Below, piece by piece: positions 1 to 64,000 of a DNA stretch of 64,000 nt. How positions within the stretch are numbered: position 1 is the stretch's first letter; every line of letters starts with the position of its first letter. Source of the DNA: Patescibacteria group bacterium (GTDB lineage Bacteria > Patescibacteriota > Patescibacteriia > UBA9570 > JAHJKD01); assembly GCA_041660885.1 (NCBI GenBank), contig JBAZVM010000006.1, forward strand, positions 15,063-79,062, read 5' to 3'. The position numbers and the translations under genes were made by a program. The notes under the pieces were generated by a model. That model saw nothing but the letters and a program-made list of their open reading frames with translations, was not told the origin of the DNA and did no database searches.

Positions 1-222
1 ATGCTGATAGTAGACCATGTGGCTTCCGGCGAAGTAACTGTTTATCCGCCGTTTATAACGGCTATGAAGAGCCCCGAAGATACTTTGGTGATGCTTAAAG
101 AAATCGCTACGATCGGCGTAGCAATGACTATAGCGGTTTTTATTTTTTGGATTTCATTGGTATTTATGGCCAATTATATTACCAAACTAAGAGAGAAAAA
201 AATTAAAATAATTAATTCATAA
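1..222 (+). CDS. membrane protein, C-terminal fragment (start lies upstream of the window)
   Basis: ORF open at the window edge. Hydrophobic stretch IATIGVAMTIAVFIFWISLVFMANYI. No family recognised. Confidence 0.35.
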   Translation: MLIVDHVASGEVTVYPPFITAMKSPEDTLVMLKEIATIGVAMTIAVFIFWISLVFMANYITKLREKKIKIINS

Positions 223-226
223 ATTT

Positions 227-802
227 ATGAAATCATTAAAAGGAACGCAAACGGAAAAAAATTTATTAAAAGCTTTTGCCGGTGAATCGCAAGCTAGAAT
301 GCGCTATGATTATTTTAGCAGCCAAGCGAAAAAAGAGGGGCTGGAACAAATGGCCGAGATTTTTATGGAAACATCGCTTAACGAGAGGGAACACGCTAAA
401 AGATTCTTTAAATTTTTAGAAGGAAGACCAGTAGAAATTACGGCCACTTATCCCGCGGGGAAAATAAACGACACTCTAAAAAATTTAAAAGCCGCGGCCG
501 AAGGCGAACACGAAGAATGGACTAAGCTTTATCCGGAATTTGAAAAGCAAGCCTTAGCAGATGGATTTAAAGAAATCGCTTCGGCTTTTAAAGAAATCGC
601 GGAAGTGGAAGAAGCGCACGAAAAAAGATACAAAAAATTATACGACAATCTGGAAAGCGGGCAAGTATTCAAGAGAAATAAAACCGTTATTTGGAAGTGC
701 CGAAACTGTGGCTATTTGCACGAAGGAAAAGAAGCACCCAAAGTATGCCCCTCTTGCCTTCATCCGCAAGCTTATTTTCAGATTAAAGAAAATAATTACT
801 AA
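227..802 (+). CDS. rbr: rubrerythrin
   Basis: N-terminal ferritin-like di-iron domain (ExxH motifs: ESQARMRY, NEREHAKRF, EGEHEEW, EEAHEKRY). C-terminal rubredoxin-like CRNCG...CPSC. Confidence 0.9.
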   Translation: MKSLKGTQTEKNLLKAFAGESQARMRYDYFSSQAKKEGLEQMAEIFMETSLNEREHAKRFFKFLEGRPVEITATYPAGKINDTLKNLKAAAEGEHEEWTKLYPEFEKQALADGFKEIASAFKEIAEVEEAHEKRYKKLYDNLESGQVFKRNKTVIWKCRNCGYLHEGKEAPKVCPSCLHPQAYFQIKENNY

Positions 803-808
803 ACTATA

Positions 809-1219
809 ATGTCAAACCTTGAAGGAGCGCCTCAGACCATGGCGCAGGTAGTGGAAGGAGAGATTAAACTTTGGAAAACAGGCGAGGATGAGGACGAAAA
901 ATTAGTAGATTATTTAAATAATTTTCATGCGAATATTCCTTGTCGAGACGGTTATATTATAAATGAGACAATGTTTGGTGTACCTGCCGCAGAAGAGGTG
1001 AAGAAAGAGCGAGAAAGCAGAAGCGGTTTTTATCAAGCTCTGAATGATGCTCTAGAACAATCCGGAGCGAAAGAAGAAATACTAAATTTTGTCGAAGAGT
1101 TACGAGAGAAAAAAAGAAGCATTAGTCTAGGCGATGTCCCAAGAATTCGGGCATTGTTACTTCCGGTTTATGTTAAGATGAGAGAAAGGGGTTTTTCTCA
1201 TCAAGAAATAACAATATAA
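809..1219 (+). CDS. hypothetical protein
   Basis: 136-aa ORF starting directly after rbr. No motif recognised. Confidence 0.45.
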   Translation: MSNLEGAPQTMAQVVEGEIKLWKTGEDEDEKLVDYLNNFHANIPCRDGYIINETMFGVPAAEEVKKERESRSGFYQALNDALEQSGAKEEILNFVEELREKKRSISLGDVPRIRALLLPVYVKMRERGFSHQEITI

Positions 1220-1295
1220 TTACTAACTTTTTTTCTTTACAAAACGCTGTTTTTTTGCTAGACTAATACTGTCTAAATATTAATATTTCAAACAT

Positions 1296-1424
1296 ATGGC
1301 AAACTGCCAAAAGTGCGGGATTCCCTTAGATGAAGAAACTAAGTGTTCCTGCGAGGAAACTACTTGCTCTACCTGCTGCAGTTGCGAGGAAAAATGCGAC
1401 TGCGGATGCAAGAAAGAAAAATAA
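1296..1424 (+). CDS. small cysteine-rich protein (42 aa, 11 Cys), metallothionein-like or zinc-ribbon-like
   Basis: Hand translation: MANCQKCGIPLDEETKCSCEETTCSTCCSCEEKCDCGCKKEK. Below the ORF-track length cut-off. Followed immediately by an intrinsic terminator. Confidence 0.5.
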   Translation: MANCQKCGIPLDEETKCSCEETTCSTCCSCEEKCDCGCKKEK

Positions 1425-1437
1425 ACTTACCTCAGTT

Positions 1438-1466
1438 AAATCCCCTCTGCATAAAGAGGGGATTTT
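1438..1466 (+). terminator. intrinsic terminator hairpin
   Basis: AAATCCCCTCT-GCATAA-AGAGGGGATTT stem-loop with a U-rich tail. Confidence 0.6.
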
Positions 1467-1484
1467 AACATTAATTATATAAAT

Positions 1485-2975
1485 ATGGGAACATTTGATA
1501 ACCCAAAAAATAGATCAAGAAGAGTATATCCAACAGAAGTTAGAGCAGGAAGTGATGTACAAGAACTGAATCCCGCTGATTCCACTCGTAGAAAAAATAC
1601 TGAAGATGACCCCAGCCCTAATCTTACGTCTGACTTAGAAGAGGAAAAAAAGAATCTTGATAAAGAAGACGATTCTGATGAAATTGTAATAGAAAAGTTG
1701 TATCCTGTGCGGCCTTTGTTTGGACAATTTCCTGATTCCAAAGAAACCGAAGGAACAGCTCCGGCGCGAGTACAAGTTCCGCCAGGTAGTATGCGAGAGC
1801 CGGCCCCTCCCATTAAACAAACAACACCACCACCTGCGCCAAAAAAAAGCGGTTTTTTAGCTGGCTTAAAAAGAGGATTAGGCAGAATAGGAGCGGCTTT
1901 AGGTTTATACGCAGCTATAGCGCGAGGAGGCGAAACAGACGAAAAAGTTACGCCCCAACCTTTAGAACCGGAAAACCCCACGGAAATGCCGGCACAATTG
2001 ACTGAAGAAGCTGCAACTACAGCACCGGAAAAAGCACCGGAAGCAGAGCAAGCCAAACCCAGCGAAGAAATAATAAAATTAAGCACCGTGCGCGCGGGTG
2101 AAGGGCCGACTCATGCCATGTTACGCCAAGTTATGGCCAGCCCGGAATCTTTCGGCTTTGACCCAAAAACCATGAACCCTGCGGAATTTGTAAAAAATCT
2201 CGCTATTGAAACCGGGGCGATAACAGTTGATGATTCCGGTAAAATTATCAATGAAACCCGTATAGAAAAACCGGATAGTTTCGCTTTTGTTTTAAATACT
2301 GATAATCAGGGAAAACATTTTACCAATATTTATCCTGTGGAAACCCAAGTAGATAAAGATGGCAAAATTATTTCCAGCAAATTTTCAGAGCAGCCGGTTA
2401 GCGGCCAAGATGTATATGATGTAACTTATCAAGACGAACAAAATAGGCCATCTGCGGAAGAAATTTTAAAACAATTGCATGCCAGTATTGATCGCTCTAA
2501 TTTAGTCAGCCAAATTACTGCGCCAACAGAAAAACCGGCAGTTGCTGAAACTCAATCAGAAAATTCAACGGTTGCCGTGGAAACGGCGCCGGAAAACTCT
2601 ACGTCGGCGGCTATTATTCCCGGCGTTGAAATTGGCGGTACGGTTCATATAAAAAGAAAAGGAGAATTCAAGCCGGTGACGGTTAATAAAATTAATGAAG
2701 ACGGTACTGTTTGCCTGGTAGATAATAAAAACCGGCAGTTGATAAACCAAAAAACGAACGACGCCAATTTTACCTTGGAAGATGTAATTAGAACGCCCCA
2801 TGTGGATGATATCGTAAAAGTTAAAATAAAAGGGGAGATTATTGAAGGAAAAGTATGGAAAGTAAAACCGGATGGAACTTTCGGCATTATGTCTTTGGAT
2901 GAAAAAGAAATAATAAAAACTCCGCTTGGCTCGGAAAATTTTTCTTTGCGTTACTTGGCAATCAACGAAAGCTAG
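1485..2975 (+). CDS. hypothetical protein with a disordered Pro/Glu-rich N-terminal half and two C-terminal SH3/KOW-like repeats
   Basis: 496-aa ORF. Low-complexity PAPPIKQTTPPPAPKK region. Repeated motif KxGxxxxxxVxKxxxDGT near the C-terminus. Confidence 0.55.
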   Translation: MGTFDNPKNRSRRVYPTEVRAGSDVQELNPADSTRRKNTEDDPSPNLTSDLEEEKKNLDKEDDSDEIVIEKLYPVRPLFGQFPDSKETEGTAPARVQVPPGSMREPAPPIKQTTPPPAPKKSGFLAGLKRGLGRIGAALGLYAAIARGGETDEKVTPQPLEPENPTEMPAQLTEEAATTAPEKAPEAEQAKPSEEIIKLSTVRAGEGPTHAMLRQVMASPESFGFDPKTMNPAEFVKNLAIETGAITVDDSGKIINETRIEKPDSFAFVLNTDNQGKHFTNIYPVETQVDKDGKIISSKFSEQPVSGQDVYDVTYQDEQNRPSAEEILKQLHASIDRSNLVSQITAPTEKPAVAETQSENSTVAVETAPENSTSAAIIPGVEIGGTVHIKRKGEFKPVTVNKINEDGTVCLVDNKNRQLINQKTNDANFTLEDVIRTPHVDDIVKVKIKGEIIEGKVWKVKPDGTFGIMSLDEKEIIKTPLGSENFSLRYLAINES

Positions 2976-3526
2976 AGCGCGTGCTCCAATAAAATTTTTA
3001 CACCGATACCGATAAGAATTAAGCCTCCGATCAATTCGGCTTTTTTCCCTATTAAGTCTCCGAATTTTTTCCCCATGTAAACCGCCAGTAAGGAAAGAGT
3101 AAAAGTGATTGCCCCGATAATAGCGGATGCCAGCCAAATATTCATAACTATCAAGGCGAAAGTTATGCCCACCACTAACGCGTCGATACTGGTGGCTATG
3201 GCTAATAGTAAAAGAATTTTTAAAGAGGTAATGTCTGCTTGCTTTTCCTTTTCTATTTTAAAAGATTCAATAATCATTTTAACGCCAATGGCGGTTAAAA
3301 GGAAAAAGGCCACCCAATGATCGAAGCTGGTGATAAATTTTTCCAAACCGGAACCGATCAGCCAGCCGATAATCGGCATGAGCATCTGGAAAAAGCCGAA
3401 GAAAAAAGCAATTTTTATTGCTTTTGAGATTTTAATTTTCGAAACCATAGCACCATAAGCCGCGGCTACGGCCATGGCATCGAAAGAAAGCGAAATCGCG
3501 ATAAGGAAAATATTAAGCAAGGACAT
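2972..3526 (-). CDS. mntP: manganese efflux pump MntP
   Basis: Two DUF204-type repeats (SLSFDAMAVAAAYG, ATSIDALVVGITFAL). C-terminal GKKAELIGGLILIGIGVKIL matches recalled MntP sequence. Confidence 0.88.
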   Translation of the reverse strand: MSLLNIFLIAISLSFDAMAVAAAYGAMVSKIKISKAIKIAFFFGFFQMLMPIIGWLIGSGLEKFITSFDHWVAFFLLTAIGVKMIIESFKIEKEKQADITSLKILLLLAIATSIDALVVGITFALIVMNIWLASAIIGAITFTLSLLAVYMGKKFGDLIGKKAELIGGLILIGIGVKILLEHAL

Positions 3527-3527
3527 A

Positions 3528-4478
3528 TTAATAAAACATTTTACTGGTGGGAAAAAGTATCACGTCTTCCAAGCTGGTTTTATTGGTAAGTAGCATAATC
3601 AAGCGATCCACACCCAAGGCAATGCCGCCGCAAGGAGGCAAGCCCTTTTTTAATCCCGCGATGAATTCCATATCCACGGGATAGGCTTCTTTGCCTAATT
3701 TATTTCTTTCCTCTCTTTCCGCTTCCAAACGAGCAAACTGTTCTTGCCAATCTGTCAGTTCGGAAAAAGCATTGGCCAATTCTATGCCAGCGATATAAAG
3801 CTCAAAACGTTCCGCGAAAAATTCATTTTTCTTTTTAGAGAGCGCGGCCATAGATGCGGGGTAATCCGTTAAAAAAGTCGGTTTATCTTGCCCGAGCTTT
3901 CTTTCTATATCGGTTAAAAATATTTTATAGAATTTTTCCTCAAAATTAGTCTCTTGCATTAATTTTTTCAAATCAGTATTGGCGTATTTTTTAAAGGCCT
4001 GCTCGCAAGTAATATATTCCCAGGGAGGGGTTAAGTTTATTTTTTTGTTTTGATAGTTAAGATAATCTGATTTATTAAATTGCTTATTAATAAAATAAAT
4101 TAAATTTTCCGTGTCTTTGGCGATTCCCATATAATCCGTATTCACGCGATACCATTCCAGAATTTTAAATTCCAGATTATGAATGGGGGAGTTATCTTCT
4201 TCGTTTCTGAAAGCCGAAGTGATTTGAAAGATTTTTTCAAAGCCATCAGCAAGCAAGCGCTTCATGGCGTATTCCGGAGACATAATCAAATACGCCGGCT
4301 TTTTGGCGCCTTTAAAGCTAATCACTTCGGTTTTAAACGGCGTTAAATACGGCTCCATGCTGGGAACGGCTACCAGTTCCGGCGTGGCCACTTCTAGAAA
4401 TTTATTTTTTTTGAACCACTGCCGCGTGAAATCGGTTATGCGGCTGTAATTTTGCGCTATGGTTAATTTTTCTTTCAT
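3528..4478 (-). CDS. epmA: EF-P lysine ligase EpmA/GenX (truncated class II LysRS paralog)
   Basis: Class II aaRS motifs SPEYAMKRLL, FRNEE, ERFELYIAGIELANAF, GIALGVDRLIMLL. About 316 aa, with no anticodon-binding domain. Confidence 0.85.
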   Translation of the reverse strand: MKEKLTIAQNYSRITDFTRQWFKKNKFLEVATPELVAVPSMEPYLTPFKTEVISFKGAKKPAYLIMSPEYAMKRLLADGFEKIFQITSAFRNEEDNSPIHNLEFKILEWYRVNTDYMGIAKDTENLIYFINKQFNKSDYLNYQNKKINLTPPWEYITCEQAFKKYANTDLKKLMQETNFEEKFYKIFLTDIERKLGQDKPTFLTDYPASMAALSKKKNEFFAERFELYIAGIELANAFSELTDWQEQFARLEAEREERNKLGKEAYPVDMEFIAGLKKGLPPCGGIALGVDRLIMLLTNKTSLEDVILFPTSKMFY

Positions 4479-4537
4479 TGTCTTAGCTTATTATATTTTA
4501 TTAAATATTTCAATAGAAATATGGTATAATCAATATT

Positions 4538-6961
4538 ATGAAAAGAATAATTTTTGTTATTGTCTTTAGCGTATTTTTACTATCAAGTAATTACTGCTTG
4601 GCGCAGGAGTTAGATATTGGGGAATATGCTCCGGATGAAGTAATCGTGCAATTTCACGCGATAAATACCGATAAAATAGAAGCAGATAGACAATTATCTA
4701 GTTTTGCCGTGGCCAATGATATGGAATATACGGAATCTTTATTATTTGTTGATGCCGCGGTTTTTAAAATTAATAACGGGGAAACAGTATTGGAAGCTAT
4801 CACGAGGTTAAAAGAGAATCCGGCTGTTTCTTATGTCCAGCCGAATTTTCGCTATCATTCATTATCCATTGATACCAATGATCCTTATAAAGATTTTTTA
4901 TGGGGCTTGGATAACAGCGGGCAGACTATAAACACCGTGGTTGGCACGACTGACGCGGATATAGACGCTCCGGAAGCTTGGGCCATTAACGAAGGCACGA
5001 ATGAAGATGTTATTGTGGCTGTGATAGATATGGGAGTGGGCTATAACCATCCGGATCTAGTTAACCAGATGTGGGATGGCACAAATTGCCTGGATGAAAA
5101 CGGCAATTATTTGGGCGGATGCGTTCATGGCTATGACTACGGATACGACGATAAAGACCCTTTGCCCAATGGTGATTCCCACGGCACGCATGTTTCCGGC
5201 ACCATTGCCGCGGAAAAGAATAACGGCTTTGGCATCGCGGGAGTGGCGCCTCAAGCGACGATCATGGCTCTACAAGCCACGCAATCAGACGGATATTTTT
5301 ATGATACGGAAATAATGAAGTCTATAAATTTTGCCAAGCAAAACGGCGCCAGCGTTATTAATGCCAGCTTTGGCGGCGGATCTTTCGCTTGCTTTTTTAT
5401 TTACGATGAACTGACCTACAACGCCATCGCGGATTTTCCCGGATTGTTCGTGGTCGCCGCGGGAAACGATAGCGCGGAACACGATGGATCCAATTATGTG
5501 GTCGTGCCCGCGGATTACGGGCACCCGAGCGATTGCTGGGACGGGTTAGATAATGTTATTAGCGTGGCCGCGACAGACTCCAACGATGAGCTGGCATCTT
5601 TTTCCGATTATGGCGCAAATTTTATAGATGTCGGCGCACCCGGTGCAGATACTTTAAGCAGCGTCGCGGAAAATTTTTATCTGTATGAAACTTTCGGCAA
5701 TACCGCAACTGGATCTCTTCCTGCTAGCTGGACCAGTTCCGGTGGTAACTGGGGTGCGGGTTCTGTCGCCACTTTTAACAGCGAATCATCTTGGGGCCAG
5801 GTGCTGTACCCAGATGTTAGTGGTGTCGCCACTACCGGCTATTATTACGCGGGAAGCGATAGCAGTTCTATCACTTCGCCGGTTTACGATTTAAGCGCTG
5901 CCAGCACCGAAGCCACTTTTAATTTTCGCGCCAGATGCGACACGGAGTATGTGGAAACGCCGCACGATTATATGGCGCTTTCTTTCAGCGCGGACGGTAT
6001 TACCTTTACCCCCGTGAGCTTGTCTTATTACGGCGATGAAAAAATTGATGAATATATTTTAGACAGCATCGAAGGAGATTATGATTCTGACAATGATACT
6101 TATTCATATTTTGATGATGTGGCTTTAGATGGATATTTTACCGGTAATTTTCAGTTTCGTTTTTCTTGGGTTTCCGATGGCGATGATAATGCGCATCGAG
6201 GATGTGTTGTTGATAATATTTCCGTAAATATAATGGGAGACGGTTCAGCGGACGAGTATGATTATTACAGCGGCACATCCATGGCCGCGCCGCATGTTTC
6301 GGGCTTAGCCGCTTTGTTAATGGGGTACCGCCCCAATTTAACAGCGGCGCAGGTAAAATCCGTAATTTTGGAATCCGGCGACAGTTTGGATTCTTTGTCC
6401 GGCAAAACCGTAACCGGAAAAAGAATCAATGCTTATAACGCCTTGGCCAATTCCGATTTTCCCAATCCGCCTACTGTTAATACTCTTAAAACTCCCACGA
6501 AAAAAGCCACCAAGACTATTTCCGGAACCAAAGACGCCAATACATCCGTATTGTTAAATGGCGAAAGAATTGTTGAAAGAGATAGCGCTGCAACTTGGAG
6601 TTACGAGTTAACCTTAACAGAAGGCGTTAATAATCTTAGCTTTACTTCTAAAAATTCTAGTGGCTTGGAAAGCGCGGCCGCGGAAACCGCGGTTACTCTG
6701 GATACTACCGCGCCAAAGATTCGTTCTAATTATCACACCGGCACGTATCATCATCAGCGCAGAATGAGATTATCCTGCAATGAAGTGTGCACGCTTTATT
6801 ACACGCGCGATAAAACTAAACCCACAAAGCATTCAAAAAAATATAAGCATTCCTTTCTCGTAAAACAAAGCAAGACCATTAAAATCGTAGCATTTGACCA
6901 ATTAAATAATAAATCCGATATTAAAAAAATAATAATTCATATTGACTATATTAAAAAATAA
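4538..6961 (+). CDS. secreted subtilisin-like serine protease (peptidase S8) with a long C-terminal extension
   Basis: Signal peptide. Catalytic motifs VAVIDMGV (Asp), HGTHVSGTIAA (His), GTSMAAPHVSGLAALL (Ser). Confidence 0.9.
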   Translation: MKRIIFVIVFSVFLLSSNYCLAQELDIGEYAPDEVIVQFHAINTDKIEADRQLSSFAVANDMEYTESLLFVDAAVFKINNGETVLEAITRLKENPAVSYVQPNFRYHSLSIDTNDPYKDFLWGLDNSGQTINTVVGTTDADIDAPEAWAINEGTNEDVIVAVIDMGVGYNHPDLVNQMWDGTNCLDENGNYLGGCVHGYDYGYDDKDPLPNGDSHGTHVSGTIAAEKNNGFGIAGVAPQATIMALQATQSDGYFYDTEIMKSINFAKQNGASVINASFGGGSFACFFIYDELTYNAIADFPGLFVVAAGNDSAEHDGSNYVVVPADYGHPSDCWDGLDNVISVAATDSNDELASFSDYGANFIDVGAPGADTLSSVAENFYLYETFGNTATGSLPASWTSSGGNWGAGSVATFNSESSWGQVLYPDVSGVATTGYYYAGSDSSSITSPVYDLSAASTEATFNFRARCDTEYVETPHDYMALSFSADGITFTPVSLSYYGDEKIDEYILDSIEGDYDSDNDTYSYFDDVALDGYFTGNFQFRFSWVSDGDDNAHRGCVVDNISVNIMGDGSADEYDYYSGTSMAAPHVSGLAALLMGYRPNLTAAQVKSVILESGDSLDSLSGKTVTGKRINAYNALANSDFPNPPTVNTLKTPTKKATKTISGTKDANTSVLLNGERIVERDSAATWSYELTLTEGVNNLSFTSKNSSGLESAAAETAVTLDTTAPKIRSNYHTGTYHHQRRMRLSCNEVCTLYYTRDKTKPTKHSKKYKHSFLVKQSKTIKIVAFDQLNNKSDIKKIIIHIDYIKK

Positions 6962-6977
6962 GAATTAAAATACAATT

Positions 6978-7361
6978 ATGACACAAAAAAATCAAGTATA
7001 TCGCTGCAATGTTTGCGGCAATATGGTGGTAATCGTGCGCAATGGCGCGGGGCAGCTGGTTTGCTGCGGCCAGCCCATGGAATTATTGGAAGAAAATTCC
7101 GTGGACGCTTCTAAAGAAAAACACGTACCTGTGATCACCAAAGAAGGCGATAAAGTGAAAGTGCAAGTGGGCTCGGTTTTGCATCCCATGGAAGAAAAAC
7201 ATTTTATAGAATGGATCGAGTTAATCGTTAATGGCATCCCTTGCCGCCACTTTTTAAAGCCCGGCGATAATCCCATCGTGGAAGCACATGCCAAAGAAGG
7301 TGCGGTTATCGAAGCCAGAGCTTATTGCAATATACATGGGTTATGGAAAGCAATAGTATAA
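6978..7361 (+). CDS. dfx: desulfoferrodoxin (2Fe superoxide reductase)
   Basis: N-terminal desulforedoxin CxxC...CC (YRCNVCGNMV...LVCCGQPM). KHVPVI, HPMEEKHFIEWIEL and CNIHGLWK motifs. Confidence 0.9.
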   Translation: MTQKNQVYRCNVCGNMVVIVRNGAGQLVCCGQPMELLEENSVDASKEKHVPVITKEGDKVKVQVGSVLHPMEEKHFIEWIELIVNGIPCRHFLKPGDNPIVEAHAKEGAVIEARAYCNIHGLWKAIV

Positions 7362-7405
7362 AATTCGGCAATTAATATTATTAACAGATAATAGATAAGA
7401 AAAAC

Positions 7406-8929
7406 TTGCTAAATATGCCTAGAGATTATAATGAAAAGAGAAGAAAAAGACAAGAAAAAATAGCAGCTAACCCTATAATACAAATTCAATATGACGTAGG
7501 CAGATATTTTGATTTAGGAGTATTTTCCGAGACAGAAAAACACGACTTATTGAAAATCGCGTTTTTTTTCAATGATTTAGAACCATTGGCAGTCAGCACT
7601 TGGGAAAATTCAGAAAATAAAAAAGATTTATTAGCATTACTCCAAGCAGAAAATTATTTTAGCCCAGATTTTTTAGAGAACTTACAAACGCTAGGCAAGC
7701 AAACTATTCAAAGAATACAGCGCAAAATGGATAGAGTATACGAGCAGTTCTCAATTTTTCCAGAACAAACAAGTATAAGAGTTAAGGAAGAGACACGCTA
7801 CCAAAAGGCTTATATGGAAATATATGAAAAAGCTTTGGCGAAAAATCGCCCTTTATTTGCCATGATTATTTTTGAGATGTTTCTTTTTCAGCAAAGGTGG
7901 GCGTTTTCAAGATTTTTACAGAACACAAAAGGAATTAATGATGAAGAAGAAGAAAAAGTAATTGCTGATGTAGCAAAATCAAACGAAGATATGGGACCGG
8001 ATTATGGAAAATTAGCTGAGTGCTTGCCTTGGGTTTATACTTCTCGGAGATTAACTTGGTGCAAAGATGCGCCGAGAATAGACTTTGATGATTTAGATGA
8101 AGATGCTTCTCTATATCATCAAGAATTGGTAGATGAAGATTTTTTACCGCAAGCAAATTTGATTATTCCTTTGCCGGAAATCAGGTGTAAAGGGTCTGCA
8201 GTTTCATTACACGTTATATTTCCCTCTGAAGACCAAAGAAACGCTTTTAGTTTAGCGGATTTTAGTCTTGATTATGATGACCACGTGAAAAGAAAGAGAA
8301 TATCCGTCAGGGGTCACATTTCTAGAGTTACTGGTGAATTATGTGTAAAGTATAGTAATTTTATCGGTATGCAGGATACTTTTGCGGTTGTGGATAAAGA
8401 AGATATTTATAAATATTTAAAAGTAATTATTTTAAAAAATATATACGAGGCCGCCAGTGCTAATAAAATTGTAAGAAATGTATTTATTGATATTGACAGC
8501 GAAGAGAAAGTAGAAGAGGCCAGCGACATTGTTCCAGAAGTCCCATCCTTAGAAGCAGGTGGAATCGTGTCATCAGGTAGCGTCGATGAACAGGAAGCCC
8601 CCGCGTTACCTGAAACTTTTGAAGCTGTTAAGGAAGAAAGTGAAGTGGTTTCTCGTGAACCGAAAAAAAGAAGATTAAGGCCAATTAGTGAAGGAAAATT
8701 TACTTGGTTTAGAATTATTTCGGCTATAAAACATTATGGTATTGATATTGAAGAGTCAGACCATCCTATGTTAGTATATCAAGGGTCGCGAACAAGGTTT
8801 ATTAATCGTCATTCCGCAGGAAGTCCAAAATGGAATAAAGATGTGTTGATAGGAGCGTTAGCAAACATCGGAATTAGGTGGAATGATTTTATCAACGATA
8901 GTCGAGTACGAAAATTTTTTAAATCATGA
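7406..8929 (+). CDS. hypothetical protein (507 aa) with a possible C-terminal HicA-like small domain
   Basis: Long ORF whose TGA stop overlaps the prfB ATG (ATGA). The C-terminal ~70 aa (FTWFRIISAIKHYGIDIEESDHPMLVYQGSRTRFINRH...) loosely resemble the HicA/YcfA pattern. Confidence 0.5.
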   Translation: MLNMPRDYNEKRRKRQEKIAANPIIQIQYDVGRYFDLGVFSETEKHDLLKIAFFFNDLEPLAVSTWENSENKKDLLALLQAENYFSPDFLENLQTLGKQTIQRIQRKMDRVYEQFSIFPEQTSIRVKEETRYQKAYMEIYEKALAKNRPLFAMIIFEMFLFQQRWAFSRFLQNTKGINDEEEEKVIADVAKSNEDMGPDYGKLAECLPWVYTSRRLTWCKDAPRIDFDDLDEDASLYHQELVDEDFLPQANLIIPLPEIRCKGSAVSLHVIFPSEDQRNAFSLADFSLDYDDHVKRKRISVRGHISRVTGELCVKYSNFIGMQDTFAVVDKEDIYKYLKVIILKNIYEAASANKIVRNVFIDIDSEEKVEEASDIVPEVPSLEAGGIVSSGSVDEQEAPALPETFEAVKEESEVVSREPKKRRLRPISEGKFTWFRIISAIKHYGIDIEESDHPMLVYQGSRTRFINRHSAGSPKWNKDVLIGALANIGIRWNDFINDSRVRKFFKS

Positions 8930-9993
8930 ATAAAGACTTAGCACAGAAAATCAGTGATTTACTAGCCAGAATAAAAAAAACATGGACGCTTTTAGATTTG
9001 GACTCGTCTAAAACGCGTCTTAAAATAATAGAAAGTGAAATGAGTGATCCGGATTTTTGGAAAGATCCGGAACAAGCAAAAAAAACCAGTAAAGAACATG
9101 AAGACCTTTCCAAAGAATTAGCCACTTGGAAAAAAATCCAAAAAGAAACCGAAGATTTGTTAGAGTTAGCAAAAATGGGAGAGGATGTTGTAAAAGACTA
9201 TGAAAAATTATTAAGGCAGTTTGAAAAATTGGAATTTTATATTTTGCTTGGCGGTAAATACGATAAAGCCAACGCTGTAGTTGCCATACATTCCGGCGCG
9301 GGCGGAGTAGACGCGCAAGACTGGGCAGAGATGCTATTGCGCATGATTATCCGCTATGCCGAGCGCAAAGATTTCAATGTAAAAATTATTGAAATCTCCA
9401 AAGGCGGGGAGGCGGGTATTAAAAAAGCGGTTTTGCACATAGAGGGCCGTTATGCTTATGGCTACTTGAAAAGCGAGAACGGCGTGCATCGCTTGGTGCG
9501 CATTTCTCCGTTTGATGCTGAGGCCATGCGCCATACTTCTTTCGCTTTAATAGAAGTTTTACCGGAGTTAGAAAAAATAGAGGACATTAAAATAAAAGAT
9601 GAAGATTTGCGTATCGATGTTTTCCGCGCGGGCGGCCATGGCGGGCAAGGGGTAAATACTACTGATAGCGCCGTGCGCATCGTACACATTCCCACCAATA
9701 TTACGGTTACCTGCCAAAACGAAAGGTCCCAGCACCAAAATAAGGCCACAGCTTTGAAAATACTAGCCAGCAAATTAAAACTTTTGGAAGAGGCGGAAAA
9801 AGACGAAGAAAAGCGCAAGATTCGCGGGGAATTTACCTCGGTGGAATGGGGCAGCCAGATTCGCTCATATGTAGTTCATCCATATAAAATGGTGAAAGAT
9901 CACCGCACAAAATACGAAGAAAGCGACCCCAATGCCGTGCTAGATGGCAAGTTAGAGGGATTTGTGGAAGCATTCTTGCGCTCTAAAGCGTAA
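8926..9993 (+). CDS. prfB: peptide chain release factor 2
   Basis: SPF tripeptide (RISPFDA) and GGQ motif (GGHGGQGVNTTDSAV). Single uninterrupted frame. Confidence 0.92.
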   Translation: MNKDLAQKISDLLARIKKTWTLLDLDSSKTRLKIIESEMSDPDFWKDPEQAKKTSKEHEDLSKELATWKKIQKETEDLLELAKMGEDVVKDYEKLLRQFEKLEFYILLGGKYDKANAVVAIHSGAGGVDAQDWAEMLLRMIIRYAERKDFNVKIIEISKGGEAGIKKAVLHIEGRYAYGYLKSENGVHRLVRISPFDAEAMRHTSFALIEVLPELEKIEDIKIKDEDLRIDVFRAGGHGGQGVNTTDSAVRIVHIPTNITVTCQNERSQHQNKATALKILASKLKLLEEAEKDEEKRKIRGEFTSVEWGSQIRSYVVHPYKMVKDHRTKYEESDPNAVLDGKLEGFVEAFLRSKA

Positions 9994-10018
9994 TTCTTTA
10001 TAATAAAAACTCACCTAA

Positions 10019-10039
10019 CCCCACATTTAAAATGTGGGG
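10019..10039. repeat. REP-like palindromic hairpin (CCCCACAT-TTAAA-ATGTGGGG)
   Basis: Perfect stem. Related to the hairpins flanking tnpA at 13892-13966 (shared GTGGGGCTAAG / GTGGGCTAAGC). Confidence 0.5.
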
Positions 10040-10073
10040 CTAAGGAGAGCTTATATAATTAATCAAAAATATC

Positions 10074-11912
10074 ATGTGTGGTATCATCGGATACGTCGGC
10101 AACAAAAAAGCAGCCCCAATATTAATAGAAGGCTTAAAAAAAATGGAATATCGCGGATACGATTCCGCCGGAGTGGCCATTATTCATAAAAAAGGAAAAA
10201 TATCCTGCCATAAGAAAAAAGGGAAGATTTCTAATCTGGAAAAAGATCTTCCGGAAATTTTAAACGACGGAAGCATTGGCATTGCCCACACTCGCTGGGC
10301 TACCCATGGCGCGCCATCAGATCTAAACGCCCACCCGCATGCCGGTTGCGATGAAGAATTATATTTGGTGCATAATGGCATTATAGAAAATTATTACGAT
10401 TTAAAAAAACAATTAATCAGCGAAGGCCACAAAATAAAAACTCAGACGGATACGGAAATTTTGGTACACTTGGTGGAAAAATATTATAAAAAACACAAGC
10501 CGTTGGAAACAGCGGTGATGAAAGCTTTGGGCGATGTTGTGGGCACTTACGGTTTGGCCGTGGTTTCTTCTTCCGAGCCCAATAAAATAGTGGCGGCCCG
10601 CTTGGGAAGCCCCTTGGTTTTGGGAGTGGTAAAAGATGGAGAATATATTGTGGCTTCCGATGTTACAGCTTTGCTCAAGCATACCAGACAAGTGATATAC
10701 ATGGAAGACAGAGAAATAGTCACCATCACTCCCAAGGGATTTGAAATCTGCACTTTAGATAATAAAAAAATTACCAAATCAATCAGACAGATAGAGTGGG
10801 ATATGAAAGAAGCGGAAAAGCAAGGCCACCCGCATTTCATGTTTAAAGAAATTATGGAACAGCCGCACGTGGTGCAAGACGCCATGCGCGGACGTTTGAT
10901 TACCGAAGAAGGATTATCCCGTTTAGGTGGATTTATGGAACAGGAAGAGCGCTTGCGCAAAGTAAAAAGAATCGTCATAGTCGCTTGCGGTACGGCTTAC
11001 TACGCCGGCTTGGTGGGAGAGTATATGATAGAAGAATACGCGGGCATTCCCACGGAAGTGGATTTTGCTTCCGAATTCCGTTATAAAAAACCGGTTATCA
11101 ACGGAGACACCGCCGTAATTATAATCAGCCAATCCGGAGAAACAGCCGATACCCTAGCCGCTCTGCGCGAATCCAAAAGAAAGGGCGCTTTAGTTTTAGG
11201 CATTGTTAATGTGGTTGGCTCCACCATCGCGCGCGAAGTGGACGCCGGCGCTTATTCTCACGCGGGTCCGGAAATCGGCGTGGCTTCCACTAAAGCTTTT
11301 ATGTCGCAGCTGACCGTTTTGGTTTTGGTAGCCATGTATTTGGGTAGGCAAAGAGGCATGTCTCTCGTCACCGGTAAAAGAATCGGCGAGGAATTGAAAT
11401 TAATACCGGATAAAATAAAGAAAATTTTAAAGCAAAACGACGACATAAAAAAATTAGCCAAGAAATATTATAAATATAAAGATTTTTTATACTTGGGCCG
11501 CAAATACAATTACGCCATTGCCTATGAAGGCGCTTTAAAGCTTAAAGAAATTTCTTATATTCATAGCGAAGGTTTTGGTTCCGGCGAGATGAAACACGGC
11601 CCGATTGCTTTGATAGATGAAAATTTCCCCACTTTGATGATTGTTCCGCAAGACAGCGTATATGAAAAAAATATGAGCAACTTGCAGGAAGTAAAAGCCC
11701 GCGGCGGGAAAATCATCGCCATTGCCACCGAAGGGGATAAAGAAATAAAAAAATTAGTGGATGATGTGATTTATATTCCGAAAACTTTAGAAATGTTAAC
11801 CCCGATGCTTACAGTTATTCCTCTCCAGCTTTTTGCCTATCATTGCGCCGTCTTGTTAAAACGCAATGTGGATCAGCCTCGTAATTTGGCTAAGAGTGTT
11901 ACGGTAGAATAA
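10074..11912 (+). CDS. glmS: glutamine--fructose-6-phosphate aminotransferase
   Basis: N-terminal MCGIIGY Ntn amidotransferase domain, two SIS domains, C-terminal ...AKSVTVE. Confidence 0.95.
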   Translation: MCGIIGYVGNKKAAPILIEGLKKMEYRGYDSAGVAIIHKKGKISCHKKKGKISNLEKDLPEILNDGSIGIAHTRWATHGAPSDLNAHPHAGCDEELYLVHNGIIENYYDLKKQLISEGHKIKTQTDTEILVHLVEKYYKKHKPLETAVMKALGDVVGTYGLAVVSSSEPNKIVAARLGSPLVLGVVKDGEYIVASDVTALLKHTRQVIYMEDREIVTITPKGFEICTLDNKKITKSIRQIEWDMKEAEKQGHPHFMFKEIMEQPHVVQDAMRGRLITEEGLSRLGGFMEQEERLRKVKRIVIVACGTAYYAGLVGEYMIEEYAGIPTEVDFASEFRYKKPVINGDTAVIIISQSGETADTLAALRESKRKGALVLGIVNVVGSTIAREVDAGAYSHAGPEIGVASTKAFMSQLTVLVLVAMYLGRQRGMSLVTGKRIGEELKLIPDKIKKILKQNDDIKKLAKKYYKYKDFLYLGRKYNYAIAYEGALKLKEISYIHSEGFGSGEMKHGPIALIDENFPTLMIVPQDSVYEKNMSNLQEVKARGGKIIAIATEGDKEIKKLVDDVIYIPKTLEMLTPMLTVIPLQLFAYHCAVLLKRNVDQPRNLAKSVTVE

Positions 11913-11983
11913 TAGGTACAGACGTGGCATGCCACGTCTCTACACTTGACTCTTATATAGTGATTTGCTAGTTTAGTTTTATA

Positions 11984-12023
11984 GGCGCTCCCTCTTTTCC
12001 CTAGAGAAGGAGCGTCTTTTTTT
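11984..12023 (+). terminator. strong intrinsic terminator abutting the comEC start codon
   Basis: About 12-bp stem GGCGCTCCCTCT / AGAGAAGGAGCGTC with one mismatch, followed by T7. A 20-bp perfect palindrome AGACGTGGCATGCCACGTCT lies upstream at 11920-11939. Confidence 0.65.
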
Positions 12024-13445
12024 ATGCATAAAAGCGAAAAGCTGTTATACTTCTGCTTATTTTTTTTAGGCGGAGTTTTTACCGCATCCTTATGGCCTAA
12101 TATTTATTATGGCTTTATTATCGCTATTATTTTTTATGGGATTATAAAAAATTTTAGAATATTATTCTTATTATTGTGCGTCGCGGCTTTTTGGGGAGGC
12201 GGATATTATTTAAAAGAGTCATATATAAAAGAAAATAATTATTATAATAAAGAGATATCTTTTCAAGGCGTTGTTGCGCAAGAGACGGATGAAAGAAATC
12301 TATATACGAATTTAATAGTAAAATCAGATAAATTCAATGGGCTAGTTTTGGTGAAGGCTCCGGTGTATCCGCAATATCAGTATGGTGATTTGCTGGAAAT
12401 ATATTGCTTGATAGAAAAACCGGATAAAATAGAGGATTTTGATTACGCGAAATATTTGGCCATATCCGATATTTACAGTTTATGTTCCGATCCGCAAATA
12501 AAATTACTAGGTGAGCATAAAGGTGATATTATTCTGCAAAATATTTTTGCTTTAAAAAAATATTTGCAAAATATTATTAATAAAATTTGGACTATGCCAA
12601 GTTCGGCTTTCATGGCCGGGTTGCTTTTGGGAATGAAAAAGGGTTTGCCCGCGGAAATAGAGAATGATTTTAAAAGCACGGGCACAATCCATATTTTGGT
12701 CGTATCCGGTTCGCACCTGGTAGTTCTGGCCGCTTTTGTGCGCGAGCTGCTTAAAAATTTTTATATTAATAGGAAAAAACTTTTTTATATTATTGCCGGC
12801 GTATTGATTTTTTATGTGGTTTTAACCGGCATGTCGGCCGCGGCTGTGCGCGCGGCTTTATTAGCAATATTAATAATGCTGGCGGAAAAATTTTGCCGCC
12901 CAAAAGCCACGCTGAACATTCTTATCTTCAGCGCTTTTTTAATGGTAATACAGAATCCCAAAATTTTAGTTTACGATACCGGATTTCAACTTTCATTTTT
13001 AGCCACGGTCGGATTGGTTTATCTAAGTAAACCTATGGAGAAAGTGTTATTTTTTCTTCCGCAATTTCTCGGTATAAAAAATTTAATGGCGCAAACCCTT
13101 TCCGCCATAGCTTTAACCAATCCTATTATCTGGTATCAATTCGGCAGGCTCTCTCTTGTGGCGCCTTTAGCAAATTTATTAACAGTTCCGTTTATTAATA
13201 GCATTATGATTGCCGGCATGGTGGCGGTATTTTTAGCCGCGCTTATTCCCATTCTCGGCCAGCTGGCGGCTTGGCTGGTAATGCTGCTTATTAATTTGGT
13301 GCTGTTCATTAATCATTGGCTCGCATCACTTTCTTGGGCCAGCATTGCGGCGCCGGCGCTTTCGGCCTATTGGCTGGCAGCGATTTATTTAATTATTTTA
13401 GGAATTATTTACTTGTTAAACAGAAAAGACAACACACACGTTTAA
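12024..13445 (+). CDS. comEC: ComEC/Rec2 DNA-uptake channel, membrane part (DUF4131 plus competence domain)
   Basis: Polytopic membrane ORF. Competence-domain motif GTIHILVVSGSHL. Ends just before the tnpA element. Confidence 0.8.
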   Translation: MHKSEKLLYFCLFFLGGVFTASLWPNIYYGFIIAIIFYGIIKNFRILFLLLCVAAFWGGGYYLKESYIKENNYYNKEISFQGVVAQETDERNLYTNLIVKSDKFNGLVLVKAPVYPQYQYGDLLEIYCLIEKPDKIEDFDYAKYLAISDIYSLCSDPQIKLLGEHKGDIILQNIFALKKYLQNIINKIWTMPSSAFMAGLLLGMKKGLPAEIENDFKSTGTIHILVVSGSHLVVLAAFVRELLKNFYINRKKLFYIIAGVLIFYVVLTGMSAAAVRAALLAILIMLAEKFCRPKATLNILIFSAFLMVIQNPKILVYDTGFQLSFLATVGLVYLSKPMEKVLFFLPQFLGIKNLMAQTLSAIALTNPIIWYQFGRLSLVAPLANLLTVPFINSIMIAGMVAVFLAALIPILGQLAAWLVMLLINLVLFINHWLASLSWASIAAPALSAYWLAAIYLIILGIIYLLNRKDNTHV

Positions 13446-13966
13446 AACGTGGGGTTGTCTTTTACTATTAATATGGATATTAAAAATCAAAAAATATATC
13501 ATCTTGTATTTGCCACATATAAAAGAAAGCCCATTCTTTATGCTGAATTATATAGATATACTTTATCCGCAATACTTAATAATATATTTATAGAGAAAAA
13601 AATTAAAGTAATAATTTATAAAATATTGTCTGACCATATTCATCTTTTAATAGTTAAACAAAAAAATGTAGAATTATTTTGGATCATCAAATTAATAAAA
13701 GGGATTTCAACTTATTATTTTTATCAACAATTTAATGATATAAAATTTGATGTTCAAAAAGGAAGGCTATGGGCAAAAGGATATTGGTGGGAATTAATAA
13801 AAAATGAAAAACAGCTAAAAAATACTATTTTATATATAAAAAATAATAATGATAAATATAAATAATAAAAATATGCTATCATCAGGTTATAGCTTAACCC
13901 CACATTTTATATGTGTGGGTTAAGCGGCTTTAGCCTGTGGGCGTAAAAAAGATTTGTGGGCTAAGC
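13427..13966 (+). mobile_element. IS200/IS605-like or RAYT-type element (tnpA flanked by subterminal hairpins) inserted between the two comEC parts
   Basis: Left hairpin 13427-13460 (AGACAAC...GTTGTCT enclosing CACG-TTTAAAA-CGTG). Right hairpin 13892-13925 (GCTTAACCCCACA...TGTGTGGGTTAAGC). Further GTGGG repeats extend to 13966. Confidence 0.6.
13473..13865 (+). CDS. tnpA: Y1 HUH transposase TnpA (IS200/IS605 family) or REP-associated tyrosine transposase
   Basis: IYHLVFATYKRKP, HUH motif SDHIHLLIV, LIKGIS, WAKGYW. About 130 aa from ATG 13473; the track ORF begins at GTG 13449. Confidence 0.8.
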   Translation: MDIKNQKIYHLVFATYKRKPILYAELYRYTLSAILNNIFIEKKIKVIIYKILSDHIHLLIVKQKNVELFWIIKLIKGISTYYFYQQFNDIKFDVQKGRLWAKGYWWELIKNEKQLKNTILYIKNNNDKYK

Positions 13967-13985
13967 GATATGCTTATTATAAAAT

Positions 13986-14849
13986 ATGTCTCAAAGAAAA
14001 ATACTTAAATTATTAATGGCATTGCTCTTACTTTGCGTAGGCGCGGGATATTTTTATATTGAGCAATCCAAACCCCATGGCTTGCAGGTTTATTATTTGA
14101 ATGTGGGGCAGGGGGATAGCGTTTTAATCCGCACGCCGGATAATCAGGATATTCTTATCGACGGCGGTCCGGATAAAGCCGTGCTTAGTGAATTGGGAAA
14201 GTATCTGCCGTTCTGGGATAGAGATATAGAGCTGATGTTGCTGACCCATCCGCATGAAGATCATATCGCCGGCTTAATACCCGTGCTTAATCAGTATCAG
14301 GTTAATAAAATTTTATATAACGATGTGGCTTATGAAAATAATAATTTCGCGGAATTTGAAAAAATAATTCAAGATAAAAAAATTGATACGGCGTCGTTTG
14401 TTTATGGAGATAAAATAAATTTAGCGCCGGATATTTATTTAGAAAGCGTTTACCCCTTTGGCAATAGCGACTTAAACGCCATAGAAAATATCAATAATAC
14501 TTCTTTAGTAAGCCGCTTGGTTTACAAAGAAAACGAGTTTATTTTTACCGGAGACGCGGAGCAAGAAACAGAGCAAATAATTCTGGATAATCAAATCAAT
14601 ATTCAAGCCGATGTTTTAAAAGTTGGGCATCACGGCTCAAAAACCGCTTCTATCGAAGCTTTTTTAGACGCGGTTAAACCTAGCCAAGCCGTAATCTCTT
14701 GCGGCGTGGGCAATAAATTCAAACACCCGCATTTTATTACGCTTTATAAGTTTCAGCAGAGAGATTATACAATTTGGCGCACGGATGAAGACGGCACTGT
14801 TAAATGCGAAGGAGACGGGATTGAAATTAATTGCGAGAAAATGCTATAA
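13986..14849 (+). CDS. comEC: ComEC C-terminal metallo-beta-lactamase domain, encoded as a separate ORF
   Basis: N-terminal TM helix. MBL motifs LNVGQGDS, THPHEDH, KVGHHGS. Confidence 0.85.
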   Translation: MSQRKILKLLMALLLLCVGAGYFYIEQSKPHGLQVYYLNVGQGDSVLIRTPDNQDILIDGGPDKAVLSELGKYLPFWDRDIELMLLTHPHEDHIAGLIPVLNQYQVNKILYNDVAYENNNFAEFEKIIQDKKIDTASFVYGDKINLAPDIYLESVYPFGNSDLNAIENINNTSLVSRLVYKENEFIFTGDAEQETEQIILDNQINIQADVLKVGHHGSKTASIEAFLDAVKPSQAVISCGVGNKFKHPHFITLYKFQQRDYTIWRTDEDGTVKCEGDGIEINCEKML

Positions 14850-14881
14850 TAAGTATAATAATAACAAATTAACATAAAACA

Positions 14882-16624
14882 ATGGAAAAAATAAAAAAAA
14901 TAATCCCCATGGGTTTTGTTTTTAGTATGCTCCTGGGGGTTTTTTGTTTTGCCAATTCCGCACTGGCCGCTTGGCAATCGGAACAATTAGAGAATGATTA
15001 TTCCATTTCCGGCCAAGACAATGCGATTGCTTTGACTAGCGGGGGAGATCCAGTAATTTTATATGATTATAATGGCACGGAAGGCGACGAATCTGTTTAT
15101 AAACTCAAAGTAGCCACCAAAGATGCTGATGGCTGGAATTTTGAAACAGTCGTTAATACTACTGAAGAAAATATCGGATGGAGCGCGGACTTAGTTTTAG
15201 ACGCCGATGATCAACCGCACATAGCTTATTTGTATAAGGAAAATTGGCCAGATGAAGAAGCTGGCGATTATACTGTTTCTTTAAAATACGCATATAAAAC
15301 CAATGATGGTTGGGAATATGAAACCGTGGCCACTTACAGTAATGCCAGCGACAGACCGGCTACCGGAACCGTTAGTTTAGAATTAGATTCTAATGGGAAT
15401 CCGGCCATTGCTTATACGGGAGTTGGAGACAGCTATCAAACGAAATACGCATATAAATTAAATGATGTCTGGCAAACAGAATCTATTGAAGCTGATTTAA
15501 ACTGCGAAGATGCTGATATGGTATTTGATTCTATTGATTTGCCACATATTGTCATGGCTTGCCGCGATAATTATGAAACTATAAGCGGTGTTAATTATCA
15601 TGATGCGGTATTATATTCTACTTATAAAAATGGCGGAGTATGGGAAGCTTATGAAACTGTTGATGCCAATGAAGATTTAACTTCATCCGGTTATGATTAT
15701 TATAAGCATCTCTCTTTAACTATCAATGAAGATAACCAATTGTTCGTGCTGTATCACGATATGTTGAATCGCAATTTAATGTATGCCGATAATACTTCCG
15801 GCGCTTGGGCCGCGGAATTTGTAGATGACAGTTTTTACGCGGAGGATGTCAGTCCCATTAATGTTTATTTTAAGAATTCCATTGCTTTAGACAACAGCGG
15901 CTATCCATACGTAGCGTATTATAATTTTTATGTGAAGAGCTTGATGATTGCTCACAAATACCCGGATGGTTGGCATTTTCAGTTCATGTTTTCCGTGCCA
16001 TGGAAAAATGAAGGCGGATTACCCTCAATGACTTTCGATACCGCAAATACTCCGCATATCAGCTATATTGGAATGAATGTGACGGAAGAATACGCGGTGC
16101 GTTATGCCTATTTTTCTCTGCCCAGTGTTTTTGCCACTTTAGAAAGTGAAGACATAACCCATTTAAGCGAGCTGAACAATGAAACAATTGTCACAGAAGG
16201 GCATTCCTATTTTACAAAAGGATTTGCTATGTCATATTTAACTTTGCCCTCAAAATTGCAGGAGAGTCGTTATTATATAAGAAGTGCAAAGATTGCTAAA
16301 TATCCCGAACACTATGGTATAAGTCATAGTAAAATTTTTAAAAAATATTGGCGTGTGACCAGTAATTTAAATACTTACGTGCCAAGCACCGAGGATGAAA
16401 CATATTCTCTGCGCTTAATGTTTTCCTATAAACCCGCAGAACTGAAAGCGATTAAACGTCATGGCGTAAGAGAAAATCAGTTAAAATTAAAGTATTTTGA
16501 TCGCACCAGCCAAACTTGGGTAGAGGTGGCAGATGCCGAGCATGATTCAGCACGCAATCTATTCTATGTTACTTTAGATTCCTACACATACCCAACCAAG
16601 ACTTTATTCACTATCGGTAAGTAA
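14882..16624 (+). CDS. secreted hypothetical protein (580 aa)
   Basis: Signal peptide (FCFANSALA). Repetitive beta-rich sequence with a recurring pattern (PHIAY, PAIAY, PHIVM, PYVAY, PHISY) that suggests a propeller-like repeat. Confidence 0.55.
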   Translation: MEKIKKIIPMGFVFSMLLGVFCFANSALAAWQSEQLENDYSISGQDNAIALTSGGDPVILYDYNGTEGDESVYKLKVATKDADGWNFETVVNTTEENIGWSADLVLDADDQPHIAYLYKENWPDEEAGDYTVSLKYAYKTNDGWEYETVATYSNASDRPATGTVSLELDSNGNPAIAYTGVGDSYQTKYAYKLNDVWQTESIEADLNCEDADMVFDSIDLPHIVMACRDNYETISGVNYHDAVLYSTYKNGGVWEAYETVDANEDLTSSGYDYYKHLSLTINEDNQLFVLYHDMLNRNLMYADNTSGAWAAEFVDDSFYAEDVSPINVYFKNSIALDNSGYPYVAYYNFYVKSLMIAHKYPDGWHFQFMFSVPWKNEGGLPSMTFDTANTPHISYIGMNVTEEYAVRYAYFSLPSVFATLESEDITHLSELNNETIVTEGHSYFTKGFAMSYLTLPSKLQESRYYIRSAKIAKYPEHYGISHSKIFKKYWRVTSNLNTYVPSTEDETYSLRLMFSYKPAELKAIKRHGVRENQLKLKYFDRTSQTWVEVADAEHDSARNLFYVTLDSYTYPTKTLFTIGK

Positions 16625-16640
16625 AAAATTTATAATCGAT

Positions 16641-16669
16641 AAAAAGCCCGGTTCATAGCCGGGCTTTTT
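16641..16669 (+). terminator. intrinsic terminator
   Basis: AAAAAGCCCGG-TTCATAG-CCGGGCTTTTT. Confidence 0.75.
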
Positions 16670-16709
16670 CAAATATAGTTGAAATATCTTCTAATAAAAT
16701 GATATAATA

Positions 16710-17933
16710 ATGCGCATGAGTATAATAAAAGGAAACATGGTCATTGGCCAATCGGGCGGGCCAACGGCCGTTATCAATCAAAGCCTGGTGGGCGCTATTA
16801 AACAAGCCATGAAGCATCCCGAGATTACGGGGATATACGGCATGAAGCATGGCGTGAAAGGCGCGCTTAGCGAACAATTTATTGATTTAAAACAAGAAGA
16901 CGAAGCCACGCTGGAAGTAATTGCCAACACTCCGGCTTCAGCTTTGGGCACTTGCCGCCATAAACCCACGGAAGAAGAATGCCAAAAACTTTTCACCATA
17001 TTTGAAAAGTATCATGTAAAATATTGGTTTTATATCGGTGGAAACGATTCCGCGGAAACTTGCCATGTGGTCAATGAAATCGCCAAGAAGCACAAATACG
17101 AATTGCGTATTTTTCACATTCCCAAAACCATTGATAATGATTTAGTAATAACCGATCATTGCCCGGGATACGCTTCGGCCGCGAAATATGTGGCTTTATG
17201 TTTTATGGGTAATAATCTGGATAATCGTTCTTTACCCGGAGTAAAGATTGATATCGTGATGGGCCGGCACGCGGGCTGGCTAACGGCCGCCTCAAGTTTG
17301 GGTAGAAAATTCGATGATGACGGCCCGCATTTAATATATGTGCCCGAACATCCGGTTTCTTTGGAACAAATTGTAAAAGACATAGACGCGGTTTATGAAA
17401 AATTAGGGAGATGTTTGGTGGCTGTTTCCGAAGGCGTAAAAACGCCAGATGGAAAATTACTGGGTGAAGGTTTTATTAAAGAAAAAGACATGCACGGCAA
17501 TGTGCAGCTTTCCGGCTCCGGCGCTCTTGGCGATTCTTTGGCTGAGTACGTGAAAGAACATTCCAAACATAAGAAATTAAGAGTGCGCGCCGATACTTTG
17601 GGTTACGCCCAACGATCCTTCCCGAAAATCGTAAGCGAGACAGATAAACAAGAAGCCAGAATGGTTGGGGAAGAAGCCGTTAAGTACGCCATGAAAGGAG
17701 ATATCGACGGCTCGGTTACCATTAAAAGAATCGGCGAAGGTGATAATTATGCCACAGAACCCGATTTGGTAAAATTATCCGAAGTGGCTAAAAAAACAAA
17801 ATTACTGCCTAAAGAATTTATTAATGCAGAAGGAAAAAATGTTACGCCGGAGTTTTTAAATTACGCTTTGCCTTTAGTAGGCGATTTACCCGAGCATCTT
17901 CGCTTAAAAGAAGTGCCGGTTATAAAGAATTAA
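16710..17933 (+). CDS. pfp: phosphofructokinase, PPi-dependent type
   Basis: GGPTAVINQSL, IGGNDS and PKTIDND motifs. About 400 aa. An alternative start exists at 16716. Confidence 0.85.
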   Translation: MRMSIIKGNMVIGQSGGPTAVINQSLVGAIKQAMKHPEITGIYGMKHGVKGALSEQFIDLKQEDEATLEVIANTPASALGTCRHKPTEEECQKLFTIFEKYHVKYWFYIGGNDSAETCHVVNEIAKKHKYELRIFHIPKTIDNDLVITDHCPGYASAAKYVALCFMGNNLDNRSLPGVKIDIVMGRHAGWLTAASSLGRKFDDDGPHLIYVPEHPVSLEQIVKDIDAVYEKLGRCLVAVSEGVKTPDGKLLGEGFIKEKDMHGNVQLSGSGALGDSLAEYVKEHSKHKKLRVRADTLGYAQRSFPKIVSETDKQEARMVGEEAVKYAMKGDIDGSVTIKRIGEGDNYATEPDLVKLSEVAKKTKLLPKEFINAEGKNVTPEFLNYALPLVGDLPEHLRLKEVPVIKN

Positions 17934-17950
17934 TATTTAAGCTTCTATAT

Positions 17951-17973
17951 ACCCCCGGTTTTAAACCGGGGGT
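17951..17973. repeat. palindromic intergenic repeat ACCCCCGGTTTTAAACCGGGGGT (copy 1)
   Basis: Near-identical copy at 42476-42498. Both lie just downstream of a + strand gene. Confidence 0.55.
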
Positions 17974-17989
17974 TAGAAAGGAACAACTT

Positions 17990-18979
17990 ATGCTCGTACC
18001 AAGTAAAATTTTGTTGGATCATGCGTTAAAAAATAAATATTGCGTTGGCGCTTTTAACGTGAACAACATGGAACAGATTCAAGCCATAATGCAAGCGGCC
18101 TCCGAAACGTTGTCGCCGGTTATTGTTCAGGCGTCTCGCGGGGCTTTAAAGTATTCTAAAATGATTTATTTACAGAAATTAATGGAAGCGGCCAGTATAG
18201 ATAATCCGGAAATTCCCGTGACTATTCATTTAGACCATGGCAATTCTCTGGCCACGGTAAAAGAAGCCGTAGCTTTAAAATTCACTTCCGTAATGATAGA
18301 CGGTTCTTTAGATGAAACCGGAAAGATTCCCAATACCTACGAACAAAATGTGGCTGTGACAAAATCCGTTGTTGAATATTGCCATCCTTTGGGCATTACC
18401 GTGGAAGGGGAACTCGGCACTTTAGGCGGCATTGAAGACGGCGTGGGTTCTGGCAAAGTACAATTAACCGATCCGGATCAAGCCGTGCAATTCGTGAAAG
18501 AAACCGGAGTGGATTCTTTGGCCGTGGCTATTGGCACTTCTCATGGCGCGTATAAATTTAAAGTGGCGCCGAAACTCGCTTTGGATATCGTAAAAACTAT
18601 TCATGAAAAACTGCCGAATCTGGCTTTGGTTATGCACGGTTCTTCTTCCGTCCCCGAAGAATTGGTGGCGATTGTTAACAAATACGGCGGAAAAATGCCC
18701 AATGCCAAAGGCGTGCCTTTGGATCAAATCCAATCCGTCATTCCGCACGGCGTGGCTAAAGTAAATGTGGATACGGACGGCCGCATCACCATGACCGGCG
18801 CGATAAGAAAAGTTTTTGTGGAACAACCGGAAAAGTTTGACCCCAGAGATTATTTAAAACCGGCTCGTGAAGCTTTAGCCAAGATGATCGCCGAAAGAAT
18901 GAAGGCCTTTGGCACGGCTGGACATGCCAAAGAAATAAAACAGATCTCGTTGGAAGAAGCGAAGAAATTTTATGAATAA
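17990..18979 (+). CDS. fba: class II fructose-bisphosphate aldolase
   Basis: FNVNNMEQ, HLDHG, GELGTLGG, VAIGTSHGAYKF, MHGSSSVP. Confidence 0.9.
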   Translation: MLVPSKILLDHALKNKYCVGAFNVNNMEQIQAIMQAASETLSPVIVQASRGALKYSKMIYLQKLMEAASIDNPEIPVTIHLDHGNSLATVKEAVALKFTSVMIDGSLDETGKIPNTYEQNVAVTKSVVEYCHPLGITVEGELGTLGGIEDGVGSGKVQLTDPDQAVQFVKETGVDSLAVAIGTSHGAYKFKVAPKLALDIVKTIHEKLPNLALVMHGSSSVPEELVAIVNKYGGKMPNAKGVPLDQIQSVIPHGVAKVNVDTDGRITMTGAIRKVFVEQPEKFDPRDYLKPAREALAKMIAERMKAFGTAGHAKEIKQISLEEAKKFYE

Positions 18980-19745
18980 AATCATTAAAATTGTTGCTGT
19001 ATCTTTAATAGTAATATTCATTGGCGGAGTGATTTACGCTCTGGCTTCTTCCGGTATCAAGAGTTATCAAGAAAAAAAGGCTAATCAAACGGCGGAACTT
19101 TCCGCCATAAAACTAGTGGACGCAACTTGCCCAAATTGTTTTAAAATGGATTCTTTGCTTGATATTTTAAAAAAAGAAAATGTAGTTTTTAAGGATATTA
19201 AAGAAGTGGATGTTTCTTCCGAAGAAGGAAATGCTTTAATAAGCCAACATAATATTACTAAAATTCCGATATTAATTATTACGGGGGATATAGAAAAAAA
19301 CGAGCCATTTACCAAACTTTGGGAAGGCTTTGGCCAGAAAAAAGATAAAACTTTAATTTCCGATGTGTTTCCGCCTTATAAAAATTTGAATGATAGCACC
19401 ACTATAGGTTTGGTGGACTTAACTGTAATCTACGACAGCACATGTACGGAGTGCTATAATAGCAAAATGCACGATGTTTATTTGGCTGCGGAAGGAATAT
19501 ATCCGGTTAATACGAATAAATTAGATGCTTCTTCGCAAGAAGCTAAAGATTTAATCGCGAAATATAACATAAAAAAAATTCCCACCGTCATACTAACTCC
19601 GGAGGCGAAGTATTACAAAAATTTAACGGAAAAATGGGTGCAGGATGGATTTATAGCTGATGACGGATATTATATTTTCACGGCTCCGGAAAAAATAGGC
19701 ACTTATAAAGATCTAGAAACAAACGAAATAATTAAAAATAATTAA
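18972..19745 (+). CDS. membrane-anchored protein with two thioredoxin-like CxxC modules
   Basis: N-terminal TM helix. CPNC and CTEC motifs, each followed by KIPxxI(I/L)T. Confidence 0.55.
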   Translation: MNKIIKIVAVSLIVIFIGGVIYALASSGIKSYQEKKANQTAELSAIKLVDATCPNCFKMDSLLDILKKENVVFKDIKEVDVSSEEGNALISQHNITKIPILIITGDIEKNEPFTKLWEGFGQKKDKTLISDVFPPYKNLNDSTTIGLVDLTVIYDSTCTECYNSKMHDVYLAAEGIYPVNTNKLDASSQEAKDLIAKYNIKKIPTVILTPEAKYYKNLTEKWVQDGFIADDGYYIFTAPEKIGTYKDLETNEIIKNN

Positions 19746-19746
19746 T

Positions 19747-20496
19747 ATGCGCAGAGAAGACATAGAACCGGATGTAGAAATAATTCCGCCTAAAGAAAAA
19801 TGGTATCAGCGCAAAGGATGCATGGTTTTTTTTGTTATTATGCTTTTACTCTTGGCTGGCGCGGGCTTATTCGGCTGGCAAGTTTATAAATATTACTCTG
19901 CTATCAAATCCGGCAACTATACGCCTGAGATGCAAGCCATGCTTGATAGCGTGGTCGGCTCCGATGAGTCCGCCGTGACGGTTACCAAAGATGATGACCC
20001 CGCCCAAGGTAATCCGGACGCGAAAATAGTGGTTATCGCTTTTGAGGATTTTCAATGCCCGATTTGCGGAGAAGCTTATCCCATATTAAAACAAGTGCTG
20101 CCTGATTATTCCGATAAAGTATTATTCGTTTATCGCGATTTCCCCACAGGCCATGAATTTTCCCAGAGCGCGGCCGAAGCGGCCAATTGCGCCAATGAAC
20201 AAGGCCAATTCTGGGCATACCACGATTTATTATTCAGCGATCAAGCGGCCATTACCGGCTCAGAAATATTTTCCCAATACGCAGACCAGCTTGGTTTAGA
20301 TGTTGATGCATTCGATGAATGCTATATGTCCGGACGCTATGCCGCAGAAGTCAATAAAGATTTTTTAGACGGCAATATTGCCGGCGTTTCCGGCACGCCC
20401 ACTTTCTTCATTAATGGCTATATGCTGCAAGGTTCTTATCCCGTGGAATTCTGGCGCCAGTCTTTTGATTACCTTATAGAAGAACTATACAAGTAA
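19747..20496 (+). CDS. DsbA-family thiol:disulfide oxidoreductase, membrane-anchored
   Basis: TM helix. FEDFQCPICGE active site. GTPTFFINGY cis-Pro loop region. Confidence 0.75.
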   Translation: MRREDIEPDVEIIPPKEKWYQRKGCMVFFVIMLLLLAGAGLFGWQVYKYYSAIKSGNYTPEMQAMLDSVVGSDESAVTVTKDDDPAQGNPDAKIVVIAFEDFQCPICGEAYPILKQVLPDYSDKVLFVYRDFPTGHEFSQSAAEAANCANEQGQFWAYHDLLFSDQAAITGSEIFSQYADQLGLDVDAFDECYMSGRYAAEVNKDFLDGNIAGVSGTPTFFINGYMLQGSYPVEFWRQSFDYLIEELYK

Positions 20497-20520
20497 GTTC
20501 GGTTTTGTTATAATTAGCGC

Positions 20521-21138
20521 ATGATAGAAATCAGAATTCACGGTCGCGGAGGCCAAGGGTCTGTCACTATGGCGTATCTTTTAGCCATGGCCGGCCATGC
20601 CGAAGGATACGAAGCGCAAGCCTTCCCGCATTTTGGCGTGGAACGCCGCGGCGCGCCTGTGGCCGCATATGTGCGTTTTTCTAAAAACCCCATTCGTTTG
20701 CGGGAGCATGTTTATCATCCCGAAGTAATAATTATTCAAGATCCGTCTTTAATCGGCAGCGTTGATATCCTTCAAGGAGCGCATAAAGACACGAAAATTA
20801 TCGTAAATACGGAAAAAAGCATTAAGGATCTAGGCTTGCCGAAAAATTATAAAGTTTTAACCGTTCCCGCGGCTAAAATCGCCATGGAAACAATAGGCCA
20901 GCCGATTATCAATACCGTTATGCTCGGCGCATTTGGCGGAGTTTTTTCTATGCTGAAATTTGCCTCCATTAGAGCGGCCATATGCCAGAATTTTTCCGAG
21001 GATTTGGCTAAAGTTAATGTAAAAGCGGCCAATACTGCTTATTGCCATACTCAGTCAGGCAATAAATATTGCCAGCTTACGCCGAATGTCTGCAGTATTT
21101 CCAACGACGATGTCAATAAATTAAAAGTACAATGTTAA
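20521..21138 (+). CDS. porG: 2-oxoacid (pyruvate):ferredoxin oxidoreductase gamma subunit
   Basis: IRIHGRGGQG N-terminus. Operon context with the delta, alpha and beta subunits. Confidence 0.85.
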   Translation: MIEIRIHGRGGQGSVTMAYLLAMAGHAEGYEAQAFPHFGVERRGAPVAAYVRFSKNPIRLREHVYHPEVIIIQDPSLIGSVDILQGAHKDTKIIVNTEKSIKDLGLPKNYKVLTVPAAKIAMETIGQPIINTVMLGAFGGVFSMLKFASIRAAICQNFSEDLAKVNVKAANTAYCHTQSGNKYCQLTPNVCSISNDDVNKLKVQC

Positions 21139-21419
21139 AAAAGAAAAAAAATATCGATTTATCAGCCAAACCCGGTAGTGCTATGGATAATAAAACCGGC
21201 TCTTGGCGTACTTATAAACCCGTGGTTAATCATGAAAAATGCATTGGCTGCGGAACCTGCGAACGGGTATGCCCCGAAGGCGTTTGCTACAAAACCGGAA
21301 AGAAAAATAAAGCGGGCAAAGAATATTACGATAACGACCTTGATTATTGCAAAGGTTGCGGTATTTGCGCGGAAGAATGCCCGGTAAAATGCATTAAAAT
21401 AGAAATGGAGGAAAAATAA
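21132..21419 (+). CDS. porD: 2-oxoacid:ferredoxin oxidoreductase delta subunit (2x[4Fe-4S] ferredoxin)
   Basis: CIGCGTCERVCP and CKGCGICAEECP. Confidence 0.85.
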   Translation: MLKKKKNIDLSAKPGSAMDNKTGSWRTYKPVVNHEKCIGCGTCERVCPEGVCYKTGKKNKAGKEYYDNDLDYCKGCGICAEECPVKCIKIEMEEK

Positions 21420-21421
21420 TT

Positions 21422-22579
21422 ATGCGTCAAATAATGGAAGGGTCGCACGCTGTGGCCCAAACAATAAAATTGATCAAGCCGAAAGTAGTTTCGGCTTATC
21501 CTATTACTCCGCAAACGCACATCGTGGAAGCTTTGGCCGATTATAAAGCCAAGGGTGATGTGGATTACGAGTATGTCTTGGCGGAATCGGAATTTGCCGC
21601 CGCCTCCATTGTGGAAGGCGCTTGTTTGCGCGGAGTGCGCACATACACGGCCACATCTTCGCAAGGGCTTTTGTTAATGGCGGAAGTGCTTTTCAATATC
21701 GCGGGCATGCGCTTGCCCATGGTGATGACCGTAGCCAATCGTGCGCTTTCCGGCCCCATAAACATTTGGAACGACCAGCAAGACGCGGTAACAGTGCGTG
21801 ATAGCGGCTGGCTCATGCTTTACGCGGAAGACAATCAAGAAGCCGCGGACATGCACGTGGAAGCGTATAAATTGGCGGAATCATTAAATCTGCCCGTAAT
21901 GGTAAATATGGACGGCTATGTTTTAACGCATACTTTTGAGCCCGTGGAAATTCCCGATAGCAAACTGATTAAAAAGTTTTTACCGGAATATAAGCCAAAA
22001 CAGGGAACTTATCTAGATGTAAAAAATCCCAGAACTTTCGGCGCCTTCGCCACCCCGGAAACTTACATGAATATTCGGGAGGATTTGTTTAATCAAGTAG
22101 CTGAAGCCAAATCTGCCATAAAAAAAACGCATCAAGATTTTAAAAAAATATTTAAACGCGGAAATGGCGACGGTGTTGTTGATACTTATCAAATAAAAGA
22201 TGCGGAAATAGTATTGGTTTCTTTTGGCTCAGTTTTGGGCACTATAAAAGATGTAGTGGATGAGCAAAGAAAAAAAGGTGTGAAAGTCGGCGTGTTAAAA
22301 GTGCGCTGCTTTAGGCCTTTCCCGGCTTTAGAAATTGTAAACAATTTAAAAAAGGCTAAATATATCGGAGTTGTGGAAAAATGCTTATCCATCGGCAACG
22401 AAGGAATACTCGCGAACGAAATAAAAGCCGCGGCTTATGATGCCAAACTAAAAGGAAAAATATCTTCATTTATCGTGGGTTTGGGCGGACGGGATGTTAC
22501 AAAAAATAATATCTTAGAAATAATAAGTGCCGCGAAGAAAGGCAATAAAAAAATAAATTTCGTTTATGGAGCGCAATAA
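21422..22579 (+). CDS. porA: 2-oxoacid:ferredoxin oxidoreductase alpha subunit
   Basis: MEGSHAVAQ..., YPITPQT, SEFAAAS. 385 aa. Confidence 0.9.
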   Translation: MRQIMEGSHAVAQTIKLIKPKVVSAYPITPQTHIVEALADYKAKGDVDYEYVLAESEFAAASIVEGACLRGVRTYTATSSQGLLLMAEVLFNIAGMRLPMVMTVANRALSGPINIWNDQQDAVTVRDSGWLMLYAEDNQEAADMHVEAYKLAESLNLPVMVNMDGYVLTHTFEPVEIPDSKLIKKFLPEYKPKQGTYLDVKNPRTFGAFATPETYMNIREDLFNQVAEAKSAIKKTHQDFKKIFKRGNGDGVVDTYQIKDAEIVLVSFGSVLGTIKDVVDEQRKKGVKVGVLKVRCFRPFPALEIVNNLKKAKYIGVVEKCLSIGNEGILANEIKAAAYDAKLKGKISSFIVGLGGRDVTKNNILEIISAAKKGNKKINFVYGAQ

Positions 22580-23462
22580 CAAAAATTCCAAGAATAAGTT
22601 TTTATTGGCCGAAGGCCACTCCGGCTGTTCCGGCTGCGGGCAATTGCTGGCAGCCAGGCATGTGATAGAAAGCGCCGGGCCGAATACCATAATTTTAAAT
22701 TCCACCGGCTGTTTGGAAGTAACTACCACTCCTTTTCCGCGCACGGCTTGGCGCGTGCCCTGGGCGCACTCGTTGTTTGAGAATTCCGCCGCCCTGGCTT
22801 CCGGCGTGGCCGCGGCATTGCGCGCGCAAAAGCTGGAAAATAAAATAAATATTATTGCTCAGGCCGGCGATGGCGGTTCTTTTGATATCGGTTTCGGTTT
22901 GATATCGGGTTTATGGGAAAGGAATGATAACGTGTTATACGTTTGCTACGATAACGAAGCTTACATGAATACGGGCGTGCAAGCCTCCAGCGCCACTATG
23001 CCCGGCACAAGCACCACCACTTCTCCTGCCGGATATCCTTATAAAAAGAAAAACATGCCGCAAATCGCCATGAGCCATAATTTATCTTATGTGGCCGTAG
23101 CCACAGTAGGAAATCTGCTTGATTTAAACAATAAAGTAAAAAAAGCTTTAACCATGCCCGGAGCCAAATATTTACAAATTCTTTGCCCTTGCACGGCCGG
23201 ATGGAAATATGAAGATAGATTAACTATAAAGTTAGCGCAGCTGGCACAGAAAACAGGGTTGTATCCGGTTTTTGAAGCGGAATATGGAAAGATCACCTCA
23301 AGCATGAAAGTGCCTAAAGAAAAAATAGCAATTACGGAATATTTAAAACCGCAAAAACGCTTTAAGCATCTATTTAAAAGAAAAGAAGGGGAGAAGACAA
23401 TAGCCGAATTGCAAGCATGGGCTGATAATAACAAGACAATATATAATTTGTTGCCGCAATAA
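22566..23462 (+). CDS. porB: 2-oxoacid:ferredoxin oxidoreductase beta subunit (TPP-binding)
   Basis: GHSGCSGCG, GDGGSFDIGF, CYDNEAYMNTG. Confidence 0.9.
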   Translation: MERNNKNSKNKFLLAEGHSGCSGCGQLLAARHVIESAGPNTIILNSTGCLEVTTTPFPRTAWRVPWAHSLFENSAALASGVAAALRAQKLENKINIIAQAGDGGSFDIGFGLISGLWERNDNVLYVCYDNEAYMNTGVQASSATMPGTSTTTSPAGYPYKKKNMPQIAMSHNLSYVAVATVGNLLDLNNKVKKALTMPGAKYLQILCPCTAGWKYEDRLTIKLAQLAQKTGLYPVFEAEYGKITSSMKVPKEKIAITEYLKPQKRFKHLFKRKEGEKTIAELQAWADNNKTIYNLLPQ

Positions 23463-23463
23463 C

Positions 23464-24389
23464 ATGACGCCGGAAAAATTAAAAAAATTCAAAGGTTATT
23501 TTGTTCGGAAAAAATACAAAGTATTTGATTATTTGGCTTTGGGCAATAAGCTTCCGGAAACGCCGTTTTTCAAGGAAGCATTGTTCCCTTGGAACGACGC
23601 GGTCATTGAATATAACAACGCCAAACAAAAAGAAATTTTTGATAATCGCAAACGAGTTTTGCTGGGAGTGAACATTTTAGATTTAAGAGCGTTATCATTG
23701 TGGCACCAAGTTTTTGAAAAGGACTCATTTTTTCAAAAGCGTTTGCGCAATACAATTATTATCGGACAATTTATCGCGCCAGTAAGGAAAAACGATTCCG
23801 GCTTTTTACTCGATAAATTTGAAGAAGAAAATTTGGAACATTTGAAATTTGATATTTTTATCATTGGCAGTGAAAAATATTATAAAATTTTACGGGTTCG
23901 GAAGAAGGCCAAAAAATATTGGAAGATTTCGGTTATACCGAATACGAGCATGTGGATTTTATGGGGCTGATAAAAGAAGAAGGCATGGATGAAAAAGTGC
24001 TGAAAATAAAAAAGAAATTGAAAAATCGTTATGTAAAAAAAATTTGGGAAAAAATCGGAAAAAAATGTTTGGAGTGCGGTCGTTGCACTTATGTTTGTCC
24101 TACATGTTTTTGTTTCGATATAGTGGAAAAGCCAGGGTTTAAAAAGGGCAAAGGCGTGCGCAGCCGAGAATGGAATTCTTGTTTATTTCCGGCTTTTTCC
24201 CAAGTAACCGGCGGGCATAAATTTCAAAAAAATACGGCCGAGCGTTTGTATTTTTGGTATTACCATAAATTCGTGCGCATACCCGAAGAATTTAATTTGC
24301 CCGGTTGCGTGGGTTGCGGACGCTGTTCCCGCGCCTGTCCCGTGGGTATTGATATCGTTAAAGTGCTAGACGAAATATTAAAAAGTTGA
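23464..24389 (+). pseudogene. hydB: sulfhydrogenase beta / AsrA-like 4Fe-4S subunit, frame broken near 23885-23895
   Basis: Two overlapping ORFs (23464-23970 and 23919-24389) together look like one protein. The downstream frame reads ...TGSEEGQKILEDFGYTEYEHVDF straight after the A4T4 run. The C-terminal part carries CxxCxxCxxxCP clusters. Confidence 0.65.
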
Positions 24390-24392
24390 TTT

Positions 24393-25208
24393 ATGCGCAA
24401 TCCCTATTTGGCCGAAGAAGCCGTTATCAATAAAATTACCCAGGAATGCTCCGATGTTAAAACTTATAATATTTCTTTGCTAAATAAAAAGAAGCAGAAA
24501 GAAATAATTTTTACGGCCGGACAATTCTTCATGATCGGCTTGCCGGGCATTGGGGAATCGGCCATTTCCATTTCCTCTTCTCCCGATATTAAAGATAGTT
24601 TTGAATTAACTATCAGGCTGGCCGGAAAAGTCACAAAGGCATTAAACAAATTAAAAAAAGGGGAGAGAGTTTTTATCCGCGGACCTTTCGGGCATGGATG
24701 GCCGGAAATTAAAAAGGAAGACGATATAGTTTTAATCGCCGGCGGCGTGGGCTTGCCCGCTATTAAACCGATTCTTGATGATTATTGCCACGGCCGGATT
24801 TCCTGTAAAAATATCCAGCTTTTTTATGGAACAACAAATATTGAAAAACTGGTTTGCGTGCGTTATTACGGTCTTTGGAAAAAAGAAGCGCATCTTTGCA
24901 TGACGCTTGATAAGGGAGATAAGCGCTGGAAAGAGCATGTGGGAGTAATAACCGGCATTATTCAAAAGGCAAAAATTTCCGCCAAAGCCAAAGCTTTCGT
25001 TATCGGCCCGCCGATAATGTATAAATTTGTCATCGCGGAATTAAAAAATAAAGGCTTGAAAGACGAAAATATTTATGTTTCTTTAGAACGTAGAATGCAT
25101 TGCGGCGTAGGCGTTTGCCAGCATTGCGCTTGTGGCCATTTGTATACCTGCAAAGACGGCCCGGTATTTCAATACAGCCAAATTAAAGATATTCCATTTG
25201 CCATATAA
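24393..25208 (+). CDS. hydG: sulfhydrogenase gamma / AsrB-like FAD-NAD(P)-binding subunit with a 2Fe-2S site
   Basis: Ferredoxin-reductase-like fold motifs (GQFFMIG, IAGGVGLPAIKP). C-terminal CGVGVCQHCACGHLYTCKDGPVF. Confidence 0.8.
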   Translation: MRNPYLAEEAVINKITQECSDVKTYNISLLNKKKQKEIIFTAGQFFMIGLPGIGESAISISSSPDIKDSFELTIRLAGKVTKALNKLKKGERVFIRGPFGHGWPEIKKEDDIVLIAGGVGLPAIKPILDDYCHGRISCKNIQLFYGTTNIEKLVCVRYYGLWKKEAHLCMTLDKGDKRWKEHVGVITGIIQKAKISAKAKAFVIGPPIMYKFVIAELKNKGLKDENIYVSLERRMHCGVGVCQHCACGHLYTCKDGPVFQYSQIKDIPFAI

Positions 25209-25211
25209 ATT

Positions 25212-25412
25212 ATGTGTTTAACCATTCCCGGCCAAGTGAAAGAAATAAATAAAGATAACTATGTGGTGCAATACGGTCCGCAAGAAATAAAAGTGCCCAA
25301 TACCATTATTAAAAATATTGAAGAAGGCGATTGGGTAATGGTGCAGAATAAAACCATTACGCAAAAAATATCCCCCAAACAAGCGCAAGATTTTTTTAAA
25401 TTAATGAAATAA
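25212..25412 (+). CDS. hypC: hydrogenase assembly chaperone HypC/HupF
   Basis: Diagnostic N-terminus MCLTIPGQV. 66 aa. Confidence 0.85.
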   Translation: MCLTIPGQVKEINKDNYVVQYGPQEIKVPNTIIKNIEEGDWVMVQNKTITQKISPKQAQDFFKLMK

Positions 25413-25414
25413 TT

Positions 25415-26317
25415 ATGAAGAAAGGAATCATTCTCATTCTTACCACCGCCGTAATCTCCGGCTTCTCCATATTTATAAATCAATTTGGAGTGAAGGTTAT
25501 AAACTCAGATATTTTTGCCGGGCTGAAAAATATTACCGTCGCTTTATTATTGTTTGCGGTGATATTATTATTTCGCGAATGGGTTAATTTTAAAAAATTA
25601 TCCAAAAAAGATTGGCTGACATTAATAATAATCGGTTTGGTGGGAGGCAGCGTTCCTTTCTTAATGTTCTTTAAAGGTTTAAGTTTATCCACCGCGCCGG
25701 AAGCGGCTTATATTCATAAATTCTTGTTTGTTTTTATCATAATCCTAGCGCCGCTTATATTAAAAGAAAAACTGCAATGGCATTATTTATTGGGTTTTGT
25801 TTTTCTAATCATGGGCAGCGCCTTGCTTTTTAAAGTCAACGGCAACTTTACCTTCAATAAAGGAAATTTATTGATACTGGGAGCCACTTTTATTTGGGCC
25901 ATAGAAAATATAATCGCTAAAAAAGCCGTGGCCACTATTTCTCCGCGTTTGGTGGCCTGGGGCCGCATGGGTTTTGGTTCGCTGTTTATCTTAATATATT
26001 TAGGCTTTACGCATCAGCTTGGGGCATTAACGCAATTAACCCTCACGCAATTCTCTTGGGTGTTTTTATCTGCGCTATTATTATTGGGATACGTGCTTAC
26101 TTGGTATACCGGCTTAAAATATATTCCTCTATCTTTTGCCGCGGCCATATTATCTTTGGGTGCGCTAATTACCGCGCTGTTAGAAATTACTCAAGGGAAA
26201 GCCTATAGCACGACGCAGATTATCGGGTTGGTGCTTATGGTTTTTGGTATCAGCGTTATTTTGTGGTTAAAGAAAATATTATGCTTACGCTCCGCCAAGC
26301 TTGTCGCTTCTCGCTAA
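25415..26317 (+). CDS. EamA/DMT-family transporter
   Basis: Ten predicted TM helices in a two-EamA-repeat layout. 300 aa. Confidence 0.75.
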   Translation: MKKGIILILTTAVISGFSIFINQFGVKVINSDIFAGLKNITVALLLFAVILLFREWVNFKKLSKKDWLTLIIIGLVGGSVPFLMFFKGLSLSTAPEAAYIHKFLFVFIIILAPLILKEKLQWHYLLGFVFLIMGSALLFKVNGNFTFNKGNLLILGATFIWAIENIIAKKAVATISPRLVAWGRMGFGSLFILIYLGFTHQLGALTQLTLTQFSWVFLSALLLLGYVLTWYTGLKYIPLSFAAAILSLGALITALLEITQGKAYSTTQIIGLVLMVFGISVILWLKKILCLRSAKLVASR

Positions 26318-26772
26318 TACCGCACGAATTGGGTTTTTGCGGCCCGCGGAAAAATTGTTCGCTGAAGTTGAAGAATTATATTAATAAAAAAAATAATAAT
26401 AAAAAGGAAATAAAAAAAATCCTGAAGCAGTTTAAAGCGGTTTATTTCTATTGCCAGCAAATTGCCAAGAAAAATAATATTAAAGATCCGTTGAATGAAG
26501 AAGTACTGGAAGCATATTGGCTGGGCAATGATCTTTTAAAAAAATGCCGCTACAAAAACGGGGGCTATCCGCATCACTCCTTTCACGTTTGGCAAACAAA
26601 ACCCTTTAATAAGGAGATTAAGCTGACAAAAAAGATGAAGGAAGTATGCCAAGTCAGTGTGAATAAAAAATATGCTTATCACTGGAAAAAGAGAATCATG
26701 AAATTAAATAAAGAGCAAATAAAAAATTTAAAATATTATAATAATATAAACCAATGTCTAAGCCAAAAGTAG
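26281..26772 (+). CDS. hypothetical protein (Lys-rich)
   Basis: ORF with ATG at 26281 (track ORF starts at 26263). Conserved-looking N-terminus LRQACRFSLIPHELGFCGP. Family not recognised. Confidence 0.45.
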   Translation: MLTLRQACRFSLIPHELGFCGPRKNCSLKLKNYINKKNNNKKEIKKILKQFKAVYFYCQQIAKKNNIKDPLNEEVLEAYWLGNDLLKKCRYKNGGYPHHSFHVWQTKPFNKEIKLTKKMKEVCQVSVNKKYAYHWKKRIMKLNKEQIKNLKYYNNINQCLSQK

Positions 26773-27527
26773 CATTTATTTCATTAACATCATGCGAAGG
26801 ATGCCAAATGGCTTTGATAGATTTGGGCAAAGATTTTCTGGCATTGCTTGAATATGTGGATATTGCCAAGCACCGCTTGATAGAAGAAAGAAAAGATAAG
26901 AAGAATAATTTATATGATATTTGTTTTATTGAAGGGTCGCCGTTATATAAAGATAATATTGAGGCGTTGAAAGATTTAAGGAAAAGATCGAAAGTGATCG
27001 TTGTGCTGGGAGGATGCGCGGATTCCGGATGCGTCTACGCTTTAAGAAATTATACCAATAAAGAAAAAGCCGCGCGTCATGTGTATCCGAAATCATCTAA
27101 AACCATATTTAATCCGGCCGTGGCTGGCATTTCGAGTGTCATTACTATTGATTATGTGTTGCCGGGCTGTCCGGTTACGGCTAATGAGTTTATTGATTTT
27201 GTTACTCAAGTTATCGGCCGGGGAGATTACAAAAGAGAAGAGCGGCCGATTTGTTATGAATGTAAGAAGAAAAACAATCCTTGCTTGTTACAACAGGGAT
27301 TGCCTTGTCTGGGGCCCTGCATGCAGGGCGGCTGCGAGGCTGTTTGTCCGTCAGCCGGCATGCCGTGCCAAGGCTGCCGTGGCCCTTTGCCTGATGCGCA
27401 ATGGGATAATATGGAGAAGAAGCTGAAAGAATTGCTGCCTGCAAAAAAAGTTAATGAAATTTTAGAAATTTTTGGAGAAAAAGAAAGAGTAAAATCTAAA
27501 AGCAGAATCACGAAGACACGAAATTAA
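26754..27527 (+). CDS. hydD: NiFe hydrogenase small (delta) subunit, NuoB-like
   Basis: SLTSCEGCQ, GGCADSGC, PGCPV. C-terminal Cys clusters for distal FeS centres. Confidence 0.8.
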   Translation: MSKPKVAFISLTSCEGCQMALIDLGKDFLALLEYVDIAKHRLIEERKDKKNNLYDICFIEGSPLYKDNIEALKDLRKRSKVIVVLGGCADSGCVYALRNYTNKEKAARHVYPKSSKTIFNPAVAGISSVITIDYVLPGCPVTANEFIDFVTQVIGRGDYKREERPICYECKKKNNPCLLQQGLPCLGPCMQGGCEAVCPSAGMPCQGCRGPLPDAQWDNMEKKLKELLPAKKVNEILEIFGEKERVKSKSRITKTRN

Positions 27528-27542
27528 CGAAAAGAATAAAAT

Positions 27543-28382
27543 ATGGCTCCATTTGAGCGTTTAAGAACAATAATTTTAGATGGGGGTTTACCTGCACCTA
27601 GTCCTGAAGATATGGCAAAAATAAATGAAATAGATGCGGCCGTAGAAGGTTCAGATGAAGAATTGGCCAATAGACTGCAGGAATTAAGTACTAAACTCTC
27701 AGAAAAATTAGAAGAAATGTTTGGTCAATCAAGGGGTGGGTATAGAGGAACGACATTAGCTCCATTGCCAGAAAATAATGGACAACAATTTACAGAAATA
27801 GCGTTGATAACGCAGGAACATCAGAGGCGTTTAGATACTATAAGAAATATAGTCGCTGATTTATTTCCCGATGTAATGATAATTGACGGTGGCATAAAAA
27901 GTGTAGAAAGAGCATTAAAGAAAGAGGAAGGATATAAGAAAAGGCATCCTGCTAATACTAATGATATAGCTCATTGCCCGGATTTAAGTCGTATTCGTTT
28001 AATAGCTTCGGGGCTAAAAGAAATGTCTTCCCTATCTTACGTTATTAAAAATGAGATGGAAGGCTATGGAATTATTGCGAACTATAATCGTTATTCAACA
28101 AATTTTGGAAAAAAATACGAGACTCCATTTAAAGGAGTGATATGGAATTTTTGTTGGGAAGACGACAATAAAGATTTAACAGATACCATGTCCACAGAGG
28201 TGCAATTGGTAACAGCCCGCGTTGCCGCGGTTATGAGTTTAAATCACGCATTTGATGTGGAGCAAATTCTTGAGTATCCGGATCAAGAAACAAAAGATCG
28301 CGTAAACGCTTTATTCTGCAAAGCTTCAATACTTGATCTTCAGGAATTGGCAGCTAGTTTGGAAACACCAGAAGAAAAATAA
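27543..28382 (+). CDS. hypothetical protein with RelA/SpoT-like (alarmone-synthetase-fold nucleotidyltransferase) motifs
   Basis: Ordered motifs GIKSVERALKK, DLSRIRLI and EVQLVT, spaced about 28 and 72 aa apart, as in small alarmone synthetases. Recalled pattern match only. Confidence 0.4.
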   Translation: MAPFERLRTIILDGGLPAPSPEDMAKINEIDAAVEGSDEELANRLQELSTKLSEKLEEMFGQSRGGYRGTTLAPLPENNGQQFTEIALITQEHQRRLDTIRNIVADLFPDVMIIDGGIKSVERALKKEEGYKKRHPANTNDIAHCPDLSRIRLIASGLKEMSSLSYVIKNEMEGYGIIANYNRYSTNFGKKYETPFKGVIWNFCWEDDNKDLTDTMSTEVQLVTARVAAVMSLNHAFDVEQILEYPDQETKDRVNALFCKASILDLQELAASLETPEEK

Positions 28383-28423
28383 TTAATAATACATACTACG
28401 CACTAAATAACTACATACTAACT

Positions 28424-29692
28424 ATGAAAATACGCATAAATCATTTGGCAAAAATGGAAGGGCACGCCTCATTCGTGGGCAATATTATCGCCACGGGAGA
28501 AGTGCAAGAAGCCATGGTGCAAACCGAAGAAGGCGCCAGGCTGATCGAGGGCATTTTAATCGGCCGGCACTTTAGCGAAGCAAAAACCGTCACTTCCAGA
28601 ATTTGCGGCGTCTGCCCCGTGGTGCATTATCTTACGGCTATGGCCGCCATGGAAAACGCGCTTGATATCCAACCGCGCGAGATTGATATAAAAATAAGAA
28701 AACTTTTAGAAGCCAGCCAAATAATTTACAGCCATGCTTTGCATATTTTTTTCTTGAGCCTGCCGGATTTCTTGGATTTCGACGACGATATAAAAATGGC
28801 CGGAAAGTATCCGAAAGAAACAGAACTGGCCATAGAAATTCGGGAGTGGGCTATTGATCTGCAAAGAATAGTGGCCGGCCGCACTATTCATCCGCTTTCC
28901 ATGGAAGAAGGAGGCATGAAGCGCTATCCGAAAAAAGAAGACATGATAAAATTATATGAACGAAGCGACGAGATTATAAAGAAGACCAGTATTATCGGTA
29001 ATTTTTTCGCGAAATTAAAATATCCCGCTTTTAGCCGCGACACAGAATTTATCGCTCTGGGTAAAAAGAAAGAGTATGCTTATCTAGACGGCAGCTTAGT
29101 TTCCAATAAAGGCTTGAATATTTCTCCGGAAAAATTCGCGCACAATATAGAGGAAATCGAAAGGCCGTATCAATTAGTAAAGCGCACTCATTGGCAGGGG
29201 AAACCGTATTTTGTCGGCGCTTTAGCTAGAATTAATTTGCACTCAAAGCTTTTGCATCCGCAAGCCAAGAAAGTTTTACAAGCAAGCCATGTTTCTTTTC
29301 CCAATAACAATACTTTTTATAATGTCTTGGCGCAGGCCATAGAGCTTATTCATTTTGCGGAAGAGGCAAAAATATTATTAAAAAATATTATTGCCAATTA
29401 CAGCCTATGCGATGTTAGTAATAATATTAAATATAAAATTAAAGCGGGAAAAGGCTTGGGAGCTGTTGAAGCTCCTCGAGGCACTCTTTATCATTATTAT
29501 GAGCTTGATAGTAAAGGGTATATAGTGGATTGTAATATTATTACTCCCACGGCGCAGTTCTTGGCGAATCTGGACGCGGATTTAAAAGTATTATTGCCCA
29601 CAACTTTAAAATTAAACCAGCATCAGCGCGAGAGAAGGATCAAACAGCTTATTAGAGCTTACGATCCTTGCATTTCTTGCGCCACCCATTAA
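28424..29692 (+). CDS. hydA: NiFe hydrogenase large (alpha) subunit, group 3b-like
   Basis: N-terminal RICGVCPVVH and C-terminal DPCISCATH nickel-binding motifs. 422 aa. Confidence 0.9.
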   Translation: MKIRINHLAKMEGHASFVGNIIATGEVQEAMVQTEEGARLIEGILIGRHFSEAKTVTSRICGVCPVVHYLTAMAAMENALDIQPREIDIKIRKLLEASQIIYSHALHIFFLSLPDFLDFDDDIKMAGKYPKETELAIEIREWAIDLQRIVAGRTIHPLSMEEGGMKRYPKKEDMIKLYERSDEIIKKTSIIGNFFAKLKYPAFSRDTEFIALGKKKEYAYLDGSLVSNKGLNISPEKFAHNIEEIERPYQLVKRTHWQGKPYFVGALARINLHSKLLHPQAKKVLQASHVSFPNNNTFYNVLAQAIELIHFAEEAKILLKNIIANYSLCDVSNNIKYKIKAGKGLGAVEAPRGTLYHYYELDSKGYIVDCNIITPTAQFLANLDADLKVLLPTTLKLNQHQRERRIKQLIRAYDPCISCATH

Positions 29693-29694
29693 TT

Positions 29695-29949
29695 ATGCAC
29701 GATTTACACGTAGCTGATAAAATTATCAAGCTGGCGTTGCAATACGCTGAAAAAAATAAATTAAAGAAAATTACCGTTATTTCCGTTGAATTGGGAACGG
29801 TGGTGGAACACGGGGAAGAAATTAATCCGGATAATTTGAAATTTAACATGAATTTATTGGCAAAAGATACCATGGCGGAAAACGCTAAAATAATAATCGG
29901 AAAAATAAAAGGAGAGAGTTGGAATTTAAAGGAAATTGAAGGAGAATAA
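29695..29949 (+). CDS. hypA: HypA-like protein lacking the zinc-binding Cys motifs
   Basis: N-terminus MHDLHVADKII resembles the HypA MHE nickel site. Only 84 aa and no cysteine at all. Confidence 0.45.
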   Translation: MHDLHVADKIIKLALQYAEKNKLKKITVISVELGTVVEHGEEINPDNLKFNMNLLAKDTMAENAKIIIGKIKGESWNLKEIEGE

Positions 29950-29988
29950 AATTTGATTGTTTTCATTAAAATATAGTATAATAGAGCC

Positions 29989-30417
29989 ATGATATACTTA
30001 GGTGCGGATCATGCGGGATACGCTTTAAAAGAAAAAATTAAAGGCTATTTAAACAGAAAAAAAATAGCTTATAATGATTTAGGCACTAATTCGTTAGAAA
30101 GTGTTGATGCTTCTGATTATGCCGCGATGGTGGCGCACTCCCTGCGCGCGAGCGATAGGGGGATTCTAATATGCGGTTCCGGTATTATGATGAGCATGGC
30201 CGCCAATAGAATAAAAGGCATTCGAGCGGCGTTGGCTTTTAATCCTAGAATCGCCCGCCAAGCGCGAGAGCATAATAATGCCAACATATTAGTATTATCC
30301 GGCCGCGAATCATCTCCTAAAGATTGGCAGAAAATTGTGGATACTTTTTTAAAAACCAAGTTTTTAAATAAAGAAAAATATGTCAGGAGGCTTAAGAAAT
30401 TAGAGAAAATAAAATGA
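29989..30417 (+). CDS. rpiB: ribose-5-phosphate isomerase B
   Basis: LGADHAGYALKE, ILICGSGIMMSMAANR, HNNANILVL. Confidence 0.9.
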   Translation: MIYLGADHAGYALKEKIKGYLNRKKIAYNDLGTNSLESVDASDYAAMVAHSLRASDRGILICGSGIMMSMAANRIKGIRAALAFNPRIARQAREHNNANILVLSGRESSPKDWQKIVDTFLKTKFLNKEKYVRRLKKLEKIK

Positions 30418-31040
30418 TTGAAGTCATCCCCGCTATTTTGGAAAAAAATATCAATGATATTAAAGCCAAAGTGGAATTGGTAAAGCCTTTTTGTAAACGC
30501 GTGCATCTGGATATTATGGACGGCGCTTTCGTACCCAATGTTACTTACAACGACCCAAGAGAATTGGCGGAAAATAAATTAGGCATTAAATTCTGGCCGC
30601 ATCTCATGATCAAGCATCCGGAATTATTCGTAAAAAAATGGAACATCGAAGAAGTGGAAGGAATTATTTTTCACAAAGAAGCCGCGCAAAATGTTAACGA
30701 AACAATCCGGCTTATTAAAGGCATCGGTAAAAAAGCGGGCATTGCCATTAATCCGCATACTTCCAGCTATGATATAAAAGAATATCTGGATGAGTTAGAT
30801 CTGATTTTGGTAATGGGCGTGGAACCGGGGTTCGCGCATCAGGCTTTCAATTCCGACGTGCTGGATAAAATTTCTTATCTTAAAAAGATAAAACCCAGTC
30901 TGCCCATCGCGGTGGATGGCGGCGTGAACATGGAAACCAGGAATAAAATCAAGCGAGCCGGAGCGGATATTTTATCAGCCAACAGTTTTATTTTTAACAG
31001 CGGCAATATTAAAGAAGCCATCGAAGCGCTGGCTTTATAA
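30414..31040 (+). CDS. rpe: ribulose-phosphate 3-epimerase
   Basis: HLDIMDGAFVPN, MGVEPGFAHQAF, VDGGVN. Confidence 0.9.
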   Translation: MIEVIPAILEKNINDIKAKVELVKPFCKRVHLDIMDGAFVPNVTYNDPRELAENKLGIKFWPHLMIKHPELFVKKWNIEEVEGIIFHKEAAQNVNETIRLIKGIGKKAGIAINPHTSSYDIKEYLDELDLILVMGVEPGFAHQAFNSDVLDKISYLKKIKPSLPIAVDGGVNMETRNKIKRAGADILSANSFIFNSGNIKEAIEALAL

Positions 31041-31041
31041 T

Positions 31042-31818
31042 ATGCGAAATTTTCTTATTGATACGGCTAATCAAGCCGGTTTGAAGCTACGCTCGTTTTT
31101 CGGCAAGGCCATTAAAAGATACAGCAAAGACGACTTTGGTGATTTTGTCACCACGGCCGATTATGCCGCGGAAAAAATTATTCTCGCCAGCATAGAAAAA
31201 AAATTTCCCCATGATAATATTTTGTCCGAAGAAGCGGGAGAGATAAATATTTCAGCTGATTCTGAATATACATGGATTGTTGACCCGCTGGACGGCACGA
31301 AAAATTTTGCCAGCGGCATTCCTTTATTCGGCACCACCATAGCGCGCATGCGTAAGAATGAAATAGTGGAGGCCGTTATTTTCAATCCCATGCAAAACGA
31401 AATGTTCTACGCCAAGAAAGGCCACGGCGCATTTTTAAACGGCCGGCGCATTCATGCCAGCCAAAAAAAGGAAACAGAGCATTTGATGAGCGGAGTGGGC
31501 AATGTGCGCTCCAGAACAGATAATAAATGTTATGATAATATCAGGTGCGCTTTTTACAAGATATCCTCCGGTTTTCGCGTGTACGGCTCGGCCGTAATCG
31601 ATTTATCCTATACGGCTTGCGGACGCATGGACGCGTTTGTTTTGGGCGGTCCTTACCCTTGGGATATCGCGGCCGGCGGCTTGATCATACAAGAAGCAGG
31701 CGGTATTATTACCGCAGTAAACGGTGATAAATGGGATCCTATGGCCAATAAACAAGAAATATTAGTTTCCGGCAATAAAATTTTACATAAAAAATTATTA
31801 AAAATAATTAAAAAGTAA
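31042..31818 (+). CDS. inositol monophosphatase family protein
   Basis: WIVDPLDGTKNF and WDIAAG motifs. Confidence 0.85.
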   Translation: MRNFLIDTANQAGLKLRSFFGKAIKRYSKDDFGDFVTTADYAAEKIILASIEKKFPHDNILSEEAGEINISADSEYTWIVDPLDGTKNFASGIPLFGTTIARMRKNEIVEAVIFNPMQNEMFYAKKGHGAFLNGRRIHASQKKETEHLMSGVGNVRSRTDNKCYDNIRCAFYKISSGFRVYGSAVIDLSYTACGRMDAFVLGGPYPWDIAAGGLIIQEAGGIITAVNGDKWDPMANKQEILVSGNKILHKKLLKIIKK

Positions 31819-31821
31819 TTT

Positions 31822-32823
31822 ATGGCAAAAAAATTTAAAGTTTTTATCACCCGCCCCATTCCGGAAAAGGGCATTAACATGCTAAAAAAGCATTTTCAAG
31901 TGAAAGTGCGTCAAGCAGATTTTCCCATTCCCAAGAAAGAATTGGAAAAAGAAGTGAAACAATGCGATGCTTTGCTTTGCATGCTCACCGACCAAATAGA
32001 CAGCGGCATTATGGATTGCAACCCGAAATTAAAAGTGATTTCCAATTTTGCCGTCGGCTACAATAATATTTCCATTCCCGCGGCCACCAACCGCCGCTTG
32101 CCCGTGGGCAACACGCCTAATGTGCTAACGCAATCTACGGCCGAGCACGCCATGTCTTTGATAATGAGCATTACCAAACGCGTAGCCGAAGGGGACGATA
32201 TCATGCGCAGAAACGCTTTTCCCGGTTGGGGGCCCATGTATATGCTGGGTACCGAGCTTTACAATAAAACCGTGGGTATAATCGGTTGCGGCAGAATTGG
32301 CGGGCAGTTGGCTAGAATGATGAACAAGGCTTTTCAATGCAAAATTTTATATACCGGGCATTTTCACAATGAGCCCATAGAAAACGCCACGCAAGCCAAA
32401 AAAGTAAGCATGAATGAATTATTAAAAAAATCCGATATCGTGAGCATTCATGTGCCGTTGTTTCCGGAAACCACGCACTTGATCAGCACGAAAGAATTCG
32501 GCATGATGAAAAAAACGGCTTACTTGATCAATACGGCCAGAGGCCCGATCGTGGATGAAAAAGCGTTATTAAAAGCTTTGCAGAAAAAACAAATTGCCGG
32601 CGCGGGTTTAGATGTATTCGAATGGGAACCCAAGCGTTTAGCCGGTTTGGAAAAATGTCCCAATATAGTGATGACGCCGCACACGGCTTCAGCCACTTGG
32701 GAAGCCAGAACTCTGATGTCTGAAGTGGCCGCGCAAAATATTATTGGTATTTTAGGCAAGAAACAATCTCCGATTTCCATTGTAAACTCTGAAGTGCTCA
32801 ATCAGGGTAAGATCTATGATTAA
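31822..32823 (+). CDS. D-2-hydroxyacid dehydrogenase (glyoxylate/hydroxypyruvate reductase-like)
   Basis: GIIGCGRIGGQLA NAD-binding motif, NTARGPIVDE, TPHTASAT. Confidence 0.85.
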   Translation: MAKKFKVFITRPIPEKGINMLKKHFQVKVRQADFPIPKKELEKEVKQCDALLCMLTDQIDSGIMDCNPKLKVISNFAVGYNNISIPAATNRRLPVGNTPNVLTQSTAEHAMSLIMSITKRVAEGDDIMRRNAFPGWGPMYMLGTELYNKTVGIIGCGRIGGQLARMMNKAFQCKILYTGHFHNEPIENATQAKKVSMNELLKKSDIVSIHVPLFPETTHLISTKEFGMMKKTAYLINTARGPIVDEKALLKALQKKQIAGAGLDVFEWEPKRLAGLEKCPNIVMTPHTASATWEARTLMSEVAAQNIIGILGKKQSPISIVNSEVLNQGKIYD

Positions 32824-34096
32824 AAATAAAAAGGCCCTTTCTTCTCGCTATCCGCAAGCTCGAATTCTTCTTGATCTGGCCGAAGAAGCTTTGTTTTATT
32901 TGCAGCCGGAAAATTTAATACGCCAGCATGTGCGCTTAAAAAATAATCGGCTGATTATTGATAAAAAAGTTTTTGATTTGCATAAAATTGAAAATATTTA
33001 TGTGCTTGGCGCGGGAAAAGCCACTTATCAAATGGCTTTGGTTATCGATAAAATACTAAACAAGAAAATAACCGCGGGGGCCATTAACGTGCCCAAGGCA
33101 TATACGAAAAAAATCGGGCGGATAAACGTCACGCAGGCCAGCCATCCTTTTCCCAATGAAGCGGGAGTGGCCGGCGCGCAAGCCATTTTGGATTTGGCCA
33201 ATAGAGCCGGAAATAAGGATTTAGTTATATGCTTAATGAGCGGCGGCGGTTCGGCTTTAATGCCGCTGCCTCCGTATAATTTTTCTTTGCAGGAAAAGAT
33301 CGAGCTCACTCGGAAGCTACTTAAGTGTTCCGCCAATATTAAAGAAATAAATTGCGTACGCAAGCATTTATCGCAAATTAAAGGCGGGCGATTAGGCGCT
33401 GCGGCAATGCCGGCGACCATTGTTTCTCTTTATATTTCCGATGTTATCGGCGATGATTTAAACGCTATTGCTTCCGGGCCGACCGTGCCGGATCCTTCCA
33501 CCTCCAAACAAGCGATAAAAATATTAAAAAAATATAAAATAAGCGACAAAAAATTAGAACTGATTATTTTAGAAAACGAAAGTCCAAAATTTCTTGATAA
33601 GAAAAAAGTTTTTAATTTTATCGTGGGTAACAATCAACAGGTTTTAGACCATTTGATTTTATTAGCCAAAAGAAAAAAATATAAAACAAAATTTTTAACA
33701 GCCACTCTGCATGGTGAAGCAAAAGCAGTCGCCAAACGATTAATTGCACTGGCAGAGAAGCTGAACAGGAAAACCATTTTAATCGCCGGGGGTGAAACCA
33801 CGGTGAAAATTATTGGCAAGGGTTTTGGCGGGCGCAATCAAGAATTCGTATTAGCCGCCTCGCAATATATCGGCCAAGATTTAACCGTACTTTCTTTGGC
33901 TACCGACGGGGTAGACGGGTTAACTCCAAAACCCGTGGCCGGAGCCATTTTAGACAGTAAAAATGCACCTAAAAACGCGAATAAATATTTAGAAAATAAT
34001 GATTCATATACCATTTTAAATAAAATCCACAGCTTGTTAAAAACAGGCTTAACAGGCACCAATGTTGGTGATATAATATTACTACTAAAAAATTAA
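32816..34096 (+). CDS. glycerate 2-kinase (MOFRL/DUF4147 family)
   Basis: GAGKAT, SGGGSALM, IAGGETTV, ATDGVDG. Confidence 0.8.
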   Translation: MIKNKKALSSRYPQARILLDLAEEALFYLQPENLIRQHVRLKNNRLIIDKKVFDLHKIENIYVLGAGKATYQMALVIDKILNKKITAGAINVPKAYTKKIGRINVTQASHPFPNEAGVAGAQAILDLANRAGNKDLVICLMSGGGSALMPLPPYNFSLQEKIELTRKLLKCSANIKEINCVRKHLSQIKGGRLGAAAMPATIVSLYISDVIGDDLNAIASGPTVPDPSTSKQAIKILKKYKISDKKLELIILENESPKFLDKKKVFNFIVGNNQQVLDHLILLAKRKKYKTKFLTATLHGEAKAVAKRLIALAEKLNRKTILIAGGETTVKIIGKGFGGRNQEFVLAASQYIGQDLTVLSLATDGVDGLTPKPVAGAILDSKNAPKNANKYLENNDSYTILNKIHSLLKTGLTGTNVGDIILLLKN

Positions 34097-34107
34097 GTTT
34101 ATCCAGT

Positions 34108-35322
34108 ATGCAAAAATTAACTCCATCCCAGCGTTCCATTAAAACAAAGCCGTCTCCCATTCGCGGTTTGGTAAATTTAGCCAATGCGCAAAAGAAAAAG
34201 GGCGTGAAAATCAATCACTTCAACATTGGCCAGCCTGATTTGCCCACGCATGATGATTTTTACAAAGCCGTGAAAGATTTTAAAGAAAAGAATGTAGCTT
34301 ACGCACCCACTCAAGGCCGTATGGAGGCGCAATTGGGCTGGCAGAAATATTTTAAAAGCATCGGAATCAATTATAAGGTAGAAGAAATGATCGTCACCTC
34401 CGGCGGGGTAGAGGCTTTATTTTTAGCCCATGCCGCGTTATTGGATCCGGGAGAAGAACTTTTAGTCTTTGAACCGTTTTATCCTTATTACGCCAACCAA
34501 GCTGATATTTTAAACACGAAAATTGTTCCAATTAGTTTAAGCATAAAAAATGGCTTTCATTTGCCACCAGTTTCCGAAATGCAAAAGAAAGTGACGAAAA
34601 GAACAAAAGCCATTTTATTCTGTAATCCCAGCAACCCGACCGGCGTGGTATTTACTCCGCAGGAAGTAAAAGCCGTGGCGCAATTTGCCAAGAAAAATAA
34701 ATTATGGGTCATTGCCGATGAAGTATATCGCGAATACGCTTTTTCCCGCCCGGCTTTATCCATGGCAAAAATTCCCGCTATAAAGAATCAAGTGATTCTT
34801 TGCGATACCGCCTCCAAAAGATTCAATCTCTGCGGCGCGCGCGTGGGCGTGCTGGCTTGCCACAACAAAGAATTTTATAAGAACGTATTCAAACTGGCCA
34901 TGGCCAGAGAATCCGTGGCTACTATCGAGCAAATCGCTGTGGCCGCACTTCTTAACAACGCGAAAAAATATTATGGTCCTTCCATAAAAATTTACGCTAA
35001 AAGAAGAGACGCGGTTTATGCCGGCTTGAAAAAAATTCCCGGAGCTGTCGTCCATAAACCGGAAGGCGCATTCTACATTATTATTGGCTTGCCCATTACC
35101 AATAGCCAGCACTTTGCCGAATGGTTGCTAACCGATTTCAGGCAGAACAATACCACTATTTGCGTTTCTCCGGCCGCCGGTTTTTATCAAACCAAAGGCC
35201 GCGGGCACGATGAAATCCGCTTAAGCTATGTGGTAGACATTAAAGTGATTAACGAGTCCATGGATTTGTTGAAGAAAGCTTTAGAGGTTTACAAGAAGAA
35301 GTTTCCCAAATTTTGTAAGTAA
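34108..35322 (+). CDS. class I/II pyridoxal-phosphate aminotransferase (aspartate aminotransferase-like)
   Basis: NPSNPTG. PLP-lysine motif SKRFNLCGARVG. Confidence 0.85.
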   Translation: MQKLTPSQRSIKTKPSPIRGLVNLANAQKKKGVKINHFNIGQPDLPTHDDFYKAVKDFKEKNVAYAPTQGRMEAQLGWQKYFKSIGINYKVEEMIVTSGGVEALFLAHAALLDPGEELLVFEPFYPYYANQADILNTKIVPISLSIKNGFHLPPVSEMQKKVTKRTKAILFCNPSNPTGVVFTPQEVKAVAQFAKKNKLWVIADEVYREYAFSRPALSMAKIPAIKNQVILCDTASKRFNLCGARVGVLACHNKEFYKNVFKLAMARESVATIEQIAVAALLNNAKKYYGPSIKIYAKRRDAVYAGLKKIPGAVVHKPEGAFYIIIGLPITNSQHFAEWLLTDFRQNNTTICVSPAAGFYQTKGRGHDEIRLSYVVDIKVINESMDLLKKALEVYKKKFPKFCK

Positions 35323-35339
35323 TTTTTAATTTAAAAAAT

Positions 35340-36548
35340 ATGGAACAGGCTAATAATTCGGCTAAAAAAGCCGTTCTCCTTTCGGTTGTGGTTACTTTAA
35401 TCGTAGCTACGCTGATCGGCTTAAGCGCAGGCGTGTTAGGCGGATACGCCACGTTTAAGTATTTTAATGATTCTTCGGAATCCAGTGTTAGCGGTACGAA
35501 TTCCACAACAACAAATATGGTGGAAGAAGAATCCGCTACCATTTCCGCCGTGGAAAAAGCCAGCCCTTCCGTGGTAAGCATCGTGGGCTCGCAGGATGTG
35601 CCCGTGTTTGAACAATATTGGGACAATTCTTCCGGTTTTTGGGCTATCCCGCAATACCGGCAAAAAGGCACGGAGAAACAAGATGTCAGCGCCGGTACCG
35701 GTTTTATCGTTTCCAATGATGGGTATATCGTTACCAATCGTCATGTGGTTGATGGCGATGGCATAGAATTCACTATTTTCTTGAATAACGGAGAAAAATA
35801 TCCAGCCACGATTTTGGCCAAAGATACCGTCTTAGATTTGGCAGTTTTAAAAATAGAAGCGAACAATTTAACGCCTCTAGAATTCGGCGATTCCGATCCG
35901 TTAAAGCCCGGGCAAACCGTTATTGCCATTGGTTATGCTTTGGGAGAGTTTAAAAATACTGTTTCTAAAGGAGTTATTTCCGGTTTAAGCAGAAGCATTA
36001 CTGCCGGAGATAGCACCGGCCAATCCACGGAGCAACTGGATAATATTATTCAAACAGACGCGGCCATTAATCCGGGAAATTCCGGCGGGCCACTTTTAAA
36101 TATTTCCGGACAAGTGATTGGCATTAATGTGGCCATGGCCAATGGCAGCGAGAATATCGCCTTTGCCATACCTATTAACGATGCCAAAAGCGTGATAGAA
36201 TCAGTAAAGAAAGATGGTAAAATAGTGAGGCCCTATTTGGGAGTGCGCTATGTGCCCATAACTGCGGAAATTAAAGAAGCTAATCAGCTTTCCGTGGATT
36301 ACGGCGTGCTGGTGTTGCGCGGCCAAACCGACGCGGAATTGGCGGTTTTGCCCGGCTCTCCGGCGGATAAAGCAGGCCTCGAGGAAAACGACATTATTTT
36401 GGAAGTGGACGGCAATAAAATCTCGGAAGACAATGATCTTAAAACTTATATTGCCAAAAAAAATCCCGGTGATAAAATATCTTTAAAAATATTGCACGAC
36501 GGCGAAGAAAAAACCGTTGATGTGACTTTAGAAGAATTGAAGAATTAA
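35340..36548 (+). CDS. htrA: HtrA/DegP-family serine protease with PDZ domain
   Basis: Catalytic triad contexts TNRHVV, DLAVLKI, GNSGGPLLN. C-terminal PDZ. N-terminal TM anchor. Confidence 0.9.
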   Translation: MEQANNSAKKAVLLSVVVTLIVATLIGLSAGVLGGYATFKYFNDSSESSVSGTNSTTTNMVEEESATISAVEKASPSVVSIVGSQDVPVFEQYWDNSSGFWAIPQYRQKGTEKQDVSAGTGFIVSNDGYIVTNRHVVDGDGIEFTIFLNNGEKYPATILAKDTVLDLAVLKIEANNLTPLEFGDSDPLKPGQTVIAIGYALGEFKNTVSKGVISGLSRSITAGDSTGQSTEQLDNIIQTDAAINPGNSGGPLLNISGQVIGINVAMANGSENIAFAIPINDAKSVIESVKKDGKIVRPYLGVRYVPITAEIKEANQLSVDYGVLVLRGQTDAELAVLPGSPADKAGLEENDIILEVDGNKISEDNDLKTYIAKKNPGDKISLKILHDGEEKTVDVTLEELKN

Positions 36549-36551
36549 CCT

Positions 36552-37481
36552 ATGATAAAAATCAGCCATTTAACCAAGAAATACGATGTGCAAAAAGCGC
36601 TCGATGATATTTCTTTGGAAGTAAAAAAGGGGGAGATTGTGGGCTTTTTAGGGCCCAATGGAGCGGGTAAAACCACTACCATGAAAATTCTTACCGGGTT
36701 TATTTCGCCCACCAGCGGGGAAGTGCAAATAGACGGCATTAATGTTCAAGAAGATTCGCTTTCCGTGCGCAAGAAAATCGGCTACTTGCCGGAAAATAAT
36801 CCGCTTTACGAAGACATGACCGTGCGGGAATATTTATCATTCGTTTCCGGCATGCGCGAAGTGACGGACGAAAAACAGCAAGAAGAAATTATCAACACTT
36901 GCGGTCTTAGCAATGTGTTGGAGAAAAATATTTCCGAATTATCCAAAGGCTATCGGCAAAGAACGGGCTTGGCCTCGGCTTTGATGCATAACCCCGAAAT
37001 TTTGATTCTAGACGAACCAACAAGCGGCTTAGACCCCAACCAAATAGTGGAAATCAGGAATCTGATCAAAAAAATAGGGGAACAAAAAACCGTGATACTT
37101 TCCACTCACATTTTACCTGAAGTGCAGGCTACTTGCGACCGCGTGGTAATTATCAATGAAGGAAAAATCGCGGCTGTCGGAACTATCGAGGAAATCATCC
37201 AGCGCGCCAAAGGAAAGGAAGAAATTTACGCCAAAGTAAAAGGGGACGAAGAAAAAGTAAAAAAAGTTTTATCCGATATTCCGGCCGTGGCCACCGTTAC
37301 TAAAGCGGAAGAAGAAAGCGCGGAAATAAAAGGCTATAAAATAACAGCCGAAGAAGAAAAAGATTTACGCGAAGAAATATTCGATGCCTTGGTGGCTAAT
37401 GGTTTTAAACTGCTGGAACTTAAAAGAATCCGCGTGAGCTTGGAAGACGTCTTTCGAGAATTAACCACTAAAGAAATATGA
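36552..37481 (+). CDS. ABC transporter ATP-binding protein (GldA-like)
   Basis: Walker A GPNGAGKTT, signature LSKGYRQR, Walker B ILILDEP. Confidence 0.9.
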   Translation: MIKISHLTKKYDVQKALDDISLEVKKGEIVGFLGPNGAGKTTTMKILTGFISPTSGEVQIDGINVQEDSLSVRKKIGYLPENNPLYEDMTVREYLSFVSGMREVTDEKQQEEIINTCGLSNVLEKNISELSKGYRQRTGLASALMHNPEILILDEPTSGLDPNQIVEIRNLIKKIGEQKTVILSTHILPEVQATCDRVVIINEGKIAAVGTIEEIIQRAKGKEEIYAKVKGDEEKVKKVLSDIPAVATVTKAEEESAEIKGYKITAEEEKDLREEIFDALVANGFKLLELKRIRVSLEDVFRELTTKEI

Positions 37482-38194
37482 AACACTTTTTAGCAATTTT
37501 TAAAAAAGAAATATTAAGCTACTTCAATTCTCCCTTGGCTTATATTTTTACCGCTATTTTTTTGGTCACGGGCAACTGGCTTTTTTTCCAGAATTTTTTC
37601 CTTATGAACCAAGCCAGCGTGCGCAGCTACTTTGATTTGCTGCCCTGGATTTTTTTATTCATCACTCCGGCGCTAACCATGCGCTTGTGGGCGGAAGAAA
37701 AAAAGAGCGGTACCATGGAAGTGCTGCTTACTTTTCCGGTGCGGGATATCGTAGTGGTGCTGGCTAAATATGTCAGCAGCTTGGTATTTTTAATGCTGGT
37801 TTTACTGCTCTCCCTTTCTTTGCCCATTACCGTGGCTTGTTTGGGCAATTTAGATTGGGGCTTGGTTATCGGCGGCTATGTGGGCGCGGTTTTGCTCGGC
37901 GGCTTGTATTTAGCCATGGGCTTGTTTATATCGTCTCTTACTAAAAATCAAATAGTCGCGTTGTTGCTCACCGCTGTTTCCTGCTTTTTATTATTTATTA
38001 TCAGCAGTTCCTTTGTATTGCAATCCATGGGTTTTTTGGCTCCGGTTTTCAGAATCGCTGGCGCGGCCGATCATTTTTATAACATGGCCAGAGGCGTGAT
38101 AGACACGCGAGATCTGATATATTTTATCTCTATTATTTCCCTATTTATTTATTTAAATAATCAAAGCTTAAATAGCCGTAATTGGAAAGCATAA
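37478..38194 (+). CDS. ABC-2 type permease (GldF-like)
   Basis: Six-TM ORF translationally coupled to the ATPase (ATGA overlap). Confidence 0.8.
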   Translation: MKHFLAIFKKEILSYFNSPLAYIFTAIFLVTGNWLFFQNFFLMNQASVRSYFDLLPWIFLFITPALTMRLWAEEKKSGTMEVLLTFPVRDIVVVLAKYVSSLVFLMLVLLLSLSLPITVACLGNLDWGLVIGGYVGAVLLGGLYLAMGLFISSLTKNQIVALLLTAVSCFLLFIISSSFVLQSMGFLAPVFRIAGAADHFYNMARGVIDTRDLIYFISIISLFIYLNNQSLNSRNWKA

Positions 38195-38198
38195 ATTT

Positions 38199-39734
38199 AT
38201 GTTGAACAATATCAAGAAAAAATATTTTGCCAATTCCGCGGTCGCGATTATCGCGGTGATCGGCATCGTGGCTTTATTGAATATCTTGGCCGTGGAAATT
38301 TTTCATCGTTTTGATATCACGCAAGATAAAGAATACTCGCTGTCCACCGCTTCAAAAAACACTTTGAAAGATTTAAGCGAGAAAGTTACAGTTAATGTAT
38401 ATTTCAGTGAAAAATTACCCCCGGAATACTTAACCGTGCGCCAAAAAGTGGAAGACATGCTGAAGGAATACAAAACATACGGCAAAGGAAAAATAGAGGT
38501 GAATTATATCGACCCGAAAGACGACGAAGACATGAAGCAAGAACTGATGATGAAGGGGATTCCGGAATTGCAATTCAATGTCATGGAAAAAGATCAATTT
38601 CAATTAACTACGGGTTATTTGGGGTTAACGGTTGATTATTTGGATCAAGAAGAAGTGCTGCCTGTTATCGAAGACACCAGCGCTTTTGAGTATGATATGA
38701 CTTCAGCCATCAAGAAAGTGGTAGACCCGCAAAATTACAGCGTAGGTTGGTTTTCTAAAAGTGAAACTTACACCGAAGTATTAAAAGAATTGAAAACCAA
38801 TTATAAAATTTCCGAAGTGGATATTACCGAGGGAAAATTATTGGATAACGCGCAATACAAAGCTTTAATTGTCGTGGCCGTGGAAGAGGAGTTAACCGAC
38901 AAAAGCAAATATGTGCTGGATCAGTTTATTATGAAAGGCGGCAGCGTCATGTTTTTGCTGGATGCGGTAAAAGTGGACCAGGGTTTGCAAGCCACCCCCA
39001 ATAAAACCGGTTTGGAAGAGATGCTGGCCGGATATGGCGTTACCATGAAAAAGAATTTAGTGCTGGATAGCAGCAGTGAAATTGCCACTTTTCAAGGTGG
39101 TTACACGAATTTTATGGTGCAGTACCCTTATTGGGTAAAGGTGCAGAAAGACGGCTTTGCTTCGGATAATGCCGCTGTTTCCCAATTGGAATCGGCGACC
39201 TTTCCTTGGGTAGGAGCTTTAGATATTAGCAACGGAAAGCCTTTGGTTATCAGCACCAAAAAAAGCTGGCTTTCTCCGGAAGCCATTGATTTGAACCCGC
39301 AGCAAGATTTTGCCGGACAAAATTTAAGCCAAAATAATTTAGCTGCGGTAATTACCGGGCAGCTTAACAGTTTCTATAAAGATAAAGACAAGCCGGCCGA
39401 GATGGATACCAAAGATTTCAAAGATACCGCGGAAAATGGCCGCGTGGTGGTGGTGGCCGATGCCGATTTTATAAGCGATATGTTTGTCGGGCAATTTCCG
39501 GGAAATTACGTATTCCTGGCTAACATGATCGACTGGTTGAATCAAGACGAATCTTTAATCGCCATTCGTTCCAAAGGCATCAGCGACCGCGCTTTAAAAA
39601 CATTAACCGACCAGCAGAAAGCTTCCATAAAATACGGTAATATTTTCGGCTTGACTGCCATAGTAATTGTTATCGGCGCGATACGATTTATCACTCGCCG
39701 TAAAAGAATCAGGAAAATAAAATTTAAACTATAA
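38199..39734 (+). CDS. GldG-like ABC-system auxiliary protein
   Basis: N- and C-terminal TM anchors. Size and position after the GldA/GldF-like genes. Confidence 0.65.
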   Translation: MLNNIKKKYFANSAVAIIAVIGIVALLNILAVEIFHRFDITQDKEYSLSTASKNTLKDLSEKVTVNVYFSEKLPPEYLTVRQKVEDMLKEYKTYGKGKIEVNYIDPKDDEDMKQELMMKGIPELQFNVMEKDQFQLTTGYLGLTVDYLDQEEVLPVIEDTSAFEYDMTSAIKKVVDPQNYSVGWFSKSETYTEVLKELKTNYKISEVDITEGKLLDNAQYKALIVVAVEEELTDKSKYVLDQFIMKGGSVMFLLDAVKVDQGLQATPNKTGLEEMLAGYGVTMKKNLVLDSSSEIATFQGGYTNFMVQYPYWVKVQKDGFASDNAAVSQLESATFPWVGALDISNGKPLVISTKKSWLSPEAIDLNPQQDFAGQNLSQNNLAAVITGQLNSFYKDKDKPAEMDTKDFKDTAENGRVVVVADADFISDMFVGQFPGNYVFLANMIDWLNQDESLIAIRSKGISDRALKTLTDQQKASIKYGNIFGLTAIVIVIGAIRFITRRKRIRKIKFKL

Positions 39735-39735
39735 T

Positions 39736-40254
39736 ATGCCAAAAAAATATTTAGCCACTTATATATTATTAGGATGCTTGGCTTTATTAGCCGTGGCTGT
39801 TTATATTATTAAAGTCCAGCCATTTTCTAACAAAGAAGATGCTAGCGGAATTTCTTTTTATTCGGCTTTTAATAAAGACAATATCACTAAAATAGAAATT
39901 ATAAATTCCGGGCAAACGGTTACCCTAACCAAAGAAAGCGATAAATGGATGCAAGATGGGGTTGAGGCCAAAACCGAAGATATCGACAGCATCTTTACCA
40001 AAACCGCGGATATTAAAGTAACCGAGCCGATTACAGATTCAGCGGATAAACTGACATTATTTCAGGTGGACGGCTCCGCTCTTACCGTTAAAATGTACGC
40101 CGGCGAACAGCTTATTTATCATTTCTACATAGGAAAAAATACCCCTGATTACAACGGCAATTATATCCGCAAAGAAGGGGAGAACAAAGTATACGCGGCC
40201 GAGCCAATGATCAGCTATTATTTCACGAAAGATAGCTTTGCCAAAGAAGAATAA
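39736..40254 (+). CDS. DUF4340-like membrane-anchored protein
   Basis: Typical fourth gene of GldAFG-like operons. N-terminal TM helix. Recall-based call. Confidence 0.45.
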   Translation: MPKKYLATYILLGCLALLAVAVYIIKVQPFSNKEDASGISFYSAFNKDNITKIEIINSGQTVTLTKESDKWMQDGVEAKTEDIDSIFTKTADIKVTEPITDSADKLTLFQVDGSALTVKMYAGEQLIYHFYIGKNTPDYNGNYIRKEGENKVYAAEPMISYYFTKDSFAKEE

Positions 40255-41040
40255 GTGCGATATAATGCGGTTATGGACAAGCATTTAACCGATAAAGACA
40301 CAAAAGAGCATTGGTTTACGCGCTTAACCAGCCCGCGCCTTAGTTTTTGGCTGGGCGTGGTTTTAGGCTGCTTGATTATCACTTTTGCCGGTGTTGGTTT
40401 TATCGGGTATCTTTACGCCGATGGAAAGTTTTTTTTAGAACAGCCTGATTTGAATATTAATGCCGTGAGAAAAGCCGTGGAGAATCCCGTAGAAGATCTC
40501 ACTACGAAAAAAAGCGATGTATCTTTGGGCACCATGGATTATCCTTACGGATATGACCAAGCGGAACTTATTTTAGTAGTTTATAGCGATTACGAATGTC
40601 CTATTTGCCAGCTTTATTATAATAATGTGCAAAGTTTTGTGGCGACGTATCCGGGGAGAATGCGGCTGGTGATGAAAAATTTTGTGCTCAACCAAAAGCA
40701 TCCAAAAGCGCAAAGCGCCGCGCAAGCCGCCATCTGCGCCGGACAACAAGGCCAGTATTACGGATTTGCCGATAGATTATTTGCCGATCAAAATTCTTTA
40801 AACGAAGAAGCTTATTTGCGTTATGCAGCAGAGCTGGGCTTTAATGAGAATGAGTTTACGGCTTGCCTGGATGATCAAACAGTCACGGAAAAAATCTATC
40901 AAGATTATCAAGAAGCGCTGGATTTAGGCGTGCATGGCATTCCCAATACCATTATCATCTATCCGGACGATACTACTCAGCTGATCGACGGCAATGTATC
41001 CAAGGATTTCCTCGCTTCTTTGCTCAGCGATTATTTATAA
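40255..41040 (+). CDS. DsbA-family thiol:disulfide oxidoreductase, membrane-anchored
   Basis: YSDYECPICQ active site and GIPNTIIIY. The likely real start is ATG 40274. Confidence 0.75.
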   Translation: MRYNAVMDKHLTDKDTKEHWFTRLTSPRLSFWLGVVLGCLIITFAGVGFIGYLYADGKFFLEQPDLNINAVRKAVENPVEDLTTKKSDVSLGTMDYPYGYDQAELILVVYSDYECPICQLYYNNVQSFVATYPGRMRLVMKNFVLNQKHPKAQSAAQAAICAGQQGQYYGFADRLFADQNSLNEEAYLRYAAELGFNENEFTACLDDQTVTEKIYQDYQEALDLGVHGIPNTIIIYPDDTTQLIDGNVSKDFLASLLSDYL

Positions 41041-41790
41041 ATGATTCCCTATTTTCAATCCATCTCTTTTAACATAGGCCCTATTCCGATTCAGGTTTGG
41101 GGCTTAATGGTCTCTTTGGGCATTATCGCGGCTTTAATCGTGATTTATTTTTTAGCGAAAAAGCAGGGCTTGGAATATAAAAAGATTCCGGACATGGGTT
41201 TTTGGATAGTGCTTATGGCGCTTATTGGCGGCCGCGTTTTTTATATTCTTGGCGATTTTAATTATTTTTTTCAAAATCCTCTGGATGTGTTTAAAGTCTG
41301 GGAGGGGGGGATGTCTATATCCGGCGGATTCGTTTTTGCCACCATAACCGGCTGGCTGTATTGCCGAATCAATAAATTAAAGTTCTTGGATTATGTGAAT
41401 GTTTGTCTTTTTGGTTTGCCTTTAGGCTTGGGCATTGGCCGTTTAGGCTGTTTTTTTGTGTTTGACCATCCAGGCAAGGCCACTAATTTTTTTCTCGGAG
41501 AAAAATATATCGACGGCATTGTCCGTCATAATCACGGACTTTATTTAAGTATAGAGGGTTTTATTTTATTTATAGTTTTTTTATTAATATATTGTTGGGG
41601 CAGATCTAGATCTGCCAGTACACCCTACCTATACGCCATCATCTTTTTGATCGGTGACGGCCTTACGCGTTTTATCTTGGATTTTTATCGCATAAACGAC
41701 CCTCTTTTTTGGGGGCTTACTATTGCTCAGTATTTAGCCGTATTAATGGTTATTGGAGGCATTATTTTAGCTGTTAAAAGGAAAAGTTGA
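41041..41790 (+). CDS. lgt: prolipoprotein diacylglyceryl transferase
   Basis: GPIPIQVWGLM, GGRVFYIL, GGMSISGG, GRLGCFF motifs. Confidence 0.9.
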   Translation: MIPYFQSISFNIGPIPIQVWGLMVSLGIIAALIVIYFLAKKQGLEYKKIPDMGFWIVLMALIGGRVFYILGDFNYFFQNPLDVFKVWEGGMSISGGFVFATITGWLYCRINKLKFLDYVNVCLFGLPLGLGIGRLGCFFVFDHPGKATNFFLGEKYIDGIVRHNHGLYLSIEGFILFIVFLLIYCWGRSRSASTPYLYAIIFLIGDGLTRFILDFYRINDPLFWGLTIAQYLAVLMVIGGIILAVKRKS

Positions 41791-41815
41791 CAGGTTGGTT
41801 ATTTTAATATAATAT
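41787..41815 (+). promoter_or_regulatory. sigma70-type promoter for rplJ-rplL
   Basis: TTGACA at 41787-41792. TATAAT at 41808-41813 or TAATAT at 41810-41815 (spacer 15 or 17 nt). Confidence 0.5.
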
Positions 41816-41821
41816 TGTTTT

Positions 41822-41915
41822 TACATAGCCGAAGACCATGGGTAGCGCAAGTATAAATCCCATGCAGGTGAAAATATATTTATTTATATTATTCGGCTAA
41901 AATAGCCGATTTTTT
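41822..41915 (+). promoter_or_regulatory. ribosomal protein L10 leader with terminator/antiterminator
   Basis: Hairpin CATGGG...CCCATG. Terminator TCGGCTA-AAA-TAGCCGA followed by T6 at 41893-41915. Upstream ATAGCCGAA (41825-41833) can pair with the terminator 5-prime arm. Confidence 0.5.
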
Positions 41916-41933
41916 ATTAAATTTTATTGATAT

Positions 41934-42455
41934 ATGGCAAAAAATAAGCAGCAGAAAGAAGAAATAGTAGTTGATTTAACTAAAAGGCTAAAAGAAGCCA
42001 AGGGCGTTGTTTTTGGCAGCTATATCGGTTTAAAAGTGGTGGAATTGGAAGAACTTAGAAAGACGCTTCGCGCTCAAAAGGCCGATTTAATGGTAGCCAA
42101 GAAAACCCTGTTAAAGCGCGCTTTGGAATCTTCCGATTTAAAAGACGTAAAAGTGGAAAACATGGAAGGCGGCGTAATCGTGGCTACGGGAGCAGACGAA
42201 GTGCAACCCGCGAAAGTAATGCAAGCTTTTTCTAAAAAGCACGCGCCTGTGAAATTTTTTGGCGGCATTATGGAAAAAAAGTGGATAGACGTAGAAAAAG
42301 TAAATGCTTTGGCTGCCTTGCCTTCTAAAGAAGAATTATTGGCCAAGATTGTCGGTTCTTTGAACGCTCCGGTTTCCGGATTTGTGCGCGTTCTTTCCGG
42401 TAATCTGCGCGGATTGGTGCAAGCCTTAAACGCCATTAAAGAGAAGAAAGCTTAA
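41934..42455 (+). CDS. rplJ: 50S ribosomal protein L10
   Basis: Sequence and position upstream of rplL. Confidence 0.95.
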   Translation: MAKNKQQKEEIVVDLTKRLKEAKGVVFGSYIGLKVVELEELRKTLRAQKADLMVAKKTLLKRALESSDLKDVKVENMEGGVIVATGADEVQPAKVMQAFSKKHAPVKFFGGIMEKKWIDVEKVNALAALPSKEELLAKIVGSLNAPVSGFVRVLSGNLRGLVQALNAIKEKKA

Positions 42456-42475
42456 TATCTTACGATATTCCTAAT

Positions 42476-42498
42476 ACCCCCGGTTTAAAACCGGGGGA
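42476..42498. repeat. palindromic intergenic repeat ACCCCCGGTTTAAAACCGGGGGA (copy 2)
   Basis: Matches 17951-17973. Confidence 0.55.
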
Positions 42499-42531
42499 TA
42501 ATGATAGACATTAAAAATTAATTATAAAATT

Positions 42532-42945
42532 ATGGCAGACGAAGTAAAAAAGGAAGAAAAAAAAGAAGTAGTTGTACCCGAGAAATTTAAATCTCTGGTA
42601 GAACAGATTGAAAAAATGTCCGTCTTGGACTTAGCCGAATTGGTTAAGATCCTGGAAGATAAATTCGGCGTTTCCGCCGCCGCTCCTATGATGGCTATGG
42701 CCGCGGGCGCTGCAGCTGCTCCAGCTGAAGAAAAGGATGCTTTCGATGTGGAATTATCCTCTATCGGCAGCGATAAAATCGGCGCCATTAAAGTGGTGCG
42801 CGAATTAACCGAACTTGGTTTGAAAGAAGCTAAAGATTTGGTGGAAAAAGCTCCGAAAATGGTAAAACAAGGCGTAAAGAAAGAAGACGCCGAAACCATG
42901 AAGAAAAAGTTAGAAGCTGTTGGTTGCAAAGTAGCTTTAAAATAA
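42532..42945 (+). CDS. rplL: 50S ribosomal protein L7/L12
   Basis: Ala-rich hinge. C-terminal domain [24 protein letters not shown]. Confidence 0.95.
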
Positions 42946-42952
42946 ATCATAT

Positions 42953-42981
42953 AAAAAACCCCGCTACGGCGGGGTTTTTTT
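42953..42981. terminator. bidirectional intrinsic terminator between convergent genes
   Basis: A6-CCCCGC-TACG-GCGGGG-T7. Confidence 0.8.
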
Positions 42982-42996
42982 ATTTAAAGAGATTTA

Positions 42997-45270
42997 TTAA
43001 GGCAGATCGATTTCAAATACCTCTAGCCCGTTAAGCAAGTATAATTTTTTATTGGCTTCATCTAGGGTCATGCCTTTAAGATCTCCCCATTTATCGGAAA
43101 GATATTGCGCTTTTAGTTTGCCGTTTTTATCAAACACAGCTACTTGTTTTTGAGAAGGATTTAATATGTACAAGCTTTGGCTGTTTTCGTCCGTGTAGAT
43201 TTCCGTACTGCCGGATAATCCCGGTTGGACGGTTTCCATCTTCCATTCCTTTTCCACGGCGCCGCTGAATAATTTTATCACTTCGCCGTTATCTTTTAAC
43301 ACATAGATGGCCCCGTCAATGGAAAAGCTTTTGGCCGTGCTTAAATCAATGTCTTCATCTGTTATCCATTCTTCCGCTTGGCCGTAATTATCTCCGCTTT
43401 TGGTGTTTTTATAGATCTGATTGTTTTTTATATCGAGGGTGTATAAACGAGAACCGAAAGTGACCAGATCTATTAAATTAGTATTTTTATCGCCGAATTC
43501 GGCGGAAACTTTGGATAATTTTTCCAACACCGGATTAAATTGCGTTAGGGATTGATCGTCCAATAAAGCCAGCACCGTAGCCGCGGAATCTTTGGTTATG
43601 GCGCGGAATTTTTTATCCGCTGCGTCTTTGCTTACCACAGCTTTCGCTTCGTTTGTTTCCATGTCATAGCGGTAAACTGAATTATTATCCGCGGCGAATC
43701 CGAAAACATTTTCGCTGATCAAGCTGATCTGGCTTAAATTTATGCCGCTGCCAACAGAAGAAAAATTAGCTACGGATTTTGGTTCGCTTATTCTGGTAAC
43801 ATAATTAACTTTATCTTCAATGGCTTGCAGCTTGTTTTGCGGGTCTGCGCCTTTTTCTTTCCAAAGCTTGCTGTCTTTCGGAATAGCGGCGAGAAGATCA
43901 GAGGCCTCTTTGGCTAAATTTCGCGCGCCTTGGTAATCGTTCATCAATATTTTAGTATCCGCTTCGCCCAATTTATTATTGGCCGTATCGATATTGGTTT
44001 CGTAAGTTTTTTCCGATACGACTTTTTCTTGGTTTTTCCCTTGCAGTATTATGCTGTAAGAAAATACTAAAATAATCACAATAAATAAAACCATGAACGC
44101 TTTGCGGGGAGTGGATAAATTTTTAAACCAAGTAATGGTGCGGTTTAAAAATCCGCCGGCTTTATTCGGCAAGGCGCCGAAACTTTGGGAGTATTTTCTT
44201 TTTTGCTTGAACAGCCCGGCTATTTGCCGGAAAAACCATACGATTCCGGAGACTATTTGCAATCCGGCGTTTTTTAGAAATGATCCGATTTTTTTAAGAA
44301 TCAGCAGCCAAGCAGGCGGTGTTTTAAATTCTTTGGTATCCAGTTTCTCCGGAGAGTTATCGGGCTTGATATCCGGTGGGCTTGTTTTAATCGGAGAAAC
44401 TTTAGAAGCCATCTGCTTGATATTCTTTTTTATACCCGGCCATAAAGAAGGAGAAAGCAATTCGGTGGTGCGGCTTTCTTGAGAAACAAGCTTGGTCATG
44501 GAATCGTCGGCCGGAGATTGCGGCTCGTGGCTTAAATTTTGACGCGCTAATTTTTCCGTAGGCGCGATTTTTGCTTCCACCGCCGGTGTTTTAGCCGGCA
44601 TTTCTCCCGGCCTAAGCCCTAAAACCAAAGCCGCGAAATTAGTGGCGTTGCTATTTTCCGCGAGAAGTTCCTCTAAATAATGGCAAGCTTCTTCCGGTTC
44701 GTTTTCTTTTAATGTTTTCTTGATTTTTTCTTGAGAAAGATAATCCAATATGCTTTCCGTGGCGAAGATCATAGATGAATTGGGGGAAAGCTGGCCAGAG
44801 GAAATGTTGGATAATATTTTAAGCGGGTTTTTAGATTGATATTTGCTGCTTTCGTCCAGTTTTATAATATTGTTTTTTTGCACCAATAATATATTAATGG
44901 CGCCGGTTTGCGTGAAATGGATTTCATTTCCTTTTATAACGGCAATGGATAGATTTAATTTTTTCAGCCATTCTTCGCCTAATTCGCCGATCACTTTTTG
45001 CAATTTGCGGTTCAAAAGATGCAGGGTATTTTCAAATGCCGTTTCCGTTTCTAAATCGGTGGAGCGATAGTAATTTTGGGTTAATTCTTCGTTGATCAAG
45101 TTAATGACTTCCGCGTTGGCTTCGTCTTTAGAATCGATATTTACAATAGAAAAAATAGTGCCGAAATTTTTTTCTTCCAAGGGCGTAGGTTCGGAAACAT
45201 AAATGCCGGTGGTGCTTTTTTCGTTTTCCGGCGGCGTTATTAGCAATTGGCTTATTTTATGCATAATCAA
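42997..45270 (-). CDS. large hypothetical membrane protein (757 aa)
   Basis: Long ORF with a central TM helix (FMVLFIVIILVFSYSIIL). C-terminal half is beta-rich and repeat-like. Confidence 0.55.
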   Translation of the reverse strand: MIMHKISQLLITPPENEKSTTGIYVSEPTPLEEKNFGTIFSIVNIDSKDEANAEVINLINEELTQNYYRSTDLETETAFENTLHLLNRKLQKVIGELGEEWLKKLNLSIAVIKGNEIHFTQTGAINILLVQKNNIIKLDESSKYQSKNPLKILSNISSGQLSPNSSMIFATESILDYLSQEKIKKTLKENEPEEACHYLEELLAENSNATNFAALVLGLRPGEMPAKTPAVEAKIAPTEKLARQNLSHEPQSPADDSMTKLVSQESRTTELLSPSLWPGIKKNIKQMASKVSPIKTSPPDIKPDNSPEKLDTKEFKTPPAWLLILKKIGSFLKNAGLQIVSGIVWFFRQIAGLFKQKRKYSQSFGALPNKAGGFLNRTITWFKNLSTPRKAFMVLFIVIILVFSYSIILQGKNQEKVVSEKTYETNIDTANNKLGEADTKILMNDYQGARNLAKEASDLLAAIPKDSKLWKEKGADPQNKLQAIEDKVNYVTRISEPKSVANFSSVGSGINLSQISLISENVFGFAADNNSVYRYDMETNEAKAVVSKDAADKKFRAITKDSAATVLALLDDQSLTQFNPVLEKLSKVSAEFGDKNTNLIDLVTFGSRLYTLDIKNNQIYKNTKSGDNYGQAEEWITDEDIDLSTAKSFSIDGAIYVLKDNGEVIKLFSGAVEKEWKMETVQPGLSGSTEIYTDENSQSLYILNPSQKQVAVFDKNGKLKAQYLSDKWGDLKGMTLDEANKKLYLLNGLEVFEIDLP

Positions 45271-45407
45271 AAATATAGCTAATATTAAATATCATTATTA
45301 TTATAATAAGAAGAAGTAAAAATAGCAAGAAGCCCGGCTCATTGCTAAAAAATAGTATCTATTATATAATATTTTCAGTTAATAAAGGTTAAATTGTAAA
45401 TATAAAC

Positions 45408-45968
45408 ATGCTTGAACAATTATTTGGTTCGCGGACCAGGGTAAAACTATTGCGCTTGTTCTGCCGCTATCCGGAGCAGCGTTTTTTTGTGCGCGAGCTT
45501 ACCAGAAAAATAGACGAACAAATCAACTCCATCCGCAGGGAATTGGCCAATTTGGAAAAGATGGGCTTGCTGAAATCTGAAGTAAAAGATAAAAAAAAGT
45601 ATTACCAGATCATTCCGGATTTTATTTTATACCCGGAAATCAAAGCGCTTATTTTAAAATCGCGCTTTACCATGGAAAGGGAATTCGTTTCCGGTATCAA
45701 GAAATTCGGCACTTTGCAGTATCTGGCATTATGCGGCTATTTCGTGGATGATAAAGAAGCGCCCGTGGATTTATTCATAGTCGGCCGGGTAAGTAAAAAA
45801 AAGCTGGCTGATCTTTTGGAAAAGTTTAATCGCGGTTTTGGCTATGAAGTGCGCTTTACCGTGATGGATATCGATGAATATAAATATCGCAAGGAAATCA
45901 CTGATAAATTTTTATACGAAATATTAAACCGCAATAAAATTATTGTGGTCGATAAATTAAACGGATAG
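45408..45968 (+). CDS. winged-helix DNA-binding protein
   Basis: N-terminal ArsR/MarR-like wHTH (RVKLLRLF...FVRELTRKIDEQINSIRRELANLEKMGLL). Confidence 0.5.
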   Translation: MLEQLFGSRTRVKLLRLFCRYPEQRFFVRELTRKIDEQINSIRRELANLEKMGLLKSEVKDKKKYYQIIPDFILYPEIKALILKSRFTMEREFVSGIKKFGTLQYLALCGYFVDDKEAPVDLFIVGRVSKKKLADLLEKFNRGFGYEVRFTVMDIDEYKYRKEITDKFLYEILNRNKIIVVDKLNG

Positions 45969-45972
45969 CCCC

Positions 45973-47907
45973 ATGAAACGTTTATTTTTTCTTTTCTTAT
46001 TAGCGCCATTATTATTATGGCCGAATTTGTTTTTTGCGCAGACCGCGGAAAAATCATATTATCTTTCGGATTTCTCCACTTATTTTACCGTGAACGAAAA
46101 TTCTTCTGTTTTGGTGCAGGAATTTGAAACTGTTAATTTTACCGGAAGCTTTTCCTATATCACCAGAGAAATACCGTATCAAGGAGAAATGGAGATTGAA
46201 AGTTTGGAAGTATACGACCAAAAAGACCAACATCTGCTAACCGGCGATGAAATAGAAATAGTGGATACGGGATATTCCAAACAAATCACCATTAATTTTT
46301 CCGCCGTGAATGAAGAACGCACTTGGCTTTTTCAGTACAAGGTAAGAAATGTTATAAATTATTTTACGGATTACGATGAATTATATTGGAATGTGTTGCC
46401 GGACGACCGAGATGTTCCTTGCGATAAAGTAAAAGCCGTGGTTTACCTGCCTAATCCCGTAGCGGATACTTCTTCATTTCAACAAAAAATATATTATGGC
46501 TATTATGGTTCCGAATCTGAAGCCACTACTTATCGTGTTGTAGATAATCAAACTTTATTATTCGAAGGCGTGAATGTGCCGGCTTATTACGATTTTACCA
46601 TTGTAGCGGGTTGGCCCAAAGGAATCGTAGAAAAACCGCCGAAGTTTGCGGTGAACACCAATATCGCGGCTGATGTTTTTATAGACGGGAAAGATACATA
46701 TTTTCAAACGCCTCATGAATTCTGGATAGGAGAAGATGAAATTTTTTCACCGGGTAAGCATGAAATCATATTGTCCCGTTTCGGCTATGGCACTTATACC
46801 GGAGAAATTGATGTGGTAAACAAACAAGCCGGAGAATTATCCGTAGATTTGAAAATAGAGCTTTGGTATCGTATTGCCAAGTATATTATTTACTTATTAA
46901 TCGGTTTGTATTTCGCGTCACCTTTGTTTGTGGGCATATTTTTATTGCGCCGCTGGTTCAAACTGGGCCGCGACCCCAAAGGAAAGGGGACAATCATCCC
47001 GCAATATGAATCTTATAAAAATGATCCTCCCGGCGTAGTTGGCACTTTGATTGATGAAAAGGCCGATTTGAAAGATTTAACTTCTACCATCATTGATCTG
47101 GCCGTGCGCGGGTATTTAAAAATATTGGAAAAAGAAAAAAATAAATATTCTTTCAAGAAATTAAAAGAGTGGAACAGCGACGCCACTTTACACACCTATG
47201 AAAAAACTTTACTGTCTGATATATTTGGCGCAAAAGAAGAAGTGAGCTTAAACGATTTACGCTATAAATTTTACAGTTATATCGCTCCGCTGCGCGACAT
47301 GCTGCACGAGGAAGTGCTGAATCATAATTATTTCGCGCGCAATCCCGGAAAGGTGCGCAAGAAATACACCGGTTTTGGCGTGGCTTTAATTATTTTCGGC
47401 TTTGTCGGGTCGTTCTTCTTTTTTATCGGCATTCCTTTGATAGTCATCGGCATCATGTTGGCGATATTCGCTTCCCGCATGCCGCAGAAGACCATGGAGG
47501 GAGTATTGGCCAATGAATGGGCGCAAGGATTTAAAATGTTTTTGTTTCACGCGGAAAGATACCGCATTGCTAAAATGACACCGGAATTTTTCGAGCGCTG
47601 TTTGCCCTATGCCATGGTTTTTGGCGTGGAAAAAGAATGGGCCAATCAATTTAAAGATATTTATAAGCAACCGCCTTCCTGGTACGAAGGCTATAGCACT
47701 TCGCATTTGGCTGCTTGGTCGGTTATCGGATTCACTAGCGGGCTTTCTTCTTCCTTTAGTTCAGCCGTGCAAACCACTCTTACCAGCATGCCCAGAAGCA
47801 GCAGCAGCGGCGGCCACTGGGGCGGAGCAGCCGGCGGCCATTCCGGATTCTCGGGTGGAGGATTCTCTGGCGGCGGCTTCGGCGGCGGCGGATTTCGCGC
47901 GGGTTAA
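45973..47907 (+). CDS. DUF2207-family membrane protein
   Basis: Signal peptide, extracellular N-domain, TM helices, and the characteristic Gly-rich tail GGFSGGGFGGGGFRAG. Confidence 0.7.
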   Translation: MKRLFFLFLLAPLLLWPNLFFAQTAEKSYYLSDFSTYFTVNENSSVLVQEFETVNFTGSFSYITREIPYQGEMEIESLEVYDQKDQHLLTGDEIEIVDTGYSKQITINFSAVNEERTWLFQYKVRNVINYFTDYDELYWNVLPDDRDVPCDKVKAVVYLPNPVADTSSFQQKIYYGYYGSESEATTYRVVDNQTLLFEGVNVPAYYDFTIVAGWPKGIVEKPPKFAVNTNIAADVFIDGKDTYFQTPHEFWIGEDEIFSPGKHEIILSRFGYGTYTGEIDVVNKQAGELSVDLKIELWYRIAKYIIYLLIGLYFASPLFVGIFLLRRWFKLGRDPKGKGTIIPQYESYKNDPPGVVGTLIDEKADLKDLTSTIIDLAVRGYLKILEKEKNKYSFKKLKEWNSDATLHTYEKTLLSDIFGAKEEVSLNDLRYKFYSYIAPLRDMLHEEVLNHNYFARNPGKVRKKYTGFGVALIIFGFVGSFFFFIGIPLIVIGIMLAIFASRMPQKTMEGVLANEWAQGFKMFLFHAERYRIAKMTPEFFERCLPYAMVFGVEKEWANQFKDIYKQPPSWYEGYSTSHLAAWSVIGFTSGLSSSFSSAVQTTLTSMPRSSSSGGHWGGAAGGHSGFSGGGFSGGGFGGGGFRAG

Positions 47908-48061
47908 AACAAAAAAATATGGACAAAGAAAAAATATTCAACAGCCGGACAGATAAATTAATGAAGCGTTTTGCCATTGCTAGCGGTTTGATCGGTTTGT
48001 TTTCCTTGATTATTCTGGCGGTTTTGTACTATCTATCTTCTAATTATTCCGCTTAATAAAT

Positions 48062-49057
48062 ATGCCGGCTATGCTGAAAAAAATCTGTCTATTGTTGGCG
48101 TGCGCGATTTTATTTTCCGGCTGCTTGAATCAGCCGCAGGCCAATACAAACAGCCAGCAGATTTTTAACGCTAACCGAGTTTTATTATACATTCAAGACG
48201 GGCAAATATACGCCGCGGAAGAAGACGGGCAAGACCCCGTTAATGTTTCCAATAACAACAAAGAAAATTTTTCTCCCGTTTGGATTACGAAAGGCGCGGA
48301 GGCCTTGTTCATTGCCAAACAGAATGAATATTACGAAGTTTGGCAGACAAATTTGGAAAGCGAAGACACTCAACTTTTATGGGGTTCCAAGAAAGAGCCG
48401 AATTTAATCGCGCTTTCCCCGGATAATTTGTGGCTGACTTACGCGGAAGAAGGGGGATGCTTTTTATTTAATAAAGAAGAAAAGAATGCCACCCGCATCA
48501 GCGAAGAATGCAATTTTTTATCTTGGGCGCATAAGAAAAAACGCTTTGTTTATATCAGCGAAGATAAATTGTTCGTGCGAGATTTCAATATTAAGCAAGA
48601 TTTATCCGAGCCCAAGGAAATTTATAGCGGAGAATTGCAGTACCCTCTTTTTTTAGATGATAACACTATTATTTTCGAAGCGCCCGATGAAAATTCCGAT
48701 CCCGCAACCCATGATATATACAAATTATCTTTGGAAGACAGCGTAAAAACCGCCATAACCGATTTGAATTGGCCAGGCCATGAAAATGTTCGCCTGGCAA
48801 TTTCTCCGGATAAAGAAAAAATAGCTTATAGTTTTGATGAAGAAACATGGCTGATACCCATAGCCAGCCCGGAATTGGCCAAACAAGTGCTGACCAAAGC
48901 TTCGGATTTAATCTGGGACATGGAAAGCAGCGGGTATTATTACACGGCAGAAGAAGTGGACGAAAATAATGAATTAAGGCATAATATCTACCGAGCAACA
49001 AAGGACGGGTTAAACAAACAATTGATAATAAATAACGCGGAAAAACCAGTATTATAA
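48062..49057 (+). CDS. lipoprotein, TolB-like beta-propeller repeats
   Basis: Lipobox LFSGC. Repeated S-P-D-x-x-x-(I/L)-(A/T)-Y type motifs (LSPDNLWLTY, ISPDKEKIAY). Confidence 0.55.
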   Translation: MPAMLKKICLLLACAILFSGCLNQPQANTNSQQIFNANRVLLYIQDGQIYAAEEDGQDPVNVSNNNKENFSPVWITKGAEALFIAKQNEYYEVWQTNLESEDTQLLWGSKKEPNLIALSPDNLWLTYAEEGGCFLFNKEEKNATRISEECNFLSWAHKKKRFVYISEDKLFVRDFNIKQDLSEPKEIYSGELQYPLFLDDNTIIFEAPDENSDPATHDIYKLSLEDSVKTAITDLNWPGHENVRLAISPDKEKIAYSFDEETWLIPIASPELAKQVLTKASDLIWDMESSGYYYTAEEVDENNELRHNIYRATKDGLNKQLIINNAEKPVL

Positions 49058-49058
49058 T

Positions 49059-49820
49059 ATGTTGATTTTAAAAAGACTAACTCCTTATATCAGCGCGGCC
49101 ATCTTTCTGGCCCTGTTTCAATTTTCCGAAATTTATTATACTTATTGGTATTATTTTATCGCGGGCATAGTTATTTTATCCGTTTTTACGGTTTTTTTCT
49201 TAAATAAATTTTCTTTTTCCAAAGAAACGCTGGCTTTTTGCCTGCCTTTATTCTGGTTTTCCCTGGGCGTTTTCGCTTTTCTATTTTTTCAGGATAAAGA
49301 ATTGGTTAAGCAGATAATAATTTTTTCAAGCGCTTTTATTTTTTGGTTGTACACCAATAATATCGCCATCTATATTTATAAGCACAACGCGTATTTGGCT
49401 TATTCCTTGGAAAATATTTCCAATTACCTAAACTTGCTCACTGTTTTTTTGGTTTATGTTTCCAGTTTCAGTTATTTTATTCTTTCCGTGGCCAGATTGC
49501 GCTGGGTAATGATTTTGATTTTTGTATTTACTTATTTGCTGACTTGGCAAACCATGTGGATCAATCAGGTACATAGCCACAAGTTTAAATATTTCTCCTT
49601 GATCATGGCGGCCGTGTGCACGGAAATGTTTTGGGCTTTGAAATTTTGGCCCACCAGCTATTACGTCAATGGCTTGGTTTTAGCCGCGGTTTTTTTTATT
49701 CTTTCTCATTTTGTAAAATTGCGGCACTCGGAAACTTTAAGCAAGAAAATAATTTTTCGCTATTTAGCCGGCAGCGCGTTTGTTTTAACAATTATTTTAG
49801 CCACAGCCCAGTGGACATAA
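49059..49820 (+). CDS. polytopic membrane protein, unknown function
   Basis: 253-aa ORF with 7-8 hydrophobic segments. Confidence 0.5.
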   Translation: MLILKRLTPYISAAIFLALFQFSEIYYTYWYYFIAGIVILSVFTVFFLNKFSFSKETLAFCLPLFWFSLGVFAFLFFQDKELVKQIIIFSSAFIFWLYTNNIAIYIYKHNAYLAYSLENISNYLNLLTVFLVYVSSFSYFILSVARLRWVMILIFVFTYLLTWQTMWINQVHSHKFKYFSLIMAAVCTEMFWALKFWPTSYYVNGLVLAAVFFILSHFVKLRHSETLSKKIIFRYLAGSAFVLTIILATAQWT

Positions 49821-49821
49821 T

Positions 49822-50850
49822 ATGCAAAGAGAAATAGTACCAACATCGCCCCAGTATAAAGGAGCGGACAAGCCGCAACTAAAACAGCCAAAGGAAAAAT
49901 ATCGCCTTGGCCTTTGGGAGCTTCTGCTGATTTTATTATTCAGTTTAATCGGCGGCATTTCCGGTAGCATTATTATTAACAATCAAATTACTTTAAAAGA
50001 TACTCTGGCTAAAGAAATTGTGTATCTCGCGGAGAAAAGAGACGGGCAAGAAGAACTGATGAAAACAGCCATAGAAAAAATAAAGCCCAGCGTGGTAGGG
50101 CTATATAACGAAAATTTTATCGGATCCGGATTGGCGCTAACCTCCGATGGCTGGATAGTTACCACAATAGCGGATATTAATAAAGAACAAACGAAAATTA
50201 AAACCGCCGACAATAAAGAATTTACTATAGACCAAATTATTATCGATAATTATTCCGGCACTACTTTTATTAAAGTGAGCACGCTGAATTTAACGCCCGC
50301 GCAATTCGCGAACGCGGAAAAGATAAATCTGGGCGATAAAGCGGCAGGCGTGTTTAATTCGCAATACAGCGGGGAAAGAGTATTTATTTCTTATTTGGAG
50401 AATATCGCTTATCATGAGGCGGATACATTTAATACGCAGAATTACCCATATAATTATTTGTTTAACAATACTTTTAAACAAGAATATTCGGGAGCGCCGG
50501 TAATTAACGATAGAGGCGAAGTCTTGGCTTTATATTTGAGCGAGGGAAAGGCTTTGCCGCATCGCTATTTCAGCCAAGTGCTTTCTTCTGTTATTTCTGA
50601 TCAAAATATATCGCGGCCGATTTTTAACATTGATTACGCCTTGCTAACAGACGGAGGAGCGGAGATTAAAGCGATTAGTACGAAAAATACCGGATTATTA
50701 ATAGGGGATGTGATTAAAAAAGTAGACGGCCAAGAAATCAATAAAATTTACAACTTAAACCATGTTTTAGAGGGGTATAAAACTGGAGATACTAAGACAT
50801 TTACTATAATAAGAGGGGAAAACGAGCAAGAATTGGAATTAGTGCTTTAG
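49822..50850 (+). CDS. HtrA-like protein with a degenerate catalytic triad (probable pseudo-protease) and a PDZ-like C-terminus
   Basis: Aligns by eye to the HtrA at 35340. TNRHV becomes TTIADI (His lost), DLAVLKI becomes TTFIKVS (Asp lost), GNSGGP becomes EYSGAP (Ser kept). Confidence 0.55.
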   Translation: MQREIVPTSPQYKGADKPQLKQPKEKYRLGLWELLLILLFSLIGGISGSIIINNQITLKDTLAKEIVYLAEKRDGQEELMKTAIEKIKPSVVGLYNENFIGSGLALTSDGWIVTTIADINKEQTKIKTADNKEFTIDQIIIDNYSGTTFIKVSTLNLTPAQFANAEKINLGDKAAGVFNSQYSGERVFISYLENIAYHEADTFNTQNYPYNYLFNNTFKQEYSGAPVINDRGEVLALYLSEGKALPHRYFSQVLSSVISDQNISRPIFNIDYALLTDGGAEIKAISTKNTGLLIGDVIKKVDGQEINKIYNLNHVLEGYKTGDTKTFTIIRGENEQELELVL

Positions 50851-50915
50851 TATTAATCTTGACAATTTAGAAACCGCATGCTAATATAGCCCGTTTTAAT
50901 AATAACAAATTATCT

Positions 50916-51734
50916 ATGGCTAATTTTTATTTAAGTATTTTTAAAAGGCATTACAAACTATTCATTATACTTCCGGTTTTATCTTTAACCGCGGCTGTTT
51001 TATTTACCGCATTTCAAACCCCCATGTATGAATCCAGCACGGATTTGTTGATATTGCAGAAACAAGGCACGGACATGGATGCGTATACCGCGGCCAAGGC
51101 CTCGGAAAAACTTGGCAGTAATTTAGCTAAAGTAATATATACCACCTCCTTTTTTCAAAAAGTGGAAAATCAAGGCATAGATTTAAGCTATCTGCCTGCT
51201 GATGAACAAAAAAAACGCGCGGAATGGAAAAACTCGGTTTCCGCCAGCGTAACTCCGGAATCAAGCTTGCTTTCCGTTAAAACATACGCGCCTACGCCGC
51301 AAACGGCTTCGGAATTAGCGAGCGCAGTTTCTTATGTATTAACTTATGAAAGTGCGGAATATACCGGCGCCGGAGACACTGTTTCCATACAAGTGGTTAA
51401 CGCTCCTACCACTTCAAAATATCCCACCAAGCCGAATGTGCTAATGAACATTAGTGCCGGTGTAATCGGAGGTTTTTTATTAGCTGTGATATTAGCCGTG
51501 TTATTGAGTGAATTTAAAGGCACTAATAAAAAGGAGCATCAATCTACAGTAAAATCGGAACACATTCATAATAAACCCGTCTTTCATGTGCACACGCCGC
51601 ATCAGAACGGAAGAATAAACCATGAGGAAACCGTGTCTTATAGGGTATTGGATCATAATACTTTTCCGGAAAACCAGAACATCACTTCGGAAAGCGAAGA
51701 TACGATAACCATGCAACAAAAGAAACATCAATAA
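50916..51734 (+). CDS. Wzz-like polysaccharide chain-length determinant protein
   Basis: N-terminal TM helix followed by YESSTDLLI, periplasmic segment, second TM helix (GGFLLAVILAVLL). Recall-based call. Confidence 0.55.
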   Translation: MANFYLSIFKRHYKLFIILPVLSLTAAVLFTAFQTPMYESSTDLLILQKQGTDMDAYTAAKASEKLGSNLAKVIYTTSFFQKVENQGIDLSYLPADEQKKRAEWKNSVSASVTPESSLLSVKTYAPTPQTASELASAVSYVLTYESAEYTGAGDTVSIQVVNAPTTSKYPTKPNVLMNISAGVIGGFLLAVILAVLLSEFKGTNKKEHQSTVKSEHIHNKPVFHVHTPHQNGRINHEETVSYRVLDHNTFPENQNITSESEDTITMQQKKHQ

Positions 51735-51738
51735 ATTT

Positions 51739-51764
51739 AAAGCCTCTAATTAATTAGGGGCTTT
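51739..51764 (+). terminator. hairpin terminator
   Basis: AAAGCCTCTAAT-TA-ATTAGGGGCTTT. Confidence 0.5.
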
Positions 51765-51843
51765 AAATTATGCAGATAAAATAGTATAATAAGATAAAGA
51801 ATTGATAATCAATTTATTCAATTAAAAATTAAATATTAAAAAA

Positions 51844-52170
51844 ATGGCGACTATTAATTTATTGAACGAAGAGCAGATAAAACAAGCGATTTTACGAGAT
51901 TTGAATCTGCAAGACGCTCCGCAAAGTGTGCAAGAACAAACCATTGTTAAAATTACGGAAATGGCTTTGAAGCAGCTTATGATTGCCGTATTAGAGAAAT
52001 TAAATGAGTCGGACGCCCAAGAATTGGTTCGCATGCAAGAAAACGGCGCAAGCCAAGAAAAGTTGACAGCTTTTGTTAAAAGTAAAATTCCCGATTTTGA
52101 TTCCATGGCGCAGCAAACCATGCAAAAGTTCAAAGAAGATTTTAAAAAAACAGTAACCGATGTCAAATAA
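51844..52170 (+). CDS. hypothetical protein
   Basis: 108-aa ORF, helical and charged. Confidence 0.45.
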   Translation: MATINLLNEEQIKQAILRDLNLQDAPQSVQEQTIVKITEMALKQLMIAVLEKLNESDAQELVRMQENGASQEKLTAFVKSKIPDFDSMAQQTMQKFKEDFKKTVTDVK

Positions 52171-52181
52171 GGATTATTAAA

Positions 52182-52361
52182 ATGTCAGAGCCGACTGATC
52201 AAGAAAAAATTGAGAAATTGCACGCAATTTTAAATCATTTTATCAATGAGATTGAAAGCGTGCGCCACGAAAGAGATGAAAGGATTCAGACAATAATAAA
52301 AAAATTCGAAGAAAAGAAAGTAGGCGAGTTATTGGCGGACATTAAAAAAATTAAAGATTAA
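52182..52361 (+). CDS. small coiled-coil protein (59 aa)
   Basis: Hand translation: MSEPTDQEKIEKLHAILNHFINEIESVRHERDERIQTIIKKFEEKKVGELLADIKKIKD. Just below the track threshold. Tightly packed between neighbouring genes. Confidence 0.4.
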   Translation: MSEPTDQEKIEKLHAILNHFINEIESVRHERDERIQTIIKKFEEKKVGELLADIKKIKD

Positions 52362-52372
52362 TTTTCATTAAT

Positions 52373-55300
52373 ATGCCGGATGCTACTAACCAGCAAGAAC
52401 AACAAAATCAGCCCAAAACACCAGAAAAGAGAAAACCCAGTATTTGGGAAGGAATAAAAATATTTTTTCGCAGAGGAGAACAAATCCAAGAAGAGGGCGC
52501 AAAAAAAGTCGATGCGGTACCGGAAGAAATAAGGCCGGAAGTGCAGCAAGTAGTATTGGAGAGCACCGATAGAATTGTGCGATATTTGGAGCAAGCCGAA
52601 AGAGAAATTCAAGAAGCGATGAGCGCGGGGATTAAAACACCGTCTGAGTCAATCAAACAAGAAATTGTTTTAAAATATAAGATTGATCAATTATCCGCTC
52701 AAGACGCCAGCGCGTTACTTAAAAAATTAGAGCTTGTTAAACCCGCCGTAGATGCCGGGCAAATTAATATTCGTAATATAGATGATTTAAATAATAATGC
52801 TGTGATTCCGCAGAATGCAGGAGCCCGCGAGTATCATTTATCACCCGAGGAAGTAAGGAAATTAAGCGAGCAAAGAGACGCTGTAGATGTTGTTGGAAGC
52901 GCTATTTATAAACCAGATGATCAGGTTGGCCCGCCGATAATCAACCCTGAAGATTTGATTGTATCTACCGACCCCGCAAAACGTAAAGCAATGCCTAACA
53001 TCAATAGTTTAGATCCTAATTTATTAACTATACAAGATATGTCGCCAAAAAAAAGACGCGGCCCCGATGCCATTCCTCCGGGAGCGGGCAATTTGGATGC
53101 CAAATTAGTTGATGGAACCTTGCTGGCTATTGGTGGCTTGGTTCGATTGGAAAATGACAATGTAAATACTTGGCAAATTACAGAAATACAATCTGGCAGA
53201 GTTGGGGTGGTTAATATTAATAATCCCAAAGAAAAAGAATGGTTGAAGAGAGGCAATGATGGAAAAGTTGATGAAATTGAAAGAACGCTCACGAAAGATG
53301 AAATCGATGCTTTATATCCGCCTGCTCCTGTGGCCGCTTCTTCCGGGCCAACACCGCCCAACCCCGCCACACCTCCGCCACCGGGCGCCATGCCTCCGCC
53401 ACCTCCGAGCCCCGCTGCTCCTCCCGCACCGCCTTCGGGCCCTCCAACGCGCGGCAGATTAGGTTCGCTATGGGATAGAGTGCGAGGCCGCGGCGATAGC
53501 GCTTTAACTCCGGAAGATAAAGAAAAAGCTTTATTAGCCAAGATGAGCCTGAGAGAATTTATCTACAGTCCGGATGATAAAGAAGCCATGATAGCTAAGG
53601 AAAACGCTATTAGTACGGCTCGTGGTTTATATGCGCGCGAGGGTAATGATGCCAATAAAAATGACTATAGATTAAAAATTAACGAATATCGCGCGGCTAT
53701 TAAGGAAGCGATAAATCGCAAAGATAGTATTCTAACCCCGGAAAAGAAAAAGCAATTTTTAGATGAGCTTTATATTTTAACCGTAGTAGACGAGGCAACA
53801 GCTTTATATGAAGCGCAACAACAGGCGCAGAGAGAAAGCCAGCCCGATGGAATAAAGAAAAAAGGAAAAGAATTATGGGCCAGATTTACCAACCATATAG
53901 ATAACCGTTTAAATTGGTATCGCGGTTTATCTTGGAAGAAAAAAATCGCGGTTAGCGCCGGTTTAATGGGAATAGGTTTAGCCGGCGGATTCGCCGGCGG
54001 CGCGATCGGCGCTTCAGCCGTGGGCGCGGCGGCAGCCGGCGGTTACGCTTTGCGTTTATTAGGCGCGACTGTCATGGCTAAAACCGGAGCGCGCTTGGGA
54101 AGCGACTATGCCCGCAAGCGGCAGCAAAGAAGGGATTTGGGAGATATCCAACAAACTCCGGAAAGCGCTGAATACCTAGCTGAAACGGACTTGGCAAAAA
54201 TTGAAAGTTTAGACAATGCTTTAAATGATAAATTATCCAGCTTATTGCAAAATCAAGCGCGAGATAAAAGAAACCGATTATTAGCCGCCACGGGCGGAGC
54301 CGTTCTCGGCGCCGGCGCTTCCATAGGTATTGGCCAGGTGGGCCGCTATTTATCTCACGATATCGTAGGCTATTTTCAAGGTGAAGCTCCAACAGCTGAA
54401 GCGCCCGTAGAACCAGCTGGTACTGCTAATACAGCTGAAGCTATGCCTCCTACTTCTAATGTCGCTCCCGAAGCGCCATCCACGGAAGTGATCAGGCCGG
54501 TGGCGACTCATTATTATACCAATGAAATAGAAGGCACAACCGGACGGGATTATGAATCTAAATCTTTGCTTCAATTGATTGAAGCGCATAAAACGGATTT
54601 GGGATATGATTCCAATACGGACGGAGATCCGGATAAATGGGTGCGCCATGAATTCCGTACAGCCATGGCCGAATTAAAAGGCAAAGGCCAATGGTATGAT
54701 TTAACTCATCAGGGAGATAGAGTGGTTTTGCAGGTGAATCCTGATGGCAGCCATGAGTATTCTTTTCAAAATGATTCTGCCATTGCCCCGGGCGAGCATT
54801 TGCCTCAACACGCGCCGGCCACCGTAGCCGAGTCCGCGGAACAACCGGCATTGGAACCTACTAAACCCGAAGTAATTCCCGAAGAGCATAGTTTATCTAC
54901 GGAAGAGGCGCGAGTATTGCATGATATGCAGCATTCGCATGAAGATACAATGAAACCCATGAAACACATGCAGGCCAGCCGTACCTTCGAGCGCAATTGG
55001 GACACTTTGCAACCTTTAGCCGAATCTTTAGGCCAGACTAAAGAGCAATTTAAAGATGCCTTGTTAGGCCATCTAGACAAAGGAGAAGATATCTCGGATA
55101 TTTATAGCCACGTTGCTCCGACAGCTGAAGCGTCTGTTTCTACTGGGGTATCCGCCGATGGGGTTGGTGAAAGTGGCGGCGGGGGAGCGGCAACTGCGGA
55201 TGAGACGGCTAAGGCTGAACCTCAGCAGGAAGCAGCAGGAATAGATAGCCATGCAGATACTCATATCTCTGCCGCAGACACATTAGATATTAGTTCTGAT

Positions 55301-55720
55301 ACAGTTCAATTATCACCGGAAGCGCTAAAAGGAGTGGATACGGTTTATTATCATCCCGTGGCTAATTATGGCGGTGTTTGGAATGAGCCGGTTACCGGAA
55401 GAGTGGCTCTTGATTTAAGCCCCTATACGCCGGAACAAAAAATGCAGATTATCCAGCTAACTAGGTTAATGAATGTGGCGGCTTTTATGGGAGAAAATCC
55501 AGAGCAACATGGATTAGGCGTAGCTCCGGATGTGGAAACATTTGTCGCTTTTGTTAATAAAGGCGAAGCTTTAAGCTGGCTGTATGATAGTAAAGTGGAT
55601 GGCGTGGCAATAGACATGGCAGACCGTGCCTTGCCGAAAACTATGAATCCACAAGAATGGCAGGATTATATCAGTTCTAATTTATTGCATACCCCTGATC
55701 AAAGAATGGCTGCGAAGTAG
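52373..55720 (+). CDS. very large hypothetical protein (1115 aa) with a polyproline tract and a central Gly/Ala-rich TM region
   Basis: Long ORF. PPPPGAMPPPPPSPAAPPAPPSGPP tract. Hydrophobic region IAVSAGLMGIGLAGGFAGGAIGASAVGAAAAGG. Confidence 0.6.
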   Translation: MPDATNQQEQQNQPKTPEKRKPSIWEGIKIFFRRGEQIQEEGAKKVDAVPEEIRPEVQQVVLESTDRIVRYLEQAEREIQEAMSAGIKTPSESIKQEIVLKYKIDQLSAQDASALLKKLELVKPAVDAGQINIRNIDDLNNNAVIPQNAGAREYHLSPEEVRKLSEQRDAVDVVGSAIYKPDDQVGPPIINPEDLIVSTDPAKRKAMPNINSLDPNLLTIQDMSPKKRRGPDAIPPGAGNLDAKLVDGTLLAIGGLVRLENDNVNTWQITEIQSGRVGVVNINNPKEKEWLKRGNDGKVDEIERTLTKDEIDALYPPAPVAASSGPTPPNPATPPPPGAMPPPPPSPAAPPAPPSGPPTRGRLGSLWDRVRGRGDSALTPEDKEKALLAKMSLREFIYSPDDKEAMIAKENAISTARGLYAREGNDANKNDYRLKINEYRAAIKEAINRKDSILTPEKKKQFLDELYILTVVDEATALYEAQQQAQRESQPDGIKKKGKELWARFTNHIDNRLNWYRGLSWKKKIAVSAGLMGIGLAGGFAGGAIGASAVGAAAAGGYALRLLGATVMAKTGARLGSDYARKRQQRRDLGDIQQTPESAEYLAETDLAKIESLDNALNDKLSSLLQNQARDKRNRLLAATGGAVLGAGASIGIGQVGRYLSHDIVGYFQGEAPTAEAPVEPAGTANTAEAMPPTSNVAPEAPSTEVIRPVATHYYTNEIEGTTGRDYESKSLLQLIEAHKTDLGYDSNTDGDPDKWVRHEFRTAMAELKGKGQWYDLTHQGDRVVLQVNPDGSHEYSFQNDSAIAPGEHLPQHAPATVAESAEQPALEPTKPEVIPEEHSLSTEEARVLHDMQHSHEDTMKPMKHMQASRTFERNWDTLQPLAESLGQTKEQFKDALLGHLDKGEDISDIYSHVAPTAEASVSTGVSADGVGESGGGGAATADETAKAEPQQEAAGIDSHADTHISAADTLDISSDTVQLSPEALKGVDTVYYHPVANYGGVWNEPVTGRVALDLSPYTPEQKMQIIQLTRLMNVAAFMGENPEQHGLGVAPDVETFVAFVNKGEALSWLYDSKVDGVAIDMADRALPKTMNPQEWQDYISSNLLHTPDQRMAAK

Positions 55721-55731
55721 CAGATCAAATT

Positions 55732-55756
55732 AAGCCCCGAAGCAATTCGGGGCTTT
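55732..55756 (+). terminator. intrinsic terminator with GNRA loop
   Basis: AAGCCCCGAA-GCAA-TTCGGGGCTT followed by a T-rich tail. Confidence 0.75.
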
Positions 55757-55774
55757 AATATGGGCTTTAGTATT

Positions 55775-55824
55775 CAAAGATATCCACAGTATAAAATTGC
55801 CATTTTAATATAGAGTGATACTAT
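55775..55824 (+). promoter_or_regulatory. 14-mer CAAAGATATCCACA box plus promoter upstream of the tRNA-like gene
   Basis: Box at 55775-55788. TTGCCA at 55797-55802, 16-nt spacer, TACTAT at 55819-55824. The same box-plus-promoter layout recurs at 56113-56164. Confidence 0.45.
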
Positions 55825-55832
55825 TTCTTTAG

Positions 55833-55875
55833 AGGTACTGTTGCTCGTATACTACGGGCAAAAGTGACTTGTCAA
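55833..55875 (-). repeat. inverted, degenerate copy of the tRNA-like 5-prime half plus a perfect 13-bp inverted repeat
   Basis: The reverse complement of 55833-55859 (GCCCGTAGTATACGAGCAACAGTACCT) matches 55927-55955 at 23 of 29 aligned positions. AGTGACTTGTCAA (55863-55875) is the exact reverse complement of 55956-55968. Confidence 0.6.
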
Positions 55876-55924
55876 TATATAGGCGTCCCAAATAGGGCGC
55901 TTTTATATTTATATGGTGGATCCC

Positions 55925-55999
55925 GGGCCCGTAGTGTAATGGCAGCACAGTACCTTTGACAAGTCACTAGTGCGGGTTCAATTCCCGTCGGGTCCACCA
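55925..55999 (+). tRNA. tRNA-like gene with encoded CCA but no canonical anticodon stem (possible pseudo-tRNA or recombination-scarred tRNA)
   Basis: 75 nt in total. Acceptor stem GGGCCCG/CGGGTCC. D arm GTGT-AATGGCA-GCAC. T arm GCGGG-TTCAATT-CCCGT. Discriminator A followed by CCA. The 17-nt anticodon-arm slot GTACCTTTGACAAGTCA cannot form a 5-bp stem. Confidence 0.6.
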
Positions 56000-56032
56000 C
56001 CTAAAAAACAACATTATTTAAATAACATTAAT

Positions 56033-56105
56033 AAACCCCAATGCCCTGTGCTCCGCCGTAGCGTAGCCGCTAGGCTGCGCAGAGGCGAGAATTTGGGGTT
56101 TATTT
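56033..56105 (+). terminator. long compound hairpin with U-rich tail downstream of the tRNA-like gene
   Basis: Outer stem AAACCCCAAT / ATTTGGGGTTT. Inner GC-rich hairpin GCGTAGCC-GCTA-GGCTGCGC (56061-56080). Followed by TTTATTT. Confidence 0.55.
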
Positions 56106-56112
56106 GTACCCC

Positions 56113-56164
56113 CAAAGATATCCACACCATAGGTATTGACAATATCCTCGCTCGGGTGTATTAT
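56113..56164 (+). promoter_or_regulatory. CAAAGATATCCACA box plus near-consensus sigma70 promoter driving the island leader
   Basis: Box at 56113-56126. TTGACA at 56136-56141, exact 17-nt spacer, TATTAT at 56159-56164. Confidence 0.65.
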
Positions 56165-56167
56165 AGC

Positions 56168-56896
56168 TGGTTCTTTTAAAATCAATTTTTGCCCTTACCG
56201 TTCAGCAAGCAATTGCTGGCCGGGTTATCCGTAACAAAAAAGCCTCAATCTAACCTTGAATTTGCAGGAGTGTTATACGGATGGAGGTTTTTTTGTTGCG
56301 GATATAAAGGGCTGCAACATACAGCGTCCGAAGGCCTCTGCCCCGCCTTGGCGGGGAAGAGGTCCGCGGTTCGCTGATATCCCTTCGAAGCTCGAGTGAA
56401 ACGAGAGCGAAGGAGGATGAATGAAGCAAATTGATATGCTCTTTACAATAGATTTATAAGCCACGCGGGAAACCAGGTTAAGGGCAGCAGGAATGTTATA
56501 TATAGGCACTTGCCTTCGAAAGCTCGTCCTATTGGTGGTGATATTATTATCGCTATTAATAGATCGAGCTTTTGGGCAAGTGCGCATAGCATTTCTACTG
56601 TCCTTGACCTGGCCCGCGTCCCTGTGAAGTTCCGAAAGGAACTGAACAGGACGGCGCGCCAGAACCCACTGAAGTGAACCCGAATGGGTACTTCACTGAA
56701 GGGGACCCCGATGGGCCCTTCAGGGAGATCGGAAACGATCTTCACGGGGATCCGAAAGGGTCTCTTGAGAGATTCGAAAGAATTTCTCGGGTATCCTGGC
56801 ATAGGGCCGGGTCAGTCATGGATAACGAGACATCACCGAGTGCGACCGCAACACAGGGCCGCACTTTTCCAGCAACTCCAAACGAGGTTAACAGCC
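56168..56896 (+). ncRNA. about 0.7 kb highly structured leader or large ncRNA candidate (many GNRA-capped hairpins)
   Basis: No credible ORF. Hairpins: 56203-56218 (GCAA loop), long-range helix 56226-56246 with 56283-56307, 56335-56362, 56382-56412, helix 56506-56527 with 56564-56584, 56621-56650 (CCTGT-GA-AGTTCC-GAAA-GGAACT-GA-ACAGG), 56696-56723, and three back-to-back GAAA hairpins at 56726-56741, 56746-56765 and 56767-56788. Confidence 0.55.
56840..56868 (+). terminator. possible attenuator hairpin just upstream of the cassette-1 RBS
   Basis: GTGCGACC-GCAACACAG-GGCCGCAC followed by TTTT. GAGG RBS at 56884-56887. Confidence 0.35.
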
Positions 56897-57640
56897 ATGA
56901 TGACCCTTCTGGCCCTTCTGACCCTGAACGCCTTCGCCGACGAGCCCGTCATCGACCGCATCATCATCCGCTCGTTCCCGACCGAGGCGGCCCCGATCGA
57001 TCCGTGCACGGACCCCTGCGCCAAGCCGGAGCCCGTCGTCAAGTACGTCGACACGGGCACGAACGACCACGACCAGGCGATTGCCGAGAGCGACAACGCC
57101 GCCGACGTCGCGATCGCCGAGAGTGCCGACGGCCGCGACATCGCCATCGCCACGGTCGAGTCCACAACCACGCTCGGTCTCGCCACCGAGGAGACCAAGC
57201 AGCAGGCGGCGCTGAGCCCGACGATCGAAGACGTCGCCCGAGCCGCTGCAGCTGGTGGGGCGCCGCTCTACATCAACATGGAGACCGGCATCATCAGCAC
57301 CGGCCGGCCCATGTACACCTCCGAGATCGTCGCCACGCAGGAAGGGAACCCCGCGGACCCGAAGACCAGCCTCACCTACGCCACCGGGCGCAAGGTGACC
57401 TCCTCGCAGCTCCGCGGCCTCCAGCCCCTCGACATCCGCCACAACGGCCACCTCGACTGGGCCCCGGCGATCGCGGCCACCGTCGTTGGATTCGCCGCGG
57501 GCTTCATCGCCGGCGGTGACTACCAGCACATCAACGACGGGCAGACCGACACCCTCTACGCGAACTACGGGCTCCGGTCCGTCCTCGCGGGCGCGGGCGT
57601 CGGCGCGGCCACCGGCGGGCTGGCCCTGTTCACCTTCTAG
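56897..57640 (+). CDS. high-GC cassette 1: secreted/membrane protein (247 aa) with Gly-zipper-like C-terminal helices
   Basis: GAGG RBS 9 nt upstream. Signal peptide MMTLLALLTLNAFA-DEP. GC3-rich codons. Repeats D(x)AIAES. C-terminal GFAAGFIAGG and AGAGVGAATGGLALFTF. Confidence 0.7.
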   Translation: MMTLLALLTLNAFADEPVIDRIIIRSFPTEAAPIDPCTDPCAKPEPVVKYVDTGTNDHDQAIAESDNAADVAIAESADGRDIAIATVESTTTLGLATEETKQQAALSPTIEDVARAAAAGGAPLYINMETGIISTGRPMYTSEIVATQEGNPADPKTSLTYATGRKVTSSQLRGLQPLDIRHNGHLDWAPAIAATVVGFAAGFIAGGDYQHINDGQTDTLYANYGLRSVLAGAGVGAATGGLALFTF

Positions 57641-57825
57641 CCTCTGGCTGGAGGTGAGCCCCGATCTTGGCCACGGGTGAGTTGGCCAAAAAACACTGCC
57701 CCGGGTTCCTTCACGAAGGGACCTGGGCAACTGGGAGGAGAAGTGAGATCAATCAAGACACAGCATCTTCTCTTCCCTTCCAGTTCAGTGCTTCTTAGCA
57801 AAGCTAGGGAGCAGTGAGAATGGAA
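57641..57825 (+). ncRNA. cassette 3-prime structured module, copy 1 (pseudoknot, mid hairpin, SD-like hairpin HP1, hairpin HP2)
   Basis: Pseudoknot: CCCG-ATCTTGGCCA-CGGG (57660-57677) with loop TTGGCCA pairing to TGGCCAA (57683-57689). Mid hairpin 57700-57727. HP1 57729-57785, with core GGGAGGAGAAG / CTTCTCTTCCC. HP2 57789-57813. Confidence 0.6.
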
Positions 57826-58021
57826 TTCGTTCTTTACAATAAAATCCGATTCAATAGCCCATTTGCAGGATAACCGGGCTGCGAAATATGACTGCATCAT
57901 AAATGATGTATCCATATTCCGTGGCCTGGCCTGCTAGGGTGCCTAAGTTCTTGTGCAGAGGGATTGTCCCACCGCGCATTTACCCCGGCTCCTTTTGGGC
58001 TGGGCCAGAACACGGTAACAC

Positions 58022-58042
58022 GGCCCTACTATCTATAGGGCC
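58022..58042 (+). promoter_or_regulatory. leader hairpin immediately upstream of the cassette-2 RBS
   Basis: GGCCCTA-CTATCTA-TAGGGCC, followed by a GGAG RBS at 58049-58052. Confidence 0.4.
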
Positions 58043-58058
58043 ATCACTGGAGAACGCC

Positions 58059-58502
<444 letters not shown>

Positions 58503-58685
58503 TCTCGGTGCCAGCTAGTCCGATCTTGATCCCGGACGATAATTGTGGATCACACCTACAGCCCCGAGTCCTAGATAGGACATCGGGCAACTGGGAGGAG
58601 AAGTGAGATCATACATGTTACAGCATCTTCTCTTCCCTTCCAGTTCAGTGCTTCTTAGCAAAGCTAGGGAGCAGTGAGAATGGAA
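58503..58685 (+). ncRNA. cassette 3-prime structured module, copy 2
   Basis: Pseudoknot: GTCCG-ATCTTGATCC-CGGAC (58518-58537) with loop TGATCC pairing to GGATCA (58547-58552). Mid hairpin 58563-58587. HP1 58589-58645. HP2 58649-58673. The last 100 nt equal copy 1 except for a 10-nt loop segment. Confidence 0.6.
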
Positions 58686-58698
58686 AAGGGGAGTAACT

Positions 58699-58782
58699 GA
58701 ATCACAGATTACGCAGATAAATATAGATAACACAGATATATTTTTAAGAGTAATCAGTATTAATCTGTGTAATCTGTGATTC
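58699..58782. mobile_element. CACAGAT-type inverted-repeat element A (MITE-like, no ORF)
   Basis: Left arm GAATCACAGATTACGCAGATAAA. The right arm reverse complement is GAATCACAGATTACACAGATTAA. 38-bp AT-rich centre. Confidence 0.55.
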
Positions 58783-58841
58783 AACGCCCTATGAGAAAAT
58801 CGTCGTACCTTTAAATTTATTATCAACCCCTTAACGGGTTT

Positions 58842-58897
58842 CAGGTCATGGAAGATGCGCGTTATATGAAAATATAACGATCGTCTCCCATGACCTG
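58842..58897 (+). promoter_or_regulatory. 56-nt extended hairpin with GAAA tetraloop in the cassette-3 leader
   Basis: 26-bp stem (3 mismatches, 1 GU pair) capped by GAAA. Its 3-prime arm overlaps the conserved GACCTGGCCCGCG motif. Confidence 0.55.
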
Positions 58898-58981
58898 GCC
58901 CGCGCCAGAGCTCGCACAAGGAGCATCCTGGCCAAGAAAGGGTCGGGTCAGTCTTGGGGTCACCCAGAACAGGAGTATGCC

Positions 58982-59296
58982 GTGAACATCAACTCGTGGT
59001 GGAAGTGGCTGTTGACCGTCGTCGTCACCCTCGTGGTCTTCGGACTCGGCATCGTCGTCGGGCACTACGCGTGGACTCCGTCCAACGCGCCCGTCGTCGT
59101 CGCGCAGTCCCAGACCTACCCCGACTTCCAGCAGCTCGCCGCGCTTGCCGCGAGCGGGTACGAGGTGGAGGTGGTCTACAACACCCCCGCCACCGTCCCC
59201 GTCGAGGTGCCGGTCTACGTGCCCGTCGAGGTCGAGCGCATCCCGGCCGAGGAGCCGAGCAAGGGCTCCAAGGCGTCGAAGGCCCCCGCGCGCTAG
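58982..59296 (+). CDS. high-GC cassette 3: small N-terminally anchored protein (104 aa)
   Basis: AGGAG RBS 6 nt upstream of the GTG start. TM helix WKWLLTVVVTLVVFGLGIVVG. Val/Pro/Glu-rich tail. Confidence 0.6.
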   Translation: MNINSWWKWLLTVVVTLVVFGLGIVVGHYAWTPSNAPVVVAQSQTYPDFQQLAALAASGYEVEVVYNTPATVPVEVPVYVPVEVERIPAEEPSKGSKASKAPAR

Positions 59297-59470
59297 CAGT
59301 AGCGCATGGGATAGTCCGACTCTGACCCCGGACGAAAATTGTGGGTCAAAGCTACGAAAGGGTACCCTTCGGGGGACCCGCGGGAGGGAACTGAGATATG
59401 ACTGCAACAGCATGTTCTCTCCCTTCCGCAAAAGTGTTCGTGAGGTTTCTACATAAATAAACCTCGAGAA
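59297..59470 (+). ncRNA. cassette 3-prime structured module, copy 3 (diverged, with compensatory changes)
   Basis: Pseudoknot: GTCCG-ACTCTGACCC-CGGAC (59314-59333) with loop TGACCC pairing to GGGTCA (59343-59348). Mid hairpin with UUCG loop 59360-59379. HP1 GGGAGGGAAC / GTTCTCTCCC 59382-59423. Terminal hairpin 59442-59465. Confidence 0.6.
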
Positions 59471-59486
59471 TAGTTAGCGGAATAAA

Positions 59487-59597
59487 GGTATCACAGACGG
59501 AATCACAGATTACACAGATAAATAAAAAATAAACACAGATAAGAAAACATCTGTGCAATCTGTGATCAATGTATTTATCTGCGGCATCCGTGATTCC
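59487..59597. mobile_element. CACAGAT-type inverted-repeat element B (MITE-like, no ORF)
   Basis: Outer inverted repeat 59499-59524 versus 59572-59597 (22 of 26 match). Nested inner CACAGAT/ATCTGTG repeats. Confidence 0.55.
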
Positions 59598-59648
59598 CTT
59601 ACTCCTTGCTGGACATATTAATTATTTCAGGTATTATAATAAACAAGG

Positions 59649-59675
59649 CGGCTCCCAATGCGGAGGCGTTTTTTT
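59649..59675 (+). terminator. intrinsic terminator
   Basis: CGGCTCC-CAATGC-GGAGGCG stem followed by T7. Confidence 0.55.
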
Positions 59676-59691
59676 ATTTATGGCGATGAAT

Positions 59692-60169
59692 GAATCACAA
59701 ATCACACAGATAAATCTCCGGATGGTATCGATAATTAATTTATTTAATATAAATATATGGAAGAAAATAATAAGGAAATAACATATAAAGTTATAGGTGT
59801 TGCTTATGAAGTACATAATAATTTGGGACCGGGGTTTCAAGAGGTTATTTATCAAAGGGCGCTGGCGCGAGAATTTATGGCAAAAAATATTAATTTCGCG
59901 CGTGAAGAATGGATTCCGGTATACTATAAAAATACCGTAATTGGAAAAAGAAGAGTGGATTTTACACTGTCAAAAATCATCGTCGAAATAAAAGCAAGAG
60001 CTGAAATTAAACCTAAAGATTACATTCAAACTTTATCATATTTAAAAGCGACTAAATTTAAAATAGCTCTGCTATTAAATTTTGGTACGAAACAACTACA
60101 AGTCAAACGATTTATTAATTAATCTAGTTATCTGTGTTTATCTGCATTCATTTGTGTCATCTGTGATTC
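59692..60169. mobile_element. CACAGAT-type inverted-repeat element C carrying the GxxExxY gene
   Basis: Left arm GAATCACAAATCACACAGATAAAT (59692-59715). The right arm reverse complement is GAATCACAGATGACACAAAT (60150-60169). Confidence 0.55.
59757..60122 (+). CDS. GxxExxY family protein (PD-(D/E)XK nuclease-like)
   Basis: 121 aa. Eponymous motif GFQEVIY. Overall pattern YxVIGxAxEVHxxLGxGFxExxYxxAL...RxDFxxxxxIVEIKA...LNFG matches recalled family members. Confidence 0.8.
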   Translation: MEENNKEITYKVIGVAYEVHNNLGPGFQEVIYQRALAREFMAKNINFAREEWIPVYYKNTVIGKRRVDFTLSKIIVEIKARAEIKPKDYIQTLSYLKATKFKIALLLNFGTKQLQVKRFIN

Positions 60170-60187
60170 AGCTACTCCCTTTTGTTC

Positions 60188-60216
60188 TTGACATTTTCCT
60201 CTTCGCATGTTACGTT
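60188..60216 (+). promoter_or_regulatory. candidate promoter for cassette 4
   Basis: TTGACA at 60188-60193, 17-nt spacer, TACGTT at 60211-60216. Confidence 0.45.
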
Positions 60217-60404
60217 ATTTCGTTCTCCTGCCCATTTCCCATGGGGATTTTTGCGGCGAATTTTTGTGTTTATTTTAGCCGTATAAACCCCCAAAGGACA
60301 ATGGGGAGTTTCTCAAGCCGTTACCACAGGGGTGGAACGGCGATGTGCGACAGGAAGAGAGAACCCGCCCTCCCACGATAGTGGGACGGCATAGTGAGAA
60401 GACA

Positions 60405-61661
<1,257 letters not shown>

Positions 61662-61750
61662 GTTTTTTTGGCAGCGCCCCGCTATGGCGAGGTGCCTGCC
61701 CCCGGGAGGAGAAGTGAGATTGTCAGCTACTGCATCTTCTCTTCCCTCCC
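61662..61750 (+). ncRNA. cassette 3-prime module, copy 4 (a different upstream hairpin, then HP1)
   Basis: GGCAG(CGCC-CCGCTAT-GGCG)AGGTGCCTGCC hairpin. HP1 GGGAGGAGAAG / CTTCTCTTCCC at 61704-61746, with loop TGAGAT-TGTCAGCTAC-TGCAT. Confidence 0.5.
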
Positions 61751-61876
61751 GACGTATTATCCTTTAATCCTTAGAGGCTAGTATATTGGGAGAACAAGCC
61801 CGTGTTCTCCATGTACTCCGTGTCTTCGTGATTCAGTTCCGGAATCATTGTAACTTCGTAAAAAATATGTCATAAT

Positions 61877-62731
61877 TTGGCTATGTTAAGAAATTGTTTC
61901 TATTATTTTTTTGGTATTATAATTTTATTCATTAATAAAATAAGATACGGCTTTTTTGGATATAAAAAACCGCGAGATTTTCCGGTTTCGGCTATGGAAA
62001 AGGCCATTAAATACGATCAGTCCGTGGTTGATGGCTGGCTGATAAATCTAAAACAATACGAGGGCATGGATATCAAAGATAAAACCGTGCTGGAATTAGG
62101 CCCGGGAGCCGATTTAGGCATTGCCCTGCTTTTATTAAACAAAGGCGCGAAAAAATATACGGCTTTGGATGTAAATAATTTGGTTGAAACCGTGCCCGAA
62201 TTATTCTATGAAAAATTATTGGAAAGCATCAATAATAAGGAATTAATCAGCGCTTTAAAAGATAAAAATAAAATAAATTATATTTGCGATAAAAATTTCA
62301 ATATTTCAAAAATAAATATTGAAGATAGCGCAATAATATTCAGCCAAGCCGCGTTTGAACATTTCAGCGATCCGGAAAAAGCCTTAGAGCAATTAAGCCA
62401 AACAGCAAAATCTGGCGCTATTCTGATAGCCGAGGTGGATTTGCAAACGCACACTAAGTGGCTGCGCGAAAAAGATCCTTTAAACATTTATCGTTATGCC
62501 AATAATATATATAATTTATTCCATTTTTCCGGAATACCAAACAGAATCCGTCCGCAGGAATATAAAAAAATATTGGAAAAAAATAATTGGAAGAATGTAG
62601 TGATTAAACCGAAGAATATCTTAAGCGGCCAAGAGCTAAAAAAAATAAGCCCCAGGCTGGCTGAACCGTTTAATCAGGAATCAGCTCAAATGCAAACGCT
62701 CAGTTTTATTTTATGCGCCACCAAAAAGTAA
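61877..62731 (+). CDS. class I SAM-dependent methyltransferase
   Basis: Motif I VLELGPGADLG. Rossmann-like layout. The probable start is ATG 61883. Confidence 0.75.
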   Translation: MAMLRNCFYYFFGIIILFINKIRYGFFGYKKPRDFPVSAMEKAIKYDQSVVDGWLINLKQYEGMDIKDKTVLELGPGADLGIALLLLNKGAKKYTALDVNNLVETVPELFYEKLLESINNKELISALKDKNKINYICDKNFNISKINIEDSAIIFSQAAFEHFSDPEKALEQLSQTAKSGAILIAEVDLQTHTKWLREKDPLNIYRYANNIYNLFHFSGIPNRIRPQEYKKILEKNNWKNVVIKPKNILSGQELKKISPRLAEPFNQESAQMQTLSFILCATKK

Positions 62732-62732
62732 T

Positions 62733-64000
62733 ATGAAACAATTTCCAGGCATCCGCGACAATCAAATGGAAATTATTTGTACTATCTTCGGCATTGCTTG
62801 CGTAAGTTTTTTTCTATTAGCCGTTATCGTCAGCGGTTTTAATCTTCTGTTGTACATATTCTGTTTTTCTTTGGTATCTATTGTGATTTTTCTTTACCCC
62901 CGCATTGGAATTTCTATTGCGATTTTTTCTACCGTTGTTTTTGAAAGGATTTTTACCCTCACTCCGCTGATAATTTCCGACGCGGAATACAAATTTTATC
63001 CCTTAGACCTAATAATCGTTATCACATTAGTGGCTTGGCTGATGCCTTATTTGGTAAATAGAAAAAAAATATTAAATTTTCAGCAAAACAAATGGTTGAT
63101 AATCAGCTGTTCTTGTTTTTTCTTTTTATTGGCAATCAGTTTTGTGCGCGCTTATTTAACCGGCGCCGATTTAGCCTTGGCTTTCAGCGCTAATAAAAAT
63201 TTTATTTTTTACAGCTTATTTTTTCTTTTAGTGGTTGCTTTAATCGATAATAAACATAAATTAATTACTTTGTTAGCCTCGTCTTTTTTTGGCGCTATCA
63301 GCGTTTTATCGATATTTCTTATGGGTTTGATTACCGGCCAAGCCGTGTTCACGGAATATATACCCCTTTCCACTTATGGTGAACGCTATTTGGGCGGCGG
63401 TTATACTTTTTTTCTGGCTTTAGCCGTAATTTGGATTTTTTCTTTCTTTGTTTTTAAACAGTATAAAGAAAAGAATTGGCTTTATTATTCGGTTTGGGTT
63501 GCGTTATTGATAAGTTTAATAGCGCTGGCGCTTTCCTTGATCCGCCATATCTGGCTGGGTCTAGCCGTGGCTGTAATTTTTTATTTTATTTTTTTGGGGA
63601 AAAGGCAAAAATGGGAATTCGCGAAAATTGTTTCCATTATGCTGTTCTTGATTGTTTTAGGTACTTTTTTAGTGCTCTATGTTAATTATTGGCAAGGAGA
63701 AGCGGGTTTCTCGGTAAAGGAATTATTTACCAGCATTTACCTCCGCGTACAATCGATTTTTACTTTCAGCTATGCCGATGATAGCGCGTTATGGAGAAGA
63801 GAAGCTTGGCTGGCGGCTTATAAAGTGTTTACGCACAATATAGTTTTTGGCATCGGCTTGGGAAAAACTTTAACTTTGGAATTATTCAATTACGAAAGCG
63901 AAGTAGACATTCGGGAACTGCACAACGATTTCGTGGCCATTGCTTTGCAAATGGGTCTTACCGGCCTTTTGCTTATATTCTGGTTCATTTTTGAAATTAT
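62733..64000 (+). CDS. O-antigen ligase / Wzy-like polytopic membrane protein (3-prime end outside the window)
   Basis: Hand translation from ATG 62733 stays open to the window end and is absent from the ORF track. Multiple TM helices. Wzy_C-like motif ELHNDFVAIALQMGLTGLL. Confidence 0.65.
   Translation, partial: MKQFPGIRDNQMEIICTIFGIACVSFFLLAVIVSGFNLLLYIFCFSLVSIVIFLYPRIGISIAIFSTVVFERIFTLTPLIISDAEYKFYPLDLIIVITLVAWLMPYLVNRKKILNFQQNKWLIISCSCFFFLLAISFVRAYLTGADLALAFSANKNFIFYSLFFLLVVALIDNKHKLITLLASSFFGAISVLSIFLMGLITGQAVFTEYIPLSTYGERYLGGGYTFFLALAVIWIFSFFVFKQYKEKNWLYYSVWVALLISLIALALSLIRHIWLGLAVAVIFYFIFLGKRQKWEFAKIVSIMLFLIVLGTFLVLYVNYWQGEAGFSVKELFTSIYLRVQSIFTFSYADDSALWRREAWLAAYKVFTHNIVFGIGLGKTLTLELFNYESEVDIRELHNDFVAIALQMGLTGLLLIFWFIFEI

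Follow-up and report, generated by a model that had tools for sequence, protein, structure and literature searches.

A putative disabled tRNA-Ala(UGC) paralogue with an antisense leader in a Patescibacteria genome, and its possible origin by short-range template switching

Introduction

Several described systems resemble parts of the locus presented here, a tRNA-like gene preceded by a leader in the genome of a Patescibacteria group bacterium. Template switching is known to leave behind clustered substitutions and indels from which perfect inverted repeats result, in some cases with the donor upstream of the altered site, and the authors who described these clusters warn that matches under 12-13 bp may arise by chance (PMC5453318). 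The 13-nt candidate donor at our locus is of just that length, yet it lies within 100 nt of its target and beside two more patches. [quoted passage not shown] The separation of donor and target by 81 nt, the restriction of the similarity to the reverse complement and the overlap of two patches at a GC dinucleotide are further points in common with template-switch mutations. The locus differs from them in carrying several misordered patches, which would call for more than one switch or event.

A second group for comparison is formed by tRNA genes and their irregular relatives. G3:U70 is the major identity element of alanine tRNAs, and alanine identity is independent of the anticodon (PMC7609411). 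Irregular tRNA-like genes and pseudogenes share with our gene a tRNA shape that gene finders cannot assign, a possible capacity to be charged through G3:U70 and a probable lack of a role in translation; theirs, however, is an altered acceptor, D-stem or junction geometry, often in clustered genes, whereas the geometry here is canonical except in the anticodon arm and the gene is solitary (PMC7609411). Canonical elongator tRNA-Ala(UGC) agrees with our gene in its acceptor stem, with G3:U70 and A73, in its T arm, in its overall length and in the type of its D arm, and the loop of our gene still reads UUUG.CAA around an inserted base. What sets our gene apart from canonical tRNA-Ala(UGC) is a split anticodon, an unstable stem and a 93-nt leader that is antisense to the tRNA.

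The tRNA-like domain of tmRNA and a viral mini tRNA-like element (L048) also combine an alanine-type acceptor with G3:U70 and an ACCA end with the loss of a normal anticodon arm. L048 and our gene do not differ in the T arm and 3' end (GCGGGUUCAAUUCCCGUCGGGUCCACCA), but our gene, unlike L048, keeps a full D arm. Unlike tmRNA, it has neither a tag reading frame nor pseudoknots, and both ARAGORN and Rfam class it as tRNA. Finally, island attachment sites of the attL/attR type may likewise combine an altered anticodon arm in a tRNA gene with foreign DNA that follows within 1 kb downstream. Our locus departs from such sites in its repeats, which are inverted and include the 5' half. Moreover, the ORFs between 41 and 64 kb include no integrase, and the tRNA 3' part is not directly repeated anywhere in the window, the whole stretch of 64,000 nucleotides that was analyzed. 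A preliminary description of this DNA had read the locus as a scar left at an island attachment point by site-specific recombination or inversion, or else as a deliberately non-decoding tRNA-like RNA. Here, both proposals are weighed against the origin that we consider the best explanation, in which a tRNA-Ala paralogue was disabled and its leader assembled through short-range template switching.

Results

Alanine identity of the tRNA-like gene

The features of the locus are collected in Table 1. ARAGORN finds a single tRNA-like gene in the window, 75 nt long and on the plus strand, which it labels "tRNA-??? anticodon (ga)" and leaves without a type. The Rfam tRNA model (RF00005) gives it 47.3 bits against a gathering score of 29, and in the ARAGORN drawing the acceptor, D and T arms are intact while the anticodon arm has two internal mismatches. 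Together, the drawing and the Rfam score confirm what had been described beforehand, namely, canonical length, an encoded CCA and good acceptor, D and T arms. In an alignment of seven family members, every acceptor, D and T pair of the gene is formed and cloverleaf pairing is present in 93% of cells, with compensatory changes (covariation) at four of the five anticodon-stem pairs. The nucleotides engaged in tertiary interactions are likewise all intact in the gene.

Table 1. Features of the tRNA-like gene, its leader and the adjoining DNA (positions in the window)
Feature	Position	Strand	Basis or remark
Promoter-proximal element CAAAGATATCCACA, copy 1	55775..55788	+	8 nt upstream of the P1 -35 hexamer
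Sigma-70-like promoter P1 (TTGCCA, 16-nt spacer, TGnTACTAT)	55797..55824	+	Consensus scan, 9/12 with TG extension; prediction
Reverse-complement copy of tRNA positions 3-31	55833..55860	+	Perfect 9-mers 55833-41 (= 55947-55) and 55851-59 (= 55927-35)
13-nt perfect reverse complement of tRNA anticodon loop and 3' stem strand	55863..55875	+	Partner 55956-68
Terminator-like hairpin of 8 pairs (55881-55902), then T-rich tail	55881..55912	+	Between inverted block and tRNA
Leader segment TGGTGGATCC	55914..55923	+	Complementary to tRNA 3' end GGGTCCACCA, 7 Watson-Crick pairs and 3 more, one of them G-U
Predicted tRNA-Ala(UGC)-derived gene	55925..55999	+	G1-C72, G3:U70, A73, encoded CCA; anticodon arm broken
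Lesion-bearing segment TTGACAAGTCACT	55956..55968	+	Against reconstructed arm TTG-CAAGGTACT: inserted A (55959), two changed bases (55964-65)
Long G+C-rich hairpin, then TTTATTTGT	56030..56107	+	RNAfold -42.3 kcal/mol
CAAAGATATCCACA copy 2, then promoter P2 (TTGACA, 17-nt spacer, TATTAT)	56113..56164	+	Start of neighboring conserved RNA unit

The alanine identity set is present, with g+t at the third acceptor position and A before the CCA, and a G-U pair occupies the G3:U70 column in six of the seven family members. Three archaeal tRNA-Ala genes have the same D arm and T arm, and a further scan added five tRNA-Ala(UGC) genes of viral origin in which this D arm recurs. Shared between our gene and these archaeal and viral tRNA-Ala genes are the acceptor GGGCCYG/CRGGUCC with G3:U70, the D arm GUGU-AAUGGNA-RCAY and the T loop. 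Judged by its sequence, the gene derives from tRNA-Ala(UGC) and carries a compact lesion. The anticodon is not read by AlaRS. As G3:U70 is kept and the anticodon plays no part in recognition by AlaRS, the RNA is predicted to be probably still chargeable with alanine.

Other origins for the tRNA body were considered and rejected. Sixteen loci with the same 5' half, mainly tRNA-Gln genes, have only the D arm in common with it; the acceptor (G1-C72, G3:U70 and A73) and the loop are those expected of Ala(UGC), for which genuine genes with this D arm exist, and this speaks against an origin from tRNA-Gln. A chimera in which an attachment junction in the loop unites two halves of tRNA-Val(GAC) is at odds with a body that matches tRNA-Ala throughout and with G3:U70 as the family norm instead of a hybrid mismatch, and no displaced half was found in the window. 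Analogies with T-box elements, tmRNA, Y-RNA-like RNAs, retrons and split or permuted tRNAs were abandoned, as no model matched and no gene for a reverse transcriptase or other partner was seen nearby. ARAGORN reported no tmRNA in the window. Among Rfam families, RF00005 alone reaches its threshold in the window, and no other family has E < 0.2 in 55700-56400.

A probable compact lesion in the anticodon arm

The gene's own 5' stem strand gives a canonical arm of GUACC-UUUGCAA-GGUAC, and the observed arm is GUACC-UUUG[A]CAA-G[UC]AC, a comparison in which the ancestral state is reconstructed from this one sequence, the collections and relatives searched having yielded no outgroup for the time before the event. 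The inserted A sits inside the anticodon UGC, and the two adjacent changes affect the 3' strand of the stem. The 13 nt that are mirrored upstream contain all three changes; by our own estimate, three random independent changes on 72 positions would all fall within the 13-nt patch with a chance of about 0.006. Four events would be needed instead of three if the 5-nt variable loop of the relatives is ancestral. When the arm is repaired, ARAGORN reports tRNA-Ala(tgc), and deletion of the extra A alone also gives Ala(tgc).

Two of the five anticodon-stem pairs are present in the canonical register and three of five with an 8-nt loop. In the Infernal alignment to the Rfam tRNA model, the anticodon stem has two non-pairs and closes a loop of 8 nt, UUUGACAA; the two inner stem positions are A.C and C.U. 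Folded alone, the arm reaches 0.0 kcal/mol as observed versus -7.7 kcal/mol when repaired. The fold without an anticodon stem has -22.0 kcal/mol, the bulged form -21.8 and the best alternative -23.1, so that no register gains more than 1.1 kcal/mol. A stable anticodon stem is thus predicted by these folds to be unattainable.

The earlier statement that the arm cannot form the canonical 5-bp stem agrees with the non-pairs placed by ARAGORN and Infernal and with the folding energy of the arm alone, and the comparison with tRNA finders that had been suggested, made here with ARAGORN and the Rfam tRNA model, returned no valid anticodon arm. A bulged stem with a 9-nt loop had been named as the best alternative, which its energy relative to the stemless fold does not sustain. 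As the extra A splits UGC and the two changes in the 3' strand abolish the stem, the RNA should not decode.

Inverted patches of the tRNA in the leader

The first 43 nt of the leader (55833-55875) consist only of reverse-complement patches of tRNA positions 23-31, 3-11 and 32-44(49), in scrambled order, with the latter two patches overlapping at the GC dinucleotide 55858-59. Gapped alignment of the inverted copy of the tRNA 5' half gives 23/29 matches, which resolve into two perfect 9-mers around a divergent center; the differences between copy and tRNA are therefore not scattered and are confined to a central segment of 9-11 nt. This center (55841-50) is at about 8/9 positions the reverse complement of a neighboring patch and takes part in a 9-bp hairpin (55841-61). 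Of the two inverted repeats present, one joins 55839-59 with 55927-47. The other, the 13-nt repeat, extends to 16/18 over 55858-75 and 55956-73, and the duplex of 55863-75 with its partner is worth -18.7 kcal/mol. Where pairing is interrupted next to a perfect patch, the mismatch is in most cases G-U when read on the plus strand.

Much of this had been noticed in the preliminary description and was recovered by the present analysis: the perfect 13-bp inverted repeat with its two arms 81 bp apart, its near-palindromic core, the degenerate minus-strand copy of the tRNA 5' half at 23 of 29 positions, and an order of segments that is permuted relative to a simple hairpin, the two repeats having different centers. 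The three complementarities between leader and tRNA cross each other and so cannot all be formed in one molecule.

Exact matches of at least 7 nt between leader and tRNA measure 13, 9, 9 and 7 nt and occur in the reverse complement only; the direct, reverse-only and complement-only control orientations gave no exact match of at least 7 nt. Not one of 2000 shuffles of the leader contained a 13-nt complementary segment (maximum, 11), and three or more segments of at least 9 nt occurred in 0/2000. The 13-bp inverted repeat together with the 23/29 inverted copy is far beyond chance. The pairing of the segment next to the tRNA (55914-23) with the tRNA 3' end is not significant alone, a 7-mer being present in 343 of 2000 shuffles. 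That the leader arose as a tandem copy, degenerate and in direct orientation to the tRNA, was rejected on the absence of any signal in that orientation. The sequence is identical in a second assembly of run SRR18595301, which may derive from the same read set, so that a quirk of the assembler is ruled out and a variant specific to the sample is not.

Predicted transcription and folding of the unit

The start predicted from promoter P1 lies near 55832 and coincides with the beginning of the inverted-copy block. Folded alone, the leader forms two hairpins, the second of which is the terminator-like hairpin ahead of the tRNA. The long G+C-rich hairpin downstream of the tRNA is, on its predicted fold, likely the terminator of the tRNA transcription unit. 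A read-through transcript of leader and tRNA folds to -70.4 kcal/mol (z = -5.4) in a structure dominated by pairing of the leader with the tRNA 5' half, and this pairing is also predicted in the full transcript. According to these models, the pairing between leader and tRNA should hinder formation of the cloverleaf and maturation.

The exact 14-mer CAAAGATATCCACA occurs in the window only at 55775 and 56113. A target-site duplication on either side of an inserted module was entertained for this 14-bp direct repeat, whose copies bracket the tRNA unit, and rejected. The likeness between its surroundings ends at the 14-mer itself, both copies stand 8-9 nt before a -35 hexamer, and the core ATCCACA is conserved at the orthologous promoter of a relative (L056), so that a shared promoter element is the simpler account.

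Surroundings and syntenic relatives

The window is an ordinary segment of bacterial chromosome at about 40% G+C, with genes for glmS, a NiFe hydrogenase, GldG, ribosomal proteins L10 and L7/L12 and the cell envelope. Genes of foreign composition, at about 70% G+C against the 40% background, begin at ~56.9 kb, about 0.9 kb downstream of the tRNA. Two distant syntenic relatives keep the upstream gene order, with an orthologous large protein (E = 8e-40), and neither has a tRNA at the syntenic position, where the tRNA module itself is missing and not merely an insert. Comparison of the syntenic locus, as had been proposed earlier, thus found no intact tRNA in these two relatives. L056 keeps promoter P2 and about 170 nt of the structured RNA found 3' of the tRNA, with the ATCCACA core upstream of that promoter. 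As P2 and this ~170-nt RNA are conserved at the syntenic position in L056, the DNA directly 3' of the tRNA appears to be native and not island DNA.

Neither 185,579 species-representative genomes nor a metagenome collection nor viral contigs contain a match to the odd anticodon arm, and the whole leader-tRNA unit has none in a phage collection. Missing homologues and relatives that are devoid of the module point to a recent, lineage-specific event, as far as comparison of sequences allows.

Discussion

We propose, with a probability of about 0.5, that the locus holds a recently disabled, lineage-specific tRNA-Ala paralogue and that its leader and its lesion are the footprints of template switching. 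A putative tRNA-Ala(UGC) paralogue would have lost its anticodon arm through the inserted A and the two adjacent changes in the 3' strand, and the agent would have been short-range template switching during replication or repair, in which a polymerase briefly copies the nearby opposite strand. Two orders of events are conceivable. The leader copy could have acted as donor and overwritten the tRNA arm, a near-perfect repeat being "corrected" to a perfect one, or the arm lesion could have come first and the leader patch could have been copied from it afterwards. In a related study, short template-switch mutations were reportedly linked to RNA hairpins.

Template switching appears to fit better than a site-specific recombinase with the out-of-order reverse-complement patches. 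This reading is suggested because the similarity is confined to the reverse complement, the short patches are perfect and misordered, and the cluster of changes coincides with a perfect inverted repeat. The broader claim of the preliminary description, that the gene is a non-decoding tRNA derivative bearing the footprint of a DNA rearrangement at its anticodon arm, is upheld by the analysis; the kind of rearrangement it preferred is not. A scar or active site of site-specific recombination, whether an island attachment junction in the anticodon loop or an invertible 80-bp segment, is very unlikely in our judgment. It would account for perfect 13-bp inverted repeats around a near-palindromic core, for the foreign genes that follow within a kilobase and for the missing tRNA module at the syntenic place in two relatives. 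Domains of integrases, invertases or transposases are, however, absent from the ORFs between 41 and 64 kb, and BLAST finds in the window no direct repeat of the tRNA 3' part or of the predicted native 3' half that would represent a displaced copy. The repeats are inverted instead of direct and extend to the 5' half of the tRNA, a part that is not duplicated at attachment sites, and the DNA immediately 3' of the tRNA is conserved in a relative. An invertible segment of 80 bp would be unusually short, and inversion of 55876-55955 is expected from the sequence only to split the tRNA and to yield no alternative gene. An artefact of assembly or amplification, such as a fold-back chimera, has next to no likelihood. 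In its favor, the evidence possibly comes from a single read set, but the sequence is identical in two different assemblies, and the patches of 9-13 nt are far below assembler k-mers and the size of amplification chimeras. The intergenic region around the patches is, moreover, ordinary in other respects, with a promoter and terminators.

The likeliest alternative, although we regard it as doubtful, is that leader and gene form a functional pair under selection, in which an alanine-accepting, deliberately non-decoding tRNA-like RNA is controlled by its leader or by a small RNA of ~77 nt. The latter would end at the terminator-like hairpin (55881-55902), which could release the two-hairpin leader RNA, and would pair with the anticodon arm (13 bp) and with the 5' half of the tRNA. 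Such an RNA could serve as a regulated donor of alanine for a non-ribosomal reaction, or as a tRNA mimic or decoy. It would agree with this that the alanine identity set and the tertiary nucleotides are intact and that the altered part is only what AlaRS does not need; that a good P1 promoter is preceded by an element common to the conserved neighboring promoter; and that the unit has a strong terminator of its own and an otherwise flawless body. The complementarity is in the antisense sense only, and its extensions use G-U pairs available on the plus strand alone, which hints weakly that RNA pairing has been selected. Bacteria are, moreover, known to have tRNA-like genes that are irregular and non-translating (PMC7609411). 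Against a selected pair, the collections searched hold no homologues and the syntenic relatives have no module, which leaves no sign of selection; no aminoacyl-tRNA-dependent transferase was seen among the neighbors; the mutually crossing complementarities cannot coexist in one molecule; and the long leader helix would, by the predicted folds, block folding of the tRNA and not tune it. The deliberately non-decoding RNA of the preliminary description is likewise doubtful, and positive evidence for it, such as conservation or covariation, did not appear. In a more elaborate version, which we think quite unlikely, the leader or small RNA, transcribed from the same promoter as the tRNA-like RNA, would be designed to clamp the arm over 13 bp and to sequester the 5' half, and CAAAGATATCCACA would co-regulate the pair with the neighboring structured RNA and with the foreign, G+C-rich genes for secreted proteins. 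It is extremely improbable that the gene still decodes through an anticodon loop expanded to 8 or 9 nt, acting as an alanine-inserting frameshift suppressor or quadruplet reader. The 8-nt loop of the Infernal alignment does have a U at the equivalent of position 33 and a purine after the anticodon, and an anticodon-independent alanine identity would allow charging. All expanded-loop decoders known to us, on the other hand, keep a closed 5-bp stem. The mismatched inner pairs leave this arm without predicted stability, the extra base inside the anticodon makes the quadruplet UGAC, whose target GUCA has no relation to the codons for alanine, and conservation of the arm is absent from the genome, metagenome and viral collections.

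If the template-switch reading is right, the locus would be a clean bacterial example of short-range switching that struck a structured RNA gene, where switching gave rise to a leader complementary to its own tRNA and went together with the three changes that disable the arm. This remains a single-genome case, one sequence without covariation. It may also follow that an inverted repeat next to a tRNA is not enough to indicate an island attachment site. Were the functional pair to prove true instead, a regulated, alanine-charged, non-decoding tRNA mimic would imply an unknown tRNA-dependent process in a bacterium with a reduced genome, and the designed version of the pair would represent a new way of gating a non-ribosomal alanyl donor or a tRNA decoy in Patescibacteria (CPR).

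The tRNA-like gene is flanked by a gene for a protein of 1115 amino acids. A C-terminal query of the flanking protein returned no matches, and in the search for other strains, the flanking genes were found outside the assembly of the window on a single 21.7-kb contig from one run.

Sequence features flanking the tRNA-like gene

The tRNA-like gene, a probably disabled derivative of tRNA-Ala(UGC), shows local self-complementarity that may favor template switching at two places. At the 5' junction of the gene, the palindromic hexamers GGATCC, CCCGGG, and GGGCCC overlap densely in GGATCCCGGGCCC, and in the anticodon/variable region the palindrome CACTAGTG was itself produced by the lesion (the inserted A and two changed bases of the anticodon arm).

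Two neighboring predicted promoters share an exact 14-mer, CAAAGATATCCACA, which lies 8 to 9 nt upstream of the -35 hexamer in each and whose core, ATCCACA, is kept at the orthologous promoter in the syntenic locus of a related genome. CAAAGATATCCACA is possibly a regulator binding site that the tRNA-like unit has in common with the RNA unit next to it.

The adjacent RNA unit begins with a strong promoter-like site (TTGACA, a 17-nt spacer, and TATTAT), followed by ~730 nt that hold no convincing open reading frame and are bounded on the 3' side by ATGATG, where a secreted-protein gene likely starts. Conservation at the syntenic position of the related genome covers the first ~170 nt, among them a long A-tract/U-tract hairpin (ATCCGTAACAAAAAAGCC...GGTTTTTTTGTTGCGGAT), and at least five short GAAA-capped hairpins lie farther along. 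Rfam gave zero family matches at E ≤ 1 for this RNA stretch. It may represent a previously undescribed RNA: a leader, a riboswitch-like element, or a large structured one.

For the 1115-aa protein encoded upstream, no homologue was detectable by word-seeded search. Its colinear orthologue in a syntenic relative is a 708-aa protein (26% identity, E = 8e-40), compared with which the window protein has ~400 additional N-terminal amino acids, including a proline-rich tract.

Secreted-protein genes and a possible cassette array

The products of four genes of ~70% G+C, in a genome of 40% G+C, are secreted proteins containing (Asp-Thr)n runs; one product also carries MopE-type metal-binding repeats. 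Each gene is followed by a conserved ~100-nt element, and the arrangement looks like a cassette array. Within the same region, a GxxExxY gene is flanked by A+T-rich inverted-repeat elements (TGAATCACAGATTAC...); this A+T-rich gene and its neighbors are also present on contigs from ENA, JGI, and Logan run SRR6484324, besides run SRR18595301.

Coordinates of the features (window positions unless a locus is named)
Feature	Position	Strand
1115-aa protein	52373-55720	
CAAAGATATCCACA copies	55775-55788; 56113-56126	
GGATCCCGGGCCC	55917-55930	
CACTAGTG	55965-55972	
RNA unit	56136-56897	+
Syntenic region of the RNA unit, relative	L056 8540-8760	
ATGATG	56897	
Four G+C-rich genes	56897-61661	
~100-nt element (95% identity to each other)	57725-57825; 58585-58685	
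~100-nt element, partial	61704-61750	
GxxExxY gene	59757-60122	
Alanine-type element, viral contig	L048 2529-2604	-
tRNA, metagenome contig	L027 1551-1622	-

Other aberrant tRNA-like elements

A 76-nt alanine-type tRNA-like element lies within a 28-tRNA phage array on a viral contig. It has G3:U70 and an Ala(UGC)-like loop, with an aberrant D region, and its T arm and 3' end are identical to those of the window gene. ARAGORN makes no call for this element, and against the tmRNA model it scores 15 bits, with only the model's two ends matched. Another unassignable tRNA, reported by ARAGORN as 'tRNA-??? (at)', occurs on a metagenome contig; it shares its D arm with the window gene and has an anticodon loop of 6 nt.

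Follow-up and report, generated by a model that had tools for sequence, protein, structure and literature searches.

The region at positions 56168-56896 of the 64-kb window (the whole stretch of DNA analyzed here) is an unusually long, hairpin-packed untranslated leader in an uncultured Patescibacteria genome. All features described below are on the plus strand unless a strand is named. A sigma-70-type promoter, TTGACA-17-TATTAT, is located at 56136-56164 and gives a predicted transcription start site at about 56171. A preliminary description of this DNA had called this promoter near-consensus; indeed, it has 11 of 12 consensus matches, and sites this good are few, both strands of the window (128 kb) containing only 7 with 11 or more matches, compared with 2.3 expected in shuffles. 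Further upstream, a terminator-like hairpin at 56030-56105 (MFE, −41.2 kcal/mol; z = −5.9), whose arms form a perfect 12-nt inverted repeat and which is directly followed on its 3′ side by UUUAUUUGU, ends a tRNA-like transcription unit. The position of this strong hairpin 5′ of the promoter indicates that the leader belongs to an independent transcription unit. The tRNA-like neighbor to which attention had been drawn is present, but its sequence is aberrant, with a broken anticodon stem, and the terminator-like hairpin separates it from the promoter, so adjacency to a tRNA carries little weight. We infer that transcription from the promoter at 56136-56164 continues through to ORF1.

ORF1 (56897-57640) encodes 247 amino acids with a signal-peptide-like N terminus, and the start at 56897 is consistent with the NCBI protein of 247 aa. 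The best reading of the leader is that it serves this secreted-protein gene. ORF1 has a GC content of 69% and a GC3 of 0.93, and the downstream genes reach a GC3 of ~0.9 within a 38% GC genome, a composition that is kept in a diverged relative. Synonymous divergence (dS) of the GC-rich genes is 0.69 while that of a neighboring host gene is saturated, which, together with the retained GC3, points to strong synonymous-site constraint. Four contigs, drawn from four samples, were retrieved with the PDDEXK_3 protein; all are 100% identical to the window and show no population variation. They independently confirm, as does L001, that the AT/GC mosaic is not an assembly chimera. The organism occurs in SRR18595301, ERZ27249449, JGI 3300014208, and SRR6484324. 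The content of the cassette-like array differs between genomes: at the corresponding position, a related locus, L004, carries toxin-antitoxin cassettes. In L004, the orthologous GC-rich MopE-repeat gene likewise follows a TTGACA/TATAAT promoter, and its leader of ~225 nt is a series of hairpins whose final member pairs with the GGAGG of the gene. We claim no orthology of ORF3 to the first ORF of L004, as the similarity is not significant (E = 1.6).

Folding of the whole region on the plus strand gives an MFE of −345.4 kcal/mol compared with −229.2 ± 7.8 kcal/mol for shuffles (z = −15.0), all pairing energies given here being nearest-neighbor predictions. The minus strand reaches −288.3 kcal/mol (z = −11.0), so that the plus-strand fold is better by 57 kcal/mol. 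By segment, the plus- and minus-strand z-scores are −6.6 and −4.5 at 56171-56320, −3.9 and −3.9 at 56321-56462, −15.6 and −9.4 at 56463-56620, −8.2 and −4.5 at 56621-56803, and −0.5 and −1.1 at 56804-56896. For comparison, control stretches from ORF1 (one) and from host genes (two) score between −1.4 and +1.4. The dense nested helices reported earlier are real, every one of them lying at or within 1 to 3 nt of where it had been placed. In domains A, D, and E, the plus-strand fold contains 19 G-U pairs and the minus-strand fold 5. That the plus strand folds better by means of G-U pairs indicates that the structure acts at the RNA level. For the seven ORFs of 44 to 119 aa in the region, GC content is not biased by codon position, and neither a Shine-Dalgarno sequence nor a Pfam match is present, in keeping with the earlier view that it holds no credible ORF, which had overlooked a single 12-codon sORF.

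The upstream ~250 nt of the region fold into three domains. Domain A (56191-56312; z = −6.1) consists of a closing helix, a GCAA-capped hairpin in which 56202-56208 pairs with 56213-56219, and a 21-bp A/U-tract hairpin (56226-56246 with 56284-56304), the latter two as previously proposed. Motif W (GGCCGGGUU, 56217-56225), which also lies in this domain, resembles Z and provides a third partner for the segment Y described below (W:Y duplex, −21.9 kcal/mol). The inner hairpin of domain A (56242-56295; −10.2 kcal/mol) is followed by U7 and could, on these predictions, be an early terminator. Domain B (56322-56376) is a GC-rich hairpin of −38.4 kcal/mol, and domain C (56382-56416) is a hairpin of −14.6 kcal/mol whose 3′ arm is the GGAGG preceding the sORF. 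This 12-codon sORF (MKQIDMLFTIDL, 56421-56459) begins 4 nt after the GGAGG and is a possible leader peptide. Direct reading also reveals a candidate internal promoter that overlaps the sORF, with TTGATA at 56431-56436, an 18-nt spacer, and TATAAG at 56455-56460. Given the putative early terminator (56242-56295) and the putative internal promoter (56431-56460), the region could yield two RNAs instead of one.

The next element, hairpin D (56463-56619), is 158 nt long, with 67 bp, nine G-U pairs, an AT-rich tip, and a z-score of −15.6 on the plus strand versus −9.4 on the minus strand. The second long-range helix of the preliminary description exists (56506-56526 with 56565-56583) but is only the middle of this hairpin. 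The 5′ base of hairpin D is segment X (56463-56487) and its 3′ base is segment Y (56598-56619), which can pair with X (X:Y duplex, −40.7 kcal/mol) or with a third segment, Z. Immediately downstream lies a hairpin (56621-56650; −17.7 kcal/mol) that, as had been recognized, has a symmetric GA/GA internal loop and a GAAA tetraloop. Helix P2 (GCCAG:CUGGC plus ACCC:GGGU; 56658-56800) then bears five tandem tetraloop hairpins, an array with a TRF period of 27 nt that forms an expansion segment between Y and Z. The three that are GAAA capped had been noted before and lie at 56724-56788; the two others precede them at 56670-56723.

Segment Z (56803-56821) can pair with Y to form the 11-bp helix P1 or with the start-codon region of ORF1. 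The TIR of ORF1 (56884-56916) includes GAGG at 56884-56887, AUGAUG at 56897-56902, and the first codons, and its positions 56895-56916 are complementary to Z. The two alternative duplexes are of nearly equal predicted strength, with Y:Z at −30.7 kcal/mol and Z:TIR at −30.6 kcal/mol. Across the whole leader, no segment pairs better with the start-codon region than Z, and the 18-bp pairing is stronger than that of Z with any of 313 control windows of GC-rich ORFs (mean, −17.7 kcal/mol; standard deviation, 3.5; best, −27.8). Inside the loop closed by Z:TIR, a hairpin at 56838-56866 followed by UUUUCC had been proposed as an attenuator. The hairpin is genuine (−12.6 kcal/mol) but, with four U's only, weak as a terminator.

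A module that also precedes the next two GC-rich genes recurs, in expanded form, as the 3′ 430 nt of the leader. Before ORF2 (unit 2), the module spans 57865-58011, with cores of X at 57874-57880, Y at 57923-57929, and Z at 58000-58006; before ORF3 (unit 3), it spans 58835-58952, with the corresponding cores at 58841-58847, 58892-58898, and 58943-58949. Units 2 and 3 retain both alternative helices, at −26 to −27 kcal/mol each, and their counterparts of hairpin D have ~28 bp. The Y core carries a single substitution (A to G, in unit 2), and both X and Z show the compensating U-to-C change. This argues for selection on both helices, the covariation being drawn from three paralogues in one array of one organism. 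A U-G wobble in Y:Z is conserved in all three units. P2a is identical in units 1 and 3, and P2b differs by two compensatory pairs. P2 of unit 3 (58904-58932) ends in a 7-nt loop with no tetraloop cluster; the GAAA-hairpin cluster is a lineage-specific expansion at the helix tip, dispensable in this paralogue. The sORF is absent from units 2 and 3 on direct reading. In the reading proposed below, domains A to C and the tandem GAAA hairpins are accessory modules, duplicated or expanded, that probably add stability and possibly provide an early termination point.

Searches placed the leader in no described RNA family. A cmscan against all 4,227 families of Rfam 15, which we take to include GOLLD and ROOL, returned tRNA as the sole match at the gathering threshold across the whole window. 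With lax filters and E ≤ 10, positions 55700-62200 and 56100-56960 yielded nothing above noise, namely miRNA and snoRNA models and a b55 match of 21 bits where the cutoff is 70. None of the models proposed for comparison at the outset (GOLLD, ROOL, introns, RNase P, tmRNA, and riboswitches) matches the leader, nor does any T-box or ribosomal-protein leader model, and ARAGORN found no tmRNA. Readings as a retron, group II intron, or IS guide RNA were rejected, as the large ORFs of the window have housekeeping Pfam matches only and there is no Rfam match. The results support a promoter-preceded, ORF-free element of no described class, with structure selected at the RNA level on the plus strand.

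Relatives of the leader proved equally scarce. Scans of genomes, metagenomes, and viral contigs, together with phage and plasmid BLAST, found no homologue of the leader outside this one organism. The P2/Z pattern of the leader had no match in viral contigs. Its single genome match was dismissed as chance, since it falls within a long, unexceptional ORF in a GC-rich genome, a gene that we take from its sequence to encode an HlyD-type membrane-fusion protein. The trailer hairpin pattern gave 0 matches in genomes and viral contigs and, in metagenomes, only a 1.2-kb fragment identical to the window. ORF1, the C-terminal domain of ORF2/ORF5, and the 1,115-aa neighbor each matched itself alone among 5.8e9 proteins. 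An HMM of the C-terminal domain searched against 1.84e9 representatives found two full-domain relatives only, which led to loci L004 and L005. No similarity was detected between the leader and either locus, and a MAFFT alignment of four leaders was uninformative. A literature search on CPR together with cassettes or integrons found nothing relevant.

We propose, at roughly even confidence and from structure modeling, that the ~730 nt between promoter and AUG are the 5′ untranslated leader of the ORF1 mRNA and act in cis as a translational lock. Rather than being a free-standing giant RNA, the leader most likely holds the ORF1 start codon paired until the 5′ hairpin is removed. The conserved core would consist of mutually exclusive helices, in which Y pairs either with X, closing hairpin D, or with Z, closing P1, on which P2 and the ornamental tetraloop hairpins would sit. 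With Y occupied by X, Z would be free to pair with the start-codon region at 56895-56916. As X is made first during transcription and no other helix is as strong as X:Y, the expected default is X:Y together with Z:TIR, which would bury the AUG. Were X lost or occluded, Y would capture Z and release the AUG.

Partition function calculations are consistent with this scheme. For the full transcript, P(X:Y) and P(Z:TIR) are both 1.0, and the AUG is unpaired with a probability of 0.01. Blocking X changes the probabilities of X:Y, Y:Z, and Z:TIR from 1, 0, and 1 to 0, 0.97, and 0.03, respectively; with X blocked or the 5′ end placed at 56548 or 56590, P(Y:Z) is 0.94 to 0.97 and the AUG is unpaired at 0.41 to 0.43. 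The preferred trigger would be an RNase III-like endonucleolytic cut in hairpin D followed by loss of the 5′ fragment, and a trans-acting RNA or protein that binds X would be an alternative; RNase III-type processing as the trigger is a guess. We infer from the same modeling that the switch would operate in vivo. An ermC-like ribosome trigger was rejected, as in silico blocking of 56445-56472, which covers the sORF stop codon, leaves X:Y and Z:TIR at 1.0.

It is possible, if on the unlikely side, that there is no switch and that the hairpins only stabilize or punctuate the mRNA, protecting it against 5′-end-dependent decay or acting as RNase III-type stems. The trailer hairpins would then do likewise at the 3′ end, and the ambiguity between Y:X and Y:Z would be a by-product of duplication. 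Every GC-rich gene of the array has both a structured leader and a conserved trailer of four hairpins, hairpin tips vary freely in length among the paralogous units, and W, X, and Z resemble duplicated copies of one motif, all of which fit passive protection. So does the finding that toggling X/Y/Z in units 2 and 3 barely alters predicted Shine-Dalgarno and AUG accessibility, Z:TIR being strong in unit 1 only; the ancestral role of the module may thus have been another, such as stability or processing. Against this reading stand the 18-bp pairing between Z and the start codon in unit 1, which beats all 313 controls and which a pure stabilizer does not need, and the Y substitution compensated in both partners.

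A free-standing noncoding RNA is unlikely, whether it comprises the whole 0.7 kb or a ~125-nt sRNA (56171-56295) with the ORF1 leader starting separately from the internal promoter at ~56467. The strong promoter, the extreme structure, and the lack of an ORF would suit it, as would the terminator-like end of domain A, the TTGATA-18-TATAAG sequence just 5′ of hairpin D, and the complementarity between the Z-like motif of domain A and Y. Yet there is no terminator between 56300 and ORF1, and the 3′ end of the structure is paired to the ORF1 start codon. The 3′ two-thirds have paralogues in leaders directly adjoining ORFs, one paralogue does without the tetraloop cluster, and neither Rfam nor the searched collections yielded a match. 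The proposal of a large ornate RNA of the GOLLD/ROOL kind is thus not upheld, the region being a string of independent hairpins with a 3′ part related to gene leaders.

We consider it very unlikely that the palindromes function in DNA, as attC-like or MITE-like recombination or transposition sites, or are the debris of decayed cassettes at the head of the array. This idea draws on the cassette-like array whose content differs from that of L004, on inverted-repeat elements being common in spacers, and on a superficial resemblance of P1/P2 and its variable tip to an attC stem with its variable terminal structure. The advantage of 57 kcal/mol for the plus strand argues against it, as its G-U pairs become A-C mismatches on the other strand, and so does the wobble conserved in the paralogues. 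Further, the module ends read TTGACC...GGTCAG and show on inspection no AAC/GTT R-boxes, the module lies 5′ of ORFs whereas attC sites lie 3′, and the large ORFs of the window include no integrase, transposase, or reverse transcriptase. Finally, a type I toxin-like, self-repressing mRNA is extremely improbable. Hairpin D does contain a hydrophobic ORF of 44 aa (56493-56627, MLYIGTCLRKLVLLVVILLSLLIDRAF...), which starts with ATG, includes a stretch resembling a membrane helix, and lies within a very stable fold. However, this ORF has no Shine-Dalgarno sequence at usable spacing, codon-position bias, or family match; a search for an antisense promoter was negative; the counterparts of hairpin D in units 2 and 3 lack the length to encode the peptide; and hydrophobic ORFs arise by chance from T-rich palindromes.

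Patescibacteria (CPR) have small genomes, few regulators, and usually short leaders, and to our knowledge almost nothing is known about their gene regulation. If the lock is real, it would be a rare and directly testable case of RNA-based translational control in this group, with its module repeated in three paralogous units. A broader and distinctly doubtful extension is that the leader is part of a dedicated, RNase-triggered "armored mRNA" expression system in these Patescibacteria. Such a system would combine secreted, Cys-rich, or lipoprotein genes whose GC3 of ~0.9 has persisted through long divergence, a four-hairpin trailer for each gene, and a silencing leader whose lock might be opened by RNase III or by HicA/HEPN-type toxin RNases of the kind found in neighboring cassettes in the relative. 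The GC-rich, A/U-poor mRNA body would survive while ordinary AT-rich mRNAs are degraded, allowing selective expression of surface or secreted proteins in an episymbiont upon RNase activation. The persistence of genes with a GC3 of ~0.9 in an AT-rich genome is a larger puzzle than the leader, and the apparent synonymous-site constraint should surprise specialists.

Compared with known systems, the array recalls integron attC arrays in its variable content and in having one imperfect hairpin of variable tip length per gene. It differs in that the module precedes the ORFs and has no R-box motifs, no IntI occurs within 56 kb upstream or 2 kb downstream, selection acts on the transcribed strand with its G-U pairs, and the array genes have their own promoters; we reject the integron reading on the absence of R-boxes and integrase. 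GOLLD and ROOL RNAs resemble the leader in size (0.6 to 0.8 kb), in lacking an ORF, in their abundance of GNRA-capped hairpins, and in being located next to a tRNA-like gene; they are shared by many genomes or phages and frequently neighbor functional tRNA genes. The leader, however, has no covariance-model match, is conserved in one organism only, consists of serial hairpins with an optional tetraloop cluster rather than a conserved multijunction core, and runs into ORF1 and pairs with its start codon. The locus should thus stay off lists of GOLLD/ROOL-like giant RNAs.

The geometry is closer to that of the ermC and cat translational attenuation leaders, in which segments 1:2 and 3:4 pair in the off state and 2:3 in the on state, the start site lies in segment 4, the default is off since segment 1 is made first, and a short ORF with its own Shine-Dalgarno sequence lies upstream. 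The leader likewise has four segments with exclusive 1:2, 2:3, and 3:4 pairing, a start site in segment 4, a predicted off state by default since X is made first, and an upstream sORF with GGAGG. Unlike in ermC and cat, this sORF ends 4 nt before X rather than overlapping segment 1, a ribosome terminating there does not open the lock in silico, segments 1 and 2 close a hairpin of 158 nt, a distance of 190 nt spanned by five extra hairpins separates segments 2 and 3, and the regulated gene encodes a secreted protein. RNase III unmasks the ribosome-binding site in the Escherichia coli adhE and phage lambda N leaders, and hok mRNA refolds after trimming. There is no sequence similarity to these RNAs, and the mechanism suggested here is drawn from geometry alone. 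In each case, however, a long double-stranded UTR element would keep the mRNA inert until removal of one strand permits an alternative helix and exposes the start site. The 5′ UTR stem of at least ~20 bp that is typical of RNase III-processed leaders is present here as the 67-bp hairpin D, and in silico 5′ truncations of this leader free the AUG.

The leader, the ~730 nt between a promoter at 56136-56164 and the AUG of ORF1 at 56897, is preceded by a damaged-looking tRNA-like gene and a terminator-like hairpin. The promoter (TTGACA-17-TATTAT) is present as the preliminary description had it and matches at 11/12 positions; sites as good number seven on both strands of the window versus 2.3 in shuffles. 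Because the terminator-like hairpin (56030-56105; -41 kcal/mol, z = -5.9) lies upstream of the promoter and closes the tRNA-like unit, the promoter heads its own predicted transcription unit. Against the Rfam tRNA model, the tRNA-like gene (55925-55999, CCA encoded) reaches 47 bits, yet its cloverleaf is poor, with 2/5 anticodon-stem pairs and an anticodon uninterpretable by ARAGORN. It shows two alternative 5' acceptor strands, GGUGGAUCCCG and GGGCCCG, and its 5' half is partly copied twice, in inverted orientation, just upstream, within 55839-55999 (55839-55859 with 55927-55947; 55858-55875 with 55956-55973). Directly upstream of this gene, a 1115-aa ORF (52373-55720; 46% GC, somewhat above host) contains no Pfam domain and matches only itself among 5.8e9 proteins.

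All of the structural features listed in the preliminary description exist. Downstream of the promoter, 729 nt have a folding energy of -345.4 kcal/mol versus -229.2 +/- 7.8 in dinucleotide shuffles (z = -15), and their reverse complement reaches only -288.3 kcal/mol. The excess resides in 56171-56320, 56463-56620, and 56621-56803; each time the + strand folds better, with more G-U pairs, and control stretches (ORF1 and host genes) give z near 0. Selection on the structure therefore acts through the + strand RNA and not through duplex DNA. The leader had also been described as having no credible ORF. This holds for seven mechanical ORFs of 44 to 119 aa, all without codon-position bias, Shine-Dalgarno sequence, or family match, and misses one exception: a candidate 12-codon small ORF (sORF, 56421-56459) lying 4 nt downstream of a GGAGG that is itself paired within hairpin C.

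The minimum-energy fold strings together elements that each fold on their own: Domain A (a GCAA hairpin and a 21-bp A/U-tract hairpin), the GC-rich hairpins B and C, an AT-rich patch containing the sORF, hairpin D (56463-56619; 158 nt, 67 bp, nine G-U pairs), a GA/GA-GAAA hairpin, a helix, P2, bearing five tandem tetraloop hairpins (a duplication detected by TRF), and the last 95 nt. As modeled, the leader is rod-like and modular, without a single conserved multi-junction core. The inner A2 hairpin (-10.2 kcal/mol) is followed by U7 and could terminate some transcripts at ~56295, and a TTGATA-18-TATAAG sequence at 56431-56460, just before hairpin D, could be the start of others.

Local alignment inside the window finds two leader blocks again upstream of ORF3, CC(T/A)TGACCTGGCCCGCG and ATCCTGGC..AGGG(C/T)CGGGTCAGTC(A/T)TGG. 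In degenerate form, both motifs have exactly three occurrences across the 64 kb, once each before ORF1, ORF2, and ORF3 (units 1 to 3). The three leaders fold on a common plan, in which the 3' arm, Y (56598-56619 in unit 1), of a hairpin, P0, is able to pair instead with a downstream segment, Z (56803-56821), to form helix P1; P1 encloses P2, whose tip varies in length. P2a (GCCAG:CUGGC) is the same in units 1 and 3, and P2b differs between them by two compensatory pairs. Since the P2 tip is a 7-nt loop in unit 3 versus 121 nt of tandem hairpins in unit 1, the GAAA cluster behind the original idea of an ornate RNA is an expansion segment, not conserved core. In Domain A, GGCCGGGUU (56217-56225) is complementary to Y and forms a third copy resembling Z, which suggests that the leader grew by module duplication.

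In all three units, the 7-nt core of Y can pair with both an upstream segment, X (56463-56487 in unit 1), and Z. The sole change in the Y core, A to G in unit 2, is compensated in X as well as in Z, each time by U to C; Y:Z keeps a U-G wobble in 3/3 units, and both duplexes are strong throughout (-26 to -41 kcal/mol). When the unit 1 fold is extended into ORF1, Z pairs over 18 bp, in three blocks, with 56895-56916, a stretch (the TIR) that contains the AUGAUG start and the first ORF1 codons. This duplex is worth -30.6 kcal/mol, versus -17.7 +/- 3.5 (best, -27.8) for Z against 313 control windows of equally GC-rich ORFs, and no other part of the leader pairs with the start region as well as Z does. 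The first codons of ORF1 form a 9-nt tandem repeat, (UGACCCUUC) x 2.8 (56901-56925), which offers Z two pairing registers and resembles Y. In the partition function of the full transcript, X:Y and Z:TIR each have probability 1.0 and Y:Z has 0.0, leaving the AUG unpaired at 0.01. Blocking X gives 0.0 for X:Y, 0.97 for Y:Z, 0.03 for Z:TIR, and 0.43 for an unpaired AUG; with the 5' end at 56548 or 56590, where X:Y does not apply, the last three values are 0.94 to 0.97, 0.03 to 0.06, and 0.41 to 0.42.

The best-supported role for the leader is that of a cis-acting translational lock, a model that we consider to have about an even chance of being correct. Coupling of the module to the start codon is predicted to be specific to unit 1, because in units 2 and 3 the toggle works in silico, yet predicted SD/AUG accessibility barely shifts, and Z:TIR pairing is not over background in unit 2 (9+5 bp at +9 to +24) and is absent from unit 3. 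Ancestrally, the module may have served stability or processing. As for what opens the lock, an ermC-type trigger is unsupported, since a ribosome placed at the sORF stop codon leaves it shut in silico (unit 1) and units 2 and 3 lack a counterpart of the sORF. We would favor RNase III-like processing of hairpin D, because the switch flips in silico once the 5' arm of this 67-bp double-stranded hairpin is removed.

The surrounding window is a housekeeping chromosome stretch of an uncultured Patescibacteria (CPR) bacterium, with ~36 to 45% GC across most of its length and nearly all genes on the + strand. Pfam matches among its large ORFs include a release factor, an aminoacyl-tRNA synthetase, glycolysis enzymes, pyruvate:ferredoxin oxidoreductase, hydrogenase subunits, Lgt, DsbA-like proteins, HtrA-like proteases, and an ABC transporter; the same scans of the 64 kb found no integrase, transposase, or reverse transcriptase. 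The proteins flanking the leader are NCBI MAG entries WC752_03310, _03320, and _03325 on an 87-kb contig. From ~56300 to 61750, composition is a mosaic, with four ORFs of ~67 to 69% GC (ORF1, 56897-57640; ORF2, 58059-58502; ORF3, 58982-59296; ORF5, 60405-61661) between spacers of 25 to 40% GC. The mosaic is real and an assembly chimera is excluded, because a Logan contig (L001) reproduces the host DNA, tRNA-like gene, leader, and ORF1 without one difference and four more contigs (four samples, three assembly sources) are 100% identical over the AT/GC junctions at 58394-60730.

Scans of genomes, metagenomes, and viral contigs and phage/plasmid BLAST yielded no homologue of the leader. The lone genome match was judged to be chance, as it falls within a long, ordinary ORF (apparently a HlyD-type membrane-fusion gene) in a GC-rich genome. 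ORF1, and the C-terminal domain that ORF2 shares with ORF5, have only self-matches among 5.8e9 proteins. A (Thr-Asp)n linker leads into this shared domain, which is Cys-rich and spans ~80 aa; in ORF5 there are, in addition, five MopE-type metal-binding repeats. A profile search of 1.84e9 representative proteins found only two relatives with the whole domain besides ORF2 and ORF5.

The contig of one relative, L004, carries a syntenic locus of a related organism, which shares with the window a downstream O-antigen-ligase-like membrane gene (57% aa identity) and homologous trailers and has an ORF5 orthologue (4273-5412; 58% aa identity). In place of units 1 to 3 it has an AT-rich HicAB and nucleotidyltransferase/HEPN cassette array; at this equivalent chromosomal site (L004 660-3970), HicB/HicA is accompanied by four nucleotidyltransferase/HEPN cassettes. 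A conserved box, GGTGGACTTTTTTTGGTTTTTTTGGTAGCATAT, precedes most of these units only ~8 to 10 nt upstream of the ATG, so the mRNAs of most cassettes are near-leaderless. The box also occurs in the window as TTTTTTTGGTATTATAAT (61902-61922) before a methyltransferase gene, which probably starts in fact at the ATG near 61990, not at TTG 61877. In L004, the ORF5 orthologue is preceded by a terminator, then a TTGACA/TATAAT promoter, and then a leader of ~225 nt of serial hairpins, the last of which pairs with the GGAGG of the gene; the sequence of this leader is unrelated to any window leader. These GC-rich genes thus seem to be characterized by long, fast-evolving structured leaders.

The AT-rich spacers are occupied by inverted-repeat elements made of short iterated motifs (GAATCACAGAT...ATCTGTGATTC in the window; GAATCACGAAG...CTTCGTGATTC in the L004 relative), located at 58698-58783, 59499-59597, and 59691-60170, with a remnant at 61826-61840, and at L004 481-661. 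One pair brackets a PDDEXK_3 (GxxExxY) nuclease gene (59757-60122) and two elements are empty hairpins; together they look like a small mobile element with MITE-like derivatives.

We find the GC3 pattern the most interesting thing near the leader. The four GC-rich ORFs (67 to 69% GC) encode secreted, lipoprotein, or membrane products and have a GC3 of 0.91 to 0.97, versus 0.22 to 0.39 in host genes. ORF5 and its L004 orthologue (GC3, 0.93 and 0.89) differ with a dN of 0.35 and a dS of 0.69; the adjacent host membrane gene pair (GC3, 0.40 and 0.47) has a dN of 0.34 and a dS of ~2.6 (saturated). Equal dN, very different dS, and the GC3 kept in L004 therefore show that high GC3 has been maintained through long co-divergence and is not a mark of recent transfer. 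RNA structure inside the ORF was rejected as its cause, as z is about 0 there. Every GC-rich ORF is followed by a conserved hairpin trailer (57726-57828, 58586-58688, 59381-59472, and 61696-61750; L004 374-472 and 5452-5500), in which one hairpin combines a purine arm with a pyrimidine arm (GGGAGGAGAAG ... CUUCUCUUCCC) and a second ends in GAGAAUGG. Unit 1 and unit 2 trailers are 95% identical over 101 nt, and four copies compared show compensatory changes in 6/25 pairs of the two hairpins.

The module is not an attC site, as it lacks R-boxes, lies 5' of the ORFs, and folds better on the transcribed strand, and no integrase occurs among the large ORFs of the window. Rfam 15 gives no match to the leader under any setting, and membership in GOLLD, ROOL, riboswitch, T-box, intron, RNase P, and tmRNA classes fails where tested. 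The earlier interpretation is thus supported in part, and the element is not a GOLLD/ROOL-like free RNA. It is a 5' leader structured at the RNA level, new and restricted to its lineage, and by membership it falls outside every described family; it is of moderate interest itself and part of a gene system of greater interest. Nearest in mechanism are ermC/cat-type attenuators and processing-activated leaders (adhE, lambda N, and hok), and the predicted pairings match the 1:2/2:3/3:4 logic of classical translational attenuators, with the leader off by default.

Follow-up and report, generated by a model that had tools for sequence, protein, structure and literature searches.

HP1 is a hairpin of about 45 nt that was found six times, in four copies in the window (the whole 64-kb stretch of DNA that was analysed) and in two more at a related metagenomic locus, L006. 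Each of the six follows a + strand ORF and is part of its non-coding tail, about 40-95 nt past the stop codon. The function proposed here, which we infer at a probability of about 0.4, is that of a sense-strand RNA hairpin at the 3' end of the transcript, serving in protection, processing or termination without a U tract, with an apex that is free to vary. The hairpin would then be the terminal and best-conserved stem-loop of a structured 3' untranslated tail, one for each high-GC cassette.

The high-GC cassettes and their surroundings

The window has about 40% GC, and four blocks of 62-70% GC are located at 56.6-61.75 kb, each with one + strand ORF (Table 1). The island directly follows a tRNA gene (55925-55999). 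GC3 is 0.91-0.97 in the cassette ORFs versus 0.2-0.45 in host genes, and the cassette products are secreted or membrane proteins. Between the cassettes are a low-GC PD-(D/E)XK gene and AT-rich inverted repeats of the host type (GAATCACAGAT...), which are also found at 27505. The rest of the window is ordinary chromosome, with GlmS, ComEC, PFK, aldolase, RF, Lgt, DsbA, a hydrogenase subunit and others. The DNA comes from a MAG with the label “Patescibacteria group bacterium.”

Table 1. Coordinates of the cassette ORFs, 3' tails, repeat modules and hairpins (window positions unless prefixed with L006; c1 to c4, cassettes 1 to 4; CM, covariance model R1).
Feature	Position	Strand	Description
c1 ORF	56897-57640	+	247 aa, signal peptide, orphan, GC3 0.93
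c2 ORF	58059-58502	+	lipoprotein, DTDTD linker, Cys-rich C-terminal domain, GC3 0.91
c3 ORF	58982-59296	+	104 aa, N-terminal membrane helix, GC3 0.97
c4 ORF	60405-61661	+	lipoprotein, MopE-type repeats, same rare C-terminal domain as c2, GC3 0.93
c1 3' tail, upstream part	57641-57732	+	hairpins HP0 and HPa
Homologous upstream tails	58503-58592, 59297-59381, 61662-61703	+	
HP1-HP2 module, copy 1	57725-57825	+	101 nt, repeat family D6
HP1-HP2 module, copy 2	58585-58685	+	101 nt, repeat family D6
8-nt segment with all five c1/c2 differences	57752-57759	+	counterpart 58612-58619
HP1 of c1	57733-57777	+	basal helix GGGAGGAGAAG / CTTCTCTTCCC, bulge TGAGAT, apex unpaired; MFE -18.4, z -2.2; CM 50.5 bits
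HP1 of c2	58593-58637	+	as c1 except for 5 apex positions; CM 51.2 bits
HP1 of c3	59382-59423	+	stem one pair shorter, G-C to C-G swap; apical helix AUG(A)CUG-CAA-CAGCAU; z -4.0; CM 40 bits
HP1 of c4	61704-61746	+	basal helix as in c1/c2; apical helix UG(U)CAG-CUA-CUGCA; CM 41 bits; ortholog at L006:5454-5497
HP1 of L006 c4 ortholog	L006:5454-5497		5' arm unchanged, two 3'-arm changes
HP1 of L006 c3-like cassette	L006:380-420		different complementary stem CGGAGGUGGAGAG / CUCUCCCCUCCG, followed by HP2 like that of c1/c2
HP2 of c1	57778-57825	+	UUCCA ... GCUUCUUAGC-AAA-GCUAGGGAGC ... UGGAA
HP2 of c2	58638-58685	+	same element as HP2 of c1
HP2-related element after c3	59424-59482	+	

No protein homologs of the cassette 1 product were found. 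Homology matches to the cassette 2 product were confined to its signal peptide and DTDTD linker, and c2-type relatives are encoded on contigs that are uniformly 55-72% GC. The MopE-type repeats of the cassette 4 product are typical of Myxococcota, and a BLAST search of the island against plasmids and phages gave a single match, to a MopE repeat in Sandaracinus. The Cys-rich C-terminal domain shared by c2 and c4 has three relatives, besides c2 itself, among 1.84 billion representative proteins; the count is that of a single-sequence search, for which c2 was too diverged to be picked up. A look-up of exact protein records for c1, c2, c3, c4 and the methyltransferase returned none.

The cassettes also differ from the host genes in their expression signals. 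A Shine-Dalgarno site was found ahead of five of the six cassette ORFs (-6.4 to -10.6 kcal/mol) and in two of 46 host genes, with plain A/T ahead of host starts; this scoring assumed a generic anti-SD sequence and the listed ORF starts. The cassette promoters are located in the AT-rich DNA upstream, and the leaders are long and structured. Where a promoter is visible (c4, its L006 ortholog and a further locus, L013), it is a near-consensus sigma-70 promoter.

Two related loci were used for comparison. L006 is a 6.4-kb contig in which HicAB and three HEPN/nucleotidyltransferase modules are set in AT-rich DNA. At its left end is a high-GC cassette like c3, and the contig also encodes P0088, the only full-length homolog of the c4 product (49% identity, 99% coverage). 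The gene for P0088 adjoins the same O-antigen-ligase-like host gene as c4 does in the window, the two ligase-like proteins being 57% identical, and HP1 closes both L006 cassettes. L013 was reached through the rare C-terminal domain and has two GC-rich, Shine-Dalgarno-led cassettes for secreted proteins in flanks of 23-36% GC. No HP1 was found in L013, though the tails of its cassettes are structured.

The HP1-HP2 repeat and its copies

The sequence-only reading of this DNA had described a repeat of about 100 nt whose copies differ in the hairpin loop alone. Direct comparison of the two modules bore this out. The copies align over 101 nt without gaps at 95% identity, and all five mismatches (57752, 57753, 57756, 57758 and 57759) fall within 8 nt. 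The changes are, in position order, A>T, T>A, A>T, A>T and C>T, and such a cluster has a probability of about 2.5e-5 if five changes are placed at random over 101 sites. Beyond the limits of the module, cassettes 1 and 2 cannot be aligned at the same offset. The 101-nt identity is due to a recent copy or a gene conversion of the HP1-HP2 module, and the simplest guess for the cluster of five differences is that several bases changed in one event or that a third copy donated a short patch by conversion. A template-switch origin of the differences found no support on inspection: cassette 2 has only the 6-nt palindrome ACATGT, with no inverted template nearby.

The stems, the TGAGAT...GCAT flanks of the loop, the shorter and compensated stem of cassette 3 and the presence of HP2 in cassettes 1 and 2 were all found as that reading had claimed. 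A degenerate HP1 pattern gave three exact matches in the window versus none in 100 shuffles, and the HP1 3' arm gave four matches versus 0.42 expected. Neither a GGAGG-seeded hairpin scan nor the covariance model located a fifth HP1 in the 64 kb. An HP2-type element was also found at L006:3846-3897, 3' of a low-GC gene and with no HP1 ahead of it. Because of this occurrence, HP2 appears to belong to the island backbone.

Over 58394-60730 the window matches four other assemblies, under different accessions, at 100% identity; the hairpins of cassettes 2 and 3 and several junctions of GC-rich and AT-rich DNA are in this span. For example, L010 covers 58394-60128 and L009 covers 58656-60730, each at 100% identity. 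The HP1 of c3 is identical in L005 and L009-L012, and the c2 and c3 copies are byte-identical in the independent assemblies. Thus, the GC mosaic is not a chimera, and the loop differences of c2 and c3, the two copies inside the covered span (which excludes c1 and c4), are not the assembly noise that had been named as a possible refutation.

Structure and conservation of HP1

The six copies were aligned and registered by hand to the structure, and with six rows the counts that follow are supportive and not decisive. HP1 consists of a basal helix of 11 bp (10-12 across copies), whose 5' strand is purine and whose 3' strand is pyrimidine, a bulge on the 5' side, UGAGAU, and an apical helix of the form UG-N-CWG / CWG-CA with a closing loop of 3-4 nt. 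The bulge is conserved, except that it reads UGAUCU in one copy and is missing in one. The basal helix is 98.5% paired over the six copies in two genomes; two pairs are changed on both sides, and each end of the helix has a G-C to C-G swap. In c3, c4 and the two L006 copies every pair of the apical helix is formed; two further pairs are compensated there, the c4 orthologs differ by an A-U to U-A swap, and a GCAA tetraloop caps one copy (L006:380-420). In c1 and c2 the apical helix is unpaired and forms an open loop of about 19 nt, or of 23 nt on the hand-registered structure. The earlier claim of a hairpin conserved with covariation in the four window copies stands on the 98.5% pairing and the two double-sided changes in the basal helix.

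Mean pairwise identity is 0.91 in the 5' basal arm, 0.83 in the 3' basal arm and 0.87 in the bulge. In the apex it is 0.78 in the 3' strand of the apical helix, 0.49 in the 5' strand and 0.35 in the loop. Variation is thus concentrated in a stretch of about 10 nt, at an identity of 0.35-0.49 versus 0.83-0.91 in the arms, as had been proposed for checking. The description of this stretch as a hypervariable 10-mer displayed in a loop holds in part. It is variable, but it comprises the 5' strand of the apical helix plus the loop and is paired with the conserved CAGCAU strand in four of six copies. The asymmetry of the apex, with its 3' strand kept and its 5' strand not, is not what a plain helix predicts, and conservation of the bulge and of the CAGCAU strand hints at contact with a protein.

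HP1 folds better than shuffled sequence, with z from -2.1 to -7.8 for HP1 alone and from -4.1 to -5.1 for the whole 3' tails. Of 12 UTR segments, 9 fold better as the sense strand than as the antisense strand, a bias that is due to G-U pairs. The covariance model scores 35-51 bits on the + strand versus 11-14 bits on the - strand (20-35 bits lower). Rfam has no family for HP1, and tRNA alone passes the gathering threshold; an Rfam E-value scan of 55800-62000 gave weak chance matches of the microRNA type only. HP1 is outside every described family.

The c4 orthologs of the window and L006 allow the constraint on HP1 to be gauged. At four-fold sites the third base is the same in 45 of 78, versus about 0.49 expected from composition, which is near saturation. 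In the tails, identity is 11/11 in the 5' arm, 9/11 in the 3' arm, 42/48 in the 48 nt downstream and 14/22 in the interior. Because the tail is kept while synonymous sites are near saturation, HP1, with the exception of its apex, is under purifying selection.

HP1 as a proposed 3'-end element

No ORF was found between the cassette stop codon and HP1 in any of the six copies. HP1 is the final GC-rich element of each cassette, before AT-rich DNA or HP2: the boundary of GC-rich and AT-rich DNA is located at HP1 in c4 and its L006 ortholog, and HP2 is directly 3' of HP1 in the other copies. No U tract follows HP1, and the terminator scan called neither HP1 nor HP2, while terminators of the host type, with a stem and a U7 tract, are nearby (about 59648-59675, and L006:3964-3999). 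An intrinsic (Rho-independent) terminator was rejected, as the RNA past the stems is not rich in U. In high-GC bacteria, terminators are frequently hairpins that lack a U tract, and 3' stem-loops and REP elements are stabilisers of the mRNA upstream of them. The stretch from the c1 tail to c2 has no called promoter, so HP1 would be intercistronic at that point, in keeping with a role in processing or stabilisation.

The candidate roles of HP1 would be those of a terminator without a U tract, an RNase processing site or a barrier to 3' exonucleases. HP1 may delimit and stabilise the transcript of its cassette, or it may be a processing site between co-transcribed cassettes. The parts under constraint would be the 11-bp purine/pyrimidine basal helix, the UGAGAU bulge and the CAGCAU strand. 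The apex would need only to close the hairpin, so it could drift or be swapped, and variation would pile up there for that reason.

Besides the asymmetry of the apex, four points stand against this reading. First, relaxed constraint alone does not give five changes in 8 nt amid 96 identical positions (P about 2.5e-5). Secondly, the apex of c1 and c2 is wholly unpaired. Third, the common helix on unrelated ORFs and the shuffled tails point to recombination centred on HP1. Lastly, cassettes of the same kind in L013 are without HP1.

Possible recombination at HP1

The main rival, which we consider unlikely, is that HP1 is a DNA-level recombination or mobility site (attC, IS200/IS605, REP or IS91-like) at the 3' end of a mobile cassette, and that the variable centre between the kept arms is a by-product of recombination at the hairpin. 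Its closing position in the GC-rich block of every cassette would suit such a site. One identical basal helix is found on three unrelated ORFs (c1, c2 and c4) with different neighbouring sequence, and the tails are mosaic. For example, HP0 is common to c2 and c3 at 82% (repeat family D15), and HP1-HP2 is common to c1 and c2. Tail types are also shuffled with respect to ORF types, as the c3-like ORF of L006 has a tail of the c1/c2 type. The c1/c2 differences are central only. In local alignments of the HP1 interiors against the island (eight tests), the c3 interior recurred on the same strand at 57883-57899 (15/17, shuffle p about 0.005, uncorrected), within the 5' hairpin that precedes cassette 2, and the c4 interior matched its own ORF (p about 0.04), neither match being secure after eight tests. 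The position of the island after a tRNA gene and the interleaving of L006 with HicAB and HEPN/nucleotidyltransferase modules are also in keeping with a recombination site; interleaving with toxin-antitoxin modules is common in chromosomal integron arrays.

However, no RYYYAAC/GTTRRRY core sites and no direct-repeat target duplications were found, and neither the 31 window ORFs scanned nor the genes called on L006 include an integrase, a transposase or an HUH/Y1 nuclease. Identity as attC was rejected, as core sites are absent from the four window tails and the two L006 tails and the fold is on the wrong strand. It is the sense (top) strand of HP1 that folds better. In addition, at least two cassettes, c4 and its L006 ortholog, are each served by a promoter of their own in AT-rich DNA, and the AT-rich DNA on both sides of c4 is kept in the two genomes. 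What is inherited therefore extends beyond the GC-rich block. The other assemblies, where they cover 58394-60730, showed no structural variation. The modules start with GGGCAAYW and finish with GAGAAKGGAA.

The apex as a possible address

That the apex is a displayed, cassette-specific address for an RNA or protein partner, in the manner of a kissing loop, guide or barcode, was the suggestion of the sequence-only reading, and we see hardly any chance for it. The apex does differ in every copy, the clustering of the differences is highly non-random, and in c1 and c2 the apex is an open loop. But it is base-paired in four of the six copies (c3, c4 and both L006 copies), and no complementary or identical target above chance was found in the island. 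When exact k-mers of each loop and their complements were searched across the window, no excess was found, apart from one 11-mer of the c3 apex that recurs at 57886. The energies of RNA duplexes between the loops and the island were matched by 4-8 of 25 shuffled loops (16-32%). Across assemblies the loops of c2 and c3 do not vary, which gives no hint that they are still diversifying, and no CRISPR array, reverse transcriptase or bridge-recombinase context is nearby. A diversity-generating retroelement, which would make adenine-specific changes, was also rejected, as the c1/c2 differences comprise A>T, T>A and C>T, the scan turned up no reverse transcriptase and the c2 and c3 apexes are identical across assemblies. 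The 31 window ORFs scanned include neither a recombinase nor a reverse transcriptase.

Possible ribosome binding and small ORFs

The sequence-only reading had also seen in the 5' arm an extended Shine-Dalgarno-like tract that is sequestered in the stem. The GGAGG in the stem is confirmed, but the wider likeness to a complement of the 16S 3' end requires 4-6 inserted bases. An improbable alternative based on this tract is a translational switch, in which the 5' arm is a Shine-Dalgarno mimic and the 3' arm an anti-SD mimic; either the pyrimidine arm of the opened hairpin would bind the ribosome-binding site of the same cassette or of the one that follows, or the purine arm would capture 30S. The arms have suitable motifs, GGAGG on the 5' side and CUUCC or CCUCC on the 3' side (CACCUCC in the L006 c4 copy), and the cassette ORFs have real Shine-Dalgarno sites (five of six), which are unusual in this host (2/46 genes). 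The ribosome-binding site pairs with its own 3' arm at -9.2 to -15.6 kcal/mol in five of six cassettes, versus a host median of -2.2, and the pairing is strong in four of six. There is precedent for anti-SD motifs in 3' UTRs, namely the 3'-UTR/5'-UTR interaction through such a motif in icaR of Staphylococcus aureus (PMC3868564). The complementarity is generic, however, as any Shine-Dalgarno site pairs with a CCUCC-like tract, and the c1 value is only -3.7 kcal/mol. The intramolecular hairpin is far more stable than any such duplex, there is no covariation between arm and ribosome-binding site, and the 3' end of the organism's own 16S lies outside the window.

The GGAGG could also be the ribosome-binding site of a small ORF, followed after 4 nt by a GUG start and encoding a short peptide. 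From GUG or AUG after GGAGG, 13-24 codons can be read in all six copies. This reading deserves next to no credence, and it was rejected because the frames differ between copies: the frame of the 3' arm varies (c1/c2 versus c3/c4 versus the L006 c4 copy), and neither the lengths nor the C-termini are related. Any CT-rich tract would encode the SLPS that recurs, and the start codon is inside or beside a stable helix.

A possible repeat without present function

It is quite unlikely that HP1 is without present function, being a donor-type hairpin or REP-like repeat brought in with high-GC genes by horizontal transfer and homogenised by gene conversion. The ORFs do resemble proteins of high-GC bacteria (the MopE repeats and the lipoprotein-plus-DTDTD type), the contigs of the c2-type relatives fit such a donor (55-72% GC), and the L013 cassettes are without HP1. 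Against this, the tail and the HP1 arms are kept between orthologs that are near synonymous saturation, and covariation is present. In a wider search, the exact HP1 pattern (TGAGAT...GCAT), in one genome per species for 185,579 species, gave four chance matches, all inside coding regions, though the pattern is narrow and both L006 copies would escape it. In metagenome contigs the same exact pattern gave only a 1.2-kb copy of the window itself, and viral contigs had no match for HP1, the HP2 tail, two c4-tail motifs or the L006 promoter motif.

What HP1 may mark

HP1 itself is probably an RNA element of an ordinary kind, a 3'-end stem-loop. Its interest is in what it marks, namely genes that are foreign in composition, translation signals and protein types. 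A long shot is that the cassettes are a class of expression unit not yet described, built in the style of a high-GC Shine-Dalgarno bacterium and carried in the genomes of episymbiotic Patescibacteria. HP1 would be the terminal signature of this class, perhaps read by a machinery for exchange or for RNA protection, sorting or export, or the cassettes could even be meant for expression in the host cell (compare T-DNA), with the apex as a per-cassette identifier. If this were true, a GC3 near 0.9 despite near-saturated synonymous sites and products of Myxococcota type (secreted proteins or lipoproteins) would be part of the description of the class. At least c4 and its non-coding tail are kept in two genomes whose neighbouring host proteins are only 57% identical, and ordinary amelioration should have erased such a composition. 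A GC3 near 0.9 in apparent orthologs could be explained by repeated import, by selection acting on the RNA or by an unknown process. HP1 and its covariance model provide a handle for such cassettes in other genomes of the candidate phyla radiation, and the question opened is whether the cassettes are repeatedly imported, selected as RNA or moved by an unknown mechanism.

Comparison with known systems

HP1 resembles attC in that each cassette of an array in one orientation has a single hairpin at its 3' end, whose outer arms are conserved, whose spacer is unpaired and whose terminal structure varies, and in that the arrays include toxin-antitoxin modules. However, attC has R''/R' core sites, which the HP1 modules lack, and no IntI was found nearby (31 window ORFs scanned and the genes called on L006). 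In addition, attC folds on the bottom strand, whereas HP1 folds better on the top strand. Unlike attC cassettes, at least c4 and its L006 ortholog have their own promoters and all of the cassettes have long structured leaders, and unlike attC arrays, the modules of the same island that are not GC-rich are without HP1.

HP1 shares with icaR (PMC3868564) a pyrimidine-rich tract like an anti-SD sequence, in a long 3' UTR, that can pair with its own ribosome-binding site. HP1 differs in that its tract is already paired to a Shine-Dalgarno-like partner within the hairpin, and no specific long-range complementarity was found.

The REP/BIME elements are short imperfect palindromes with conserved stems and a free loop, located in 3' UTRs or between cistrons and homogenised within a genome, and HP1 is like them in these respects; REPs are thought to stabilise the upstream mRNA. 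REPs are, however, present in high copy and dispersed over the genome, whereas HP1 has four copies in the 64 kb, all in one island and on foreign-looking cassettes only. Unlike REPs, HP1 has purine and pyrimidine arms, no GTAG or CGTC head and a sense strand that is clearly the better folder. REPs are mobilised by RAYT (TnpA-REP), and no RAYT or Y1 transposase was found among the ORFs scanned here.

The T7 RNase III sites, the 3' retroregulator of Bacillus thuringiensis cry and terminators without a U tract have no sequence relationship to HP1, and the comparison with these 3' stabiliser and processing hairpins is one of architecture and general knowledge. In that architecture the likeness is a long, irregular and bulged hairpin, at the 3' ends of mRNAs or between them, with no U tract.

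Cassette composition and translation signals

The high-GC cassettes of the window island (c1 to c4), of the related 6.4-kb metagenomic contig L006 and of a third locus, L013, are embedded in the AT-rich DNA of three AT-rich genomes, and their products are secreted proteins or lipoproteins. GC at the third codon position (GC3) is 0.91-0.97 in the window cassettes, 0.88-0.89 in those of L006 and 0.59-0.70 in those of L013. The c4 orthologs of the window and L006 still have a GC3 of about 0.9 despite four-fold sites near saturation, and the adjoining host gene is just 57% identical. AT-rich sigma-70-type promoters were found 5' of some of these cassettes.

A Shine-Dalgarno site at -6 kcal/mol or below was found at 2 of the 46 host gene starts in the window, scored with a generic anti-SD because the window holds no 16S gene. 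The host genes have plain A/T 5' of their starts. A correctly spaced GAGG, GGAG or GGAGG precedes five of the six cassette ORFs of the window and L006, and both L013 cassettes.

The cassettes c2 and c4 have in common a Cys-rich C-terminal domain, CxLxAAxxCxxIxSTYGS. The c4 domain, used as a query, retrieved only three relatives among 1.84 billion representative proteins; two of the three were strong, and both of these lie in the same kind of high-GC cassette.

Positions of the cassette regions and accompanying elements
Feature	Window	Related loci or proteins
High-GC cassette regions	56600-61750	L006:1-480 and 4150-5500; L013:300-2016
Cys-rich C-terminal domain	58059-58502 and 61440-61658	P0088 (c4 ortholog of L006), P0192
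AT-rich inverted repeats	58685-58783, 59497-59605, 59689-59715, 60128-60183, 61820-61836, 27505	L006:475-665 and 3900-3930
CCCCGCC-TTGG-GGCGGGG-type palindromes	56340-56365	L006:3864-3880 and 6330-6359
Island-bordering tRNA gene	55925-55999	
Promoter and hairpin 3' of tRNA gene	56136-56317 (hairpin arms 56213-56250 and 56280-56317)	
Promoter-terminator pair	59610-59675	L006:3930-3999
Promoter-like motif, four modules		L006:660-3130
Promoter-like motif, diverged copy		L006:3934-3966
Candidate leader ORF	56412-56459	
Upstream 5' hairpin, c1	56464-56618	
Upstream 5' hairpin, c2	~57866-57935	
Upstream 5' hairpin, c3	~58836-58912	
Alternative partners of 5' hairpin 3' strand	56804-56813 and 58927-58936	
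Short hairpins of c1 leader	56620-56800	
Tandem unit in c1 leader	56667-56722	

Repeats, promoters and the island edge

The island modules are set apart by AT-rich inverted-repeat elements made of GAATCAC(A/G)... and ...GTGATTCA motifs, with CACAGAT units in the window versus CACGAA units in L006; one copy lies outside the island, elsewhere in the chromosome. AT-rich spacers in both genomes also contain scattered small palindromes, rich in GC and of the CCCCGCC-TTGG-GGCGGGG type. One of them, in L006, stands in for the inner hairpin of an element of the HP2 type, which in c1 to c3 follows HP1, the hairpin in the 3' tail of each window and L006 cassette.

In Rfam, the tRNA gene at the island border gets a score of 47 bits. 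Its CCA is encoded, and ARAGORN could assign it no anticodon ('tRNA-???'). A near-consensus promoter, TTGACA-17-TATTAT, lies 3' of this gene, and a long, terminator-like A-run/U-run hairpin is located approximately 70-170 nt 3' of the promoter. These two elements may belong to a small RNA; alternatively, a very long c1 leader may begin here. Elsewhere, in both the window and L006, a promoter is followed almost immediately by a canonical stem-plus-U7 terminator. The pair is kept in both genomes at 81% identity over 36 nt, an arrangement suggestive of a transcript that is very short, or of a leader with a regulatory role.

Four HicAB, HEPN and nucleotidyltransferase modules of L006 carry a promoter-like motif of about 32 nt, GGTGGACTTTTTTTGGTTTTTTTGGTAGCATAT, only about 4-7 nt 5' of the first start codon, a spacing at which the mRNAs would have little or no leader. 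Upstream of the c4-ortholog cassette there is a fifth copy, which has diverged further.

Leaders and 5' hairpins of c1 to c3

A hairpin of the form CGCGGG-AAA-CCAGGT ... GACCTGG-CCCGCG is conserved upstream of c1, c2 and c3, with covariation in c2. Within the c2 copy, GAAATATGACTGCATCA (57883-57899) is identical at 15 of 17 positions to the stretch of the c3 HP1 that forms its bulge and apex, GAGATATGACTGCAACA (59393-59409; shuffle p ~0.005), a similarity that may be a sign of short-patch copying from hairpin to hairpin. The c1 leader (297 nt) has a predicted folding energy of -142 kcal/mol; it includes five or six short hairpins in a row, several with GAAA-type tetraloop caps, and a 27-nt tandem unit.

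The 3' strand of the 5' hairpin can alternatively pair downstream, directly ahead of the ribosome-binding site. A candidate leader ORF of 12 codons (MKQIDMLFTIDL), with its own GGAGG, stops 4 nt 5' of the 5' strand of the c1 hairpin, a position at which a terminating ribosome could choose between the two folds of c1. The alternative pairings of the 3' strand exclude each other and give the hairpin upstream of c1 to c3 two possible folds, in the manner of an attenuator or switch.
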